Of a stretch of 64,000 nt of DNA, positions 1-64,000 are shown in pieces. The notes beneath the pieces are model-generated. The model worked only from the letters and a program-made list of their open reading frames with translations, was not told where the DNA came from and did no database searches. Where the stretch lies: positions 2,108,001 through 2,172,000 of the forward strand of contig CAWJLW010000006.1 in the NCBI GenBank assembly GCA_963843795.1, written 5' to 3'. The DNA is from an uncultured bacterium (lineage in GTDB: Bacteria > Armatimonadota > Abditibacteriia > Abditibacteriales > Abditibacteriaceae). Every line of letters begins with the position of its first letter. Position 1 is the stretch's first letter. A program made the translations under genes and the position numbers.

Positions 1-1200
1 GGCCGCGCGTGAGGAAACCATATCTTTGTCGGCTAAGGTATCCTGCAAAGTGTTGAGCCGCGCGCTTTGCAAGGCCGCGCGCGATTGCGCCAAGCTGCTT
101 TTAGACGCAGCCACGCGCGCTTCCTGATCGCGCTGCGCCGCAGATTGCGCTGCGTCCAACGTGTCCAATCGCGTTTGTGCGGTCTGCAAAGTCGAGCGCG
201 CTGAAACCACGCGGTCGCGCGCATCATCGACAATGGTTTGTGCTACATACCCTTTGGCCAGCAAAGTTTCCTGTCGCTTTAAATTGGTCTGCGCCACTTC
301 GAGTTGCGATTTGGCATCGGTGACCCCAGCTTTGGCCGTCACGAGTTCCTGCGGCTGTGTCGAATTGGTTAGTAAATTCAAGGCTTCTTCGGCAGAACTC
401 ACGCTCGATTGCGCGGCATTGGCAGCGGCTTGGGCTTGCTCGATGGCGGCCTGCGACAAAGCGGGTTGATTTTTGGCTTGCAGCACGCTTTGATCCAGAC
501 GCGCCTGCGCCGCTTTCACGCCGCTTTGCGCTTCTTCGATGGCGGTTTGCGAAGTGCGTTTTTGCAGTTCCAACGATTGCTGCGCTGAAGACAAGCTCGC
601 ACGCGCCGAGCGCACGCTCGCTGCCGATTGCGCGACCTGGGCGGGATTGGAGTTGGCTTCGAGGGCCAAGGTTTGTCTGGCCTGATTCAAACGCGCTCGC
701 GCCGCAGACAAGCTGGCTTCCGATTGCTTGATTTGCGGCCCAACCGAAGCCTGCTGCAAACGCGAATTCTGTTCGGCTTGACGCAATGATGAGCGCGCCG
801 CGTCGAGATCGGCCTGCGCCTGCTTGAAAGCATTGTCGGTGTCTTGACGGTCAATTAAGCAAATCAATTGGCCGCGCTTGACCAGCGTGCCTTCTTCGAC
901 CGCCATCTGCAAAACTTTGCCGCCCGCTTTCGATTTCACATCGACTGTTGTAAACGGTTGCATTTTGCCGGTCGCGGAAACAATTTCGCGCACATCTTCA
1001 ATCTTGACGAGCGCGGTTTCGATTTCGGCGTGCGGTATGACGCGCGTACGCGAACGATAAGTCGCGTAGCCGACAATGGATAGAAGCAGAACACCGAAAA
1101 TAAGCCAGCCACGTTTGGGCTTGCGGCGACGTTTGGGCACGACAGGTTTAGTGGCATCAGGTTTTTCGGCGCGTTTCTGGCGCAAATCGGGAAGTTTCAT
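1..1200 (-). CDS. Efflux RND/MacA-HlyD-type periplasmic adaptor (membrane fusion protein), 3' end runs off the window
   Basis: Manual translation from ATG at 1200: MKLPDLRQK...GWLIFGVLLLSIVGY (TM)...IVSATGKMQPFTTVDVKSKAGGKVLQMAVEEGTLVKRGQLICLID (lipoyl/barrel-sandwich motif), then long Ala/Gln coiled coil; directly downstream of a TolC-family gene. Confidence 0.88.
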   Translation of the reverse strand, partial: MKLPDLRQKRAEKPDATKPVVPKRRRKPKRGWLIFGVLLLSIVGYATYRSRTRVIPHAEIETALVKIEDVREIVSATGKMQPFTTVDVKSKAGGKVLQMAVEEGTLVKRGQLICLIDRQDTDNAFKQAQADLDAARSSLRQAEQNSRLQQASVGPQIKQSEASLSAARARLNQARQTLALEANSNPAQVAQSAASVRSARASLSSAQQSLELQKRTSQTAIEEAQSGVKAAQARLDQSVLQAKNQPALSQAAIEQAQAAANAAQSSVSSAEEALNLLTNSTQPQELVTAKAGVTDAKSQLEVAQTNLKRQETLLAKGYVAQTIVDDARDRVVSARSTLQTAQTRLDTLDAAQSAAQRDQEARVAASKSSLAQSRAALQSARLNTLQDTLADKDMVSSRAA

Positions 1201-1247
1201 GATTGGTAAAAGCGCGCTGCAAGTACTTGCAGCGCACAATTTAATTT

Positions 1248-2831
1248 TCAACGTCCTTCGCGTTTCAATTCGACGGGAACCACGATTGGCGCGGTGGGTG
1301 GCGGCGTTTGTCCGGGATCGGCCCACGCGAAGCGACCGACGGCGCGATCCAGATTGGCGCGCGCGATTTCATAATCGTAAACCGCTTGCGTGGCGCTGGT
1401 TTGCGCGTTGAACAATTGCGTTTGTGCGTTCACGATGTCCAGAATAATGCCCAACCCCAAGCGATATTTTTCGGTCGCTGCGGTGAGATTAATCTGCGCT
1501 TGTTCGACCAGAACGCGCGCGTTGGCAATGCGCTCAATTTGACCGGAAATATCGGTGTAACCAGCTTCGACTTCGGCCTCGGCATCTTTTTCCAACTGTT
1601 CCAGATTTAAACGACTGGCCGCCAGTTCATCTTGCGCGGCACGCTTATCGGCGCGCCGCCCACCGCCATCGAAAATCGGCACATTTAGACCAACGCCAAG
1701 CTGCAAACGTCGGTCGCTCGTCGAGCGCGGATCGAGATTAAAACCCGCACTCGCTGTCACTTGCGGCTTTTGTTCGATGCGCGCCAAAGCTACCGAACTT
1801 TCGCTTTGCTGCACTGCAGCACGGCTCTGCACCAAATCGGGACGTAGATTGCGCGCTTGTTCGAGATATTCATCCAGCGTTTCTAATTGCGGCACTTGGG
1901 GCGGCTCAATTTGCAAAATTTCTGTCGCTGCAGGTAACTCGGCCAGTTCCGGCACTTGAGTTCCCGCTTCGATTTCATCAGGCGTCAAAGGCGTGGATTG
2001 GCTGGGAACTTCATTTATTCCAGCGATAGCCGTAATGCGCGGCGATTGTTCTAATTCCAAAGCCGGGCCGCGTCCCAAACCCAACACATTGCGAAAGTTG
2101 ACCCGCGCTACGGCGAGATTTTTCTGCGCCGTGACTTGATCGAAACGCGCCTGTCGCAGCGCGACTTGCACGCTGAGGATATCGACGCGCGCGACAGTTC
2201 CGGCTGCGATTTGCGCGCGCACCTGTTGCACTTGCTGTTCGGCCAAAGCGACTTGTCCGGCGAACTGCTGGCTCAATTTTTCCTGCCGCAATTGTTCATA
2301 AAACGCTTGGGCGACTTGAAAAGCCAAGCTGCTGCGCGCGCTGCCAAAACTGCCGACCGCGCTCTGACTGCGCGCCTGCGCCGAGCGCACGCGCTGTCGC
2401 GTGCGCCCGCCATCGAACAAGCTCTGCGACACGGCAATGTCGGTCGAAGTTGTGCCACTGGAGCCGCCGCTGATAATACCGCCAGGAACGCCGTTGCTAT
2501 CGGGCAGCACGATGACCGAATTGTTGTTGAGATAATCGTAGCCGACGCGCCCGGTAACTTGCGGCGCATAGCCCGCGCGCGCTGATTTGATACTTTCCTG
2601 CGCACTGGATGCTTGCAACTGCGCGGCGCCCGGCCCGCCTTGCGTGCGCAGCGCGATGCGAATGCTTTCTTCCAGCGAAAGCGGACTGGCAAGTACTTGC
2701 TCATCTGCTGGCGAATCGGTAGAAATTGCAAACGCTGGCGCGCTTTGTGGAGGCGCAGTTTCCTGTGCCTTGGCGTGCAGAGAAACGGCGCATAAAGCGA
2801 GCGTGCACTGCAAAGTCGGTGACAATTTCAT
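1248..2831 (-). CDS. TolC-family outer membrane efflux protein
   Basis: Signal peptide MKLSPTLQCTLALCAVSLHAKA; LSLEESIRIAL, SQSLFDGG, NVPIFDGG, EKYRLGLGIILDIVNAQ, ARANLDRAVG OEP repeats; start trimmed to ATG 2831. Confidence 0.9.
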   Translation of the reverse strand: MKLSPTLQCTLALCAVSLHAKAQETAPPQSAPAFAISTDSPADEQVLASPLSLEESIRIALRTQGGPGAAQLQASSAQESIKSARAGYAPQVTGRVGYDYLNNNSVIVLPDSNGVPGGIISGGSSGTTSTDIAVSQSLFDGGRTRQRVRSAQARSQSAVGSFGSARSSLAFQVAQAFYEQLRQEKLSQQFAGQVALAEQQVQQVRAQIAAGTVARVDILSVQVALRQARFDQVTAQKNLAVARVNFRNVLGLGRGPALELEQSPRITAIAGINEVPSQSTPLTPDEIEAGTQVPELAELPAATEILQIEPPQVPQLETLDEYLEQARNLRPDLVQSRAAVQQSESSVALARIEQKPQVTASAGFNLDPRSTSDRRLQLGVGLNVPIFDGGGRRADKRAAQDELAASRLNLEQLEKDAEAEVEAGYTDISGQIERIANARVLVEQAQINLTAATEKYRLGLGIILDIVNAQTQLFNAQTSATQAVYDYEIARANLDRAVGRFAWADPGQTPPPTAPIVVPVELKREGR

Positions 2832-2863
2832 AGTTGTGTCCTGCTGCAAGTACTTGCAACACT

Positions 2864-4012
2864 TCATTTGGCGATGATGCGACCCAGCCACAATGTGTTA
2901 TCGCCTTTGCCCTGACCGATTAAACCGGCAGCGTCCATCACAAAAATTTGCTTGACCTGATCCAAATCGAGTTGATTGTTATTGTCTTTCGAATCATCGG
3001 AAGGCTTGAAATCGGCGAAATCAGCGTCCACCATTTTGGGCTTCACGTCGCCCGCGACGAGCGTTGTGAAATTGTATTTGCCACCGCTTTCTTCTTCCAG
3101 TTGCACGATGAGAACCGCCGGTTTTTCCGAAGCGATTTGAAAGCTCAACTGCTTTTTGCCAGCTAAAATGCCGGTCGTTAGCGGCTTGATCATGGCGGAG
3201 ATGCGCGCCGGTGCCTGTTGATATTTGGCCTGCAAAGCGTTGTTTTCGGGCAATTCTGCTTTGGCGCGTTCGAGCGCGATGTTGCCCATGCCCAGCCACG
3301 AAACCTGCGGGCTCAAAAACTGATCAATACTGATTGCATCTTTGGCAACTTCGGTTTGCGGAGCTTCGGGCAGCGGCTTGCTGCTGAGCCTCACATCATC
3401 GACCCACAAAACACGCGGCCCGGAAGCGATGTCGAGCAATCGCGCGATTGGGCTATTGACATCGCCCTGCACGAAAAGCTGATTAAAATCCAGAAATGCC
3501 AAAGCATCGATTTTCTCCAGGTCGAGCTTGCCGTTGGCATCTTTGGGATCGTCGGGGCCGGTTTGCAACCGAAAATCTTCCACCTTCAACTCCACGGGCT
3601 GCCAGCGATTACTTACCAGCGAAACCGGCACCACGAAACGTCCGCCGCCCTGCTCGTTGAGCGCAACGATGAGCGGCGTATCGTGATCGGATTTGAGCGT
3701 CATTGTCAACGTTTTCAAGCTGCTGAGTGCACCGGTGGCCATCGGCGCGGCCAGCGCGTTGTAACCACCGTTGGCCACTTCGTAATCGAATTGCAGCGCG
3801 CCGGTTCCGACTTTGGTACCTTCGCGCGCCGGTGAGATTTTCCCCTTTTCGCCAATCACAACCCATTCGCCGACACCGTTTTCAAAGTCGCGTGCGTACA
3901 AAGGTTCCGGTAACTGAGGTGGCTGCGCTTGCGCCTCATGTTCCGAAAATGCGGAAACCGAAATCACGCCACTCAGCAATGTCAATAAAGCCAACTTCCG
4001 ATAATTTTTCAT
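2864..4012 (-). CDS. Secreted protein with two tandem galactose-binding-like carbohydrate-binding domains (CBM11/CIA30-like)
   Basis: Signal peptide; internal duplication (LIVALNEQGGGRF...DANGKLDLEKI / LIVQLEEESGGKY...DNNNQLDLDQV). Confidence 0.6.
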   Translation of the reverse strand: MKNYRKLALLTLLSGVISVSAFSEHEAQAQPPQLPEPLYARDFENGVGEWVVIGEKGKISPAREGTKVGTGALQFDYEVANGGYNALAAPMATGALSSLKTLTMTLKSDHDTPLIVALNEQGGGRFVVPVSLVSNRWQPVELKVEDFRLQTGPDDPKDANGKLDLEKIDALAFLDFNQLFVQGDVNSPIARLLDIASGPRVLWVDDVRLSSKPLPEAPQTEVAKDAISIDQFLSPQVSWLGMGNIALERAKAELPENNALQAKYQQAPARISAMIKPLTTGILAGKKQLSFQIASEKPAVLIVQLEEESGGKYNFTTLVAGDVKPKMVDADFADFKPSDDSKDNNNQLDLDQVKQIFVMDAAGLIGQGKGDNTLWLGRIIAK

Positions 4013-4092
4013 CGTATTCTCCTCTGGTTCACCGTCAACTTTACAGTGCGAATAGTAACCCTACGAAATTCGCTCAACAATGCTGCGTTCGA

Positions 4093-5097
4093 TCAATCGG
4101 CGACTTTGACCAGTTGTTTGCCGATATTCTCGCCGCTAAATAAGCCCAGAAACGCCGCCACAGTGTTTTCAAAACCGTGAGCGATGGCTTCTTTGTCTTG
4201 CAGTTTGCCCGCTTCGAGCCACTGCGCTAACTGCTCGCGGCCTTCTTCAAAACGCTCGACGAAATCTCCGACAATAAAGCCTTGCATCCGCGCGCTTTTG
4301 ACCAGCAACTGGGGTTGGACGCGCGGCCCCAGATCGGGCTTTTCCAGATTATAAAGCGCGATTTGGCCGCAAATCGAAGTGCGCGCGCCGTGATTGATGC
4401 GCGCCATCACGGCATCCGAAATTTCGCCGCCCACGTTATCGAAATACACGTCCACGCCATCCGCGCACGCCGCATCCAAGGCTTTGCCAATATCTTCGCT
4501 GTGATAATTGATCGTCGCATCGAAATTCAACTCGTCGCGCAAATAGTCTGTTTTTTCATCGCTGCCCGCGATGCCAACCACGCGACAGCCTTTGATTTTG
4601 GCGATTTGCCCGACCACGCTGCCGACTGCGCCCGCCGCGCCCGAAACCACAACAGTTTCGCCGTCTTGGGGCTGACAAATCTCCAGCAAGCCGAAATACG
4701 CCGTTAAACCGGTCATGCCCAAAATGCCCAGAGATGTCGAAATCGGCGCGCGTTTGGGATCGACCTTCAAGAGTTCTTTCCCCTTTAAAGCCGCGAAACG
4801 TTGCCAGTTCAACTGCCCCATCACGATGTCACCGCGTTGCAAACCGTCGAATTTCGATTCAATCACTTCGCCCACGCCCGCACCGCCAATAGTTTCGTTT
4901 AAACCAAACGGTGGCACATATGATTTGCCGTCGCTCATCCGGCCTCGCATATACGGATCGACCGATAAATAATGCGCGCGCACCAGAACTTCGCCGTCTT
5001 TAATTGCGGGAATTTCCGCATCCACAACCTTGAAGTTGTCCGGCGTCGGCATACCTTTTGGGCGGCTCACCAAGTGAATCTGCTGATTATTACTCAT
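4093..5097 (-). CDS. NADP-dependent oxidoreductase (MDR, prostaglandin reductase/CurA-YncB-like)
   Basis: LSVDPYMRGRM, GMTGLTAYFGL, VVSGAAGAVGS, YFDNVGG, ENIGKQLV; GGAG RBS before ATG 5097. Confidence 0.92.
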   Translation of the reverse strand: MSNNQQIHLVSRPKGMPTPDNFKVVDAEIPAIKDGEVLVRAHYLSVDPYMRGRMSDGKSYVPPFGLNETIGGAGVGEVIESKFDGLQRGDIVMGQLNWQRFAALKGKELLKVDPKRAPISTSLGILGMTGLTAYFGLLEICQPQDGETVVVSGAAGAVGSVVGQIAKIKGCRVVGIAGSDEKTDYLRDELNFDATINYHSEDIGKALDAACADGVDVYFDNVGGEISDAVMARINHGARTSICGQIALYNLEKPDLGPRVQPQLLVKSARMQGFIVGDFVERFEEGREQLAQWLEAGKLQDKEAIAHGFENTVAAFLGLFSGENIGKQLVKVAD

Positions 5098-5183
5098 ACC
5101 GTTGTCTCCTGTTTTCACTACAAGTACCTGCCTGATACATGCCGCGACCTCTGCAGGAAGTTGCGACGAAGTTATACAGAAGT

Positions 5184-6773
5184 CTATGCTGATGTCGGAA
5201 GTTCAATCATGGCGATGCTCACTTGAACGCCGTTATCAATTCGTGCTAATTCCAGTTGCCAATTGTTGGCTTCACAAATGGCTTGACAAATGGCGAGACC
5301 CAAACCGTTGCCGCCGGTTTGCGAATGGCGCGCGGCGTCGGGTCGATAAAAGGGTTGCAGCCATTTTTCAATGGGTTCGGAGTCGTTGGTCACGTTCGCG
5401 CCCGAGTTATCTACCGATTCCACCGCATTCCACACGCGCAGCTGGGGCATCGCATTTTGCAATTCGACTTTGATCTGGCTATCGGCGGGCGCATATTTAA
5501 CCGCATTCTCTAAGAGGTTGCGCGCGAGCATGGAAGCGTGAGTGGGTGCACACTCGATTGCAACGGCATCATCTGGTGCAAGTACTTGCAGGTCGAGATG
5601 GCGCGCATCAATGGTTTTCAAAAGCGGCGAAAGCGCCAAATCGCACACCTCCACTAAATCTAACATCTCGCGCGGCGGCTGCGCGCTCGCTGCGTGCAGT
5701 TGATTGAGCGTGAGTAAATCACGGACCAGATCAGTAAGGCGCTGAGTTTGAACGCTCGCTTCTTCCAACGTTTGCCGATAAGTTTCGGCATCGCGCGGAC
5801 GGCTCAAAGCCACCTGCAAATGTCCCGAAAGCGCTTGTAGCGGTGTGCGCAATTCGTGCGAGGCGGCGGTGTGAAACTGTTCCTGCGCGCGTGCCGAAGC
5901 ACCGACGGCGCTTAGCAATTCGTTGAGCGTGCCAACTAATTCGCGCATTTCAGCATCGGGCGAAGGCGACTGCAAATTAATCTGTGGCGCATTATGTAAC
6001 CCCGCGCTGCGCGCGATGTGACGCGCCTGACCCGATAGCCGATGAATTGGTGATAACGTGCGTCCGACCAAAGCCCACGCGCCCAGTCCCGCCGCTACCG
6101 CCACGACCAGACAAAGCAGCCACAAGTTGCGCGCTTGATCGTTGAGCGTGCGCTCGACGCGTTCCCAAGGCACACCAACCGTAACTTCAAGCGGCCCGAA
6201 AGCGAAATAGGTCGCGCGCCACGCCGCGCTGTTAGTTCTTACCGGCAGTTCGCCTTCGATCACGCGCGTACCGCCGCTGGTAATTTCAACGATCTGCCCC
6301 TTGTCCAAAGCCTTGCCATCTTCACTCCTGAGCCACCGCTGGCCCATCAGCGCGCGCCGATCGGGTGAAAGCGGCGGCGCGCTGCTGAAATTATCCACAA
6401 CTTCTGACCCCGAACGACGACGCGGACGACGTGAATCTTCGTCGCCATTTTCGCTGCTTCGATTTTCATTATCGTTGCTTCGCGGCGGGCGATTGCGCGA
6501 ACGCGGTTGCAGCCACACGACAACATCGGATTCGATGCGGCGCGTTGAAGAACGCGTATTGCGGGCAGCGAGCAAACGCACTATATCGCGCGCATCGGTT
6601 CCAGTTGTTAACTGAGCACGCACATCACGCGATGCGCTACGCAAAATAATTTGCGCGCGATACTCCGAGGCACGCCGCGCGTTCCACACGAGCGCCATCC
6701 CAATCATCGCCATCACGATGACAATCGCCATCACAAAGCCCGAAGTCATGCGCGCTCGAATCGAATGAAACAT
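5184..6773 (-). CDS. Membrane sensor histidine kinase (HAMP-HisKA-HATPase)
   Basis: Two TM segments, ASHELRTPL H-box, NLLENAVKY N-box, GGNGLGLAI G2 box; downstream of a response regulator. Confidence 0.92.
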   Translation of the reverse strand: MFHSIRARMTSGFVMAIVIVMAMIGMALVWNARRASEYRAQIILRSASRDVRAQLTTGTDARDIVRLLAARNTRSSTRRIESDVVVWLQPRSRNRPPRSNDNENRSSENGDEDSRRPRRRSGSEVVDNFSSAPPLSPDRRALMGQRWLRSEDGKALDKGQIVEITSGGTRVIEGELPVRTNSAAWRATYFAFGPLEVTVGVPWERVERTLNDQARNLWLLCLVVAVAAGLGAWALVGRTLSPIHRLSGQARHIARSAGLHNAPQINLQSPSPDAEMRELVGTLNELLSAVGASARAQEQFHTAASHELRTPLQALSGHLQVALSRPRDAETYRQTLEEASVQTQRLTDLVRDLLTLNQLHAASAQPPREMLDLVEVCDLALSPLLKTIDARHLDLQVLAPDDAVAIECAPTHASMLARNLLENAVKYAPADSQIKVELQNAMPQLRVWNAVESVDNSGANVTNDSEPIEKWLQPFYRPDAARHSQTGGNGLGLAICQAICEANNWQLELARIDNGVQVSIAMIELPTSA

Positions 6774-6806
6774 TGGTGAGAAAAGTGAAGTTAAGAAGGT
6801 GGAATG

Positions 6807-6870
6807 GCGAAAATGAAAGCTAAAAGTGCGCTGCAAGTACTTGCAGCGCACTTTTAGCTTTCATTTTCGC
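6807..6870. repeat. 64-bp perfect palindrome centred on GCAAGTACTTGC
   Basis: GCGAAAATGAAAGCTAAAAGTGCGCTGCAAGT|ACTTGCAGCGCACTTTTAGCTTTCATTTTCGC; right arm overlaps the end of the response regulator CDS. Confidence 0.95.
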
Positions 6871-7528
6871 GCATCGAATAACCGGCGCCGCGCACGGTGT
6901 GAATAAGTGGTTTTTTGTGGCCGCGATCAATTTTGCGGCGCAGATAAGAAATGTAAACTTCGAGCACGTTGTCATTGCCATCGAAATCGTATTGCCAGAC
7001 GTGTTCCAAGAGCGCGGCGCGCGTCAAGACCGAACCGGCGTGGCGCATCAGATATTCGAGCAACGTGTATTCGGTCGAAGAAAGCGCGATATTTTTGCTA
7101 CCGCGTTGCGCCTGTCGCGTGGCCGGATCGAGCTTGAGATCATCGACTTGTAACGCGACTGGCGAACTCGCGCCGCGCCGCAACATCGCGCGAACACGCG
7201 CCAAAAGTTCATCGACTTGAAACGGTTTGACCAAGTAATCATCGGCTCCGGCATCCAAACCCTGTACTTTGTCTTCGGTGGTGTCGCGCGCGGTAATCAT
7301 CAAAATCGGCGCGCGGATTTCGCGCGCGCGTAAGCGGCGACACACTTCCAGACCGTTCAAGCCGGGCAACATCACATCCAATAAAATTAAATCGAAAGCC
7401 TGTTCGCTGGCGGTTTGCAAAGCGCGCGCGCCATCGTCGCACAATTGCGTACCGTAACCGGCTTCGCCCAACGCCTGCACCAGAAAGCGCGAAACCGCGT
7501 CGTCGTCTTCAACTACCAAAACGTTCAT
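6854..7528 (-). CDS. OmpR/PhoB-family response regulator
   Basis: VLVVEDD, DLILLDVMLP, GADDYLVKPF, IHTVRGAGY. Confidence 0.96.
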   Translation of the reverse strand: MNVLVVEDDDAVSRFLVQALGEAGYGTQLCDDGARALQTASEQAFDLILLDVMLPGLNGLEVCRRLRAREIRAPILMITARDTTEDKVQGLDAGADDYLVKPFQVDELLARVRAMLRRGASSPVALQVDDLKLDPATRQAQRGSKNIALSSTEYTLLEYLMRHAGSVLTRAALLEHVWQYDFDGNDNVLEVYISYLRRKIDRGHKKPLIHTVRGAGYSMRENES

Positions 7529-7643
7529 AATCGCTCCCGTTTATAGCTCCTTTTTATTTCGTTGGTTTTCATTGTAGCCAACATAGAGTGACCGTATTGG
7601 GTTACTGAAAAGATTCACAGTTTCAAAATTGGCTCGCCAAACC

Positions 7644-7673
7644 TTGGCAAATCTGGCAAGGAATTGTTAAAAT
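7644..7673 (+). promoter_or_regulatory. Putative sigma70 promoter upstream of the thrS leader
   Basis: TTGGCA-18 nt-TAAAAT with extended -10 TG (TGtTAAAAT). Confidence 0.5.
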
Positions 7674-7826
7674 TACAGTTAATCCAAAAGGAGGTGGTCA
7701 GAATTATTAAACAATCTGGACGAGGTGGGTGCGAGTCTTAACTCGCTACTCAGGCTTCACACCTTTGGCGCAAGCCAACTTTGGTTGATGACTGGTTAAG
7801 ACAATCCCACGCATCTGCCGAACACG

Positions 7827-7867
7827 CACGCTCCGATTCGTTCATTCGAATCGGGGCGTGTTTTTTT
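7827..7867 (+). terminator. Intrinsic terminator/attenuator upstream of thrS
   Basis: Stem CACGCTCCGATTCG / CGAATCGGGGCGTG followed by T7. Confidence 0.75.
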
Positions 7868-7998
7868 GTCTCGCGCATTCTTTCTTCGCATAATTTCAAC
7901 AGTTGATCGAACAAGCAGTTGCACACAGCAAGTACTTGCAGCAGGCTTCGCGCCGCCTCTTTGCGCAAAGTGTCACGATTAGCCACACTACAGGAGCT

Positions 7999-9906
7999 AT
8001 GATTTCTGTTTCCTTCCCCGACAATTCCGTCCGCGAATATCCCGACCACTCCACGCCACTTGAAATCGCCCAATCCATCGGCAGCCGTTTGGCCAAAGCG
8101 GTTCTGGCCGCGCAAGTCGATGGCCAGATGTGGGATTTGACCCGACCTTTGCCCGGCGATTGCTCGCTGCGTTTACTCACTTTCGACGATGCTGAAGGCC
8201 GCGAAGTGTTTCGCCATTCGACCACACATTTGATGGCGCAAGCCGTTCAAGCCTTGTATCCCGAGGCTAAATTGACTGTCGGGCCACCTTTGGCCGATCG
8301 CTTTTATTACGACATCGACATGGCACCGATTTCCGAAGCCGATTTCCCCAAAATCGAAGCCAAAATGCAGGAATTCGCGCGTCAGGATTTGCCCATCGAA
8401 CGCGAGGAAATTTCGCTCGAAGCCGCGCGCGAACTGTTCAAAAACGATCAATATAAGCTCGAGCTGCTCGAAGACATTCCTGAAAAGGAAACGATTTCGA
8501 TTTATCGTCAGGGCGATTGGTGCGATTTGTGTCGCGGGCCGCATTTGCCTTCGACCGGTCGCTTGAAAGCATTCAAATTGTTGTCAGTCGCGGGCGCGTT
8601 TTGGCGCGGCGACGCCAATAATCAGCAGCTGCAGCGACTTTATGGCACCAGCTATCCCAATCAGAAAGATTTGGACGAGCACATGAATCGTTTAGAAGAA
8701 GCCAAAGCGCGCGACCATCGCAAATTGGGTCGCGAATTGGGCTTATTCATCGTGTCTTCAGAAGTCGGCGTCGGCTTGCCCTTGTGGCTGCCCAAAGGCG
8801 CAACTTTGCGCCGCACTCTGGAAGAATTCATCCGCGCCGAACTCCTCAAAAATGGTTATCAGCCGGTCGTGACGCCGCACATCGCTCGCACCGAATTGTT
8901 CAAAACTTCGGGTCACATGACGGCTTATGCCGATTCGATGTATCCGACGATGACGCACGAAGACGAAGAATTCGTGCTCAAGCCGGTCAATTGTCCGTTT
9001 CACATCATGATTTACAAATCGCAGATGCGCTCGTATCGCGATTTGCCGATACGCTACGCCGAATTTGGCACCGTTTATCGTTGGGAACAAAGCGGCGAAG
9101 TCGGCGGCCTGACGCGCGTGCGCGGTTTTACACAAGATGACGCTCACTTGTTTCTAATGCCCGAACAATTGGGACAGGAATTCAAGGCCAACGTCGATCT
9201 GGTATTGCTGGTTTTGAATCGTTTGGGGTTGGAGTACACGGCACGCGTTGGTTTGCGCGATCCGGAAAGGTCGGACAAATATGTCGGCAGCGATGAAGCG
9301 TGGCAACAATCACAAAACGCGCTTCTCGAAGCAGTGCAGGAGTTAGGTTTGGAACACGTCGTGGCTGAAGGCGAAGCGGCGATCTACGGGCCGAAACTGG
9401 ACTTCTTGGTGCGCGACGCCATCGGACGCGAATGGCAGTTGGGCACAGTACAAGTTGATTACGTGCTACCGGAACGCTTCGGTTTGGAATATACCGGCGC
9501 TGACGGACAAACGCACCGCCCGGTGATGATTCATCGCGCGCCCTTTGGCAGCTTAGAACGCTTTTGTGGCGTGCTAATCGAACATTTCGCGGGCGCGTTT
9601 CCTCTGTGGCTAAGTCCAGTGCAAATCAAAATTTTATCGATTGCCGACCGCCACGCCGAATATGCACAAGGTGTGGCGCAGGAGTTAATCAACGCGGGCT
9701 TTCGTGTCGAAACCGATTTCGACAACGCCAAAATTGGCGCAAAAATCGCCATCGCCGAAACGCAGAAAGTTCCTTATATGGTGATTATCGGCGATAAAGA
9801 AATCGAAAATAATGGCATCAGTCTGCGCGCGCGCGGCCGACAAGATTTAGGCACTATGGGCCGCAGTGAACTAATAGAAAAACTGGGCACGGAAGTCGCA
9901 CAATAA
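7999..9906 (+). CDS. thrS: Threonine--tRNA ligase
   Basis: TGS domain, FRHSTTHLMAQA, DLCRGPH, RDHRKLG, LKPVNCPFH, RVRGFTQDDAH, YGPKLD, MIHRA; AGGAG RBS before ATG 7999. Confidence 0.98.
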   Translation: MISVSFPDNSVREYPDHSTPLEIAQSIGSRLAKAVLAAQVDGQMWDLTRPLPGDCSLRLLTFDDAEGREVFRHSTTHLMAQAVQALYPEAKLTVGPPLADRFYYDIDMAPISEADFPKIEAKMQEFARQDLPIEREEISLEAARELFKNDQYKLELLEDIPEKETISIYRQGDWCDLCRGPHLPSTGRLKAFKLLSVAGAFWRGDANNQQLQRLYGTSYPNQKDLDEHMNRLEEAKARDHRKLGRELGLFIVSSEVGVGLPLWLPKGATLRRTLEEFIRAELLKNGYQPVVTPHIARTELFKTSGHMTAYADSMYPTMTHEDEEFVLKPVNCPFHIMIYKSQMRSYRDLPIRYAEFGTVYRWEQSGEVGGLTRVRGFTQDDAHLFLMPEQLGQEFKANVDLVLLVLNRLGLEYTARVGLRDPERSDKYVGSDEAWQQSQNALLEAVQELGLEHVVAEGEAAIYGPKLDFLVRDAIGREWQLGTVQVDYVLPERFGLEYTGADGQTHRPVMIHRAPFGSLERFCGVLIEHFAGAFPLWLSPVQIKILSIADRHAEYAQGVAQELINAGFRVETDFDNAKIGAKIAIAETQKVPYMVIIGDKEIENNGISLRARGRQDLGTMGRSELIEKLGTEVAQ

Positions 9907-10003
9907 GCAAAATCCAGCACAACACAAGACTGACGTTAAGAAGTTCTATTATTTTTGCAGAACATCTTGGCATTGGCGAGCCAAAAACGGATAAACTCGC
10001 GCC

Positions 10004-10582
10004 ATGGATAATGTAATGACTTCCGAATCGACCGAATTAGAAACAGCAGTCAACTCAACTCAACAAAGCCGTAAAAAATCTTCGACAGCCAAAAAGTCGA
10101 CGGCTTCATCCAAAAAGAAACTTTCGCGCGCCGATGGCCGCTTGAGCCAGAAAGCACAAAAGCACAAAGCGTCGCAAATACCGACTAGTCAGTTGACAGT
10201 GGAACATTACGCCGACCGTCCCAACCCCGAATTGAGCTGGGCGGCGGCGATATTAAAACGCACCAAAAGCACCGAGCGGCAACGCAAAAAAGCGGCGGAA
10301 ATAATGAGTCGCGCGGGCACCGAGCGCGCGGGCAAGAAACTGTCAGCGTTCTGGCAAAGCATGACTCCTGAACAAAAGCGCGAACTCGCCGCACGCGGTG
10401 GCCGAAGGCGCTGGGAAATTTGGCGCGAAGAACAGGCCGCGCTGCATGGTGACACATCGTTGGATGGCGCGGCTTCGCATAATGGAGTTTCAGCGCATGA
10501 AGCAGATGGTTCACATAATGGAGGGGTGTCAACGGCGGCGCACGAAAGGGCTTTGGATGCGGACGGCGAAAAAACTGCTTGA
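10004..10582 (+). CDS. Basic Lys/Arg-rich hypothetical protein with a KGG-like stress motif
   Basis: 192-aa ORF; FWQSMTPEQKRELAARGGR resembles the KGG repeat (SMDPEKQREIASKGG). Confidence 0.55.
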   Translation: MDNVMTSESTELETAVNSTQQSRKKSSTAKKSTASSKKKLSRADGRLSQKAQKHKASQIPTSQLTVEHYADRPNPELSWAAAILKRTKSTERQRKKAAEIMSRAGTERAGKKLSAFWQSMTPEQKRELAARGGRRRWEIWREEQAALHGDTSLDGAASHNGVSAHEADGSHNGGVSTAAHERALDADGEKTA

Positions 10583-10595
10583 TTTGCGATAAAGA

Positions 10596-10651
10596 TTTTT
10601 GCGCTACCTTCGCGCCTGCAAGTACTCGCAGGCGCGAAGGTAGCGCAAAAA
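10596..10651. repeat. 56-bp near-perfect palindrome around variant core GCAAGTACTCGC (likely terminator)
   Basis: TTTTTGCGCTACCTTCGCGCCTGC-AAGTACTC-GCAGGCGCGAAGGTAGCGCAAAAA. Confidence 0.85.
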
Positions 10652-10813
10652 CCAAAAATCTGGCATACTGAACAAGTCACGCGCGCAGCGTGTCGCTCTG
10701 AGTTCCGGCGAAGATACTTTCGCCGGTTTTGTGTTGAGTGACAGCTAAGGTCGCATTCGATATGCGAAAAGCGTGATAAATTTTGCAACGAGAGACTTAC
10801 GAGGTGATGACCC

Positions 10814-11644
10814 ATAGCATTGCGTCCGCGAGGTAGAAACAGGAATTTCCGCGATCCCCGTCGCGAGCAACCGATGATTAACGAGCGTATTCGCTCGTCT
10901 CAGGTGCGCGTGATCGACGACAAAAACGCTCAGTTGGGAGTAATGGAGACACGAGCCGCCATTGATTTGGCGCGCGAACGTGGCTACGATCTTATTTTGG
11001 TGGCCGCCCAAGCGCAGCCGCCAGTTTGCCGCATCATGGATTACGGCAAATTCAAATACGAAAAAAGTAAGCGCGACAAGCTCGCGCGCTCCAAGTCGGC
11101 TTCCAACGAACTGAAGATGGTGCGCTTGCATCCGCGCACCAGCGAACACGATCGCTCGATTTTGGTGCGCCACGCGGAAAAGTTTCTGCGCGATGGACAC
11201 AAAGTCCGGGTTGTGTGTCAGTTCAAAGGCCGCGAAAATGCCTATCCACAAATCGGACGCGAGCAGCTCGATGCCGTCGCTGAAGAATTGAAGGACATCG
11301 CCATCGTCGAAGGCACCGTTAACAAGCAGGGCCGCGAAATGGCCATGATGCTTAACCCCGTCCCTGGCCTAAAACCACTTCCTAAAGTTTCCAAAGACGA
11401 AGCTGTCGCTCCCAAAACTGGCGACAACACAGACGACCTTGGAGAAGATGTCGTCGATGTCGAAGACATGGAAGGCAGCGAAGACGACCTTGATATTGAT
11501 GACGTTGATATTGACGACCTTGACGACTTTGATGATAGCATTGAAGACGACGAAGACGATGATATCGAAGATGCCGATGACGACGATGACGCAACTATCG
11601 AATCGGAGCCTAACAACGACCCGCCGGAATCGAATCCTTCATAA
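10814..11644 (+). CDS. infC: Translation initiation factor IF-3 with acidic C-terminal extension
   Basis: INERIRSSQVRVID, PPVCRIMDYGKFKYE, FLRDGHKVRV, FKGRE; probable non-AUG start (ATA 10814 or TTG 10820) after GAGGTG. Confidence 0.95.
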   Translation: MALRPRGRNRNFRDPRREQPMINERIRSSQVRVIDDKNAQLGVMETRAAIDLARERGYDLILVAAQAQPPVCRIMDYGKFKYEKSKRDKLARSKSASNELKMVRLHPRTSEHDRSILVRHAEKFLRDGHKVRVVCQFKGRENAYPQIGREQLDAVAEELKDIAIVEGTVNKQGREMAMMLNPVPGLKPLPKVSKDEAVAPKTGDNTDDLGEDVVDVEDMEGSEDDLDIDDVDIDDLDDFDDSIEDDEDDDIEDADDDDDATIESEPNNDPPESNPS

Positions 11645-11707
11645 AATCTTCGTGCAAATAGCCGATGAGTTGAATTTGTTGTAAGCTGTAGTTCTTGCTA
11701 TTCAGTG

Positions 11708-11742
11708 CATCGCGGTGCGCAACAACGCGCCGCGATGTTTTT
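11708..11742 (+). terminator. Hairpin/terminator between infC and rpmI
   Basis: CATCGCGGTGCG-caacaa-CGCGCCGCGATG followed by T5. Confidence 0.55.
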
Positions 11743-11772
11743 GTGTGTTAATTATTTTGAAGAGGTGAAAAA

Positions 11773-11976
11773 ATGGGCAACAAAGCCAAGCCGCGCAAGG
11801 CCGCTACCAAGCGGATGACCGTGACGGGAACCGGCAAAATTAAGCGCCGCAAATGTGGATTGTCGCACTTGCAGACCAAGCGTTCGAGCCGCACTCAGAT
11901 GCGCAACAACGATGGCGCGATGAGCGTCGCCGGTAGCGACCGCGATAACGCGCGCAAATTGCTGGGCGGAATGTAA
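11773..11976 (+). CDS. rpmI: 50S ribosomal protein L35
   Basis: KAATKRMTVTGTGKIKR...HLQTKRSS; position between infC and rplT; GAGGTG RBS. Confidence 0.93.
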   Translation: MGNKAKPRKAATKRMTVTGTGKIKRRKCGLSHLQTKRSSRTQMRNNDGAMSVAGSDRDNARKLLGGM

Positions 11977-12110
11977 ATTCTGATCAGAGTCGGTCACAAA
12001 TCGTAACGAAAATTTAGTGAAAGAAGCCCGGCAGGTTTGAGAAGCGGCGCACTGCAACCAAACAGCGTTGCAAGTACTTGCGGCCCACCCGACCGGCAAA
12101 AGGAAAAAAG

Positions 12111-12470
12111 ATGGCACGCGTAAAACGTGGTGTAACGGCTTCGGCCAAACACAAGAAAATTAAGAAGCTCGCCAAAGGTTATTATGGAGCCAAACATCGC
12201 TGGTTCCGCACCGCTAACGAAGCGGTCATGCACGCTGGTCAATATGCGTATCGCGACCGCCGCAACAAAAAGCGTGATTTGCGCCGTTTGTGGATCACGC
12301 GCATTAACGCTGCCGCGCGCATCAATGGCTTGAGCTATTCTCAGTTCATCAATGGTTTGACCAAAGCGGGCGTCGAAATTGACCGCAAGGTTTTGAGCGA
12401 AGTCGCTGTAGTCGATGCCGCTGCATTTGCTAAAATTGCCGATACCGCTAAAGCTGCTTTGAGCGCCTAA
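12111..12470 (+). CDS. rplT: 50S ribosomal protein L20
   Basis: MARVKRG...AKGYYG...[24 protein letters not shown]...IDRKVL. Confidence 0.98.
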
Positions 12471-12482
12471 TAGCAAAGCCAC

Positions 12483-12516
12483 AAAACCGGCCTGCAAGTA
12501 CTTGCAGGCCGGTTTT
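12483..12516. terminator. 34-bp palindrome with 12-mer core, probable terminator after rplT
   Basis: AAAACCGGCCTGCAAGTACTTGCAGGCCGGTTTT. Confidence 0.75.
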
Positions 12517-12540
12517 TGCGTTTGTAAATTCCTATTTCCC

Positions 12541-13323
12541 ATGAACATCATTTCGTCGCGTCAGCATCCGCTGTGCAAGCGTGTGCGCGAACTGCATTCG
12601 TCCAAAGGTCGCCGCAAGCGCAAATCCTATCTCATCGAAGGCGGCAACGGCGTTGGCGCGGCGATTCAGGCGCGCGCGCCCATCGAGCAAATTCTGGTCG
12701 CACCCGACCGCATCGGGCAAGAATGGCAGGAATTGGCTAGCGCCGTCAGTGTGCCGATTCAATGGGTTGAAGACGATTTGCTGGCTTATCTTAGCGAAGC
12801 CCAAAGCGCGCCCGATGTGATGGCCATTGCGCCACTGCCGAATACGCATAGCGATTGGGAATTGAACGGAATGCTGCTGGTTTTGGATGGCATTGGCGAT
12901 CCCGGCAACGCGGGAACTTTGCTACGCGCAGCCGATGCAAGTGGCGCGCAAGCGGTGATTTTCACACGCGGCAGTGTTGACGCATTCTCGCCCAAAGTGA
13001 TTCGCGCAGCAGCCGGCAGTTCTTTTCATCTTCCGCGCTGGGATCTGGACGGACTGGAAGCCCATGAGATAGTGCAAGTACTTGCCGAGCGCAATATTCC
13101 GATTATCACCGCACAAGCGCATAACGGAACGGATGCTTTCGATTTCGCTTGGCCCACGCGCTGCGCCCTGGTTCTGGGCCACGAAACGCGAGGCATCAGC
13201 AAAGAATTTGAAGCCGCAGCACGCACGCAAGTCACGCTTCCGCTCTATGGCCGCGCCGAATCGCTGAATGTAGCGATGGCAGGCACTCTGCTTTTATATG
13301 CGTGGCGCCAAAATCAGAGTTGA
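12541..13323 (+). CDS. TrmH/SpoU-family RNA methyltransferase
   Basis: LDGIGDPGNAGTLLRAADA, LVLGHETRGIS, AESLNVAMAG SPOUT motifs. Confidence 0.93.
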   Translation: MNIISSRQHPLCKRVRELHSSKGRRKRKSYLIEGGNGVGAAIQARAPIEQILVAPDRIGQEWQELASAVSVPIQWVEDDLLAYLSEAQSAPDVMAIAPLPNTHSDWELNGMLLVLDGIGDPGNAGTLLRAADASGAQAVIFTRGSVDAFSPKVIRAAAGSSFHLPRWDLDGLEAHEIVQVLAERNIPIITAQAHNGTDAFDFAWPTRCALVLGHETRGISKEFEAAARTQVTLPLYGRAESLNVAMAGTLLLYAWRQNQS

Positions 13324-13458
13324 GAGTTGAGAAAACAGAAATGAAAAGGTCTCCCTTTTGAACTGCAAATACTTGCGGGGACGATGAAACTACAATAAGG
13401 CTTTCTGCCCTCTGGTTTCTATCCTCTCAACTCTTTTTCACGTTACACTGGATTTGAT

Positions 13459-13815
13459 ATGTCAACGCAACCAACAAAAACACTGGAAACTTTTCCCAAT
13501 CCGCACCCGAATAATTCTTATACAATTCGCTTTCACACTGAGGAATTCACCGCAGTTTGCCCTTTGACCGGCCAGCCGGATTTCGCGCAAATTACTGTTG
13601 AATACGAACCAAACGAAAAATGTTTGGAATCGAAGTCGATTAAGCTGTATTTGTGGAGCTTTCGCGACGAAGGTCATTTTCACGAAGATGTGACCAACCG
13701 CATTTTGAACGATATGGTTGAAGCGTGCGCGCCGCGTTGGATGACCGTGACGGGCCATTTTAACATTCGTGGCGGCATTGATTTCGTAATTACCGCCAAA
13801 CATCAAGGCAAATAA
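13459..13815 (+). CDS. queF: NADPH-dependent preQ0 reductase (short, Bacillus-type)
   Basis: EFTAVCPLTGQPDFA and ESKSIKLYLWSFRD QueF motifs, HE...RGGI. Confidence 0.93.
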   Translation: MSTQPTKTLETFPNPHPNNSYTIRFHTEEFTAVCPLTGQPDFAQITVEYEPNEKCLESKSIKLYLWSFRDEGHFHEDVTNRILNDMVEACAPRWMTVTGHFNIRGGIDFVITAKHQGK

Positions 13816-13907
13816 GCCGCATTTTGGCGCCGCTCTGCCCTGCAAGTACTTGCAAGTACTTGCAGGGTTTGTTTTAACCGTTATTTCGTTTTTGGAGAAT
13901 TAAATTT

Positions 13908-15119
13908 ATGGCTTCTGTTGAAACTGCGCCGCAAAAACGCAGCGCGCTCAAACCTTCGCTTGACTGGCTTCTCGTTTTCGTGCCGATTTCTATCGCGCTG
14001 CGCTTTATGGGCGAAAGTTACCAAACGTGGCTTTTTATTACTTCCTGTATCGCGATTATTCCACTCGCTGGTTGGATGGGACGCGCAACCGAGCATTTAG
14101 CCGAACAAGTCGGGGAAGGAATTGGTGGCTTGCTGAACGCGACGTTTGGCAATGCGGCAGAATTGATTATCGCGTTGATGGCGTTAAATAAAGGCTTGAC
14201 GGGCGTTGTTAAAGCCTCAATTACAGGCTCGATCATCGGCAATGTTTTGTTGGTTCTAGGTTTGTCTTTTCTCACGGGCGGCTTGAAATTTCACGAGCAG
14301 AAATTTAATCGTACTGCAGCGCGCAGCAGTGCGACAGCTTTGACTTTGGCCGCCATCGCGCTTCTCATTCCAACAGTGTTTCACGTCGTGGCCGACGATA
14401 CGGCTGGAGGCTGGACGCCGCAAAAAGAACAGCAATTATCCTTAGGCATCGCCATCGTTTTAATTTTGACTTACGCGGCGACTTTGTGGTTTTCGCTCAA
14501 AACGCACAAAGGATTGTTCATGGGCAAAAGCGCCGATAGCAGTGTCGCCACGGAAGACGCGGCAGCGCACGGCGAAGACCATTGGAGCATGAAAAAGTCG
14601 GTGATCATTTTGGTCATCGCAACAATTTTTGTGGCTCTGATTTCCGAATTTTTGGTCGGTGCTGTCGAGGCTGCGCGCGCCCAATTGGGGCTGACCGAAG
14701 TGTTTGTCGGCGTGATTGTGGTTGCCATTATCGGCAATGCAGCCGAACATTCGAGTGCCATTTTAATGGCACTGCGCAACAAAATGGATTTATCATTGGG
14801 CATCGCTATCGGTTCGAGCTTGCAAATCGCACTTTTTGTCGCGCCGGTTTTGGTGTTCGCTTCATATGCGTTTGGCGCGCCGATGGACTTGGAGTTCACG
14901 ATTCCCGAAATCGTAGCCGTGCTGGTCGCGGTTGGCATTGTTGGGCAAATTAGTGGTGATGGGGAAAGCAACTGGCTCGAAGGCGTACAACTGCTTTCGG
15001 TTTACGTTGTGCTTGGCATTTTGTTTTTCTTCCTGCCTGAAACCCATCATCCAAAGCCCGGCGCAGCGTCCGATGTAACAAATGTAACGAATTCTGCAAT
15101 TGTGGCACCGCATGAATAA
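13908..15119 (+). CDS. cax: Ca2+/H+ antiporter (CaCA family)
   Basis: [54 protein letters not shown]. Confidence 0.95.
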
Positions 15120-15156
15120 TGGTGCAAGGACTTGCACCACGTTTTCCAATCAATCC

Positions 15157-16440
15157 ATGCCAATCCACATCGCACGATTCCTGCGTTCGCGAGTGTTTTT
15201 GTGGCCCGTATTGTTCGCAGTATTATGGCTACTAGCCACACTCGCGGGCATCATCGCGCCTTCGGAACGATTTCACATCGCGCTGCCGATTTCGTGGCTT
15301 TTCAGCGGATTGTTGTGCGGCGTTTGGAAAATCGAAAAGCTTCGTCATTTAGTTCCTTCAATTCTGATTTGCACCTGCGCGGTTTCGTTCGGTTTGTGGC
15401 AGTTAGTTTCAGAGCAGGCGCGTGCCATTGAAGGCGTGGCCAGTGTAAATGAACTGGTTTGGAAAATATTGCACATCGGCAGCATTCTCGTGCTGTTTGG
15501 TTTGTGGTCGAAGTTGTGGCAACTACCGCTCAAAAATCTCAAACTTACACTTTGGAAAAGTGCGACGCGCGGCATTGTGCGCACGCTGGCGATTGTGAGC
15601 TTGGCGCCGTTTGTCTTTGCGAGCTTCAACGCTCATCGCACCAAAATTGGCAACCGTTTCGACCCCAAAAGTGCCGATAATCTCAATTTTGAAACCATCG
15701 ATTTTCGCGCTGAAGATGGGGCGCGATTGCACGGATGGTGGATTCCCGCCGATAAGGCAACGCGCAAGACCGTCGTGGTGTGTCACGGCGTAGGCGCAAA
15801 CGCTAGCGTTTTTTTGGGCGTCGCGCCGTTTTTGCATCGCGCCGGTTTCAATGTGTTCACATTCGATTTTCGAGGTCACGGCGATAGCAGCGGCCACACG
15901 GTTTCGTTCGGTTTTCACGAGGCTGCTGATGTGCGCGCCGCCTGCAAGTACTTGCAGAACGCGAAAAACCAAAACGCGCTGGCATTATATGGATTTTCGA
16001 TGGGAGGAGGAGCGGTTTTGTTGAGCTTTGCGCCGCGTTTCACAGACGATTACAAAGTGGTGCGAGCGGTTATTGTCGATTCGGCCTTCGCTGAATTCGA
16101 GCCGTTAGTTGAACGCCAGTTTTCAATGATGCCCGCCTCTTGGCGACCGTTGGCGGCGGGCATTGTCGGATTTTGCTCGCAGCTTGAAATTGGAGTGACA
16201 CCTGCGCGCATCGCACCGAAAAGCGTTGTCGCGCGCATTACTCCGCGCCCATTGCTGATTATTCACGGCGACGCGGACCAACTCATTCCCTTGGAACAGG
16301 CACGTCACTTGTTTGCAGCGGCACGAATGCCTAAGCAGTTGCAAATCGTGTCGCGCGCCGGTCATTGTCGTTGTCGTCTGGTAGCGCCCGCGATCTACGA
16401 AAAGCGTGTTACCAACTGGCTTCGAGCGGCATTAAATTAG
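15157..16440 (+). CDS. Membrane-anchored alpha/beta hydrolase
   Basis: N-terminal TM helices; LHGWW, CHG, FDFRGHGDS, GFSMGG nucleophile, IIHGDADQLIP, AGH. Confidence 0.85.
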   Translation: MPIHIARFLRSRVFLWPVLFAVLWLLATLAGIIAPSERFHIALPISWLFSGLLCGVWKIEKLRHLVPSILICTCAVSFGLWQLVSEQARAIEGVASVNELVWKILHIGSILVLFGLWSKLWQLPLKNLKLTLWKSATRGIVRTLAIVSLAPFVFASFNAHRTKIGNRFDPKSADNLNFETIDFRAEDGARLHGWWIPADKATRKTVVVCHGVGANASVFLGVAPFLHRAGFNVFTFDFRGHGDSSGHTVSFGFHEAADVRAACKYLQNAKNQNALALYGFSMGGGAVLLSFAPRFTDDYKVVRAVIVDSAFAEFEPLVERQFSMMPASWRPLAAGIVGFCSQLEIGVTPARIAPKSVVARITPRPLLIIHGDADQLIPLEQARHLFAAARMPKQLQIVSRAGHCRCRLVAPAIYEKRVTNWLRAALN

Positions 16441-16482
16441 TTTTGCAAGCGCGAAATTGTGACACGCATTGGCACGATGCCT

Positions 16483-17031
16483 TCAGTTCCATCCTTGCTC
16501 TTTTTCACTGCGGTTTTTGCCCGGCGTTTCTTTTTGCGGACGGCCTTCTTCTTCGCCACTTTCTTCATTTGCTGAAGGCACAGGCGGAATTTCTTTGAGC
16601 AAGGTGCCCCCGTAAAACATCCGTTCTTTTTGTTGTCGGATACGGCAGGCGCGCTTGAAGGCTTCTTCTTCACCGTATTTGCGAATCGAAACCGTAGTAC
16701 GATCTACGGTGCCCGGACTCGGACTCCACGTCACTTCATAAACCTGCGCCTTGCCTTTTTGAACTTGCTTAACGCCCTGCACGCCGGAGCGATTACGCGA
16801 GTTTTTCGCCGTCACGGTGCGGTCGGTGCGCGGTTTGCCCAACATTTTTTCAAGCTGGTTGCGATGTTTGACCGCACCATTCAGCGCCTTTTGCTTGCCG
16901 CCGTGTGCGGAATCGCTGAAAAACTTGGCATGGGTTTTCCCCATGAACTGAACCCGAACATACCAACCGTGGGTTTTGTTTTTCGTGCTGTCAATGCGAC
17001 TGATACCCTTGTGACCGCTTGCTCCTACCAT
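16483..17031 (-). CDS. Protein with two AP2 DNA-binding domains
   Basis: GISRID...GWYVR...KFFSDSAHGGKQKAL and NRSGVQGV...VSIRKYGEEEAFKRACRIR. Confidence 0.75.
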   Translation of the reverse strand: MVGASGHKGISRIDSTKNKTHGWYVRVQFMGKTHAKFFSDSAHGGKQKALNGAVKHRNQLEKMLGKPRTDRTVTAKNSRNRSGVQGVKQVQKGKAQVYEVTWSPSPGTVDRTTVSIRKYGEEEAFKRACRIRQQKERMFYGGTLLKEIPPVPSANEESGEEEGRPQKETPGKNRSEKEQGWN

Positions 17032-17178
17032 CTGTCTTCTCCCATGAACGACTCCTCTCGTTTCACTTGAAAGGAAAAATCAATATCCGTTATTATATCG
17101 TCTTTACCATGACGATGCGCTGCAATCTATCGGCCCAACGAGTAGGCACAACTTTTGATTCAACCCAATCAAAGAGAT

Positions 17179-17289
17179 TGAATTCAGTGCAGTGTTTAAC
17201 TACTTATTCGTATCTACAAAGCTATGATTTCAGTGCAGTGTTTGGAATTTTCACAGTGAATTGTTAATTATGAATTCAGTACAATGTTT
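17179..17289 (+). repeat. Three 19-bp direct repeats with exact 46-bp period
   Basis: TGAATTCAGTGCAGTGTTT (17179), TGATTTCAGTGCAGTGTTT (17225), TGAATTCAGTACAATGTTT (17271). Confidence 0.85.
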
Positions 17290-17893
17290 GGCTTTGCCTC
17301 GTTCTTTTTATGCTCCCAGTGCGGAAATTGTGGCCCCTGCGCTGTTAGGGCACACGCTGTTGCGGCGCACGCCATTTGGCATTTGCGGAGGGGAAATTGC
17401 CGAAACCGAAGCCTATCTGGTGAACGATCCGGCGTGTCATGCTTACGTGCGCGAAACTGCCCGCAATCGCACGATGTGGGGCAAAGCGGGCGGCGCGTAT
17501 GTGTTTCAAATTTACGGCGCGTATTTTTGTCTTAATCCGGTTTGTCGCGAAAGCGGCGTGGCTGAAGCCGTCTTGATTCGTGCCATCAATCCGAGTTGCG
17601 CTCCCGAAATCATGCAACGCTATCGAGCGGTGCCAAAACTGCGCGATTTGTGTAGCGGGCCGGGAAAAATGTGTCAGGCGCTCGACATCGACCGTTCTCT
17701 CGATGGCAGCGATTTGTGCGATGCCAGCGGTCCGCTGTGGATCGCCGAAAATCCCCAGCGCGAGGCGTGGATAAAGGAAAATGGCCCAACAATTATCTGT
17801 CCACGCATCGGTTTAACGCGCGCTGCCGATTGGCCATTGCGCTTTTATTTGGATAAAGACAAGAATGTTTCCCGTCGGGTGCCAAAAAATTAA
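17270..17893 (+). CDS. 3-methyladenine DNA glycosylase (MPG/AAG family)
   Basis: VAPALLG, IAETEAY, DPACHA, AYVFQIYG, AVLIRA, GPGKMCQAL, PRIGL, WPLRF; exact start uncertain. Confidence 0.93.
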   Translation: MNSVQCLALPRSFYAPSAEIVAPALLGHTLLRRTPFGICGGEIAETEAYLVNDPACHAYVRETARNRTMWGKAGGAYVFQIYGAYFCLNPVCRESGVAEAVLIRAINPSCAPEIMQRYRAVPKLRDLCSGPGKMCQALDIDRSLDGSDLCDASGPLWIAENPQREAWIKENGPTIICPRIGLTRAADWPLRFYLDKDKNVSRRVPKN

Positions 17894-17998
17894 AACCGGG
17901 CGAAATTCTCTGGCAGGTACTTGCATAAGCATTTGCCGACCAGTTGTGATGTGTCACGAGCAGCAGGTTCGCTCGCAGTTGGCTACACTGCCTGCGCT

Positions 17999-18757
17999 AT
18001 GAACGAAAATCATTCTTCTCAATCCAACAACACCCAGGTGAAATACAAGCGCATTCTGCTGAAAATTAGCGGCGAAGCGCTGGCGGGCGAAGCCGGTTTC
18101 GGTTTAGACGGCAAAGTTTTGACGCGCATCGCAGGCGAAATTCGCGACGTGCGTGCGGCTGGCGTCGAGCTGGGCATCGTGTGCGGCGGCGGCAACTTTT
18201 TTCGCGGCATGAAAGCAGCCGTCGATGAAGGCATGGATCGCGCGATGGCCGATTACATGGGAATGCTGGCGACCGTACAAAATGCCATCGCACTGCAAGA
18301 TTACCTTGAACGCCTCGATGTCGATACGCGCGTTTTGAGCGCGATTGAAATGAAAGAAGTCACCGAACCTTTCATCCCGCGCCGCGCCAATCGCCACCTG
18401 GAAAAAGGCCGCGTTGTCATCTTCGCAGCCGGAACCGGCAATCCGTTTTTCACCACCGACACCGCAGCAGTTTTGCGCGCCGCACAAATTGGTGCGCAGG
18501 CGATTTTCAAGGCGACTGACGTTGATGGCGTTTTCGACCGCGACCCGCAAAAATTCGCGGATGCCCAACGTTTTGAACATCTGAGCTATTTGCAAGTGTT
18601 GGACAGAGGTTTGAAGGTTCTCGATTCCACTGCGGTTTCATTGTCAATGGACAACCAGATTCCGATTGTCGTGTTCAACATGGAAGTTCACGGCAATATC
18701 ACACGCGCCGCGATGGGCGAAGCTGTTGGGACGACAATTTCCGACATCGAAGCCTGA
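17999..18757 (+). CDS. pyrH: UMP kinase
   Basis: [42 protein letters not shown]. Confidence 0.97.
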
Positions 18758-18762
18758 TTTTT

Positions 18763-18828
18763 CTGATTTGACGCACCAAAAAAGCCGCTGCAAGTACTTG
18801 CAGCGGCTTTTTTGGTGCGTCAAATCAG
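18763..18828. repeat. 66-bp perfect palindrome centred on the 12-mer, between convergent pyrH and J-domain genes (likely bidirectional terminator)
   Basis: CTGATTTGACGCACCAAAAAAGCCGCTGCAAGT|ACTTGCAGCGGCTTTTTTGGTGCGTCAAATCAG. Confidence 0.95.
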
Positions 18829-18913
18829 CGATTTTCAACGTTTCAGGCGCGCCCGAAAGCGCTGCAAAAATGATGGCGACGAGGTTTCGTCTGCGACTGC
18901 GGTGGAATTGTTT

Positions 18914-19735
18914 TCAGCGGACAGCGAAATCTGCGCTGCTGCCATTGGCGTCGCTTGCGTCATCGATTGGAATTTCGTCATTAAAAACGGCCTGCGCGGG
19001 TGGCGTGGCCGATTCCTGACGCGCGATGCGGTCGGCCAAAGGACGCTCGGGTGCGCTGCGGCTCCATGGATTGCCGCCCCGATTGCCGGCCTGCGACTGC
19101 GTGGCAGCCACCGGTTCGGGATGGCGCAGCGCGTCGTATTTGCGGCGATATTCGGCGTTCGAGGGTTTCAAGCGCACGGCGCGTTCATACATCGCCAAGG
19201 CGACATCGCGACGCTTTTGTTCGGCGTAAATATCCCCGATGCGCACGGCGGCTTCGGCATTAGTTGGGTCAGCGCGCAGAATGTTTTGATACACGCGCAC
19301 CGCATCCTCACTTCGTCCTTCAATGTTGTAGAGCTGCGCGGCTTCAAGAAACATCGCGAGCAGACGTGTGCGCGGGTTATCATCGTTGCGCACTTTGCCA
19401 CCGCCCATAACCTGGCGCACACGCTCGCGTTTTCGCGCTTCGACTTTGGCATCTTGCGTTACCGAGCGCCACTCGCGCGGCCCTGAACGCGTAGATGCAA
19501 CCGGAGCCGGTTCCTGAGAACGCCGCCGACAGCGCTCGTCGTACTCGGCGCGCTGAGTTTTATTGGACAACACCGACCAAGCCGCAATAATTTCCTGAAT
19601 TCTGGCGTGCGCCGCTTCTTTATCGGTCGCGATATCAGGATGATTTTCGCGCACCAAACGCCGATACTGCGCTTTGATAATCGCAATATCAGTTTTGGGC
19701 TCAACGCCTAAAATTTGGTAGTAATCCGGTTCCAT
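18914..19735 (-). CDS. J-domain (DnaJ) protein with TPR repeats
   Basis: DYYQILGV...YRRLVRENHPD...VLSNKTQRAEYD; TPR ADPTNAEA...YERAVRLKPSN. Confidence 0.88.
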   Translation of the reverse strand: MEPDYYQILGVEPKTDIAIIKAQYRRLVRENHPDIATDKEAAHARIQEIIAAWSVLSNKTQRAEYDERCRRRSQEPAPVASTRSGPREWRSVTQDAKVEARKRERVRQVMGGGKVRNDDNPRTRLLAMFLEAAQLYNIEGRSEDAVRVYQNILRADPTNAEAAVRIGDIYAEQKRRDVALAMYERAVRLKPSNAEYRRKYDALRHPEPVAATQSQAGNRGGNPWSRSAPERPLADRIARQESATPPAQAVFNDEIPIDDASDANGSSADFAVR

Positions 19736-19794
19736 AAACTCAATCGCACAGTTTGGCCCTGCAAGTACTTGCAGGGCCAAACTTTTGTCGATTT

Positions 19795-21189
19795 CTACAT
19801 CTCAAAACTGTCCATCATACCGCTATACATTCCCGTGTATTGATCGACGACCGACATACCGATTTTGATAGCCACCAGCAGAAACACCAAAATCGCCATG
19901 ACTTTGACCGCTTGCTTAATCGCAGTTTCGGCGTCGCTTTCCAAAAAATCGGCGACTTTATCTAACTGCTCATCAATATTGCCAGTTTGCTCACCAATAG
20001 CTAGCATTTGCATGGCAACGGGCGGAAATTGTCGCGTGGCTTGGAGCGCGCCAGTGAGAGAATTGCCGTTTTGAACTTGCGGAATCACCCGCTCGATGCT
20101 ATCGCCTATGGCTACGTTATCGCACGCATCAGAAGAAAGCTGCAGCGCGCGATGCGGCGCCATGCCTGCCGACCAGGTCGCACTCAAGGCACGACAAAAT
20201 TTGGCTGTTGCCAATCCGCGTGCGACTTTGCCACCAATGGGCAGCACTAATTTAATGCTGTCGATGGCTCGCTTCCAGCTTTTGGCGTGACCGAGCAAAG
20301 GTGCCACATAAGCCGCAACTTTCCATACCGCCCACGCAACCGCAATAATGATGATTTGCGTGCGCATGCTGATGATCGCAGGGCCAAGACCAAAAAGAAC
20401 CAGTGGAACGACAGCGGGAACGAAAATCGATGCGCCCAGCAACAATTTCGGATACCAAGTTTCGCGTTTGATGGTTTGCTCGAGATGGTAATCGTTTTCG
20501 CAGTATTTTGACAGGCGCGCACAAGTTCGGTCGAGCGTGCCCGAACCTTCGCCCGCCTCAATGATGCCGGTTTGCAATTCGCTGAACAAACCGGGATACA
20601 ACCTCATGCTTTGGCTCCACGGTGTTCCCATTAAGGCACGCTTGCTCATTTCGCCACTCGCCCGTCGCAAAGCCGCGCTGCTATCGTGCTGCGAGGCAAC
20701 TTCCAGCGCCTGACCGACACTACTGCCTGCATGCAACATCGCGTGCATCTGACGGAAAAACAACGATTTCTGCTTGTTGTCGGCGCGCGCCCACCAGTCT
20801 GTTTCTGATTTGGTTTTGCCCGCGTCGGTTTTCGGCACATACGCCACGCCACCATTTTGCGGAGGATTCATATGGGAAGGGCGTGCATTAGGACGTGGCA
20901 AAGCGCCACTGGCAACCGTTGCAGCGCCCTCCCTATCGGATATAAACGTGGCTTGTGGAGCGTAAATTGGCGCGGCCTGCATTGGCGGCTCGATTGTCGG
21001 GGTGGCAACGGTTGCCGTTGCTCCATTTGGCGTGGCATTTAAATGTGCCTTGGGAGCGAGAGCAATGCGGGTGACCGTGAGTTCACGTTCGCTCAGGGTG
21101 TGCAGCAAAGCGTTCTGATCGTCGGCATTGCGCGTGCCGCGCACCGGCCGCCCGGCGCGGTCGCGGGCTTCAAAAGCGAATAAGGGCAT
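19795..21189 (-). CDS. Type II secretion system F / PilC-family inner membrane platform protein
   Basis: MPLFAFEARDRAG, FFRQMHAMLHAG, AGEGSGTLD, IGEQTGNIDEQLDKVADF. Confidence 0.9.
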   Translation of the reverse strand: MPLFAFEARDRAGRPVRGTRNADDQNALLHTLSERELTVTRIALAPKAHLNATPNGATATVATPTIEPPMQAAPIYAPQATFISDREGAATVASGALPRPNARPSHMNPPQNGGVAYVPKTDAGKTKSETDWWARADNKQKSLFFRQMHAMLHAGSSVGQALEVASQHDSSAALRRASGEMSKRALMGTPWSQSMRLYPGLFSELQTGIIEAGEGSGTLDRTCARLSKYCENDYHLEQTIKRETWYPKLLLGASIFVPAVVPLVLFGLGPAIISMRTQIIIIAVAWAVWKVAAYVAPLLGHAKSWKRAIDSIKLVLPIGGKVARGLATAKFCRALSATWSAGMAPHRALQLSSDACDNVAIGDSIERVIPQVQNGNSLTGALQATRQFPPVAMQMLAIGEQTGNIDEQLDKVADFLESDAETAIKQAVKVMAILVFLLVAIKIGMSVVDQYTGMYSGMMDSFEM

Positions 21190-21303
21190 CGAAGTTCTCC
21201 GTGAAAAACATACCGGCAATAAAGATTCTACCCCAAATGTCAATTCTTGCTTACCTCACTCCGCAAACTGCGCCCTGCAAGTACTTGCGGGCAATCGCCA
21301 ACA

Positions 21304-22260
21304 TCATTCCAACTCCACATCGAGCCGATAATTCTTCAATTCTTCACGCAGTTTCAAAACCGCCAAATCCTTGCTTTTGGCTTCGCACATCACATCAAAC
21401 GCGCGCCCACATTTTTGCGTCACCGCATTGACAAATGGCGCGAAAACATCGGCGTCGATAAAATCGGCGTGCTGAGTGGGAAGTGCTTTGGCTTTCATCT
21501 CGACGCGCTTACCAGTGGCTTTATCACGCCGCATAATGACGCGATCTTCGATGCGCGGGCTGGAAAAGTGAATCTTAGGCCGACAATTCTCTGGCCAAGT
21601 TCCTAACATTTGACAACACGCTGTGACCGCATCGCGGCCATCGTTGAGGCAATTGTGATGCTGATGATCGAACACACAGCGAATGCCGGTCGCTTCGTGA
21701 ATGCGCAGCACATCATCGACGCCCCACGAAACGTCATCATTTTCCAATACCAAACGCCGCGCGGCCACATCGGGCAAGGCTTTAAAATGGTCAATAAAAC
21801 GCTGACGTGCCGCATCGCGGTCGCCATAAACGCCACCGACGTGTGTTACAACGACCGCTTCCAACGGTTGCTCCATAATATCGAGCATTTGCGCTTGCGC
21901 CACGAAATCGCGGGTCGAAGTTTCGACCAATTTCGGATTGGGCGCATTAAGCACAATATATTGCGACGGATGAAACGACAAACGCAAATTCAGTTGCAAA
22001 GCGCGACGCCCCAATGCGACCAGTTCATCACGCGCTTCATCCAATTGCTGGTGAAATTGCGGCATTTCGGGATGCGTGAGATAAGGTGCGAAATCGGAAG
22101 ACAAACGATACATTGAGATGTGCGTTTTTTCAAGATAATCGAAAATTTTCTCGACGTATCCAATCGAAACTCTCAAATGCGGCTCGTTTTGCCAGCGTCG
22201 CGCATCGTTGCTTTTCAAACCTGTTTCACCCAAAACTTTGACCGCAAATCCCAACCGCAT
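21304..22260 (-). CDS. uvsE: UV damage endonuclease
   Basis: MRLGFA, YRLSSD, RLSFHPSQY, HVGGVYG, RLVLENDD, FDHQHH, PKIHFSS, HADFI, DVMCEAKSKD. Confidence 0.93.
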   Translation of the reverse strand: MRLGFAVKVLGETGLKSNDARRWQNEPHLRVSIGYVEKIFDYLEKTHISMYRLSSDFAPYLTHPEMPQFHQQLDEARDELVALGRRALQLNLRLSFHPSQYIVLNAPNPKLVETSTRDFVAQAQMLDIMEQPLEAVVVTHVGGVYGDRDAARQRFIDHFKALPDVAARRLVLENDDVSWGVDDVLRIHEATGIRCVFDHQHHNCLNDGRDAVTACCQMLGTWPENCRPKIHFSSPRIEDRVIMRRDKATGKRVEMKAKALPTQHADFIDADVFAPFVNAVTQKCGRAFDVMCEAKSKDLAVLKLREELKNYRLDVELE

Positions 22261-22279
22261 AAATTCCCTTTTCAACTCT

Positions 22280-23029
22280 TCAATCAAACTTCACATCGCC
22301 CGCAAGCACTTGCCTCACACCATTAGTCGTTGTCACCAAAAGCGCGCCACCGTCGTCGACGCCGCGCAACACGCCGTAAAACTTCTCGTTTTCCTGCACG
22401 ATTTGCACGACCTCGCCGCGCCCGTAACAGCGCGTTTCCCAGGCAGCGCGCACGTTTTCCCAATTGCCATTTTGCAGCTGCGTGCAAGTACTTGCCAGGT
22501 GTTTTAAACACGTATTTTCGACTGCGCGCAAGCTCAATTCGCGCTCACATTCCAACCGCAAAGAAGAGGCCGGAAAAATCGGACGTTCGGGCAATTGTCC
22601 GTTTGCGTGCAGCACATTAATGCCGATGCCGACAATCAGAAAATCGACGCGCCCGTTTTTCAGTTGCGATTCGCACAGAATGCCGCCGACTTTCCGATTA
22701 TGAACCAGAATGTCGTTTGGCCATTTCACCTGCGCATTTAACCCACAAACTTCCTCAATCGCGTGCGCCATCGCGACTGCCGCGCCCAAAGTTGCGTGTG
22801 CAACTGTTGGAATTTCGCGTACGACCATCGAAAACAGCAAGCCGCAATTTGGTGGCGAAAACCAATCGCGCCCGCGCCGTCCGCGCCCCGCGCTTTGTTC
22901 GCTCGCGATAACTACCGCTCCGGTTGGCGCATCGTTTTCGGCCCACTCGCGCGCAGCATCATTGGTGGAATCGATGATTTCGTAGCGACGCAAAGGCGCG
23001 CCGTTTGGTGTGGTTTCGCTGGTAAACAT
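22280..23029 (-). CDS. birA: Biotin--[acetyl-CoA-carboxylase] ligase (no HTH)
   Basis: IDSTN, EQSAGRGRRGRDW, KWPNDI, KVGGILCE, VGIGINV. Confidence 0.95.
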   Translation of the reverse strand: MFTSETTPNGAPLRRYEIIDSTNDAAREWAENDAPTGAVVIASEQSAGRGRRGRDWFSPPNCGLLFSMVVREIPTVAHATLGAAVAMAHAIEEVCGLNAQVKWPNDILVHNRKVGGILCESQLKNGRVDFLIVGIGINVLHANGQLPERPIFPASSLRLECERELSLRAVENTCLKHLASTCTQLQNGNWENVRAAWETRCYGRGEVVQIVQENEKFYGVLRGVDDGGALLVTTTNGVRQVLAGDVKFD

Positions 23030-23060
23030 GATGAAAATACTATCGCCACTTGCCTTCACG

Positions 23061-23096
23061 CAAAAGTGCGCTGCAGGTACCTGCAGCGCACTTTTG
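23061..23096. repeat. 36-bp perfect palindrome with compensated variant core GCAGGTACCTGC
   Basis: CAAAAGTGCGCTGCAGGT|ACCTGCAGCGCACTTTTG. Confidence 0.9.
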
Positions 23097-23101
23097 GGCG
23101 C

Positions 23102-23551
23102 TCATTGGGCCAGATTCTGCGCGCCATCAACTTTTTCGATTTTCCACACGCCCTCAATTTTGCGCCAGTTAATTTTGAAATTGCCGCTACGCCGCGAAAA
23201 CGGCTGACTGGTTTCGTTGCGCGTGCTGAGTTCGTAAGTGCCGCGCGAAAACGCCGTGTCGCCTCTGACTTGTACTTCGATAATCTGCATCTGAGTTTCG
23301 ATTTTGTCTGCGGTGAAAAAGAAGCCCGCAAGCTGCGAATTGAGTTCTTTTTTCTTGGTGCCGCCAAAAGTAAAATCGTCGCTGAGCACTGCAGTGATGC
23401 CGCGCGGATTTTTGTTTTCTGCAGCGCTCTGAATCGCTTCCAATTGCGCCACGATTTGCTCACGGTCATCAAGCTTCGGATGTGTATAACGCCACAGCGC
23501 GATGCCGCCCAGCAATATCACAATGACGACGACCAGCCAGCGCAATTTCAT
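23102..23551 (-). CDS. NTF2-like (DUF4440/SnoaL-like) membrane-anchored protein
   Basis: N-terminal TM; VQVRGDTA, WRKIEGVWKI. Confidence 0.7.
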   Translation of the reverse strand: MKLRWLVVVIVILLGGIALWRYTHPKLDDREQIVAQLEAIQSAAENKNPRGITAVLSDDFTFGGTKKKELNSQLAGFFFTADKIETQMQIIEVQVRGDTAFSRGTYELSTRNETSQPFSRRSGNFKINWRKIEGVWKIEKVDGAQNLAQ

Positions 23552-23600
23552 GATTTTCCTCAGTTCTCACAGCAAGTACTTGCAACGTTCAAGTTACGAT

Positions 23601-25136
23601 TTAGAAACCGCAGCGTTGCAAAAGTGCGGCAATTTCATTGTGCGTTGCGCCTACTTTGGCGCGTGCATCAAACAAATCCTGTGCCCGCACCGGATACCAG
23701 TTGCGCCGATTTTTAGCACCAATTCCCACCACATCAAACGGCTTAATAATTTCCGCAATTTGCTTTAACAAAACCGCTTTATCCGACGCGTTTCCAATAG
23801 GCATTGCGTTCGTCAGACACGCGCGCATTTGCGGGCCGAATTGCGGATGATCGCACAGCAAAAACGCGCCCGACAAATGCGATTTGTTCAAACGTCGCGC
23901 GGTTTCGCTAAAGCTCGCGGCGGCGAAATACAACATCGTCAGCGCACTAAAAACTTCGAAATCGTTGAGGTTTTGGTATAGCGCGCCAACCAACTGCTCG
24001 ACCGCGCACAATTCGCGCTGTGTTTGAGCGGCGTACTTTTGCAATGGTTCGTTCAATGGTTTCGTCCAAGCGTTTTCAATGAGACTGCCCAGACGCGCCA
24101 CACCCGCAAGCGCTAAGGGAAAGCCTGTCGACAACAATGGATCGCTGAAACCCGCGCTCGATGGCAACAACGCCCAATCGTCGCCCGCGACTTGATCGCT
24201 GCGAAAGCTCGGCGCGCTGGAATGCGCGAAAGGGCGCACCGGGGTCGCCTTTTCAAACTGCGCTGCCACGCTGGGCAATCGTGCTAAAATGCGCTGCCAT
24301 GCGTTCTCAGCGTCACCCAAATTTAACTCGCTCGCCAAATTGTCGTTAACCGAAATCCCCGCGCTGGTGATGCCATTATTAAAACGCAAAACCCACATCC
24401 AACCGCCATCAAAAACATGGTGCAGCGCGGCATCATCAATCGGAAACGGCACATTGTCGGGCGCATTTATCACATCCGCGAACAAGCGCACATCGCGAAA
24501 ATGCGAATAGAGAACCTGCGTCGGCAAAACTCGCTCGCCGGTCAAACCCAGCGCGCGATGCAAAAAGCCGCGCGGCCCACTGGCATCAATCAACAAGCGC
24601 GCGCACAGTGCGATTTTTTTATCGTGGCGCTCCCCGCTCAAAAACCAATTTTCATCGTCGCGTTGCGGCGCATTTAAAGTCGTTTCGTCAAGATAATCGA
24701 CGCCCAACTTTTGAGCTTCTTTGAGAAGCAAATGATCAAAATCGGCGCGAAACCAGTGCGTGTCGGCAATGTTATTGTTCGGGCTGGCGGCCACTAAAAG
24801 TTCGTTTTCGCGTTCATTTTTCGATTGGAATTTTTGGCCTCTTTGATGATGATAAAACGAAAATCCGCGTTTGAGACCGCAACCGATTTCAGGATAATTT
24901 TTCTGCCAGCTTCCCCATTTCGCCAACGGCAATACGCGCGGCAAATCGTAGCGCAGCGCCAACTCTTCCAAAAGCAAGTTCGCCAAAGGCGTTGAAGATT
25001 CGCCGATGGCAAAGCGCGGATGACGCGACTTTTCCAGCATCACGACGCTATGGTTCAATCGGCGCGCTATCATCGCTAAAAGCGAAGCGGCGTAGCCGGA
25101 ACCGATAATGGCGATGTCGTAATTTTGATGTTTCAT
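23601..25136 (-). CDS. Flavin-dependent halogenase-like FAD oxidoreductase
   Basis: DIAIIGSG, HPRFAIGESS, RADFDHLL, LIDASG, GWMWVLRF (variant of WxWxIP), GFSDPLLSTG. Confidence 0.85.
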   Translation of the reverse strand: MKHQNYDIAIIGSGYAASLLAMIARRLNHSVVMLEKSRHPRFAIGESSTPLANLLLEELALRYDLPRVLPLAKWGSWQKNYPEIGCGLKRGFSFYHHQRGQKFQSKNERENELLVAASPNNNIADTHWFRADFDHLLLKEAQKLGVDYLDETTLNAPQRDDENWFLSGERHDKKIALCARLLIDASGPRGFLHRALGLTGERVLPTQVLYSHFRDVRLFADVINAPDNVPFPIDDAALHHVFDGGWMWVLRFNNGITSAGISVNDNLASELNLGDAENAWQRILARLPSVAAQFEKATPVRPFAHSSAPSFRSDQVAGDDWALLPSSAGFSDPLLSTGFPLALAGVARLGSLIENAWTKPLNEPLQKYAAQTQRELCAVEQLVGALYQNLNDFEVFSALTMLYFAAASFSETARRLNKSHLSGAFLLCDHPQFGPQMRACLTNAMPIGNASDKAVLLKQIAEIIKPFDVVGIGAKNRRNWYPVRAQDLFDARAKVGATHNEIAALLQRCGF

Positions 25137-25168
25137 CGGGAAAATTTTGCGGCGCAAGTACTTGCAGC

Positions 25169-26134
25169 TTATTTTGTTCCGCACAAATCGCACGCAATTG
25201 GTGCAAGTACTTGCTGCGTTTCATTCATCACTTGCAAACGCGCATGCCTTTGCACAAAGCAGTTTGCGCAATCGGAAAAGCGCTGCAAATCCCACAAATC
25301 GGCGAAAACACGCCCGCAGTCCAGGCCAATTCCATAATTCAAAACCTGTTCCAAACTATCGAGTTTTGGCGGCGACCATTCGCCATTTTCGGCCAAAAGT
25401 TCCAGCGCGCCATTGCCCGCGCGCGTCGGAATGAGGGCAGCGACGGTTGCGCCGCAATCGAAAGCGAAATCGAGCGACTGTTTGGCCCACAGAATCGCTT
25501 CGACTTCATCCATGAATGGCGGCTTGAGCAGAATGAAAACGCGCAGAGCGATATTGTTCGCGCGCAGAACCTCTGCCGCCCTTTGAAAATCGTGCAGTGA
25601 GGCGCCTTTATTTAAGCGCGGCCCCACCGTCGGATGCACGGTTTCTAAACCGATGGCGACTTCCAGTTTCCCATTCAGCATTTTTGCAAAACGCAGGCAA
25701 TCTTCGTTAACAAGTTTTGCGTGTGATTCGACGACAATGCGCTCGAAATTGTGCACGCGTTGGGCAATCGCTGCGTAATCTGCGCGCGGAATCGCTGCAT
25801 TATCGAAAAAACTTCCACTATTGTAAAGCTTGACGTGTTGCGCTGCAGGCAAGCGTTGCAACGCGTAATCAATTTGCGCGGGAATCGCGCCAACCGGCAC
25901 ACTTTCTTCCAACGTATTGCGCCACAAATCGCACATCAAACATTTCCACGGGCATTCGCGATTCGTCAAAAAGATCGTCGCAACGGAAACGATTTCGCCA
26001 CTGGCCGCGCGCTCGTTCTCGCACACCCATTCATACGGACGAAAGGCATCGAGTTCGGCGCGTGGCACAGTGCGGCGTTGTGCGACGATCCAACGATTGC
26101 GCTCGGATTGGCTTTGTGGATAAAGCGAAGCCAT
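25169..26134 (-). CDS. Radical SAM protein, RaSEA/TIGR01210-like
   Basis: CPWKCLMC (CxxxCxxC), KLYNSGSFFD, VVESH, LEVAIGLET, LNKG, ILLKPPF, WSPP. Confidence 0.8.
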   Translation of the reverse strand: MASLYPQSQSERNRWIVAQRRTVPRAELDAFRPYEWVCENERAASGEIVSVATIFLTNRECPWKCLMCDLWRNTLEESVPVGAIPAQIDYALQRLPAAQHVKLYNSGSFFDNAAIPRADYAAIAQRVHNFERIVVESHAKLVNEDCLRFAKMLNGKLEVAIGLETVHPTVGPRLNKGASLHDFQRAAEVLRANNIALRVFILLKPPFMDEVEAILWAKQSLDFAFDCGATVAALIPTRAGNGALELLAENGEWSPPKLDSLEQVLNYGIGLDCGRVFADLWDLQRFSDCANCFVQRHARLQVMNETQQVLAPIACDLCGTK

Positions 26135-26137
26135 CAA

Positions 26138-27457
26138 TTACTGATAAAGTGCCAAAAATTGTTTGCGATATTCAATTTCGCGCGCCGGCAAACGTTCGCG
26201 TAGGCTTTCTTTGGGCAGTGCGCCGTGTTGAAAGCGGCGCTTTTCATACGCCGGCATTTTAATTCCTGTTACCTGCTGCACGCCGCTGGCCACAATTTCG
26301 CCTTTGAGCGCATATAAGCGTGGCACATCGTATTCGGTCAGCGTATCAAACGCGATGCGCTCGGCGGCTTCGACAACGTTCGGGCGCGTGAACGGACTAA
26401 AACCCGCGAAATTGAAGTGGCGCATCGGTGCGTAAGTGCGCGCGTAAGAACGGCTGAGGCCGCCGCTGTAAGTCAGAGAATGCTTGATTTTGCCAACACC
26501 CCAACCTTCCTGATACAACATCATGTTGTTGATGACGCTGCGAATCGTGAGTTCGGGATTTTCTTCGATGGGATAATCTTTCAAATTCTCGTCGCCCCCA
26601 TCGCCATCTATCAGATACAGCCAATTCGGATAAAGTTCGCGAATTCCCTTGCACAGCGCTAATCCCATGGCAGCGCACTCGATGTCGAGGGGTTTGTAAT
26701 CTTCAACGATGCGCACCGCTTCCTGCCAGTCCAAATCATCGGCATCGGCTTGAATTGGTTCCAAGAACATTTCCAAATCGACCGCACGCAGAAATTCGCG
26801 TGCCTGTTCTACGTCTGGCCCATCGCCCAAATCCAAGGTGAAGGCTTTCAAACGACTCAGATTCAGACCAAGTTTTTTCATGACGTGGTAAGTCGTGAGA
26901 AACACAGCACCGCTATCAATGCCGCCGGAAAAGCAGACGCCAATCGGTTCGTGGTCGGGGACAGAACGCAGCCATTTCGAGATTTCATCCGCCAATGCGC
27001 CGATATAAACGCGACCAATTTCATCGGTATCAGTCGCGTCCTCACTGCGCTGCGGCGTGAAAAAGCGCGTGTAAATCGGGTCCGGATCGGGACAGCCGAC
27101 CAGTTGAATTTCCGTAATGTAATGCGCGGGCACCATGCGCGTATAGCTGGGATGAAACTGATCGTCCAGGCCATTTTTCACCAGCCAATCGTGAATTGTA
27201 TCGACGCGGTCAGCCACAATCAAAGCCGGGCCAGCCTGCTGTTTGGCCAGAAAATAACGCAACGGACGATCCAAAGAACGCGCCATGCGCACGGTTTTTC
27301 CCTGCCGCGCGACAATAGCGAATGAGCCTTCGATACCTCGCACCTGTTCGGCATCGCCACTGAGAATGCGCGCGCGCGCTTCGTCGATGCTCAGGTCGTA
27401 TAAATGATTCGATTCGGATTGGGTCAAATCGACCAGCCGTTCCACATATTGATGCAT
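26138..27457 (-). CDS. Asparagine-synthetase-like PP-loop ATPase lacking the N-terminal Cys of the glutaminase domain
   Basis: GSFAIV...ARSLDRPLRY, CFSGGIDSG, DGDGGDEN, KRRFQHG. Confidence 0.8.
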   Translation of the reverse strand: MHQYVERLVDLTQSESNHLYDLSIDEARARILSGDAEQVRGIEGSFAIVARQGKTVRMARSLDRPLRYFLAKQQAGPALIVADRVDTIHDWLVKNGLDDQFHPSYTRMVPAHYITEIQLVGCPDPDPIYTRFFTPQRSEDATDTDEIGRVYIGALADEISKWLRSVPDHEPIGVCFSGGIDSGAVFLTTYHVMKKLGLNLSRLKAFTLDLGDGPDVEQAREFLRAVDLEMFLEPIQADADDLDWQEAVRIVEDYKPLDIECAAMGLALCKGIRELYPNWLYLIDGDGGDENLKDYPIEENPELTIRSVINNMMLYQEGWGVGKIKHSLTYSGGLSRSYARTYAPMRHFNFAGFSPFTRPNVVEAAERIAFDTLTEYDVPRLYALKGEIVASGVQQVTGIKMPAYEKRRFQHGALPKESLRERLPAREIEYRKQFLALYQ

Positions 27458-27597
27458 AATTTTCACGCCTTTGATTGAGTTGAAATTGAGTTGCTAAATT
27501 GAATTTGCTGTGTTTAAAGAATGACAAATCTGGAGCAAAAATGCCACAAAAGCGCACTGCAAGTACTTGCAGCGCGCTTTTGTGGGTTCAACTCAAT

Positions 27598-29101
27598 TTA
27601 ATAAGTCGAGGCTTTGGCGACTTCACGTTCAGCGTGACCATTGGAAGTTACCAGTTCTTCGTCGCCCGGTTTCATCCAGCACAGATTCAAACATTTCGCA
27701 GCGTTGGCTTCGTCCAGGCGACCAATCGGCTGCGAGTGCGGCGCGTGGTGCAACATTTCGGCGTCGGTTTCGGCTTCTTTGGCGATCAGTTTCATCGCAT
27801 CGCAAAACGCATCGAGCGTGGCTTTGGTTTCGGTTTCGGTCGGCTCGATCATCATCGATTCTTTGACAATGGTCGGAAAATAAACCGTCGGCGCGTGAAA
27901 ACCGTAATCGGGCAAACGCTTGGCGATGTCCCACGCCGTCACGCCGTATTTGCTTTTCAAAGCGCTCGCCGAAAGCACGCATTCGTGCTTGCACAAGTTG
28001 TCATTCGCCGTGCCATAAGTGTCTTTCAAACGCGCCAGCACATAGTTGGCCGCCAGAACCGCGTTTTCGGAAATTTCTTTCAAGCCGCTATCGCCGTGAC
28101 GCAAGATGTAAGTCAGCGCGCGCAGAATGACGCCGCTGTTGCCGCGAAAACGCGTGCAGTTGGCCGACCGAATCGGGACGGTCGAAATCCATCACGTATT
28201 TGCCATCGCGCTCGACGACGTGCGGCGTGGGCAGAAACGGTTCGAGAATATCGCGCACCGCGACCGGCCCCGCACCCGGCCCGCCGCCGCCGTGTGGCGT
28301 CGAGAAAGTTTTGTGAACGTTGAAATGCATCACGTCGATGCCGGTGTCGCCCGGTTTGACCGCGCCCAGAATCGCGTTCATGTTCGCGCCGTCCATGTAA
28401 ACCAGCGCGCCCTGTTCGTGCGCCAATTGGCACAAAGTTTCGATTTCGCGCTCGAACACGCCCAGCGTGTTCGGGTTGGTAATCATCACCGCAGCCACAT
28501 CCGGCCCTAAAGCTTCGCGCATCGCTTCGATATCAACGCAACCGTTTTCATCCGAATGCACTTGCGTCACGTCGAATCCGCAGCGCGCCGCGCTCGCCGG
28601 ATTGGTGCCGTGCGCCGAATCGGGAACCACAATGCGCGTGCGCGTCGCACCATCTCCGCGCGACTGATGATAAGCGCGAATCATCAGTAATCCGCAAAAT
28701 TCGCCCTGCGCTCCGGCCAAAGGCTGCACTGTTGCGGCGTGCAAACCGGCGATTTTCGCCAAGACATTTTGCGCGCGGAACAACACTTCGAGCCAGCCTT
28801 GCGTCGAATCGTCACTTTGCAAAGGGTGCACAGTGGCGAAACCGGGCATTCCAGCCACGACTTCGTTGATTTTCGGGTTGTACTTCATCGTGCACGAACC
28901 GAGCGGATAAAATTCGGTGTCGATGCTGAAATTTAGCTGCGACAATTTGGTGTAATGACGCACCACGGAATGTTCGTCCAAAGCGGGCAGCGGCAAATCG
29001 TCGCGCATCGCAAAATCGAAAGCGGCTTCCGGCACGTCGAGAGGCGGTAAGTAATCGTTGTATTGGCCGGGCGAGGAAAGCTCGAAAAGAATCGGTTGCA
29101 T
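27598..29101 (-). CDS. gcvPB: Glycine dehydrogenase subunit 2, interrupted by a +1 frameshift near 28147-28150
   Basis: YPLGSCTMKYNP, SAHGTNPASA, HFNVHKTFSTPHGGGGPG, then NAVLAANY, GFHAPT, MIEPTETE in the second frame. Confidence 0.93.
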
Positions 29102-29159
29102 GAGGAAATTTGAGTTTTAAACGCGCCGCAAGTACTTGCAGCGCATCGCTGATGTGGTT

Positions 29160-30497
29160 TTACAGAATTTCGCGCAAGGCTTGAGCAAAGCTATCAATAT
29201 CTTCGCGCGTGTGTTTCTCGGTGCAGCAAATCAGCATCGCTTCCAAGCCGCTGTCATCGCGGCCCAAGTCGTAGCCGCCGATGATACCGCGTTCCAACAG
29301 TTGCGCATTCACGGTTTCGACCGGACGCGGCAAAACCAGAGCGAATTCGTGAAAAAACGGGCGGTTGAAGCGCAATTCGCAGCCGGGAATCGCGGCAAGT
29401 ACTTGCGCGGCGTAATGCGCTTTGTGATGGCACTGCGTCGCGATATCTTTCATGCCTTGCGGCCCCATCGCAGCCAAATAAATGCTCGCCATCAAGGCGC
29501 ACAACGCTTGGTTCGAGCAGATGTTACTGGTGGCTTTTTCGCGGCGAATGTGCTGCTCGCGCGTTTGCAATGTGAGCGTGAAACCGCTGCGGCCCTGCTC
29601 GTCAGTTGTTTGTCCAACCAATCGACCCGGAGCGAAGCGCGCGTATTTTTTGCGACAGCAGAACAAGCCCACGCCCGGTCCGCCAAACGAAATCGGAATG
29701 CCCAGCGGCTGACCTTCGCCAACAGCAATGTCGGCGTCGTAAGCGCCCGGCGCTTCCAGAATGCCCAGCGAAATCGGATTAAAGACCGCAATCACCAAAG
29801 CGCCGACCGCGTGCGCCGCATCGGCCAGAGCGCGCGCGTCTTCGATGTTACCGTAAAAGTTCGGCTGCTGAATCACGACTGCCGCGACGTTTTCATCCAA
29901 CTGATCGCGCAGATTTTCGGGGTCGATAATGCCATCGGAGCTTTCGATGGTTTCGAGTTCAAACGGCAAACCTTGCAGATAAGTTTGCGCCACGCGACGG
30001 CTGAACGGCGACAGCGTTTGCGGCAGCAACAAGCGTTTGCGCTTGGTAATCGCCTGCGCCATAATCAGCGCTTCGGCCAAAGCCGTCGCGCCGTCATACA
30101 AGCTGGCGTTGGCCATCTCCATTTCGGTCAACTGGCAGAGCAGCGTTTGAAATTCGTAAATGACTTGCAGCGTGCCCTGCGAAACTTCAGCTTGATAAGG
30201 CGTGTAAGCGGTCATGAATTCGCCGCGGAGGGCCAAGGCGGGCACCAATGCGGGAATGTAATGATCGTACATGCCGCCGCCCAAGAACGACAGCGCGCGG
30301 TCGCTGCCCAAATTGCGCGCGGCAATCGCGCTCATTTCGCGGCGCACTTGCATTTCGGACAAGGCATCGCCGATGCCCGGCGTGGCCGTTTCGCGCAAAT
30401 GAGCGGGAATATCGGCGAACAAATCGCCAATGCTGGTGACGCCAATAGTTTCCAGCATCGCGGTTTTGTCAGTTTCGGTAAGGGCAGCGTAACTCAT
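29160..30497 (-). CDS. gcvPA: Glycine dehydrogenase subunit 1
   Basis: TAYTPYQAEVSQGTLQ, NASLYDGATA, REQHIRREKATSNICSNQ. Confidence 0.97.
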   Translation of the reverse strand: MSYAALTETDKTAMLETIGVTSIGDLFADIPAHLRETATPGIGDALSEMQVRREMSAIAARNLGSDRALSFLGGGMYDHYIPALVPALALRGEFMTAYTPYQAEVSQGTLQVIYEFQTLLCQLTEMEMANASLYDGATALAEALIMAQAITKRKRLLLPQTLSPFSRRVAQTYLQGLPFELETIESSDGIIDPENLRDQLDENVAAVVIQQPNFYGNIEDARALADAAHAVGALVIAVFNPISLGILEAPGAYDADIAVGEGQPLGIPISFGGPGVGLFCCRKKYARFAPGRLVGQTTDEQGRSGFTLTLQTREQHIRREKATSNICSNQALCALMASIYLAAMGPQGMKDIATQCHHKAHYAAQVLAAIPGCELRFNRPFFHEFALVLPRPVETVNAQLLERGIIGGYDLGRDDSGLEAMLICCTEKHTREDIDSFAQALREIL

Positions 30498-30556
30498 GAG
30501 AATTTCGGAAATTTTAAAGACAAAAAGGCGCTGCAAGTACTTGCAGCGCTCAATTT

Positions 30557-30931
30557 TTAATCGGCGCGATATTCGGCGTACGCTGTCGCGTCCATCAAAT
30601 CGGCGTTGCTATTGCTCGCGCGCACTTTAATTAACCAGCCCTCTTCGTAAGGTGATTCGTTGAGCAACGAAGGTTCATCGACCGCCGCGAGATTGGCTTC
30701 CACAACTTCTCCACTCACGGGCGCGTTCAGTTCCGAAACCGCTTTCACCGATTCAACCACGCCAAAAGACGTGCCTTGCTTAATCGTTGAACCAACTTCG
30801 GGTAGTTCGAGATACACCACTTCACCCAGTTCGTGCTGAGCGTAGTCGCTGATACCGATGGTCACGATTTCGCCTTCGCTACGCAGCCATTCGTCGCTGC
30901 GCGAAAACTTTAAATCTTCGGGAGTGTTCAT
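30557..30931 (-). CDS. gcvH: Glycine cleavage system H protein
   Basis: GISDYAQHELGEV, VESVKAVSE lipoyl Lys, SPYEEGW. Confidence 0.97.
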   Translation of the reverse strand: MNTPEDLKFSRSDEWLRSEGEIVTIGISDYAQHELGEVVYLELPEVGSTIKQGTSFGVVESVKAVSELNAPVSGEVVEANLAAVDEPSLLNESPYEEGWLIKVRASNSNADLMDATAYAEYRAD

Positions 30932-30966
30932 AGCTTTGGTTTCCTTTTCCGCTTTATTATGCTGAA

Positions 30967-32067
30967 TTAACCGGCTTTGCGACCGGCTTCGACGAACGGC
31001 TTCTTGACCACGCGCGCCGAATGCAAACTGCCGCGCACCTGCACTTCAACCTGCTGACCAATCGCAACTTCGGCTGGCAGCATCGCCAACGCGATGCCGC
31101 CGCCCAGCGTCGGGCTGTGCGTGCCAGAAGTGATTTCGCCCACAATTGCGCCATCGAGCAGGACCGCGTAGCCATCGCGTGCAATCGCGCGACTTTCCAT
31201 TTGCAGCGCTTTGATGCGCTTATCGGCAGTCGCGCCTAGCAAGGCGGTTTTGCCGATAAAATCGGGGCTGAAGCTACTTGCGGCATCAGCTGCGGGCTTT
31301 TCGACGGCGAACGAAACGCCGCTTTGCAGTGGCGTCCATTCTTCACGCAACTCGTGACCGTAAAGCGGCAAACCGGCTTCCATGCGCAGCACATCACGCG
31401 CGCCCAACCCGCAGGGTTCGGCACCGTTTTCGATTAACAATTGCCAGATGCGTGGCGCGCTTTCACTATCGCCCATCCACTCGAAACCGTCACAGCCAGT
31501 GTAACCACCGCGCGCTAGAACACCCTCACTCCTATCGAGTGTGCAACGCACGCAATCGCGCCACTTTACCTGCGACAAATCGATGTTGCATAAAGGTTGT
31601 AGAACTTTTTCGCTGTTCGGGCCTTGAATCGCGATCATTGCTTGGCTAGCGTAAGAATTGTGCAGCGTCACGCCATTGAGATGCGCTTTCAGATGCGCTT
31701 CATCAACTTCGGCGCGCGAAGCGTTGACAACCACCAGCCAGCAATCGTTTTCCAAATGGTAGCCCATCACGTCGTCGATTATTCCGCCCTGCTCGTTCAA
31801 AAGCAAACCGTAAGCGACGCGTCCGGCGGGTAAATCGCGCCAGTTGGCAGATACGATCTGGTCGAGTGCAGTCGCGGCATGCGCGCCAGAAACCCAGAGC
31901 TGGCCCATGTGCGAGACATCGAACAGACCGCAATTTTCGCGGACGGCGCGCACTTCGTCGATGACGCCGCCATATTGAACCGGCATTTCCCAGCCAGCGA
32001 ACGGCACCATGCGCGCTTTAGCGGCGAGGTGAGAATCGTAGAGAGCGGTACGTTGGAGATTTTCCAT
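30967..32067 (-). CDS. gcvT: Glycine cleavage system aminomethyltransferase
   Basis: FAGWEMPVQY, LFDVSHMG, GYTGCDGFE, GLGARDVLRMEAG, ITSGTHSPTL. Confidence 0.96.
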   Translation of the reverse strand: MENLQRTALYDSHLAAKARMVPFAGWEMPVQYGGVIDEVRAVRENCGLFDVSHMGQLWVSGAHAATALDQIVSANWRDLPAGRVAYGLLLNEQGGIIDDVMGYHLENDCWLVVVNASRAEVDEAHLKAHLNGVTLHNSYASQAMIAIQGPNSEKVLQPLCNIDLSQVKWRDCVRCTLDRSEGVLARGGYTGCDGFEWMGDSESAPRIWQLLIENGAEPCGLGARDVLRMEAGLPLYGHELREEWTPLQSGVSFAVEKPAADAASSFSPDFIGKTALLGATADKRIKALQMESRAIARDGYAVLLDGAIVGEITSGTHSPTLGGGIALAMLPAEVAIGQQVEVQVRGSLHSARVVKKPFVEAGRKAG

Positions 32068-32234
32068 AATCGCGATGATTTAACCAGTTATTTTCCCAAA
32101 ATTCTACGATGCTGCGAAGGCATCAATTCGCAATAGCAGCTTTTTGATTTCTGTTTTTTGACAGCGTGGCGCGGCGTCTTTTTTGCGCCCTGGTGTGCTG
32201 CAGGTACTTGCAGCACACCATTAAAGGAAATATT

Positions 32235-33212
32235 ATGAACACGCCGATTCGCGTCGCTATCACGGGCGCTGCCGGACAAATTGGATACGCGCTGGCCTTT
32301 CGCATCGCTGCGGGCCAGATGTTTGGGCCAGAAACGCCGGTTATTTTGCATCTACTCGAAATCCCGCCCGCAGAAAAAGCATTGGCGGGCATCGTGATGG
32401 AATTGGATGATTGCGCATTTCCACTTTTGCAAAGCATAGTGCCGACCGTCGATGCCGACGAAGGTTTCCGCAATGTGAACTGGGCGCTTTTAGTTGGCTC
32501 GGTTCCACGCAAAGTCGGTATGACGCGCGCCGATTTACTTCATGTGAACGGTCAAATTTTCGTGACTCAAGGCCAAAATATTCAAGCTAACGCTGCAAGT
32601 GACGTGCAAGTACTTACGGTTGGCAATCCGTGCAACACCAATTGTCTCATCGCCATGCACAACGCGCCCGATGTGCCCCCTGAACGTTGGTTTGCCATGA
32701 CGCGCTTGGACGAAAATCGCGCGCGCACTCAAATCGCTCAGCGCGCTGGAGTTTCGGTGAACGAAGTCGAGCGCATCGCCATTTGGGGCAATCATTCTTC
32801 GACGATGTTTCCCGATTTCACCAATGCACGCATCCAGAACAAGCCCGCGACCGAAAAACTCGAACGCGATTGGCTTGAAGGTGACTTTCTCTCGACCGTC
32901 CAAGAACGCGGACTGGCCATTTTGCAGGCGCGCGGCGCTTCTTCAGCGGCTTCAGCGGCCAATGCCATTATCGACAGCGTAGTTTCGGCCACAACAGAAC
33001 AACACGACTGGCATTCGCTGTGTGTGGCTTCCGACGGTTCGTATGGTGTCGAGGAAGGTTTGATTTCGTCGTTTCCCACGCGCTACGAACATGGCAAAGT
33101 CACAATCGTGCCCGATGTCAGGTTGGAAAAATACGCTCAAGAAAAAATCGCGGCTTCGGTAGCAGAGCTGCGCGCTGAAAAAGCGGCGGTGAGCGATTTG
33201 TTACCGCAATAA
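32235..33212 (+). CDS. mdh: Malate dehydrogenase (MDH type 2)
   Basis: [53 protein letters not shown]. Confidence 0.96.
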
Positions 33213-33230
33213 TTTCACGTATCACAACAC

Positions 33231-33268
33231 GCAAAAGCGCCCTGCAAGTACTTGCAGGGCGCTTTTGC
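33231..33268. terminator. 38-bp palindrome with 12-mer core between convergent mdh and DUF1559 genes
   Basis: GCAAAAGCGCCCTGCAAGT|ACTTGCAGGGCGCTTTTGC. Confidence 0.85.
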
Positions 33269-33278
33269 TTAAGTAAAT

Positions 33279-34070
33279 TTATTGCACGCGGTCGTCTTGC
33301 GGACGAGTCGGCAGTTTGAAACGGTCGTTGTAGACAGCTTGGCTACTGCGGCTGGCGTCCAGCGCCATCGCGCCCTGATTCATGAATTTTACGTGGCCAT
33401 CGGCAAACGCGATGTTGGAACCACCCAAATGGCGAGACAGCTTCCCATCGGGCGCTTCGGGAGCCGCGTAGGTGTTGCCGGTATTGAAGTTGGCGTTGAT
33501 AACACGGCGCGGATCGGTAAACAGATAGAAAGACGAATCGGCAATCATTGGCAACAAGGCGACACCATTTATCCCGGCAGCCGAGAAGGGCGTATTATTA
33601 CCGATTACGCTCTCGTTCGCACCATAATTATTAGCATCAGGAAAGCTCTGACCGTTGGAACCATCAGAGTTAGGAGCCAAGTAAATTCCGGCTCTGGGTT
33701 TAATAGTGCTGGGACAGGTAAAAATTTGTGTGCTTTTCACGTACGGCTGAATCGTGTAACGCCAGTTGCCGTATGTCCAGAATCCGTCGTAATAGCCACC
33801 ATTATTCGGTGGGATGTAAGCATATGGAGCATTGCTGATATTCCACAGTGGATATTGTTCGTCGTAATCCTGAATGTATTGCATGACGCCTAAGCCGATC
33901 TGCTTTAAGTTCGATTGGCAGCTCGCCCGCCGTGCGTTTTCGCGCGCTCTGGCGAAAACTGGAAATAAAATGGCCGCCAAGATGGCGATAATGGCGATGA
34001 CGACTAAAAGTTCAATGAGTGTAAACCCCTTACGTCTCGTCGATTGTTGAACCGTGCTTTTCACTTGCAT
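33279..34070 (-). CDS. Prepilin-type N-methylation domain / DUF1559 protein with C-terminal H-X9-DG motif
   Basis: [60 protein letters not shown]. Confidence 0.93.
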
Positions 34071-34453
34071 AATTTTTCTCCTTAAGTTGCCCTGACTGCT
34101 TAAAAGAATATCGGCCTTATGTTACAAACACATACACGCTGCGTAACTATTTAGTAAATTTCAGGAGGTGAAACTGCAAACTGTTATGACGCGGGATTAA
34201 TATAGATTTTCCTGAAGATTGGGCTTATAAGAGAATTCGAAGAGATTTGTTTTTGCTAATCGGTTTGAAAAATTATTATGTCTCAACATAAATATTTGGA
34301 TTGCACGCAAAAAATGTAAGGGAATTAGAACGTTGGAATAGAAACGCTCAAACGTCTCCAAATATCTTATTTAACTTTGCGAAGAAAACAAAAAGGCTCC
34401 CTAAGTACTTGGAAGTACTTAGGGAGCCTTTTTGTTTCTAGAGTTTAGGTGTC

Positions 34454-34606
34454 TTACTCAGCGGCATCTTTGGGAGCAGCCGAGCTTGCCGGGGTGACAG
34501 CATTGTCAGCAGCTTCGTCGCTACCGCCGCCACAACCCATTACCAGCGCGCTACCAAAAACAGTGGCCAGAACGGCCAACAATGCGAAACGATTGTACAA
34601 CTTCAT
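34454..34606 (-). CDS. Small 50-aa lipoprotein (not in ORF track)
   Basis: MKLYNRFALLAVLATVFGSALVMGCGGGSDEAADNAVTPASSAAPKDAAE*; lipobox VMG-C; RBS GAGGAG; hairpin terminator at 34386-34437. Confidence 0.8.
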   Translation of the reverse strand: MKLYNRFALLAVLATVFGSALVMGCGGGSDEAADNAVTPASSAAPKDAAE

Positions 34607-34756
34607 TTTAATTCTCTCCTCAAACAAATGTGTGCGCAGTGTAAGCCTTCATCACCTGTAGTGCAAGTCATACCTCGAATAAATCAGTTATTACCCGAAG
34701 TTTCGTAAAAAGCGCCGCGATTTGTGGCATAGGAAAAGTTTGCACATTAAATGTGC

Positions 34757-37111
34757 TTAAAATGAACGCACCAGTTCGACTTGCAGCAGGTTCTGCTTGC
34801 TATTGTTATTGGGAATTCCACCCACTCGGTCGGTCGAAACGCGCTGTAAGCGTCCGACCAAAGTCAGCGAACGCGAGAAATCATAAGCCGCACGCATTCG
34901 CAGAGTTTGCTGGCGCGTGGCGTTGACCTGTTCCGAACCCAAATCAGCAAATTCTACTCCGCCGCCCAATCGCAATTTTGGCGTCGCGCGCCAGTAGCCT
35001 TCCAAACGCAAACTTTCTGCACCGCCCTGTAGCGAATCTTGCGTCGGCGCGACCGGATAACCCAACGGGCTGTTGCGATAATAATAATCGCTGTCGCTTA
35101 GGTTCTGCAACGCCAGATAAGTGCGCCCTTGCAAATTGGCATATTCCGCGAATAAGCCCAACTTTGACGGATCGCGCGGCGTAAAGACGTGCAGGCCCAA
35201 CAAAGAACCGATGCGATTGCGCACCAAATTGCTCGAGTTCACGCCGATATCATCGGCCAAAAATTCGGCCCAGCCGCGTACCCCGCGCGCTACGCTCTGC
35301 TCGATATAAGCCTGCACCAGCGAGTTGCCGTTATCGGCAGCCGTGTTGCGCTTGCGCAAACGTTCGACCGTGAACAATGGAATCGGTGAAAAAGTGGAGA
35401 TAAACGACAGTGGATCGAGCTGGTCTTTGGGTAACAACAGCGTTTCGGCGATGCCGATGCGCGTTTGTTTGCCGACCTGAACGTGCAAATTATGACCATA
35501 CAATGAACGCTGCCCGCCCAGCGGGCCACGATTTAAGGGCGCATACAGCGCATCGACCTGATAAGAGCCGCGCTTGAAGCTGGCTTGCAAGGTGTTGAGT
35601 GGGCCGGAAGTGTCGCCCAACAGCAAAGTGCCGAAATGGCCCGGTCCCCACCAAATTTCGTCGCGTCCCGCTCGTAGTTTCAGGCCGCGCAGCAGTTTGT
35701 TGGCGTTGTAATCGACATAAGCGCGTCGCACCAGAAAATTACTGTCGTTACTGCCTTTACGTGCATCGCTGCCGCCTTCGATTTGCGCAAAAAAGCCTAA
35801 CTTATCGCCCGAGGTGCCGAAAATATCGGTACGCGTATCGAAACCGCTGCGCGTGCGTCGCCCACCCTGACGTTCCGAAAACGGCTCGATTACGTTAGCG
35901 GTGTCACCAAAAACCCCGCTCAAGCGCGTTTGCCCAGCGATTCCAAACGTAAAACCGCTGCCCTTGGCGAGTTCGTTCAGATCGGCAACCGGCACGCCCA
36001 GAGTTTGCAATTCGGGACGAAAATCCCGCGTCAAAATTTGCAGTGCCGCGCGCTCTTTGCCATTCAACTCGCCATCGCGCGCATCGACGTTGCCAATCGC
36101 TTGTTTGACCAAACCGGCAATTTGCGCGCGCGAAAGCGTGAAATCTTCCTCACTGCGATGGCGGCGCACGCCATCGTCGCGCAGCAACTGTGCCGGATAT
36201 TGCGTGATGAGCTTCGAGGATGCCAGCGACGCCAGCAATTCGTAAGTCGGCGTATTGAATGGCACCACGGCGTTGGAGACGCCAGTTTCGTAAGCGATGG
36301 GCGCAGTTGGAATCGGGCCGGACGGCGGGTTATCGCGCGTGGTGTCGATAACAACGACCGAGCCATCGGTAATGCCAGTTCCGGGCGCATTTGTCGAAGG
36401 CGCCATCGCCATCAGCGAACCATTGTCGCCAACTTGAACCGTGCCCGCGTTGGGATCAGTCCACACAATTTCGCCGCGACTCTGGTTTTCTTCGACAATT
36501 TGAATGCGTGCGATGCCGATAATTTCGCCATTGCGTGTGATGGGAATTTTCGAGTTCGTCGTCACACCGCGATCCGCACCGGAACCAAAAGTCACGCGAT
36601 TGTCTTCGATTGCTGTGACAATCATCGATTTCATCGGCGCACCCGAAACCGTCGCGGGCATTGTGGTTCCCGTCACGGTCGCCGTTGGCGGAATAATTGT
36701 TACAGGAGTCTTCGCTGGAGGTGTTACCGGCGTCACAACTGGCGGCTCAACAACAACCGGCGGTGCGACAACCGGCGGTGCGACCAGATCTTGCACCGCG
36801 ATGAACTGTCCATTATCGCCCACTGAGACCACGAAATCTTCATCTGATTCGATAATGCGCGCCGTCGATTCGTCGGGACGCACCTCAAGTACTTGCACGC
36901 GCGCCTGCACGCGCCCGTTGCGTGTGATGCCATAAACCGCACCACGCACAGCGCCATCATTGGCGCCGATACCGAGCAGAATTTGTTTGTCCTGCACCGC
37001 AGTAATCAGCGCATTTTTCGGCGGCTCGTTTTGCGCCCAAACCGGGCGCGCGGCGATGGTAGCGTTGAGACAAAGAGCGGCAATGGGCAAAGACAGATAG
37101 CGAAAACGCAC
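34757..37111 (-). CDS. Outer-membrane protein with capsule-assembly Wzi-like C-terminal barrel and repeated N-terminal beta domains
   Basis: GTG start with signal peptide; GRDEIWWGPGHFGTLLLGD Wzi-like motif; terminal Phe; two IGxG..GV repeats. Confidence 0.65.
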   Translation of the reverse strand: MRFRYLSLPIAALCLNATIAARPVWAQNEPPKNALITAVQDKQILLGIGANDGAVRGAVYGITRNGRVQARVQVLEVRPDESTARIIESDEDFVVSVGDNGQFIAVQDLVAPPVVAPPVVVEPPVVTPVTPPAKTPVTIIPPTATVTGTTMPATVSGAPMKSMIVTAIEDNRVTFGSGADRGVTTNSKIPITRNGEIIGIARIQIVEENQSRGEIVWTDPNAGTVQVGDNGSLMAMAPSTNAPGTGITDGSVVVIDTTRDNPPSGPIPTAPIAYETGVSNAVVPFNTPTYELLASLASSKLITQYPAQLLRDDGVRRHRSEEDFTLSRAQIAGLVKQAIGNVDARDGELNGKERAALQILTRDFRPELQTLGVPVADLNELAKGSGFTFGIAGQTRLSGVFGDTANVIEPFSERQGGRRTRSGFDTRTDIFGTSGDKLGFFAQIEGGSDARKGSNDSNFLVRRAYVDYNANKLLRGLKLRAGRDEIWWGPGHFGTLLLGDTSGPLNTLQASFKRGSYQVDALYAPLNRGPLGGQRSLYGHNLHVQVGKQTRIGIAETLLLPKDQLDPLSFISTFSPIPLFTVERLRKRNTAADNGNSLVQAYIEQSVARGVRGWAEFLADDIGVNSSNLVRNRIGSLLGLHVFTPRDPSKLGLFAEYANLQGRTYLALQNLSDSDYYYRNSPLGYPVAPTQDSLQGGAESLRLEGYWRATPKLRLGGGVEFADLGSEQVNATRQQTLRMRAAYDFSRSLTLVGRLQRVSTDRVGGIPNNNSKQNLLQVELVRSF

Positions 37112-37211
37112 GGCAAATTCCTTTTCCGACAAAACGTTGAGTGAACGATTCCTTAAAACTGTGCTCGCAGTATAACAATCGCTTTCGGATAATTGTCGCG
37201 TGCTGCAAGAC

Positions 37212-37241
37212 AGTTGTGCTTCGAAAAGTTGTGCTTCGAAA
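37212..37241 (+). repeat. Perfect 15-bp tandem repeat upstream of the Wzi-like gene
   Basis: AGTTGTGCTTCGAAA x2. Confidence 0.8.
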
Positions 37242-37315
37242 ACCAATGTTGCATTTCAACTTCAAAACAAAAAGCGTGCTGCAAGTACTTGCAGCACGCT
37301 TTTTTATCAATATTG

Positions 37316-38491
37316 TCAATCGTAGCGGTGAAACGCACAACAACGCGCGCAAATGGGATACGGTCCGTTTTGCGCCAATCGCATCCGATGGGCGCGCATC
37401 TTTTCGCCGTTCCAAATCTCCATGAAACTTTGCTCACGAATGTTGCCCGCCACCATGTTAAAGCACGGACTGACATCGCCATTGGGAAAAATCGCGGTTT
37501 GCAGCCACGCGCAACCCGGTGTGCGCGGACGAATCACGGTTTCGGGCTCGTTGTAGTAAATATCGAGTTCTTCACGATTGAGTTCGGGATAGAAAACCGT
37601 CGGAATTTTCGCTTTGCTTTCGACTTCACGCATGATTTCAAACAATTCCTGTGCGTCGATGCCGTTGGTCGAAGAAACGCCGATTTCTTCGGGATCGAGC
37701 GGCATACAATCGCTCCATTGATGATTGTGCGCATCGACCATGCCCGGTGTCATGAACCAGAAATGTTGGAATTGCAGTACATCGGCGCCCAACTGTTCGG
37801 CCACTTCTAGCATCTTCGGCATGTTGCGATAATTATCGCCGGTAATGACGGAATTCAAAGCAATCGCAGGCGAATTGCTGCCCGCTTTCTTTTTCAATTC
37901 GTGCAACTTTTGCAAACCGGCATACGCTTTGTCGAAAGTGCCAGAAACCATACGCAGCTTGTCGTGCGTTTCGCGCGGGCCATCAATCGAAACTTGCAAA
38001 CTCGCGGGTGGCGCTTCCATCAATTCTTCGGCTTTGCGCTCCAAAAGTGTCGCATTAGTGACCATAGCGACGTGCAAACCGTGATGTTTCATGCGCGCCA
38101 GAAGTTTACCGATGCCCGGATACAACAGCGGTTCGCCACCGGTAATCGAGAAATACGGCTTATACGGCGCAACTTCATCGACTAACTGAATCCATTCGTC
38201 ATCGCGGAAATAATCGGCTTTGCCCGCGACCTGTCCGGTCGAAACATAACGACAAAACGAACAGCGCAGGTTGCAGCGGAACGTTGGTTTGATAGTGATG
38301 AAACGCGGATTCTGCGAGCGTCCATCCTGATTGCCCCAAACTTTTTGCTCGAAAGGCAAAGCCAGCGAGCGAATGCGATTGTGCAAATACCACGGCACGA
38401 TTGTCTTGGCGTGTTGGCGCACGCGCTCGGGGTTTTCCAGCAAGGATTTAACCCCAATGTTCTTCACCATCTTTAAAGCATGACTGCCCAT
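37316..38491 (-). CDS. Radical SAM/SPASM (twitch) domain protein
   Basis: CNLRCSFC, TGGEPLL, VSIDG...HDKLR, C...PNGDVSPC...GNIRE...EIWNG...CARCC. Confidence 0.9.
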   Translation of the reverse strand: MGSHALKMVKNIGVKSLLENPERVRQHAKTIVPWYLHNRIRSLALPFEQKVWGNQDGRSQNPRFITIKPTFRCNLRCSFCRYVSTGQVAGKADYFRDDEWIQLVDEVAPYKPYFSITGGEPLLYPGIGKLLARMKHHGLHVAMVTNATLLERKAEELMEAPPASLQVSIDGPRETHDKLRMVSGTFDKAYAGLQKLHELKKKAGSNSPAIALNSVITGDNYRNMPKMLEVAEQLGADVLQFQHFWFMTPGMVDAHNHQWSDCMPLDPEEIGVSSTNGIDAQELFEIMREVESKAKIPTVFYPELNREELDIYYNEPETVIRPRTPGCAWLQTAIFPNGDVSPCFNMVAGNIREQSFMEIWNGEKMRAHRMRLAQNGPYPICARCCAFHRYD

Positions 38492-38546
38492 AGTATTGTT
38501 TTACGCCCCGCAAGTACTTGCAGAGCTTATTTTGAAAATGACGACA

Positions 38547-38894
38547 TTATTTGGCGTCGGATTTCGCCGGTGCCGCGTCGCTTTTACTGCTGCTATCGCT
38601 GCTTTTGGTTTCGGTTTTGGAAGAATCGCTTTTGCTTTCGGCCTTAACTTCACTGCTTTTCGATTCACCGCTCGATTCGCTTTTCTCACCTTCTTTTTTG
38701 CCGCTTTTGGCAGCCTGTTCGGAGCGCAAATCGGTGAGATAAAAGCCACTGCCTTTGAAAATGACGCGCGGCGGCTGAAACACTTTTTTGGTTTGGGATT
38801 GACATTCCTCACACGGCGGCGGGGGCGAACCCACTTCCTGCCAGATGTCAAATTTATGCTTGCATTCAAGGCATTGATATTCGTAAGTCGGCAC
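38547..38894 (-). CDS. FmdB-family zinc-ribbon regulatory protein
   Basis: (M)PTYEYQCLEC...CEEC...VIFKGSGFYLTD plus Ser/Lys low-complexity tail; GAGGAG RBS. Confidence 0.9.
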   Translation of the reverse strand: MPTYEYQCLECKHKFDIWQEVGSPPPPCEECQSQTKKVFQPPRVIFKGSGFYLTDLRSEQAAKSGKKEGEKSESSGESKSSEVKAESKSDSSKTETKSSDSSSKSDAAPAKSDAK

Positions 38895-39006
38895 GTCTGT
38901 TTTCTCCTCTACTCGGCTCTGACAATTTTCTAAAAACAACTGGGAAACAACGCAATTATAGCAAGTTACACCTAACCCGCGATGGAAGCTCAACGGCGCG
39001 AACTTT

Positions 39007-39393
39007 CTACTTGGCAACATCGGCAAGTACTTGCCACGCGCGTTCGCGCACCACATCGGTGATTTTTTCGTCGTGGCCTAAATAATCGCCCATCAAAAAT
39101 TCAACGTTTTCATAGCGCTGCGCAGCATCTTCCAGCAAACCGGGTAAATCGTCGGCGACGTGCGTGCCCGAATGCAGGAAATACGGCACCGCAATTACGC
39201 GCGATGCGCCTTTTTCCACACAAGTCGCAATCGCGGTTGGAATATCGGGTTCGTTAAGTTCCATAAACCCGACTTCGACAATTGGATAAATTGCGCGCGA
39301 GCGAATTCGCTCGACAACTTTGAACATATCGCCATTGGAAGCCGGACGTGGGCTGCCATGCACCATCACTAAAAGTGCTGTGTTTTCGTTCAT
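39007..39393 (-). CDS. CbiX/SirB-type chelatase single domain
   Basis: VMVHGSPR, VGFMELNEP, VPYFLHSGTHVADDLP. Confidence 0.88.
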   Translation of the reverse strand: MNENTALLVMVHGSPRPASNGDMFKVVERIRSRAIYPIVEVGFMELNEPDIPTAIATCVEKGASRVIAVPYFLHSGTHVADDLPGLLEDAAQRYENVEFLMGDYLGHDEKITDVVRERAWQVLADVAK

Positions 39394-39884
39394 GATTTCA
39401 CTTCCGAATCAACTTCAATCCCAGGATTTTTCGGGCATTTCGGCGTGCCAAATAACGGGCATTGCGGATCGCCTTCGCACCATTGCGGCGCAATATTGAT
39501 TAAATCGCGCCACTGCTGCGGCGGCATCGCGCGCTCGGCGCATGCCAGAACCGCGTCTTCGAGCGAAGCGTGGTCGCGCATCGCTTCGGCGATAATCACT
39601 TCAATTTCGGGATGGCGCGCTTGCGCGGGCTCGAGAACTTTGGGCAGTTCGACTTTCACGAAATAGCCCGCAATGAGAAAATAAGGCACGACGATAATTT
39701 GGGTTGCGCCCAAAGCCACGCACTCATCGAAAGCCGATCCAAAGCGAGGCGTGGAATAGTTGAGAAATCCGACGCGCACGATGTCGGCAGCGCCACGCGT
39801 CTCCAATTTTTGCGCCAGCAGTTTCAAAGTTTCGCCAGCTCCACACAACGTCGAGCCGTGCGAAAATAAAATTATCGCGTTCAT
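39390..39884 (-). CDS. CbiX/SirB-type chelatase single domain with Cys-rich tail
   Basis: LFSHGS, VGFLNYSTP, VPYFLIAG; C-terminal C-x5-C-x7-C. Confidence 0.8.
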   Translation of the reverse strand: MNAIILFSHGSTLCGAGETLKLLAQKLETRGAADIVRVGFLNYSTPRFGSAFDECVALGATQIIVVPYFLIAGYFVKVELPKVLEPAQARHPEIEVIIAEAMRDHASLEDAVLACAERAMPPQQWRDLINIAPQWCEGDPQCPLFGTPKCPKNPGIEVDSEVKS

Positions 39885-39985
39885 ATTTAGGTGCTATTTA
39901 AGGTGTAACGCATTGACAAGCAAAGAAAAACCTCCCGCAAGTACTTGCAGCAGGTACTTGCGGGAGGTTTTGTTGATAACTGAAG

Positions 39986-40705
39986 TTATTTGCGCTCTAA
40001 AACCGGTCGGCAGCGCAACGTTTGCCAGAACGATTTAAACGCGACTTTCCACAATTTCCATTTCAAAATTGAAACTGTTCCCGTTCGGCGATCCCGGTAA
40101 GGCACGCGAATGTTAATCAAGCGCAATTTCGCGCGCGCCATCACGCCCGCGATTATTACGTTGGGCGCGAAAGTATCATCGGGAATTTGCGCGATAATGG
40201 GCTGCAACATTTTGCTACGCATCAAACGATAAGGCACATTCACATCTTTCACGCCGCGCCCGAACAAAACGCGCACCGTGATGCGCGAGGCCGCGCTGAT
40301 AACTTTGCGACCCAAAGGCTGCTCGCGACCTCCGCGAATTGCAAAAAGTGCATCGTATTTATGACGGCGATTCCAGAATGCGACGAAAGCGTCCGGCGGC
40401 ATTTCATCGTCGCTGTCACATTGAAAAACCCAAGCCGCTAAATCAACCGCTTTATGATAACCCAACAAAATCGTCGGCCCGTGCCCACTATTGCTTTTAT
40501 TGACAATTTCGATGTGTTCATCGTTCGTGAAGGCTTGTAATGCTGCGCCCGTGCCATCTTTCGAGCCGTCGTTTAAAACGATGAGGCGAAAATTAATGCC
40601 CAAAGCTTCCAACTCATCGCGCCACGAAGCGACAACGGGAACGATACATTCTTCTTCGTTATAAACCGGCATCACGACGACCAATTCGAGCATTGATTTC
40701 TCCAC
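39986..40705 (-). CDS. Glycosyltransferase family 2 (DPM1-like)
   Basis: VVMPVYNEE, NDGSKD, NSGHG, CDSD. Confidence 0.9.
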   Translation of the reverse strand: MEKSMLELVVVMPVYNEEECIVPVVASWRDELEALGINFRLIVLNDGSKDGTGAALQAFTNDEHIEIVNKSNSGHGPTILLGYHKAVDLAAWVFQCDSDDEMPPDAFVAFWNRRHKYDALFAIRGGREQPLGRKVISAASRITVRVLFGRGVKDVNVPYRLMRSKMLQPIIAQIPDDTFAPNVIIAGVMARAKLRLINIRVPYRDRRTGTVSILKWKLWKVAFKSFWQTLRCRPVLERK

Positions 40706-40717
40706 AAACCGAATTGG

Positions 40718-42349
40718 TTACCGCTTGGCAATTGCATAATCCTGCACACTGCGCACACCGACCACGCGCTGCTCGGCCTGCGCACGCAACGCGGTGAGAA
40801 GCGCTTGCGCGGTATCCAGAGAAGTCAAGCACGGCACGCCGTGTTCGACTGCGGCGCGGCGAATGCGTAGCCCGTCGTGATCGCTCGACCGGTCGCGTTC
40901 GGGCGTATTGAGTAGAAAATCGACTTCGGGCGCGGTCAAAACTGTCATCAAATTCGGCGCGTCTTCGCGAATTTTGCGCACCGTTTCACATGCAACATCG
41001 TGCGCGGCAAGTACTTGCGCTGTGCCTTGGGTCGCGTAAATTTTGTAGCCCATTTCGGCGAAACCTTTCACAATCGGCGCACCTTCTTCTTTGTCATGGT
41101 TAGAAAGCGTTACCAAAAGCGCGCCGTGCGCTTGCGAACCGTCGGAATGCGGCTGACCCGGCAGCGGAATATCATAACCGCTGGCGACCATCGCTTTATA
41201 CAAGGCGCGCGGAAACTGGTTATCCACGCCCATAATTTCGCCCGTCGATTTCATTTCCGGACCAAGACCGGTATCAACCATCGTGAGCTTTTGGAACGAG
41301 AAAACAGGTGCTTTCACTGCAACCTGATCGGGTGTCGGATACAAACCGGTTTCATAACCGAGTTCTTTCAAAGTCGCGCCCAGCATCACTTTGGTCGCCA
41401 CGCCGACCATTGGCACGCCGGTGATTTTCGACAGATACGGAACCGTGCGCGAAGCGCGCGGATTGACTTCAATAATATAAGCCTGATCGTTTTCGATGAC
41501 ATATTGAATGTTCATCAAGCCTTTCACTTCCAAGGCTTTGGCCATGCGAATCGCATAATCTTCGATTTGCGCGATGACTTTATCGCTCAGGGTTTGCGGC
41601 GGATAAACCGCCATCGAATCGCCCGAATGCACGCCCGCGCGCTCGATATGCTCCATAATTCCGGGCAACAAACAATCGACGCCATCGGAAATTACGTCCA
41701 CTTCGGCTTCTTTGCCGACAATATATTTATCGACCAGAACCGGACGTTCGGAACTCACATCAACCGCGTTGCGCATATAGGATTGTAAATCTGCATCGTT
41801 CCACACGATTTCCATTGCGCGCCCGCCCAAAACGTAACTGGGACGCACTAAAACGGGATAACCGATTTCACCGGCGACCCTCACTGCAGCATCGCCTTCG
41901 GTCACGGCTTTGCCCGGTGGCTTAGGAATATCAAGTTTCACCAGCAAATCATCGAATCGTTCGCGATCTTCAGCCAAATCAATGGAATCGTATTGCGTGC
42001 CGAGAATTTTCACGCCCGCTTCGGAAAGTGGGCGCGCTAAGTTGATAGCGGTCTGTCCGCCGAACTGCACGACGACACCCAACGGTTGTTCGCGGTCGAT
42101 GATATTGAGCACGTCTTCGGTGGTCAATGGCTCGAAATAAAGACGGTCGGAGGTGTCGAAATCGGTGGAAACGGTTTCAGGATTGTTATTGATAACGATG
42201 GCTTCAAAGCCCAATTCGCGCGCCGTGCGCGTGCAATGCACGCTGGCGTAATCGAATTCAATGCCCTGCCCGATACGAATCGGCCCACTGCCGATGATGA
42301 TGACTTTACCCTGCGTTTTTTCTGCGCTATTCAAAATATCGTCTCCCAA
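40718..42349 (-). CDS. carB: Carbamoyl-phosphate synthase large chain, C-terminal half only (carbamate phosphorylation plus MGS domain)
   Basis: Starts at [82 protein letters not shown]. Confidence 0.9.
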
Positions 42350-42460
42350 CTAACCAATACGATGTGTTTTTGTGATGTGAACCGCAGCAATTTTAGCAAA
42401 ATCGCGCGCATCGAAGTCGAAATTACGCGCTGCAAGTACTTGCAGCAGCGATTGCAAACC

Positions 42461-42503
42461 AAAAATAACGCCGCTTTCATCAAATGGTGAAAGCGGCGTT
42501 ATT
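42461..42503 (-). terminator. Intrinsic terminator after the Cys-rich peptide
   Basis: 16-bp stem AATAACGCCGCTTTCA / TGAAAGCGGCGTTATT with T-run on the minus strand. Confidence 0.8.
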
Positions 42504-42509
42504 GACAAT

Positions 42510-42626
42510 TTACTTCTTGCAGCAATCGCCGCTGCAACAGTTGCTGCCGCAGTTGGGACAACAGGTGCATTTATCGCCGCAGCAACAGCAGGCGGCTTGC
42601 ACTACCAGCATCATGATCGTTTTCAT
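42510..42626 (-). CDS. 38-aa cysteine-rich metallothionein-like peptide (not in ORF track)
   Basis: MKTIMMLVVQAACCCCGDKCTCCPNCGSNCCSGDCCKK*; strong SD AAAGGAGG; own terminator. Confidence 0.8.
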   Translation of the reverse strand: MKTIMMLVVQAACCCCGDKCTCCPNCGSNCCSGDCCKK

Positions 42627-42679
42627 GGTTTCCTCCTTTGAATGGAATGCGGTCATCTCGTGTTTTTCGGGTAAAAAAT

Positions 42680-43129
42680 TCAACCTGAAAACGGTGGAGC
42701 ACGACCGGAAACCGTAGGAGAACCAATTTGCAAATGGGAGGGACTTGGCGGCGCACCGCGCGCCATTATGGATAATAGTGCGGGCCGCAATTGCGAATTC
42801 GGGACGACAAAAAAGCCATCGACAAGAGGCAAAGTTGGCTGGTCAGGCGATTCGGGCGTGAAAAGCGCGGCTTTCAACCAAAGCGCCGCAGGAGCACGAG
42901 TGGCATTTGCACTCTGAGGTGGCATTGACACCGGATGGCAGCATTTGGAAAAAGCCCGGGCACAGTGCGGCGACATTTGGGCACAGACAAGAGTTGCGTC
43001 ACCGATTCGTCCGGTGATAGGGCATGCCCAAGAAGGCGCGGGCAACAGCGAGGCGAAAAAGGCTACCATCGCCAGAATTATTGTCGTCGGCCTGCGCCAC
43101 CTTTGCATTGCCGCTTTCATACGGCTCAT
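42680..43129 (-). CDS. DUF2946-like secreted leader protein with C-terminal RAPP arrest motif
   Basis: Signal/TM IILAMVAFFASLLPAPSWA; Cys/His/Met cluster; ends ...SGRAPPFSG*. Confidence 0.7.
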   Translation of the reverse strand: MSRMKAAMQRWRRPTTIILAMVAFFASLLPAPSWACPITGRIGDATLVCAQMSPHCARAFSKCCHPVSMPPQSANATRAPAALWLKAALFTPESPDQPTLPLVDGFFVVPNSQLRPALLSIMARGAPPSPSHLQIGSPTVSGRAPPFSG

Positions 43130-43223
43130 GAATTTCTAAGTTCCTCAAACAACAACCACTTTTATTACTGTGCGCGCGACATTGCAAGTACTTGCCAGCC
43201 ATAAATTCGCCATACTTTGCGCT

Positions 43224-43796
43224 ATGAAACGCAGCATAGCGACCCGTAACGGCGACGGCGGGCAAACCAAACTCATATACGGCGCACCCATTTCCAAAGC
43301 CGACTTGCAAGTCGAAGCCTACGGAACGATTGACGAACTCAATTCTTTTCTCGGCCTGGCGCGCTCGCTGTGCGAAATGGAAAGCATCAGCCAGGAACTG
43401 GAACAATTGCAGCGCGAAACTTTCGTCGTCGGTGCCGAACTCGCCACGCCTTTGGAAGAACAAGCGAAACTCAAAACGCGCGTCGATCAAACCCTGATCG
43501 CGCGTTTGGACGAAATTGTAGCGCGTCTGGAAGAAATGCCCGGCGTGTTTGGCGATTGGGCTTTGCCCGGCGCTACACAATGCGGCGCGGCGATTGATGT
43601 CGCGCGCAGTGTGGCGCGCCGCGCAGAACGTTGCGCCGTGCGCTGGCATCAAAACGGTGGCAATTTAAGCGCGGAATTGTTGCGTTATCTCAATCGAGTC
43701 TCGGATGTTCTGTGGCTATTGGGTCGTCAATACGAAATCGAACGCGGCAAAAACGGACGTTTGCGCGCAAATCGCAGCGAATCGTTAATAGCTTGA
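43224..43796 (+). CDS. ATP:cob(I)alamin adenosyltransferase (PduO type)
   Basis: TRNGDGGQT, VEAYGTIDELNS, ARSVARRAER, YLNRVSDVLW. Confidence 0.93.
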   Translation: MKRSIATRNGDGGQTKLIYGAPISKADLQVEAYGTIDELNSFLGLARSLCEMESISQELEQLQRETFVVGAELATPLEEQAKLKTRVDQTLIARLDEIVARLEEMPGVFGDWALPGATQCGAAIDVARSVARRAERCAVRWHQNGGNLSAELLRYLNRVSDVLWLLGRQYEIERGKNGRLRANRSESLIA

Positions 43797-43802
43797 ATTA
43801 AC

Positions 43803-43840
43803 ATAAAAGCGCGCTGCAAGTACTTGCAGCGCGCTTTTAT
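43803..43840. terminator. 38-bp palindrome with 12-mer core between convergent genes
   Basis: ATAAAAGCGCGCTGCAAGT|ACTTGCAGCGCGCTTTTAT. Confidence 0.85.
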
Positions 43841-43853
43841 TGATTTGAAGCAT

Positions 43854-45285
43854 TCAACCATGCGCACGCAGCGACCAATTCTGGCAGACCAAGCCGTTGA
43901 GCGTCCACAGATTGAGCGCCGCGCCATCTTGCAGCGCGCAATTGGCAACGTCCAAAGCCAGTTTTCCGCCACCGCTTTTCGGCAATAAAACGTAAGTGCC
44001 ATCGGCGTTGGGGCGCAGTTCCCACAACTGATTGTCTTTGCCATCGAAAGCCGATAAATCGACTTTGGCGCCCGGCTGTGTGGCATCGCCGATGACACTC
44101 AAAGCGCGTTTATCCTCAGCATTGAGAATCGCGTAGAAACCTTCGCTTTGATGCTGCAAACTCCAGCGTTGCGCGGGCAGGTTTTTGTCGTAGAAAGTTT
44201 GCAGCGCGGTGCCTTTGGTATCGCCCGCGCTTTGTGGTGAAAGCAAACCGTGCGTGGGCAGGGCGGAAACGAGGGCTTGCGGCGTGGCATCGAAAAGCGC
44301 GCGCGGCCAACCGTCAGCGTCCCACGAAAGTCGATACAAACTCAAATGATCGGCTCCGCCATAAACGCGCGACCATTCATAATGGAGCGAAACCTGAAAA
44401 TCGTCTCCGATTTTCAAAATGCCCGCGTGGCCCGGCCCGACCAAATCGTCAATTGGCCGTCCGCTCGTATCGTCGAAGCGCGAAGTCAAGAAAATCGTGC
44501 CGCCGCCTTCGCGCAGATCTTTGCCGTCTTTATCGAGATACGGCCCGCGCACATCGCGCGCGCGCCCGACGCGAATGTTGTAACTGCTCGCGGCATCGGC
44601 GCAGCATTTGTCCCAGTTCACCCACAGATAATAGTAGCCATCGTGAAAATAAATTGTCGGTGCTTCGATGGAATTGGCGCGATCATCGGGACGCGATGCG
44701 ATAGTCGTGATTTCGCTGTTTGGCAAGGTTTTTCCCGTAGCTTTATCGAGTTCGACCAATTGCAAGCCGCCAAAAAACGAGCCAAAGCTAAGCCACAGTT
44801 TGCCTTGCGCATCGGTAAAAACGCACGGATCAATGGCGTTGAAACGTTCGCCGCGCTTCGATTGCACGACCATTCCCGCATCTTTCCAGCTGTCGTGGAT
44901 CAAGCGTGTCATTGTGGCGACGACCGATTGTCGAAACGTTGCTGCCGAAAGTCGAAACCGAATAATAGAGAAAATAGCGTTCACCGACTTGATGCACATC
45001 GGGCGCCCACACAATGTTGCTGGTAATTGCGGGCACAGCGGTTTTCACCCACGCGGGCAACGTCTCAAAAACCGAGCCTTGCCGCGTCCAATGCCGCAAA
45101 TCGGTTGATGACCATTGCGGAATTCCGCGTCCGGTACCGTAAACCCAGTAGGTGTCGCCGCGCTTGACAATAGTCGATGGGTCGCGCGCCACTGCATCGG
45201 TTTCGATGGCGGGCGCGGGCGCGAAAAAGCTCAAAAAACACAATGCAAGTACTTGCAGGGCGATGAGACGACAGAAAAGTTTCAT
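43854..45285 (-). CDS. Secreted GH43 arabinanase-like hydrolase with C-terminal ricin-B lectin; frameshifted near 44895-44930
   Basis: Signal peptide from ATG 45285; ARDPSTIV, WAPDV, NAIDP, GSFFGG, IEAP, GPGH; QxW ricin repeats. Confidence 0.88.
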
Positions 45286-46125
45286 TCTTTGCCACTCGAA
45301 AATTTCGCGCCTTCCACGATATAACGCTGCATCAGCAAAAACACGATAACCAAGGGGCGCGACGCCAACTGCCGCCGCCGTGAACAATTGCGCTAAATCA
45401 ATGGTTTGTGCGGTGAGAAACGTTGAAAGCACAACTTGGACTGTCCACGCGGAAGGGTCTTGTCCGATGACCAAGGGCCACAAAAACGAGTTCCAACTAC
45501 CGATAAAAGTGAGAATACCCAGCGCCATCACGATGCTGACCGAGTTCGGCATCAGCAAGCGCCAGTAAACGCCGAAATAGCTCAAGCCGTCCAAGCGCCC
45601 GGCTTCTTCGATCTCGGCGGGAAAGCGCAGATAAAACTGGCGAAATAGGAAAATCGAAAACGCGCTAAAGACGCCGGGCGCGATAATGCCCCAGCGCGTA
45701 TTGACGCCGTTAAGATACGCCATCACCGCATACGACGGCACGAAAGTCACCGCGCCCGGAATCATCAGCGTCGCCACAATCACGAAGAAAACCACGCTGC
45801 GCCCGCGCGCCGGGATGCGCGCCAACGCATAACCGGCCATCGAGGAAAACAGCATTTGCAGCACCAACGTAACGACCGCAATGAACAGCGAATTGCTCAG
45901 TCCGGTCAACATCGGCGCTTCAGGATTGTTGAACAATTTGCTGAAGTTGCCCCACTGTGGCGGACTGGGTAGCCAGCGCCAGGTCGAAGACGTGATTTGG
46001 TCGCTGGTCATCAGAGCATTGCGCACAATGATGTAAAACGGTAGCAGGAACAAAAACGCCAGCAACAATAACAGCGCATAACGCAGCACGGTGCCGATGC
46101 CAGTTTTCGATTCGCGCGTCTCCAT
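45282..46125 (-). CDS. Carbohydrate ABC transporter permease (MalG-like), +1 frameshift at 45354-45357
   Basis: EIEEAGRLDG EAA motif, SWNSFLWPL; removing one C gives APLVIVFLLMQRYIVEGAKFSSGKE*, whose TGA overlaps the GH43 ATG. Confidence 0.9.
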
Positions 46126-46173
46126 AATTTCTCCAAACGGCGCTGCAAGTACTTGCAGCGCCTAAATTCGCTT

Positions 46174-47187
46174 TCAATCGGAATCGCCAAAGCCGAACAA
46201 GCGGCCTTGAATAATTGTCACCAGAAAAATAATGCCGGTTAAAATGAACGCGCCCGCCGTGCCGCGCCCGAAATCTTGATCGCTTAAAGCCAGTGAATAT
46301 AGATACACCAAAGGCGGTCGCGCCAAAGCCTGATTGGCGCCCGCTGCGCCCAGAATATTATAGAATTCGTCGAAGGCTTGAAAGGCGGCGATGAAGTTCA
46401 AGAGCAGTACGGAAATCGTAGTCGCTTTCAATTGTGGCAACGTGATGTAGCGCAAGAGCGGCCAGCCTTGTCGCGCACCATCAACGGCGGCAGCTTCGTA
46501 AATCGAGCGCGGAATTTCCTGCAAGCCAGCCAGAAAAATAATCATGAAAAAGCCAACTTGCAGCCACAAACGCGCCGACACCAAGACCAGCCAATACCAC
46601 GGCGGACTGGCGGTGCCAATCCAGACAATCGGCGCAACGCCAAAGCCTTCAAGAAAGTGGTTAGCGACGCCAAATGATTGCCCGTTGAACAGCGACATTT
46701 TCCACACCAAAGATGCGATGACATAAGAAACCGCCGAGGGAATGAAGAAGACAGTGCGAAAAAACGGCGAACTCCAACCGGCTTTATTCACCAAAAGCGC
46801 CAGGCTAAGCGACAGGCCGCAGGTAAGCGGCACAATAAAAACGGCGAAAATTAAAATCGTGGTGAGCGAGCGCAAAAAAGCGTCATCGGTCAATAAATCG
46901 GCGTAGTTGGCCAGACCGACGAAATGGCCGGGCTTGATGGTATTTTGCGCGTGTGAAAGCGAAAGCAGGAAACCCCAGATAATCGGAATTAGCGTAAAAA
47001 CCGTCAGTCCCAAAAGCGAAGGCGCGACGAACATCCAGAACGCGACTGTCGCGGAGCGGTCGCTGGCCGAACCCTTGCGCGTTTTGCGCGAATGCACGGA
47101 CGCGCTGCTGCCCGGCGTTGGGTTTTCGTGCGCGGCTTCGGCAATGATAGCGGGATTGGATTGTGGAACCGGCTTGTCCATTTTCAT
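46174..47187 (-). CDS. Carbohydrate ABC transporter permease (MalF-like)
   Basis: FVGLANY, FRTVFFIP, SIYEAAAVDGA, ITLPQL. Confidence 0.92.
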   Translation of the reverse strand: MKMDKPVPQSNPAIIAEAAHENPTPGSSASVHSRKTRKGSASDRSATVAFWMFVAPSLLGLTVFTLIPIIWGFLLSLSHAQNTIKPGHFVGLANYADLLTDDAFLRSLTTILIFAVFIVPLTCGLSLSLALLVNKAGWSSPFFRTVFFIPSAVSYVIASLVWKMSLFNGQSFGVANHFLEGFGVAPIVWIGTASPPWYWLVLVSARLWLQVGFFMIIFLAGLQEIPRSIYEAAAVDGARQGWPLLRYITLPQLKATTISVLLLNFIAAFQAFDEFYNILGAAGANQALARPPLVYLYSLALSDQDFGRGTAGAFILTGIIFLVTIIQGRLFGFGDSD

Positions 47188-47267
47188 GATGAAGATGTTG
47201 AAACAATTGAATGATGTGAATCCAAATGACGCGAAGTTGACGCTGCAAGTACTTGCAGCACCGGTTT

Positions 47268-48569
47268 TCAAGCACGGTAACGCAATTCGCGCTGCAATTC
47301 GCGTTCGCATTTGAGCGCTGCGCTCTTAACTTCGGATGCAACGTCGCTGTTGTTTTTCACAATATTACTGACCGCATCATTGAGCGCGGTATTCATTGAA
47401 CCGCTCCACGCCGGTGGCAACGCGTGACCGTATTCCGCAATGCTCTTGAGTGCGACTTTGGGCACTTCGTCTTGCAGCGCTTGAGCACTGCGCGCGATGC
47501 TCAGGCGCGGCGGCACATGAAAGCCGTAACTCAGATTCCAATCGGTTTGAATTTCCGCGTTTTCGATCCACAGCCAGTTGACATATTTCTTGGCTTCTTC
47601 GATGTTGCGGCTGCGCGAATTGACCATCTGCGACCAGCCACCGGCGAAAGTCACCGGCTTGCCTTGCGCATCCAAGGCAGGCCACGGAATCGCGCCCACA
47701 TCGTCGCCCCATTTTTTGTGAATCGCGGGGAACGCCCACAAACCGCCCCACTGCATCGCGCACTGATCGTCGTTGAAGGCCGACGGGTCCCACCAATCGG
47801 TCGGCGCGCCACGCAACAAGGCTTTGGAGGCGGTGAGTTGAGCCAATTTTTTGTAGGCTTCGATGGTGCGTGGCGCATCGAAGAGAATCTGATCGTTTTG
47901 TAAAAATTGCGCGCCCGCCGACCACGGCATCAGGTTAATTAAAGCGCCCACGCCTTCATCGTTGCCTAAATACAAACCTTTGCGCTTGGGCGTAGTCAGG
48001 GCCAGCGCAGCTTGCATCAACTCATCAACAGTGCGTGGTGGCTGCAAACCGGCTTTGGCCAAGAGGCTTTTGCGATAATAAATCAGGCCGGTGTCGTTGA
48101 CCATTTTGACGCCATAGATTTTGCCATCAACAGTATTGACTTTCAGGTCGTCGGGCAGGAAATCTTGGCGAATTTCGGGCGTGAATAAATCATCCAAAGG
48201 CGCGACTTGTTCGGCGCTGACCATCGGAATCGTCAATTGGTTTTTCTCAAAAATGTCCGGGCCGCCCGCAGTCAAAAGCGCGGTGTTGATTTTCGTGTTG
48301 TAATCGCCCGGCACCCAGACGACTTTGACGGCGATGTCGGGGAATTTTTCGGTGTATTGTTTAGCGTAGCGCATCACGGCGTCATGCGTGCCTTCCTCGC
48401 CATATTGGTGATACCATTGGCGCAAAGTGACGCGCGCGCCGGGCACATCGTCGTTGTAACGACAGCCGCTCAGAACGGCACCGGCTGCGACAGTTGCCAA
48501 TTGCAAAAAACGCCGACGCCCAAAATGCGTGGGCGCTTGCCCTGCTGCGATGATTGCTGCTTCTTCCAT
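47268..48569 (-). CDS. Sugar ABC transporter substrate-binding lipoprotein (Tat signal)
   Basis: GRRRFLQ...LSGC lipobox; PDIF, DGKIYGV, YYRKSLL. Confidence 0.9.
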   Translation of the reverse strand: MEEAAIIAAGQAPTHFGRRRFLQLATVAAGAVLSGCRYNDDVPGARVTLRQWYHQYGEEGTHDAVMRYAKQYTEKFPDIAVKVVWVPGDYNTKINTALLTAGGPDIFEKNQLTIPMVSAEQVAPLDDLFTPEIRQDFLPDDLKVNTVDGKIYGVKMVNDTGLIYYRKSLLAKAGLQPPRTVDELMQAALALTTPKRKGLYLGNDEGVGALINLMPWSAGAQFLQNDQILFDAPRTIEAYKKLAQLTASKALLRGAPTDWWDPSAFNDDQCAMQWGGLWAFPAIHKKWGDDVGAIPWPALDAQGKPVTFAGGWSQMVNSRSRNIEEAKKYVNWLWIENAEIQTDWNLSYGFHVPPRLSIARSAQALQDEVPKVALKSIAEYGHALPPAWSGSMNTALNDAVSNIVKNNSDVASEVKSAALKCERELQRELRYRA

Positions 48570-48757
48570 ATTTCTAATCCCGTTGTGGAACGCTGTGTGG
48601 AAGCAGGCAGTTTAGCCGATTTTTCGGTGCGCTTCCGGCATCACAATGCGCGTTTAATCGTTGCCAAATCGAAGCACATAACAAAACGCGCCCTGCAAGT
48701 ACTTGCGCAAGTACTTGCAGGGCGCAATTGTCATTATTCAATGTTCTAAAATCTCAA

Positions 48758-51700
48758 TTACCTTCGAGCGACTAAAGAGCGAGATTTAGTTTCATTTTTT
48801 TTGACGCTTCCCAGTGACTTGAGGCGTTCGCCGTTTTCGATAAGTTCGGCAGCTTTTTCGGCGGCCAACGGACGCGAGAAATAGTAGCCCTGCGCGTAAT
48901 CGCAGCCCAGACGAGCCAGTTGGTCGAGCTGAATTTGAGTTTCTACGCCTTCGGCAACAACTTTCATGCTTAGACTGCGCGCCAGATTCACTACGGTTTC
49001 GATGATTTCGACATTGCTGCCATCTTCACCGATGCGTGCGATGAACGAGCGGTCGATTTTCAAAACGTCCAAGGGGAATTGATGCAGATAACTGAGCGAA
49101 GAATAGCCCGTACCGAAATCGTCAATCGACAAACGGTAGCCCAGTGAGCGTAATTGTTGCAGCGTTTGAGCCGATTCGTTGGCGTTGTGCATCACCGCAT
49201 TTTCCGTAATTTCCAGCCGAACGCAATTGGGGTTTAATCCGCTTTGTTTAGTGCTGTCATGAACGTTTTGCACAATGGTGCTTTGCCCGAAATGGCGTCC
49301 CGACAGGTTGATGCTGATCGTCAGGTCGTGACGATTGAAACGTTCCTGCCACATGCGAGTTTGGCGACAGGCTTCTTGCAAAACCCATTGATCAAGAGCG
49401 ACAATCAGACCGCTTTCTTCAGCGTAAGCGATGAATTCGTTGGGTGGCACAATGCCGCGTTTGGGATCGTTCCAGCGTGCCAGCGCTTCAAAGCCGGAAA
49501 GGTTGCCAGTTTCAATTTCAATAATTGGCTGGTACCAAACTTCGAAATTCTGACGTTCGATAGCGCGCCTCAACTCGGTTTCCAACCGCAACTGCGCTAC
49601 AGCCTGCGCGTGCATAGTGCTGTCGAACAGTACATAACGCGCGCGCCCTCCGGCTTTGGCGCGATACATAGCGGTATCGGCATCGCGCAGTAAATCTTGC
49701 GCATTTTCGTACAACATTTGTGGTTTCTCGTTATTATTAGAAACCGTTTGTGCGATGGCAATGCCGATACTGGCGGTCGTAGAGAAATTGTGATTATCCA
49801 ATTCCAGAGGCTGCGACAACGTTTTCTGCACACGCTCGGCAATCGTGATGACATCCCCGATTTCCAACACATCATCAATCAGCATCGTAAATTCGTCGCC
49901 ACCCAAACGCGCTACGGTATCGCCGGGACGCAAACAGGTTTCCAGACGACGCGCCACGGTTTGCAACAACTGATCGCCCGCCAGATGCCCCAAACTATCG
50001 TTAATCACTTTGAAGCGATCCAAATCTAAAAACAAGACACCGAATTTGTAATCGTCGCGGCGGCGCGAGCGCGCGATAGCACGCTGCAAACGGTCGAGAA
50101 ACAGGGTACGGTTGGGCAGTTCGGTCAATTCGTCCGACAGGGCTTGCTTCAAAAGTTGTTGTTCGGCATTGCGACGTTTGGTGATGTCGGAAAGCGAACC
50201 GGCCATACGCACCGGTCGTTGATATTCATCGCGAATCATGATGCCGCGCGCTAGCATCCAACGATAAGACTCGTCGCGATGCTGCATGCGAAATTCGCAC
50301 TCGAACTGCTCGCTTTTGCCACTGCGATGGTCGTCCAGTTGGGTATGAATCAGTTCACGGTCGGCGACATGAACGCGGTCGAGCCATTCCTCCGGGTGTT
50401 CAGAGATTTCGTCGCCACTATAGCCACACATTTGTTTCCAACGTTCGCTGTAATAAATGCTATCGGTTTGCAGATTCCAATCCCAAATGCCGTCATTGGC
50501 ACCCTGGGCCGCCAGAGCGTAGCGTTCTTCGGCAATTGCAAGTGCCCGCGCATCGCGCGTTTGCTGATAAATCGTGCAACTAATTCCCGTCAGCATCACA
50601 CTCAACAACGAAGCGCCCACCGGCCAATAAAGGTTGTGCACTTGAAAAAGCCACAACGCGATAAGCCAAATCGCCAGCACAATGCTCAGCGTCCATATCA
50701 CGGTCGCGCGCGCGTTGTTGCCGCCGCACACGATACCGGTAAGGAGCGCACAACTCACCAACAGCAAAGCCTGCCACCAGCGCCCGATTTCGACTAAATT
50801 GCGATTGAGCAAAATATCGTCGATGGCATTGGCCTGCATTTCCATAGCGGGCTGAGACGAAGAAAACGGCGTCGCGTGATGTTCGAAGGTGCCCGGCGCC
50901 GAAGTGCCGATAACTACCACACGATTGTTCCAATAGTTGGGCGGAAATGCCAGCTTTCTGATTTCGGGATCGTCCGAAAGCAGGTCTTTCATCGAAAATG
51001 TATTGAAACTTTTGTAGCCACCAATCCAATTGACCAAAGTTTCGCCATGTTCATCCACGGGCACCTTCTGCTTGCCCAGCATCACATCGTTGCCATCCAG
51101 ACCGATCTGCTGCGGCTTGAGATTCAATCCGTGCGCGGCAGCAGCCAACGCTAGCGAAGGATAATAGCGGCCTTTATACAGAATGAGGTGGGGAATGCGG
51201 CGTAGAGCGCCGGTATCGAGTTCAGGAAAAACCGTGACGTGTCCCAGCGCCGCCGCCGACTTTTGCAAACTGGCCTGCGCAGCCAATCCGCCCACCGCAT
51301 TGAGCGCTGGGCCAATGAAATCACTTTTGCCCCGAGCGGGTAAAGCTTTCAAAGCGAAGCGTTCTGGAAAAGTTGGCAGCGCACTGGTCGAACCGCGTGG
51401 CCATTTGTCATCGAGAAACGGCAGATGAAAAGCGCCCGATTGCACAACTCGTCCCGATTTGGCACAGGCGCGCGCGAACTCGGCGTCGTTGTCAGTGGGA
51501 GTGTAAAAAAGAATATCGAAAGCAATAGTGCTAACACCCGCTTGAGTCAAGCGCGAAACCGCACGTCCATAGAGCGCGCGGTTCAAGGGCCAGCCATAAC
51601 GGGCAACGGTATCGGCGTCCACATCAACAATGGAAACGCGCACCGAAGGATGACGCGTGCCACGGGCACGATAAAGAGTATCGAGCGCGAAACGCTCCAA

Positions 51701-51811
51701 GCCACTGGTCAGGTTCAAACCATGCCAACAAAACAACACCAAGGCGCATAAAACACCCCATGTAATGCCCTGCACGCGACCCGGCCATCGTGAAAATCGC
51801 ATCCTCTTCAT
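48758..51811 (-). CDS. CHASE2-TM-PAS-GGDEF-EAL c-di-GMP signalling protein
   Basis: CHASE2 (IVDVD, IAFDILF), DGIWDW PAS, ARLGGDEF, GFEALARW, IDDFGTGYSSL. Confidence 0.95.
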   Translation of the reverse strand: MKRMRFSRWPGRVQGITWGVLCALVLFCWHGLNLTSGLERFALDTLYRARGTRHPSVRVSIVDVDADTVARYGWPLNRALYGRAVSRLTQAGVSTIAFDILFYTPTDNDAEFARACAKSGRVVQSGAFHLPFLDDKWPRGSTSALPTFPERFALKALPARGKSDFIGPALNAVGGLAAQASLQKSAAALGHVTVFPELDTGALRRIPHLILYKGRYYPSLALAAAAHGLNLKPQQIGLDGNDVMLGKQKVPVDEHGETLVNWIGGYKSFNTFSMKDLLSDDPEIRKLAFPPNYWNNRVVVIGTSAPGTFEHHATPFSSSQPAMEMQANAIDDILLNRNLVEIGRWWQALLLVSCALLTGIVCGGNNARATVIWTLSIVLAIWLIALWLFQVHNLYWPVGASLLSVMLTGISCTIYQQTRDARALAIAEERYALAAQGANDGIWDWNLQTDSIYYSERWKQMCGYSGDEISEHPEEWLDRVHVADRELIHTQLDDHRSGKSEQFECEFRMQHRDESYRWMLARGIMIRDEYQRPVRMAGSLSDITKRRNAEQQLLKQALSDELTELPNRTLFLDRLQRAIARSRRRDDYKFGVLFLDLDRFKVINDSLGHLAGDQLLQTVARRLETCLRPGDTVARLGGDEFTMLIDDVLEIGDVITIAERVQKTLSQPLELDNHNFSTTASIGIAIAQTVSNNNEKPQMLYENAQDLLRDADTAMYRAKAGGRARYVLFDSTMHAQAVAQLRLETELRRAIERQNFEVWYQPIIEIETGNLSGFEALARWNDPKRGIVPPNEFIAYAEESGLIVALDQWVLQEACRQTRMWQERFNRHDLTISINLSGRHFGQSTIVQNVHDSTKQSGLNPNCVRLEITENAVMHNANESAQTLQQLRSLGYRLSIDDFGTGYSSLSYLHQFPLDVLKIDRSFIARIGEDGSNVEIIETVVNLARSLSMKVVAEGVETQIQLDQLARLGCDYAQGYYFSRPLAAEKAAELIENGERLKSLGSVKKNETKSRSLVARR

Positions 51812-52210
51812 ATGTTTCGCTCAAGCATCGCCGCTATCTCACCTTGATGACAAATCAATGGGCATCATTACCGTAAAAATCATTGATGTCGTGCAAGTAC
51901 TTGGAAAGCCAACAACGTCACTTTCCACTTTCCCATCGTCTTTCTCAACCACGCGACAGCGTACATCGAAAATACGATCAGCAATCCTATTACTACGTTT
52001 TGGCCAAAGTTGCTAATTGGGGTTCAGCGGGCGAACTTTGATACCCAAGCGTTGGAGTAATAATTAAAACGCCCCACAAGTTGAGATGCAAGTACTTGCG
52101 GGGCGATTTATGCGTGTATGAGAAAGCGTGGCTCATGGAAATTCAATTAATTAACTCATGAATCATAGTTCCGCGCCATCAGATACTTCAAATACTGCAG
52201 ACAATTTTAT

Positions 52211-53257
52211 TCAATTCTTCTCGTTGTTTTTGCCACGCTTTTTTCCGTGTTTGGCGGGTTTGGCCTTTTTGCCCAAAATATCGTTTGGGACATTAATTTC
52301 GACGTGCGGAGTAATGACCGTATTGATAGCAGGCGTGCCGCACGCGACGCGGCTGGTCTCGTTTTTGGATATATCCGTCCAATCTTCTCTGTAGTCGGGC
52401 GAAGCCACATCTTCGCCATTGTAAGTTCCGCTAACCATAATGCGAAACTCTGTGCCCAATGCGCCCGCAGTCGCAGTCGGCGTAGAAACATCAAATTTAG
52501 AACCGTGGTGGACGCTGTACACGACATCTCCTAATGCTTGACGCACTACCGTATAAAGCGTCAATTCGTTGTTCATGACAAAAGATTGCAACACAGTGAC
52601 ATCGCTGCCCGCGCTCAAATCGCAGGTCGAACCATCAGCGAAACGAATCAAAGCTGAACCACCGGTACGAATGCGGTCGGCCCCGTGTAATTCCATCCCA
52701 TCGACGCCCGATATCACTCCCGAACCTGGCCGCTCGACCGAGGTCGCATTGGTGCTCACCAGAATCGCGGGTTTGACAGCGAAATTATGGGTTTGAATGC
52801 CAGCAAAGGCTTGAAAACCTCGCCCGGATTCTTCGTGAAAAGGGCACATAATCGTTGGCACTTCGCCAATGGCCGGTAGCACTTTTTCAAAACGCTTGTC
52901 GTTACGCACCGGACGCTGGATGTAAAAATCGCCGTAACCATCGCTTTGGGGTTCGGGATCGTCAGGACAATGCAACATCGTAGTCGAAACATATTTGCCC
53001 TCAGCTAACTCGCGCAAATATATCGGATAATGTCCTTTTTCCTGCTTGAAAGCATCCAGAGCAACTGCCAGAGATTTCAAATTATTGTCGCATTGAGCCT
53101 GCCGCGACGATTCACCAACGCGATTGAAAGCCCCAAAACTCAACGTCGCCAATAAACTGATAATTGCGATAACCACCAAAATCTCCACCAGAGTGAAGCC
53201 GCGCCGATGCGCACTAAAAGAGTTTTTTAAACCGGGAAGATAGGGATGTCTATGCAT
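52211..53257 (-). CDS. Prepilin N-methylation protein fused to a FecR-like domain
   Basis: [50 protein letters not shown]. Confidence 0.8.
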   Translation of the reverse strand: MHRHPYLPGLKNSFSAHRRGFTLVEILVVIAIISLLATLSFGAFNRVGESSRQAQCDNNLKSLAVALDAFKQEKGHYPIYLRELAEGKYVSTTMLHCPDDPEPQSDGYGDFYIQRPVRNDKRFEKVLPAIGEVPTIMCPFHEESGRGFQAFAGIQTHNFAVKPAILVSTNATSVERPGSGVISGVDGMELHGADRIRTGGSALIRFADGSTCDLSAGSDVTVLQSFVMNNELTLYTVVRQALGDVVYSVHHGSKFDVSTPTATAGALGTEFRIMVSGTYNGEDVASPDYREDWTDISKNETSRVACGTPAINTVITPHVEINVPNDILGKKAKPAKHGKKRGKNNEKN

Positions 53258-53483
53258 AATTCAATCTCAAATTTCAGTCGCCAAACCCTTTCATGCCATA
53301 ACTTGACACGATTTTGAGCAGTTTACAAAGCACCTTCTAACACGTTTGAGCAATTTCTATAAGTGCCTCGCAACACGGGTTGCATCTGTAGATAACAACA
53401 GGGATGCACCAAAATTGCCACACAACAAAACCACGTTGTGCAGTACGTGCCAATCTGTTGGCACGTACTTGCCAGAGACTAAT

Positions 53484-54812
53484 TCACAAGTCGAGCGCGC
53501 CGTCATACAAATCGAGTTCGGGATTCTGGCTGAGAATTTTAAAAGTGTCGCGCACTTGCCGAAAACCGTTTTGCATTAAAAAACCGGCATCGCGGCCATA
53601 ACTTTTAATGCCCAAAACGAAGAAATTCGGCTCGCCGCTATCCAACAAATCCGGTTCATCGGGCGCGAATTTCCATTTGTCAATTGCGGGAACTTTGGCT
53701 TTTTCAGCTTCGTTTTTTTCTTCCTTGTGAGCATAGCCGGTCGAAAGACCAACGCCCGCGCGGTGATTATTTTCAATCAATGCGGTCGCCAAAACGAACG
53801 GACCATCGGTTGCGGGATGAACATGAACTTCAATTTCTTGCCACAGGGTTTTGTCAGGGCGAAAACCAGTGTGCGCGGCGATATTATCAACGCGAATAGT
53901 TTCCAGATGGGTAGTTTGGCCATCGAAAGTCGATAAAGTCGCCTGCAAGTACTTGCCATCGGCTTCGACGGCGTCCAGAACTGTGCGCGGGCGAAAATCG
54001 ACGCGCGCATTTTCCGCAAGCTCGTTGGCGCGTCGGTGCAATTGGTCGCGGTGCGGCGAAGGATCATCTGCAATTAAAGTGTAGGGCAAACCGTGTTCGG
54101 GCACGTCGCGGCGCACGGCCCAGGTAATGCGCGTTTCAGGATCATCGAACAAAGCGCCAATTGAACGCAACGTAGAAGCAGCGGAATGCCCGCTGCCGAT
54201 GACCAAAGTGTGATGCCCTTTGTAGCGCGCCGTATCGCGTCCGGGCAAGTTTCCAGCACCGTCGATGTCGGGAATATGATAGTCAATGCGATTTTGTAGC
54301 TCGATTTCGCCCACAGCGGGCATTCCACCGTTGCCCGCGAAATTGGGAGTGGCGTAAACGCCGCTGGCATCGATCACAGCGTCGAAATGCTCGACGCGCT
54401 GGCCGACCGGCGTTTGAATCAACACGCGAAACGGAAATTCATTTCGTCGATTATCACCGATAAAATCGGAGCGCAAACAGCGTTCGCGTCCCAATTGTAG
54501 AACCGGAGTTTGAGGAAAAATGCGACCGCGCAGCGGTTCCAAACCAGAAAGTTTAGTAACGTAATCGGCCAATTCATCGCCGCTGGAATTGGTTTCTTCA
54601 GCAGGTAAAGTCGCGCCGCGCTCTTTTAACAAACGCGCGGCCAATGGCGAACGATTGCGCTTCCATTCGGTGAAAACATTGACGTGGCCCCACTGACGCA
54701 CATTTTCGGCCAAACGTCCGCGCTCGAATAATTGCACATCGAAACCGGCTATCGCGCCATATAATGCCGCTTCCATTCCAATCGGCCCGCCGCCGATAAT
54801 TGCCACACGCAT
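53484..54812 (-). CDS. FAD/NAD(P)-dependent oxidoreductase (flavoprotein monooxygenase-like)
   Basis: VAIIGGGPIG, VIDASG, VIGSGHSA, TGFRPD, LGIKSYGR. Confidence 0.85.
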   Translation of the reverse strand: MRVAIIGGGPIGMEAALYGAIAGFDVQLFERGRLAENVRQWGHVNVFTEWKRNRSPLAARLLKERGATLPAEETNSSGDELADYVTKLSGLEPLRGRIFPQTPVLQLGRERCLRSDFIGDNRRNEFPFRVLIQTPVGQRVEHFDAVIDASGVYATPNFAGNGGMPAVGEIELQNRIDYHIPDIDGAGNLPGRDTARYKGHHTLVIGSGHSAASTLRSIGALFDDPETRITWAVRRDVPEHGLPYTLIADDPSPHRDQLHRRANELAENARVDFRPRTVLDAVEADGKYLQATLSTFDGQTTHLETIRVDNIAAHTGFRPDKTLWQEIEVHVHPATDGPFVLATALIENNHRAGVGLSTGYAHKEEKNEAEKAKVPAIDKWKFAPDEPDLLDSGEPNFFVLGIKSYGRDAGFLMQNGFRQVRDTFKILSQNPELDLYDGALDL

Positions 54813-54917
54813 AATTTTTCAGAGATTTAAGCAAAGTTGAAATTTGAATGTCCTGCAAGTACTTGCAGGACATTCATTGAAGAAAACGAGTATTAAACTG
54901 CTTCTGTCAACAGCGTG

Positions 54918-55706
54918 TCAAAGTGTATTTTTGCGTTGTGCGACGACCAACGAGCCGAAAGCAAAAATTGTGCACGATGCCAGAACCGGCAGGTAAGGCA
55001 ATTGAACTTTAGCTTGCGTTGCCTTTTGTTTTGTCAACGCTTCCACGCGCGCCAGATTGTTTTTGTTCACGGCTTCGTCGGGGAAATCGCGCACCAAATC
55101 GCGCCACGTTTGCGCGCTGAGCTGCCATTCGCCCGCGTGTTCGGCGCTGTGCGCCAGACGACGACGCAGCATCTGGCTTTCGTTAGCCGGAGCCTCAGCC
55201 GGAAAATGCGCAACGGCCTGACGATAAGCGTTCAAACTTTCGGGCACCATTTTCTGCAAATCGTAATGCTGACCGGCTTCGTCCCACATATCCCAATTAT
55301 CGGGATTGGCCTTGGTGCCGCGCTGAATAAAAGCGACCGCGTCATCTTTTTTGCCCAAGCTCCACAACAACCAGGCACCAACGCTATAGCTTTCCACGTC
55401 GGTCGGATCGAGCGCGACAATAGCGCGGTGCAATTGAATCGCGCGTTCGTAATCGCCCTTATGAAACGCCTCGTCTGATTTGCGCCAGAAATAATCGAGG
55501 TTGCTTTCGGTCTTGGGATCGAACGGTGCGGAGTGCGCGGCGTGTTCTTCATCGCTTTCTTTGGCGTGCGCAGAATACGGACCCACAGCCGGAGTTTTGG
55601 GGTTGCCCGCCGGAGCTTGCGCTTTGCCCATGTTAGCGACACAAAGTGAAAACGCCACACCCGCAATTAAAAAATGTCCCGTTCGCCCTGCAAGTACTTG
55701 CACCAT
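54918..55706 (-). CDS. TPR-repeat exported protein
   Basis: Signal-like N-terminus, TPR helices (FHKGDYERAI...LDPTD; ANPDNW), C-terminal TM. Confidence 0.7.
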   Translation of the reverse strand: MVQVLAGRTGHFLIAGVAFSLCVANMGKAQAPAGNPKTPAVGPYSAHAKESDEEHAAHSAPFDPKTESNLDYFWRKSDEAFHKGDYERAIQLHRAIVALDPTDVESYSVGAWLLWSLGKKDDAVAFIQRGTKANPDNWDMWDEAGQHYDLQKMVPESLNAYRQAVAHFPAEAPANESQMLRRRLAHSAEHAGEWQLSAQTWRDLVRDFPDEAVNKNNLARVEALTKQKATQAKVQLPYLPVLASCTIFAFGSLVVAQRKNTL

Positions 55707-55715
55707 GATTTTCTC

Positions 55716-56750
55716 CTATTCCGCTGTCAAATTGCGCGTTTCGGCCACAACATACGGCGCTTTGTTCTGCGTTTCGTAATAAATGCGCATATTCATTTCG
55801 GCCACTAAGCCCATCATAATCAGCAGCATCGCGGCCACGAAGCTCAAGATGCCCACATAGAACAACGGGTTGCCGTTAATATGATTTTGCGGCTTCATTA
55901 AGCGTTCGATAACCGCAATCAGCCACATCAAACCACCCGCGCCCGCGCACCACAGCCCCATGCCACCGAAGAAGTAAATTGGCTTATTGCCGTAGCCACC
56001 CAGAAATTTAACGACCATTAAATCGAGCATCACTTTGAAGATGCGATTGAAACCGTATTTTGACTGGCCAGCCATTCGCGCGTGATGATTAACCGGAATT
56101 TCCGTGACGCGCGCGCCAACCATGTGTGCATAAGCCGGAATGAAACGGTGCATTTCGCCATAAAGCGAAACATCTTTGATGACATCGGCGCGATAAGCTT
56201 TGAGCGAACAACCGTAATCGTGAAGAGCAACGCCAGTTACGCGCGAGATAAGCTTATTCGCGATTTGCGAAGGAATTTTGCGAATAGTTTTGTCCTGGCG
56301 TTTCAAACGCCAGCCTGAGACTACATCGTAACCTTCGTCGATTTTTTCCAGCAATCGCGGCACATCGGCGGGATCGTTTTGGCCATCGGCATCCAGCGGA
56401 ATAATCACGCGACCGCGCGCCGTTTTCAAACCTGCAGCCATGGCTGCGGTTTGCCCGAAATTGCGCCGAAAACGAATCACCTTAGCGCGTTCGTCGCTTT
56501 GAGCAATCTGGTCGAGAAGAGCGAACGAACCGTCGCGACTGCCATCATCGACGTACAGAATTTCAAAGCTCAAACCCAGCGCTTCGAGCGCGACGACGAT
56601 TTTTTCGTGCACGGCGACGATGTTTTCAGCCTCATTATAAACCGGTACCACAATCGACAATTCAAGCGCGCTGCTTTGGGCCGCAACATCCAACACGGCG
56701 GGCGTTGCGCTTTGCCTTTCAAGCGCGGCGGAAGAAGAAGAACTGTTCAC
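55716..56750 (-). CDS. Glycosyltransferase family 2 (ArnC/DPM-like) with C-terminal TMs
   Basis: SIVVPVYNE, VDDGSRD, RNFGQTAA, LDADGQNDP, HDYGCSLKAYR, GEMHRFIP; start approximate. Confidence 0.9.
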   Translation of the reverse strand: MNSSSSSAALERQSATPAVLDVAAQSSALELSIVVPVYNEAENIVAVHEKIVVALEALGLSFEILYVDDGSRDGSFALLDQIAQSDERAKVIRFRRNFGQTAAMAAGLKTARGRVIIPLDADGQNDPADVPRLLEKIDEGYDVVSGWRLKRQDKTIRKIPSQIANKLISRVTGVALHDYGCSLKAYRADVIKDVSLYGEMHRFIPAYAHMVGARVTEIPVNHHARMAGQSKYGFNRIFKVMLDLMVVKFLGGYGNKPIYFFGGMGLWCAGAGGLMWLIAVIERLMKPQNHINGNPLFYVGILSFVAAMLLIMMGLVAEMNMRIYYETQNKAPYVVAETRNLTAE

Positions 56751-56804
56751 GCACGCCAGTATAGCGCGCGATTGCGCGAAAGTGCGCTGCAAGTACTTGC
56801 AGTC

Positions 56805-57770
56805 TTATTTTTCATCGTTCAACAAGCCTTCATCGCGCAGCCAATCGACGAAATTGGCCAAACCCTGCTCGACTGCGATTTGCGGTTGATAATTCAACAT
56901 TTGTTGCGCTTTAGAAATATCGGCGAAAGTTTCAAACGGTTCGGAATTGGGCGCGGGCACGTTTTGCAAATTAGCTTTTTTGCCCAGCAAATTTTCCAGA
57001 ATCTGCACAAACTGCAAATTTTCAACCGGGCGACCGCAGCCCAAATTCCAAATTTCCCAACTAAATTCCGCATTCAGCATCGCTATCAGGCCGCGCACGA
57101 TATCGTCGATATAAGTCCAGTCACGCTTTAATTTGCCGCCATCGAAAAGCGTAAGTGTTTCGCCACGCTGAATCTGCATCGTCCATTGCCACGGCATCAT
57201 GTCAGGCCGACCGTGAGGTCCATAAACGTTGAAAAAGCGCGCGATGGCAATCGGCATTTGATAGGAAGAATTGAACGCGTGCGCCATGATTTCCATCGCC
57301 CGTTTGGACGCGGGATAAGGCGCGAGCGGATGCACGGCGGGCGCGTCTTCGCGAAACGGCATCGGCGTGTCGCGCCCGTAAACCGAGCCGGTGGAAGCCA
57401 AAATACAGCGCACGTTGCCACGACTGCGCGCTGCATCCAGTAAATTCATCGTTCCCTGCACATTCACTTCGCCATACAAAAGCGGATGCTGAACCGAATA
57501 ACGCACCGCTGCCATCGCCGCGAGATGCACAACCGCTTCAATCGGCACGCTTTGAAATAGTTCGCGAAGGCCAGCTGCATCGCGCAAATCGAGCTGCTGA
57601 AAAGTGAAGTTCTTAAAATGAAGCAAATCGTGCAGATGGCGATCTTTGTGAGCACGGTCGTAATAAGGATCAAAGTTATCTAATCCGACGACGTGTTCGC
57701 CGCGCCCGACTAATTCGCGCGCCAGACGACTGCCAACAAACCCCGCCACGCCCGTAATGAGAATGCTCAT
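56805..57770 (-). CDS. NAD-dependent epimerase (UDP-glucuronate 4-epimerase-like)
   Basis: ITGVAGFVGS, HLAAMAAVRYS, YPASK, RFFNVYGPHGRPDM, RDWTYIDDI. Confidence 0.92.
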   Translation of the reverse strand: MSILITGVAGFVGSRLARELVGRGEHVVGLDNFDPYYDRAHKDRHLHDLLHFKNFTFQQLDLRDAAGLRELFQSVPIEAVVHLAAMAAVRYSVQHPLLYGEVNVQGTMNLLDAARSRGNVRCILASTGSVYGRDTPMPFREDAPAVHPLAPYPASKRAMEIMAHAFNSSYQMPIAIARFFNVYGPHGRPDMMPWQWTMQIQRGETLTLFDGGKLKRDWTYIDDIVRGLIAMLNAEFSWEIWNLGCGRPVENLQFVQILENLLGKKANLQNVPAPNSEPFETFADISKAQQMLNYQPQIAVEQGLANFVDWLRDEGLLNDEK

Positions 57771-57941
57771 AAATTGATTTCCTGAAAATGCCGCTGCAAG
57801 TACTTGCAGCGCAGTTTGCACCGATTTTTGTAGGCACAGAAGTCGCAGCGATTCCAGCGCCCTACCGCTTTGACATCTCTTGTCAATTTGACACCTTCTG
57901 TCAATATGCGGCGGCAAATTTAATTTCAATGGAGTTTGAAT

Positions 57942-58445
57942 ATGTCTCAAGTCACGATGCAGGGCAACCCTTTACAAACCAACGGCGAATTGCCCACAGT
58001 GGGCCAGAGTGCGCCTGATTTTGAACTGACCGCATCCGATATGTCACAAGTGAAGCTCAGCGATTCAGCGGGTAAGGTTCGCATTTTATCGATTGTGCCT
58101 TCAGTTGATACGGGCGTGTGCTCTCTGCAAACCGCGCGCTTTGACCAGGAACTGCAAAAAATGGCCGGCGAGGTTGTGGGATATTCGATTAGCGTGGATA
58201 CACCGTTTGCGCTCAAGCGCTGGTTGGGCGAAGAAGACGCTGAAAAAATCAAGGCCTTGTCGGATTTCAAAGATCATCAAGCTCTGCGTGATTATGGCGT
58301 TTATATCGAAGAAGCGGGCATCGCCGCGCGTTCGGTAGTGATTGTTGATAGTGATGGAAAAGTCGCTTACACGCAACTGGTGCCGGAAATCGCTCAGGAG
58401 CCAAACTACGACGAAGTTTTGTCCAAAGTGCGCGAATTGATTTAA
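57942..58445 (+). CDS. tpx: Thiol peroxidase
   Basis: VGQSAPDF, SIVPSVDTGVCSLQT, ISVDTPFA, ARSV, EPNYD. Confidence 0.93.
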   Translation: MSQVTMQGNPLQTNGELPTVGQSAPDFELTASDMSQVKLSDSAGKVRILSIVPSVDTGVCSLQTARFDQELQKMAGEVVGYSISVDTPFALKRWLGEEDAEKIKALSDFKDHQALRDYGVYIEEAGIAARSVVIVDSDGKVAYTQLVPEIAQEPNYDEVLSKVRELI

Positions 58446-58490
58446 GTCTTTGGCTTGAGCAAGTACTTGCCGAGCGTTTTATCTGATGTC

Positions 58491-58526
58491 AAAGTTCCCA
58501 GCGGTCAATGCCGTTGGGAACTTTTT
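58491..58526 (+). terminator. Intrinsic terminator after tpx
   Basis: AAAGTTCCCAGCGG-tcaatg-CCGTTGGGAACTTT followed by T-run. Confidence 0.75.
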
Positions 58527-58570
58527 GTTGACCGATCTTTTCTTTTTATTGAGCCGAATTTTTCAACATT

Positions 58571-59383
58571 ATGACTTACTCACTTTTTGATTTATCCGAC
58601 CGCACCGCGATTGTCATCGGTGGAACCGGTGCTTTGGGCGGAGCGATGGCGAGCGCTTTGGCCGCAGCGGGCGCGCACGTCGTGGTTGTCGGACGCGACA
58701 GCGAACGCGGTGAGGAACGCGTCACCCAAATTATCGACGACGGAGGGCAAGCGACTTTTCATGAGGCCGACGCGATGCAGGTCGGAGATTTGGAGCGCGT
58801 GCGCGACGAAGTTCTGGAAATGCGACCTTCTTTAGATATTCTAGTCAATGCGGCGGGCGGCAATCGACCCGAAGCCACGCTTCCGCCGGGCGCGGAATTC
58901 GGAGATTTATCGGTTGAAGCGTGGGGCGATGTTTTCGATTTGAATTTGGTCGGCGGTGCGCTGTTGCCGTGCCAGATTTTCGGGACGGCGATGGTTGCGG
59001 GCGGCGCGGGTTCGATTATCAATATCGCGTCGATGTCGGGCATGATTCCGCTTTCGCGCGTCGTGGCTTATAGCGCGGCCAAAGCTGCGGTTTTGAATTT
59101 GACACAATTTTTGGCGCGCGAATGGGCGTTGCGCGGCGTACGCGTCAATGCGATTAGTCCGGGCTTTTTCCCCGCCGACCAGAATCGCGCGCTGTTGTTC
59201 AACGAAGACGGTTCCTATTCACAGCGCGGCGGGCAGATTATCGCGCATACGCCGATGGCACGTTTTGGAAACGCGGAAGAATTGGCCGGAGCCGTCATCT
59301 GGTTGGCCAGCGAACGTGCTTCGAGCTTTGTCACCGGACAAAACATCGTGGTCGATGGCGGTTTTAGTTCGATGACAATTTAA
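58571..59383 (+). CDS. SDR oxidoreductase (D-mannonate oxidoreductase-like)
   Basis: GGTGALG, LVNAAGGN, YSAAK, RVNAISPGFF, VDGGFS. Confidence 0.9.
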   Translation: MTYSLFDLSDRTAIVIGGTGALGGAMASALAAAGAHVVVVGRDSERGEERVTQIIDDGGQATFHEADAMQVGDLERVRDEVLEMRPSLDILVNAAGGNRPEATLPPGAEFGDLSVEAWGDVFDLNLVGGALLPCQIFGTAMVAGGAGSIINIASMSGMIPLSRVVAYSAAKAAVLNLTQFLAREWALRGVRVNAISPGFFPADQNRALLFNEDGSYSQRGGQIIAHTPMARFGNAEELAGAVIWLASERASSFVTGQNIVVDGGFSSMTI

Positions 59384-59439
59384 ATTTCGCGCCTTGCAAG
59401 TACTTGCAAGGCGCGAAATTGGCAAGGCGCTTTCTCAAT

Positions 59440-60018
59440 ATGAAAATTGAAGCCCAACCGGGCGATTTATTTTTGTTCACCAAAGCGCGCGGCATGAACA
59501 AACTGATTACGTGGTTTTCGCAATCGCCATGGTATCATGTCGCGATTTACGCGGGTGGCCCATTTGTGGTCGAAGCGCGCCCCCGCGGCGTGGTGCGACG
59601 CGATTTGCGCGGGCCAGATGGCGATAAAGATTTCCAAGTCGTGCCCGCTCCATGCAAGCGCTCGGTTGCCGTGCAAGCGCTGCATAACGCTGAATCACAT
59701 ATCGGCAAAGGCTACGATCCGCTTAACGTAATAGCGTTGGTTTTGGATCGTGCTTTGTGGGCCAAAATTCCCTCGATTAATAATGAACGCTGGTCGTGTG
59801 GCGAATTGGTCACCGATGCGTTTCGCAACGCCGGTTTCGACCCGCTGCCCGGGATGGAAGCTGAAGATGTGCTACCTTCGGATTTCGCGCGCTATCTGCC
59901 GCCCGATAGCCCGGTTTACCACGGCGCACATTCCGGTCATTGGGTACGCGATTTTCAATGCGAATGGCCCGGCCCATCGTGGGAAAAGTTTCGCCATGGA
60001 CAATCTCACCAAGGCTGA
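59440..60018 (+). CDS. Permuted papain-like NlpC/P60 (YiiX/YebB-like) protein
   Basis: QPGDL, WYHVAIY, VVEA, GKGYD, WSCGELV (His before Cys). Confidence 0.8.
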   Translation: MKIEAQPGDLFLFTKARGMNKLITWFSQSPWYHVAIYAGGPFVVEARPRGVVRRDLRGPDGDKDFQVVPAPCKRSVAVQALHNAESHIGKGYDPLNVIALVLDRALWAKIPSINNERWSCGELVTDAFRNAGFDPLPGMEAEDVLPSDFARYLPPDSPVYHGAHSGHWVRDFQCEWPGPSWEKFRHGQSHQG

Positions 60019-60316
60019 CGGTTTGCATCCAAACCGTGCGCGTTGCCAGTTGTGCGAACGCGCAGTTTCAAACCTGACTTTGCATCATCTGGTGCCGCGT
60101 TCGCGCGGCAAGAAGCGCGGACACAAAGTTCACGAGTTGCCGACCGCGTGGCTTTGTCCCGCCTGCCATCGGCAATTGCACGTTTTGTTTTCCAACCGTG
60201 AATTGGAAGCTCAGGGCGCAACTATCGAACAACTGCGCCGCGACCCGCGCGTCCAAAAATTTTTGCATTGGGTTCGCAAACAAGACCCCGACAAACAAAT
60301 CCGCGTGCGCCGCTAA
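59996..60316 (+). CDS. Small HNH-family nuclease-like protein
   Basis: [25 protein letters not shown]. Confidence 0.8.
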
Positions 60317-60359
60317 AACCCGAAACCCCGACTATCAAAAATCGCTACACTTTATGCGT

Positions 60360-60929
60360 ATGATTTTGATGATCGACAATTTCGATTCGTTCACCTATAA
60401 CTTAGTCCAATATTTGGGCGAAATGGGTTTGGAACTGCAAGTGCGCCGCAATGATGACATTACCTTGGATGAAATCGCGCAACTCAAGCCCTCGCACCTG
60501 ATTATTTCGCCTGGCCCGTGTTCGCCTAACGAAGCCGGCGTTTCGGTCGCGTCCATCGAGCGCTTCGCGGGTGAATTGCCAATTTTGGGAGTGTGCTTGG
60601 GCCATCAAGCCATCGGACAAGCGTTCGGTGGCAACATCGTGCGGGCGCAATCACTGATGCACGGCAAAACCAGCCCAATTCACCACGACAATCGCGGCGT
60701 TTTCAGTAACCTGCCTTCACCTTTCGATGCCACGCGCTATCATTCTCTGGTCATTGAACGCTCGACATTTCCCGATTGCTTGGAAATCAGTGCGGAAACC
60801 GAAGACGGCGAAATCATGGGAGTGCGCCACAAAACCCTGCCACTCGAAGGCGTGCAATTCCACCCCGAAAGCATTCTCACTGGCGAACATGGCAAGACGA
60901 TTTTGCGCAACTTTATCGAGAGATTCTAA
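60360..60929 (+). CDS. trpG: Anthranilate/aminodeoxychorismate synthase glutamine amidotransferase component II
   Basis: [34 protein letters not shown] (could equally be pabA). Confidence 0.93.
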
Positions 60930-60934
60930 GACCA

Positions 60935-61000
60935 AGAGATTGTAAGACCAAAATGCAGGCTGCAAGTACTTGCAGCCTGCATTTTGGTCTTACAATCTCT
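60935..61000. repeat. 66-bp perfect palindrome centred on the 12-mer between convergent trpG and polX
   Basis: AGAGATTGTAAGACCAAAATGCAGGCTGCAAGT|ACTTGCAGCCTGCATTTTGGTCTTACAATCTCT. Confidence 0.95.
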
Positions 61001-61011
61001 CGCATCTTCAT

Positions 61012-62709
61012 TTAACGCTGCGCTTTAGTACGTTGCAGCCACGCTTTTAATTCATCCGCCGATTTACAATTCAGAACATTGGCTTCTTCGCACCACGCGC
61101 GGCGTGCAGTCGTCACGCCGAGTTCGATGTTGCCCAACATCCGCGTCGAGTGTGCGTCGGTGTCGATGCATAGCAAAACGCCCGCATCACGCGCTAATCG
61201 GGCGTTTTCTGCACTGAGGTCGAGGCGCTGGCTGGCATTGATTTCCAGCGCGGTATCGTGTTCGCGCGCGGCGGCGATGAGGGCTTCGACATCGACATCG
61301 TAACCGGGGCGACCGCCCAAAATCCGGCCAGTTGGATGCGCGATAAGATCAACAGCGGGATGAGAAATTGCGCGCACCATGCGCGCGGTTTGTTCTTCGC
61401 GCGATAGGTTGAAAGCGGAATGCACACTGCCAATGACGAAATCTAATTCGTGCAAAATTTCGTCGTCCAAATCTAAAGTGCCATCGCGCAAAATGTCGCA
61501 TTCGACGCCGCGCAGAATAAGCAAATTGGGAAACTGCTGGCGTGCGGCTTCAATTTCCTGCGCTTGTTCACGCAAACGCGCTGCGGTGAGGCCATTAGTC
61601 ATGGCCAGAGCTTTGGAATGGTCGGTGACGGCGAAATACTCGTAGCCACGCGCGCTCATCACTTCAGCCATTTGTGCAATCGTCGCGACCCCATCGCTCC
61701 AGGTTGAATGCGTGTGCAAATCGCCGCGAATGTCGGAAATTTCCAGCAATCGGGGCAGCGTGTTTTGGGTCGCAGCTTGCCATTCGCCGCGCCCTTCGCG
61801 CAGTTCGGGCACGATGAAAGGCACTTGCAGGCTTGCGTAAATTTCCTCTTCGTCCGAACTTTCGGCCAGCAACAAGCCCCACGCCAGACCAAGTTCAACT
61901 GCACGATTTTCGGCCTGCTCCAAATGCGCGGGCGAACCGGTCATCGAAAGGCGTGATGCGCCAAAGTCTGCCGGGCCGCTGCAACGCAGCAGCACTTCGA
62001 AACCGCCACGCACTGTGACGCGCGCGGCACTCATAGTGCGTTCAACGACATCAAGCACGACCGGCAAAGTCGTGAACACATCTAAAGCGCTCCGAAAATT
62101 GTCGCAGCGTGCCAGGAGTTCAATCGAAGGTACGGTTTCACAGCCGCGCCGCACATCGCCAACGATTTCAACGCGCTCCATTATGGGCGCTTGTCGCAGC
62201 AGATCGCATAAAGAATTTGCCAGCGCAAGCGCTTCGCCAAGGGGCAGTTCCTGCGTGGTTTGCTCCAAGCGCTCGATACCTTGCGCGATGTTTTGTAGCG
62301 CTTTGGGTCCGAAACCGGAAACGTCTTTCAACGCGCCGCTTTCGATGGCTTGTTTTAAAGCCGCTACTGAACTGATGTTTTGCTCGCGATACAGTTGCGC
62401 GACGCGCTTGGGCCCAAGGCCGGGTACTCGCAAAACATCGATCAGCCCGGGCGGATATTCTTCGCGCAAACGTTCGAGATAACGCATCTGGCCCGTAGCG
62501 ACATATTCGCGGATTTTGGCGGCGGTTGCTTCGCCAATGCCTTCGAGTTCGCGCAACGATTTTTCTTCGACATCTTCAATCGGTTCGGGATAAGCGGCAA
62601 CGGCTTCGGCGGCGCGCTTGTAGGCGCGAATTTTAAACGGGTTTTCGCCCGCCACTTCCATCAGGGCGGCAATTTCATCGAAGTGTGCGACGATGCGTGC
62701 ATTTTCCAT
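61012..62709 (-). CDS. polX: DNA polymerase X family / PHP 3'-5' exonuclease
   Basis: ENPFKIRAY, VPGLGPKR HhH, PELRE, PHP motifs DLHTHSTWSDG, TDHS, IAHPTGR, DTDAH. Confidence 0.93.
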   Translation of the reverse strand: MENARIVAHFDEIAALMEVAGENPFKIRAYKRAAEAVAAYPEPIEDVEEKSLRELEGIGEATAAKIREYVATGQMRYLERLREEYPPGLIDVLRVPGLGPKRVAQLYREQNISSVAALKQAIESGALKDVSGFGPKALQNIAQGIERLEQTTQELPLGEALALANSLCDLLRQAPIMERVEIVGDVRRGCETVPSIELLARCDNFRSALDVFTTLPVVLDVVERTMSAARVTVRGGFEVLLRCSGPADFGASRLSMTGSPAHLEQAENRAVELGLAWGLLLAESSDEEEIYASLQVPFIVPELREGRGEWQAATQNTLPRLLEISDIRGDLHTHSTWSDGVATIAQMAEVMSARGYEYFAVTDHSKALAMTNGLTAARLREQAQEIEAARQQFPNLLILRGVECDILRDGTLDLDDEILHELDFVIGSVHSAFNLSREEQTARMVRAISHPAVDLIAHPTGRILGGRPGYDVDVEALIAAAREHDTALEINASQRLDLSAENARLARDAGVLLCIDTDAHSTRMLGNIELGVTTARRAWCEEANVLNCKSADELKAWLQRTKAQR

Positions 62710-62842
62710 ATTTCATCAGCGACATTAAATTGAAATTACGCCCCTGCAAGTACTTGCAGAGCCGATTTGGCACGCACGCACCGCAAAAGCCACGCCCAAC
62801 AAACGCGCTGCAGTGCAAGTACTTGCCAGTTGAATGTTAGTG

Positions 62843-64000
62843 TTATGAAACAACTTCGTCGATTTGCCAAAGGAAAAGTGTGACGAATTGCGGTGTGTCG
62901 TCGATATTTTGAACCTGAAGATTGGCGACCGGCTGCGTACCCCACGCGACCAGATAGCTGCTATTTTCGTTGATTTGTGCTTGAGCCAGCGCTGCACTCA
63001 AAGCCGCACTCGCCATCTTCTGCCGCGCATCGGTGCCTTCATCGGGAAAAATCGCTTCGATTTGGCTTTTCGTTAAAATCCATGTGGCTCCGTTCTGACT
63101 GGAAGCAGTGAGGTCAACGCTGTCTTTCGAGGCAACAGTCGCGGTAGCGCCGCTTTTCAAATCGCCCAGCGCACTGGCGCGGCGTTTTTCGATCCAGACT
63201 GCGCCGCGCCAATCGAAAGGCGTGCGATTGGAAACCGAGAATCTTGGCCCATTACGCTGCAAAACCACGCCCCGTCCGCCATCGATAACCGCGTGGCCGA
63301 CGAAAGTTTTGTAATCCCACATATTGATCGGTGCTTCTTCGATTTTCATGCTGCGGTCGATGGCAGATTGCACGATTTCCGAATTATCCAGCGCATCGCT
63401 GCGGCGCGCGTCGGCAAAGGGCGCCACGCTCATGGTCGCCAGATCGTTGCCTGCGGCGTTTTGGCCTTCAATGGCGTAGGAAGTTTTGCGCGGCGAAAAC
63501 AGCCACAGCAGGCTGTCGGCGCGCGCGCGTCCGCTCTCATTGCTGCCGAAAACAATATTGACCTGACGCTGGCGCACCTGCGTGCCTTTGATGCGCAGCG
63601 CGGCCACAAACGACAGCACGGAAAAAACGATGACTACTAAAGGCACAGTCAGCCACGCCAGTTCGCGCCGATCTATCGCGCGTAAAACGACATAGTTCAC
63701 CGGCACCAGAAAGAAAACATACAAGGCCAAAAACCACGCGATAGCCGATGAAGGCGGCGTTTTCAGTTGCGGTGAACGCACCATTTCTCCACGCAGACGA
63801 TCGGCCAACGCCGAAGCCGAACTACTGTCGTTCATGTCGGCAGTGCGCCGGTAATAATTCGCTGAAGAATAATTGCTCGGCCCACCGAAACTTTCCATCT
63901 GCGGATCGACGCCTTCCATACCCAACGTTTGAGAGCGCAGAGCAAAAATATTGGCCCACAGCAAATTTTGTCCGCTCCAACCGATAAACGGTGGCCGCGT
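62843..64000 (-). CDS. Hypothetical membrane protein, 5' end outside the window
   Basis: Long ORF; FLALYVFFLVPVNYVVL...ELAWLTVP TM pair. Confidence 0.7.
   Translation of the reverse strand, partial: TRPPFIGWSGQNLLWANIFALRSQTLGMEGVDPQMESFGGPSNYSSANYYRRTADMNDSSSASALADRLRGEMVRSPQLKTPPSSAIAWFLALYVFFLVPVNYVVLRAIDRRELAWLTVPLVVIVFSVLSFVAALRIKGTQVRQRQVNIVFGSNESGRARADSLLWLFSPRKTSYAIEGQNAAGNDLATMSVAPFADARRSDALDNSEIVQSAIDRSMKIEEAPINMWDYKTFVGHAVIDGGRGVVLQRNGPRFSVSNRTPFDWRGAVWIEKRRASALGDLKSGATATVASKDSVDLTASSQNGATWILTKSQIEAIFPDEGTDARQKMASAALSAALAQAQINENSSYLVAWGTQPVANLQVQNIDDTPQFVTLFLWQIDEVVS

Follow-up and report, generated by a model that had tools for sequence, protein, structure and literature searches.

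The window, by which we mean the whole stretch of 64,000 nucleotides analysed here, carries on its minus strand a compact unit of two open reading frames (ORFs): a leader ORF that ends in GRAPPFSG and, 53 nt behind its stop codon, a gene for a Cys-rich peptide of 38 residues. The first-pass annotation had described exactly this arrangement, i.e., a leader ending in RAPP-FSG, a 38-aa ORF behind a strong Shine-Dalgarno (SD) sequence and a clean terminator, and all three elements were confirmed. Neither ORF matches a Pfam or NCBIfam family, and a scan for sigma-70 promoters returned no match. The features of the unit and the genes that bound it are, in the direction of transcription of the leader:

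43224-43796 (+): cobalamin adenosyltransferase (PF01923, E 6.6e-46), divergent, outside the unit and bounding it
43129-42680 (-): leader ORF, 149 aa, C-terminus GRAPPFSG and stop; likely start Met8 at 43108
43025-43108 (-): predicted Sec-type signal peptide of the leader, with basic start, apolar core, invariant Pro30 and SWA end (sequence, alignment, predicted helix 14-28)
42938-43024 (-): five-Cys cluster C36, C49, C56, C63, C64 (WxCP..C..C..CC), putative sensor (residue conservation in homologues)
42742-42737 (-): CCCUCC, alternative predicted SD partner (pairing probability about 0.28 in long folding windows)
42716-42722 (-): UUCUCCU, the stretch predicted to pair mainly with the SD when long windows are folded (pairing probability 0.5-0.7)
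42707-42713 (-): GGUUUCC, predicted partner of GGAAACC, dependent on the folding window
42692-42703 (-): candidate RAPP arrest motif, R143-P146, with the stop codon three residues later (sequence, homologues)
42651-42706 (-): predicted inner hairpin, whose closing helix joins GGUCGU (Gly142-Arg143 codons) to AUGACC, covering the RAPP codons, the stop and the spacer
42631-42638 (-): Shine-Dalgarno AAGGAGGA in front of the peptide start, each core base predicted to be paired with a probability of 0.9 or more in the free mRNA
42626-42510 (-): gene for the 38-aa peptide with 12 Cys, start 53 nt past the leader stop (ORF, family profile)
42503-42464 (-): intrinsic terminator-like hairpin, 16 pairs and a U-rich tail, end of the two-gene unit (terminator scan)
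40718-42349 (-): CarB-type carbamoyl-phosphate synthase, half-length (543 aa), past the terminator and outside the unit (domain search)

The terminator scan found 2 sites where 1.5 were expected, and the count is therefore not significant in itself; the stem is long, and a terminator occupies the same place in a paralogous unit on contig C2 of the same genome and in a relative. Besides the divergent adenosyltransferase, the surroundings of the unit include a tandem pair of CbiX chelatase genes on its downstream side (39007-39884). A tie between the unit and these cobalamin genes was considered and rejected, since such genes are absent among the scanned neighbours in relatives, and their presence is treated as coincidence. 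Metal genes were not found among the neighbours of the unit within the 64-kb window. An 18-nt palindrome (GCTGCAAGTACTTGCAGC), e.g., at 42429-42446 and 43813-43830, occurs in 30 copies in the window at up to two mismatches (0.01 expected), and its 14-nt core in 1152 copies on the main contig; it looks like an abundant REP-type repeat. The ABC permease at 43854-46125 runs into a GH43 domain whose remainder lies in a different frame, a sign of frameshifts or of errors in the assembly, and a P1B ATPase at locus L077 (1404-3495) is split in a similar manner.

The leader belongs to a family of 95 homologous proteins, retrieved in a full search of 1.84 billion representatives. As the initial reading demanded, its C-terminal motif is conserved: 89 of the 95 proteins end in R[AGS]PP (RAPP in 73, RSPP in 15, RGPP in one), and the other six comprise three N-terminal-only matches, two long repeat-like proteins and one weak match of 149 aa. 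The alignment of the 85 full-length homologues shows a Met at the Met8 column in 72 and retains C36 in 83, C49 in 77, C56 in 71, and C63 and C64 in 84 each. Only the cysteine half of the “Cys/His/Met cluster” reported earlier thus stands (71-84 of 85), whereas H55, H65 and M52 are kept in merely 4, 14 and 17 proteins, respectively, and are rejected as metal ligands. The distance from the last CC pair to the C-terminal motif spans 69-85 residues in the 83 proteins having both. The predicted signal peptide shows a typical pattern by eye, and in the structure prediction (pLDDT 61.6, pTM 0.30) a signal helix is followed by a small domain of hairpin type and by a linker modelled with low confidence.

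At E<=0.01 the leader profile matches 19 of 26 same-family genomes, a wider profile matches 22, and the remaining 274 genomes of the phylum sample yielded only four weak partial matches; two of the homologous proteins are labelled Abditibacteriaceae by NCBI. In the ESM Atlas the matches were confined to clusters without a name, at 0.95 for the leader (most commonly Bacteroidota) and at no more than 0.86 for the peptide, and a scan of a contig collection recovered only the query locus and two partial matches. The motif is also written in particular codons, since GCT followed by CCT or CCA is found in 15 of 21 RAPP leaders as opposed to 3% of 451 internal APP motifs of this genome, a bias that points to selection on RNA or on decoding speed.

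How does this leader relate to characterized arrest peptides? It had first been assigned to the DUF2946 type, and this assignment is ruled out by profile search and Cys spacing: PF11162 has no match to the window leader at E<=1 and none in the genome, one of 17 homologues matches at E 0.63, and a CxxC located 42-48 residues before the motif, as in CruR (about 45), occurs in none of the 85 full-length homologues. Neither the CxxC nor the CxxxC copper motif of characterized leaders is conserved in the family, which has five Cys instead. The window leader does carry the C-terminal RAPP of the DUF2946/CruR class. According to PMC9426467, CruR (Bp2923) of Bordetella pertussis is likewise about 145-149 aa long, has an export signal (predicted for the leader here) and bears RAPP three residues before the stop codon, yet it acts by Rho termination, whereas the unit described here features a 53-nt spacer and a ribosome-binding site (RBS) predicted to be occluded. 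Copper turns the importer controlled by CruR off (PMC9426467).

A closer likeness is found to CutF-cutO of Rhodobacter capsulatus, where a small leader with a signal peptide combines Cys ligands with a C-terminal Pro-rich stall motif (PMC9973294). The window leader falls within the rule set given there for CutF-like genes, with 149 aa (142 from Met8), PP at 145-146 and a gap of 53 nt. In contrast to the CxxxC of CutF (PMC9973294), the leader displays the five-Cys pattern WxCP..C..C..CC; the predicted anti-SD lies inside its last codons, unlike in CutF-cutO; and the target is a Cys-rich peptide of 4-6 kDa rather than a multicopper oxidase. CutF-like genes commonly precede OEP/CusB/CusA genes (PMC9973294; bioRxiv 10.1101/2025.02.05.636593), and the lineage studied here is not among the phyla named for CutF-like leaders in the accessible portions of the two sources. 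The leader likely represents a new family, and its five-Cys pattern is likely new among CutF-like sensors.

With ApdA, ApdP and several uORF classes the leader has in common a C-terminal RAPP and, by prediction, an N-terminal localization signal (PMC10951233, PMC12992588). The same sources describe RGPP and RSPP variants as arresting or partly permissive and list metal-homeostasis genes among the known downstream classes of RAPP leaders; their text and supplements, as far as searched, mention neither a metallothionein-like target nor this lineage, and the full lists, like the 29 CutF-like clusters of PMC9973294, may include members. The literature covered, largely outside the subscription journals, yielded no arrest leader on a metallothionein-like gene and no exported bacterial metallothionein.

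The association of leader and peptide was traced from the side of the peptide. A search with a peptide-only profile hit 21 places, one of which lacks a peptide ORF, leaving 20 peptide genes, nine of them seeds of the profile. The proposed synteny is sustained by these genes: a RAPP-type leader stands upstream of 19 of the 20 (10 of the 11 non-seed genes), and one has no leader. Among the 19 pairs, 13 genes lie within 70 nt of each other or overlap, five are 180-416 nt apart, and in one case the leader heads the same operon. The pair was also found in three metagenome loci, i.e., 3 of 28 loci detected by a metagenome pattern scan, and in one further genome. The leader-peptide pair is real and conserved, and its role is likely regulatory. 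In the divergent locus L096 (7142-7594, G002) the frame of the leader continues past RAPP into the peptide gene, and the RAPP-to-SD distance is the usual one.

The genes that follow leaders of this family are of three kinds: Cys-rich peptides, operons of a CusB-type adaptor plus an RND pump, and a small secreted protein with four Cys, which stands before cupredoxin/CusB genes. Neighbours were scanned in 20 regions (the nearest 73 of 215 long ORFs, five being rescanned). Within this scope, 10 of 19 leader-bearing regions harbour copper or heavy-metal genes, namely CusB with HMBD/cupredoxin domains, RND, a CopA-type ATPase, a CsoR-type repressor and sulfocyanin; of the 13 regions having both leader and peptide, four contain metal genes and nine have none among the scanned neighbours. 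The C2 paralogue forms the end of a metal island (RND pump, CDF, DUF326, two P1B ATPases), which is headed by a second, different RAPP leader. An unnamed secreted protein of 103-117 aa follows the leader in copper operons (L004 2050-2364, L009 2053-2403, L016 2277-2585); its tail CPGTxCPxTxxCY..KGAxGAxC is conserved, and the L004 copy is without a Pfam or NCBIfam match.

The mRNA structure across the second start site was folded between 42720 and 42615, where the hairpin originally proposed is recovered (-27.9 kcal/mol; z -2.15; equalled by 6 of 200 shuffled sequences) and GGUUUCC at 42713-42707 is complementary to GGAAACC at 42633-42627. This outer helix has a probability of 0.95 in that window, 0.16 in 42748-42602 and 0.01 in more extended windows, the whole unit among them, and as the main lock on initiation it is rejected for long windows. 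The inner helix GGUCGU/AUGACC forms with a probability of about 1.0 in all four windows, and thus, of the hairpin supposed to hide initiation, the inner part persists and the outer part is confined to the short window. In long windows the SD instead pairs with UUCUCCU at 42722-42716 (up to about 0.7) or CCCUCC at 42742-42737 (about 0.28).

Whether such occlusion is a property of the family was assessed by a model that places the first Pro of RAPP in the ribosomal P site, with the stall geometry of the footprint taken from PMC10951233, and computes the energy required to open the RBS of the next gene. Twenty pairs with gaps of up to 140 nt were compared with 80 synonymous recodings each (pairs L007, L010, L014 and L039, with gaps above 140 nt, were left out), and the background consisted of 70 pairs sampled at random from 180 ordinary gene pairs of the genome, each given a mock stall and 30 recodings; the codon usage of this genome was applied throughout. 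The native leader codons hide the next RBS beyond the recodings (p<0.05) in 14 of the 20 family pairs, which are kin and not independent of each other, compared to 2 of 70 ordinary pairs; six family pairs do not beat recoding. With a stalled footprint in place, opening the RBS costs on average 5.1 kcal/mol less in the family and 0.3 kcal/mol less in ordinary pairs. The three metagenome pairs show a drop of 8-9 kcal/mol, and one of them beats recoding. In L044, L068, L069 and L076 the RBS pairs with leader bases that are located 21-46 nt 5' of the P site and fall outside the footprint.

For the window copy, the native sequence exceeds recoded ones by 4.4 kcal/mol (p 0.025), a value reached by 1 of 70 background pairs. 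Its opening energy falls from 12.1 kcal/mol in the free mRNA to 9.7 with the standard footprint (a drop at about the 90th percentile of the background), to 7.9 if the footprint reaches -21, and to 7.0 with a queued ribosome. The switch energy of the window copy is below the family mean and modest, because the outer helix forms only in the short window and the SD partner lies slightly upstream. In a four-member subgroup, two pairs of the helix between leader end and RBS have changed on both sides, and these compensatory changes from four sequences are suggestive support for the helix. As the helices differ between subgroups, function appears to recur while structure varies.

Overall, these models support a translational switch across the leader family that is turned on by stalling, as in CutF-cutO, where a stem-loop covers the SD of the next gene and a stall opens it (computed here; PMC9973294); a stem-loop shielding the SD and relieved by the stall was obtained computationally in the family and in modest form in the window copy. 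Mere co-transcription, with the leader acting as a free-standing exported metal-binding protein devoid of cis control, would agree with the modest energy of the window copy, the five relatives in which the peptide gene is 180-416 nt away and the one without a leader. We deem this reading highly improbable, given a near-invariant C-terminal RAPP, a constrained spacing of 69-85 residues between CC and RAPP across a linker predicted to be poorly ordered, and RBS pairing beyond background family-wide.

The conserved R[AGS]PP end in 89 of 95 homologues, the five conserved Cys, the linkage to the peptide, the copper-gene neighbourhoods and the computed RBS occlusion jointly support a CutF-like metal switch acting on a chelating peptide, which we consider the probable explanation of the unit. 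According to this model, the leader would be a nascent-chain sensor, whose five-Cys domain is being passed out of the cytoplasm as translation arrives at RAPP. By analogy to ApdA, ApdP and CruR, the ribosome would stall at this motif, and a metal, probably copper, would prolong the stall. Stalled or queued ribosomes would then melt the mRNA structure over the SD of the next gene and turn on the small Cys-rich peptide, a presumptive metal chelator. The ON direction is suggested by the position of the pairing and by efflux and detoxification targets. The metal-sensing switch on a tiny Cys-rich peptide, as envisaged in the first-pass annotation, is hence retained in its RAPP motif, linkage, copper-gene context and RBS occlusion, and revised with regard to DUF2946, the His/Met ligands and the outer helix.

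The folding shows that a stall equals ON and is silent on how the metal acts on the stall. Arrest at RAPP is intrinsic, and CruR employs this motif such that metal relieves the stall (PMC9426467); with this polarity, metal would turn the peptide off, and the peptide would be a scavenger under metal shortage. We rate this as improbable, since the other targets of the family are of the efflux type (CusB/RND) and stand beside CopA-type exporters, a setting that fits induction by excess, as for CutF-cutO.

The window peptide consists of a 12-residue remnant N-terminus (MKTIMMLVVQAA) and a block of 26 residues with 12 Cys (46%) and not a single aromatic residue; it scores E 5e-6 against the peptide-family profile, of which it is itself a seed. 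In the family of 35 distinct sequences, the mature block contains 26-46% Cys and almost no aromatic residues, and the number of Cys per peptide ranges from 6 to 17, which fits flexible metal-thiolate clusters. Pfam has no family for nine of the peptides at E<=5, NCBIfam no relevant match for four, and a PDB search with the peptide found only a plant peptide (E 0.33) and no solved metallothionein; low-complexity peptides are hard to match, and the missing match to known metallothioneins is therefore a weak test. Bacterial metallothioneins are described as rare, and MymT was once an unannotated ORF of 4.9 kDa (PMC7558416). Like SmtA/BmtA and MymT, as portrayed in this source, the peptide is small, Cys-rich and nearly or entirely free of aromatic residues, the traits of the class, but it departs from them in its CC-rich pattern, in the signal-peptide-like N-terminus of its family and in having no sequence match. 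The target is an undescribed peptide that likely binds metal.

SmtA and MymT are cytoplasmic proteins under transcriptional control. By their sequence, most products of the peptide family are predicted to be exported: in 34 of the 35 distinct peptides the Cys block is preceded by 22-34 residues, which are basic at first, then apolar, and mostly end in AxA, by a script whose threshold forces at least 21 residues; a looser count gives the same picture apart from one mis-called start and four peptides in which a Cys interrupts the apolar stretch. The window peptide is the only one with 12 residues, and the family alignment reveals an in-frame gap in the apolar core of its N-terminus. A longer hidden signal was ruled out, as the sole in-frame ATG further upstream (42656) would lengthen the peptide by ten residues, all polar. 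With its signal peptide cut to 12 residues, the window peptide is likely a cytoplasmic metallothionein-like chelator, and the paralogue on C2 keeps a signal-peptide-like N-terminus and is the predicted exported form. Since the genome carries a predicted exported form along with a signal-less derivative, one envelope sensor may serve chelators on either side of the inner membrane. This wider proposal, i.e., an undescribed exported metallothionein family gated at the codon level by a new five-Cys RAPP leader, which would probe copper in the envelope while being secreted itself, is offered tentatively as a possibility.

The loss of the signal could also mark decay. The family switch would then be genuine and the window copy a degenerating duplicate, whose signal was lost by deletion (or is absent through an assembly error), whose hairpin has drifted and whose product is mislocalized or idle. 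The lone 12-residue N-terminus points in this direction, and no other signal-less peptide was found in 27 family genomes with the peptide profile and the window peptide as queries, a search that very short forms could escape; so do the switch energy under the family mean, the intact paralogue on C2 and the apparent assembly frameshifts in the GH43 gene and one P1B ATPase. Yet the deletion is in frame, the SD, the five Cys of the leader, RAPP, the 12 Cys of the peptide and the terminator are intact, and RBS occlusion still beats recoding (p 0.025), so that we hold decay to be rather unlikely.

The composition of the family bears on a further alternative, namely that the same stall-ON switch senses the thiol/disulfide status of the envelope or secretion capacity and controls a disulfide-bonded secreted mini-peptide or redox buffer. 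The Cys count is even in 29 of the 35 peptides, 19 of which contain three CC pairs, and the genome encodes two VKOR and three DsbA-like matches (without a DsbB match), which makes an oxidizing envelope likely; exported peptides could accordingly be disulfide-bonded. Thioredoxin-fold genes follow the leader or the peptide in L050 and L088, and RAPP leaders are also known before DsbA/thioredoxin genes (PMC12992588). The even counts stem mostly from two subfamilies, though, and 9, 11 and 17 Cys occur as well; moreover, CusB/RND operons that neighbour CopA- and CsoR-type genes are led by members of this leader family, and the window copy lacks an export signal and is nonetheless richer in Cys. We regard a redox role as unlikely, albeit worth bearing in mind, and favour the metal switch on a chelator.

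Should the metal switch hold, it would extend the CutF-like systems by a new class of targets and a new sensor pattern. The degree of surprise is limited, because the regulatory logic of the CutF/CruR type is already known, and RAPP leaders in front of metal genes constitute a recognized broad class (PMC12992588). The unit would offer a compact test system, in which leader start and terminator are about 670 nt apart and the product has 38 residues, and the natural pair with and without a signal in one genome allows asking whether a Cys-rich peptide carries metal or disulfides in an oxidizing periplasm.

Additional leader types ending in RAPP or RGPP, with different Cys/His patterns, are encoded at L077 17575-18033 (G000:C2), G000:C6 2265119-2264715, L149, L150, L151 and L153; the one on C2 heads an OEP-CusB/CzcB-RND operon, and leaders akin to these types precede similar long exported proteins in relatives. 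Finally, high-GC metagenome contigs (L112, L113, L125, L128) harbour an unrelated, helical-looking leader that ends in GRAPPL(S/V)xxCxx and stands 39-42 nt before a conserved protein of 170-200 aa of unknown kind.
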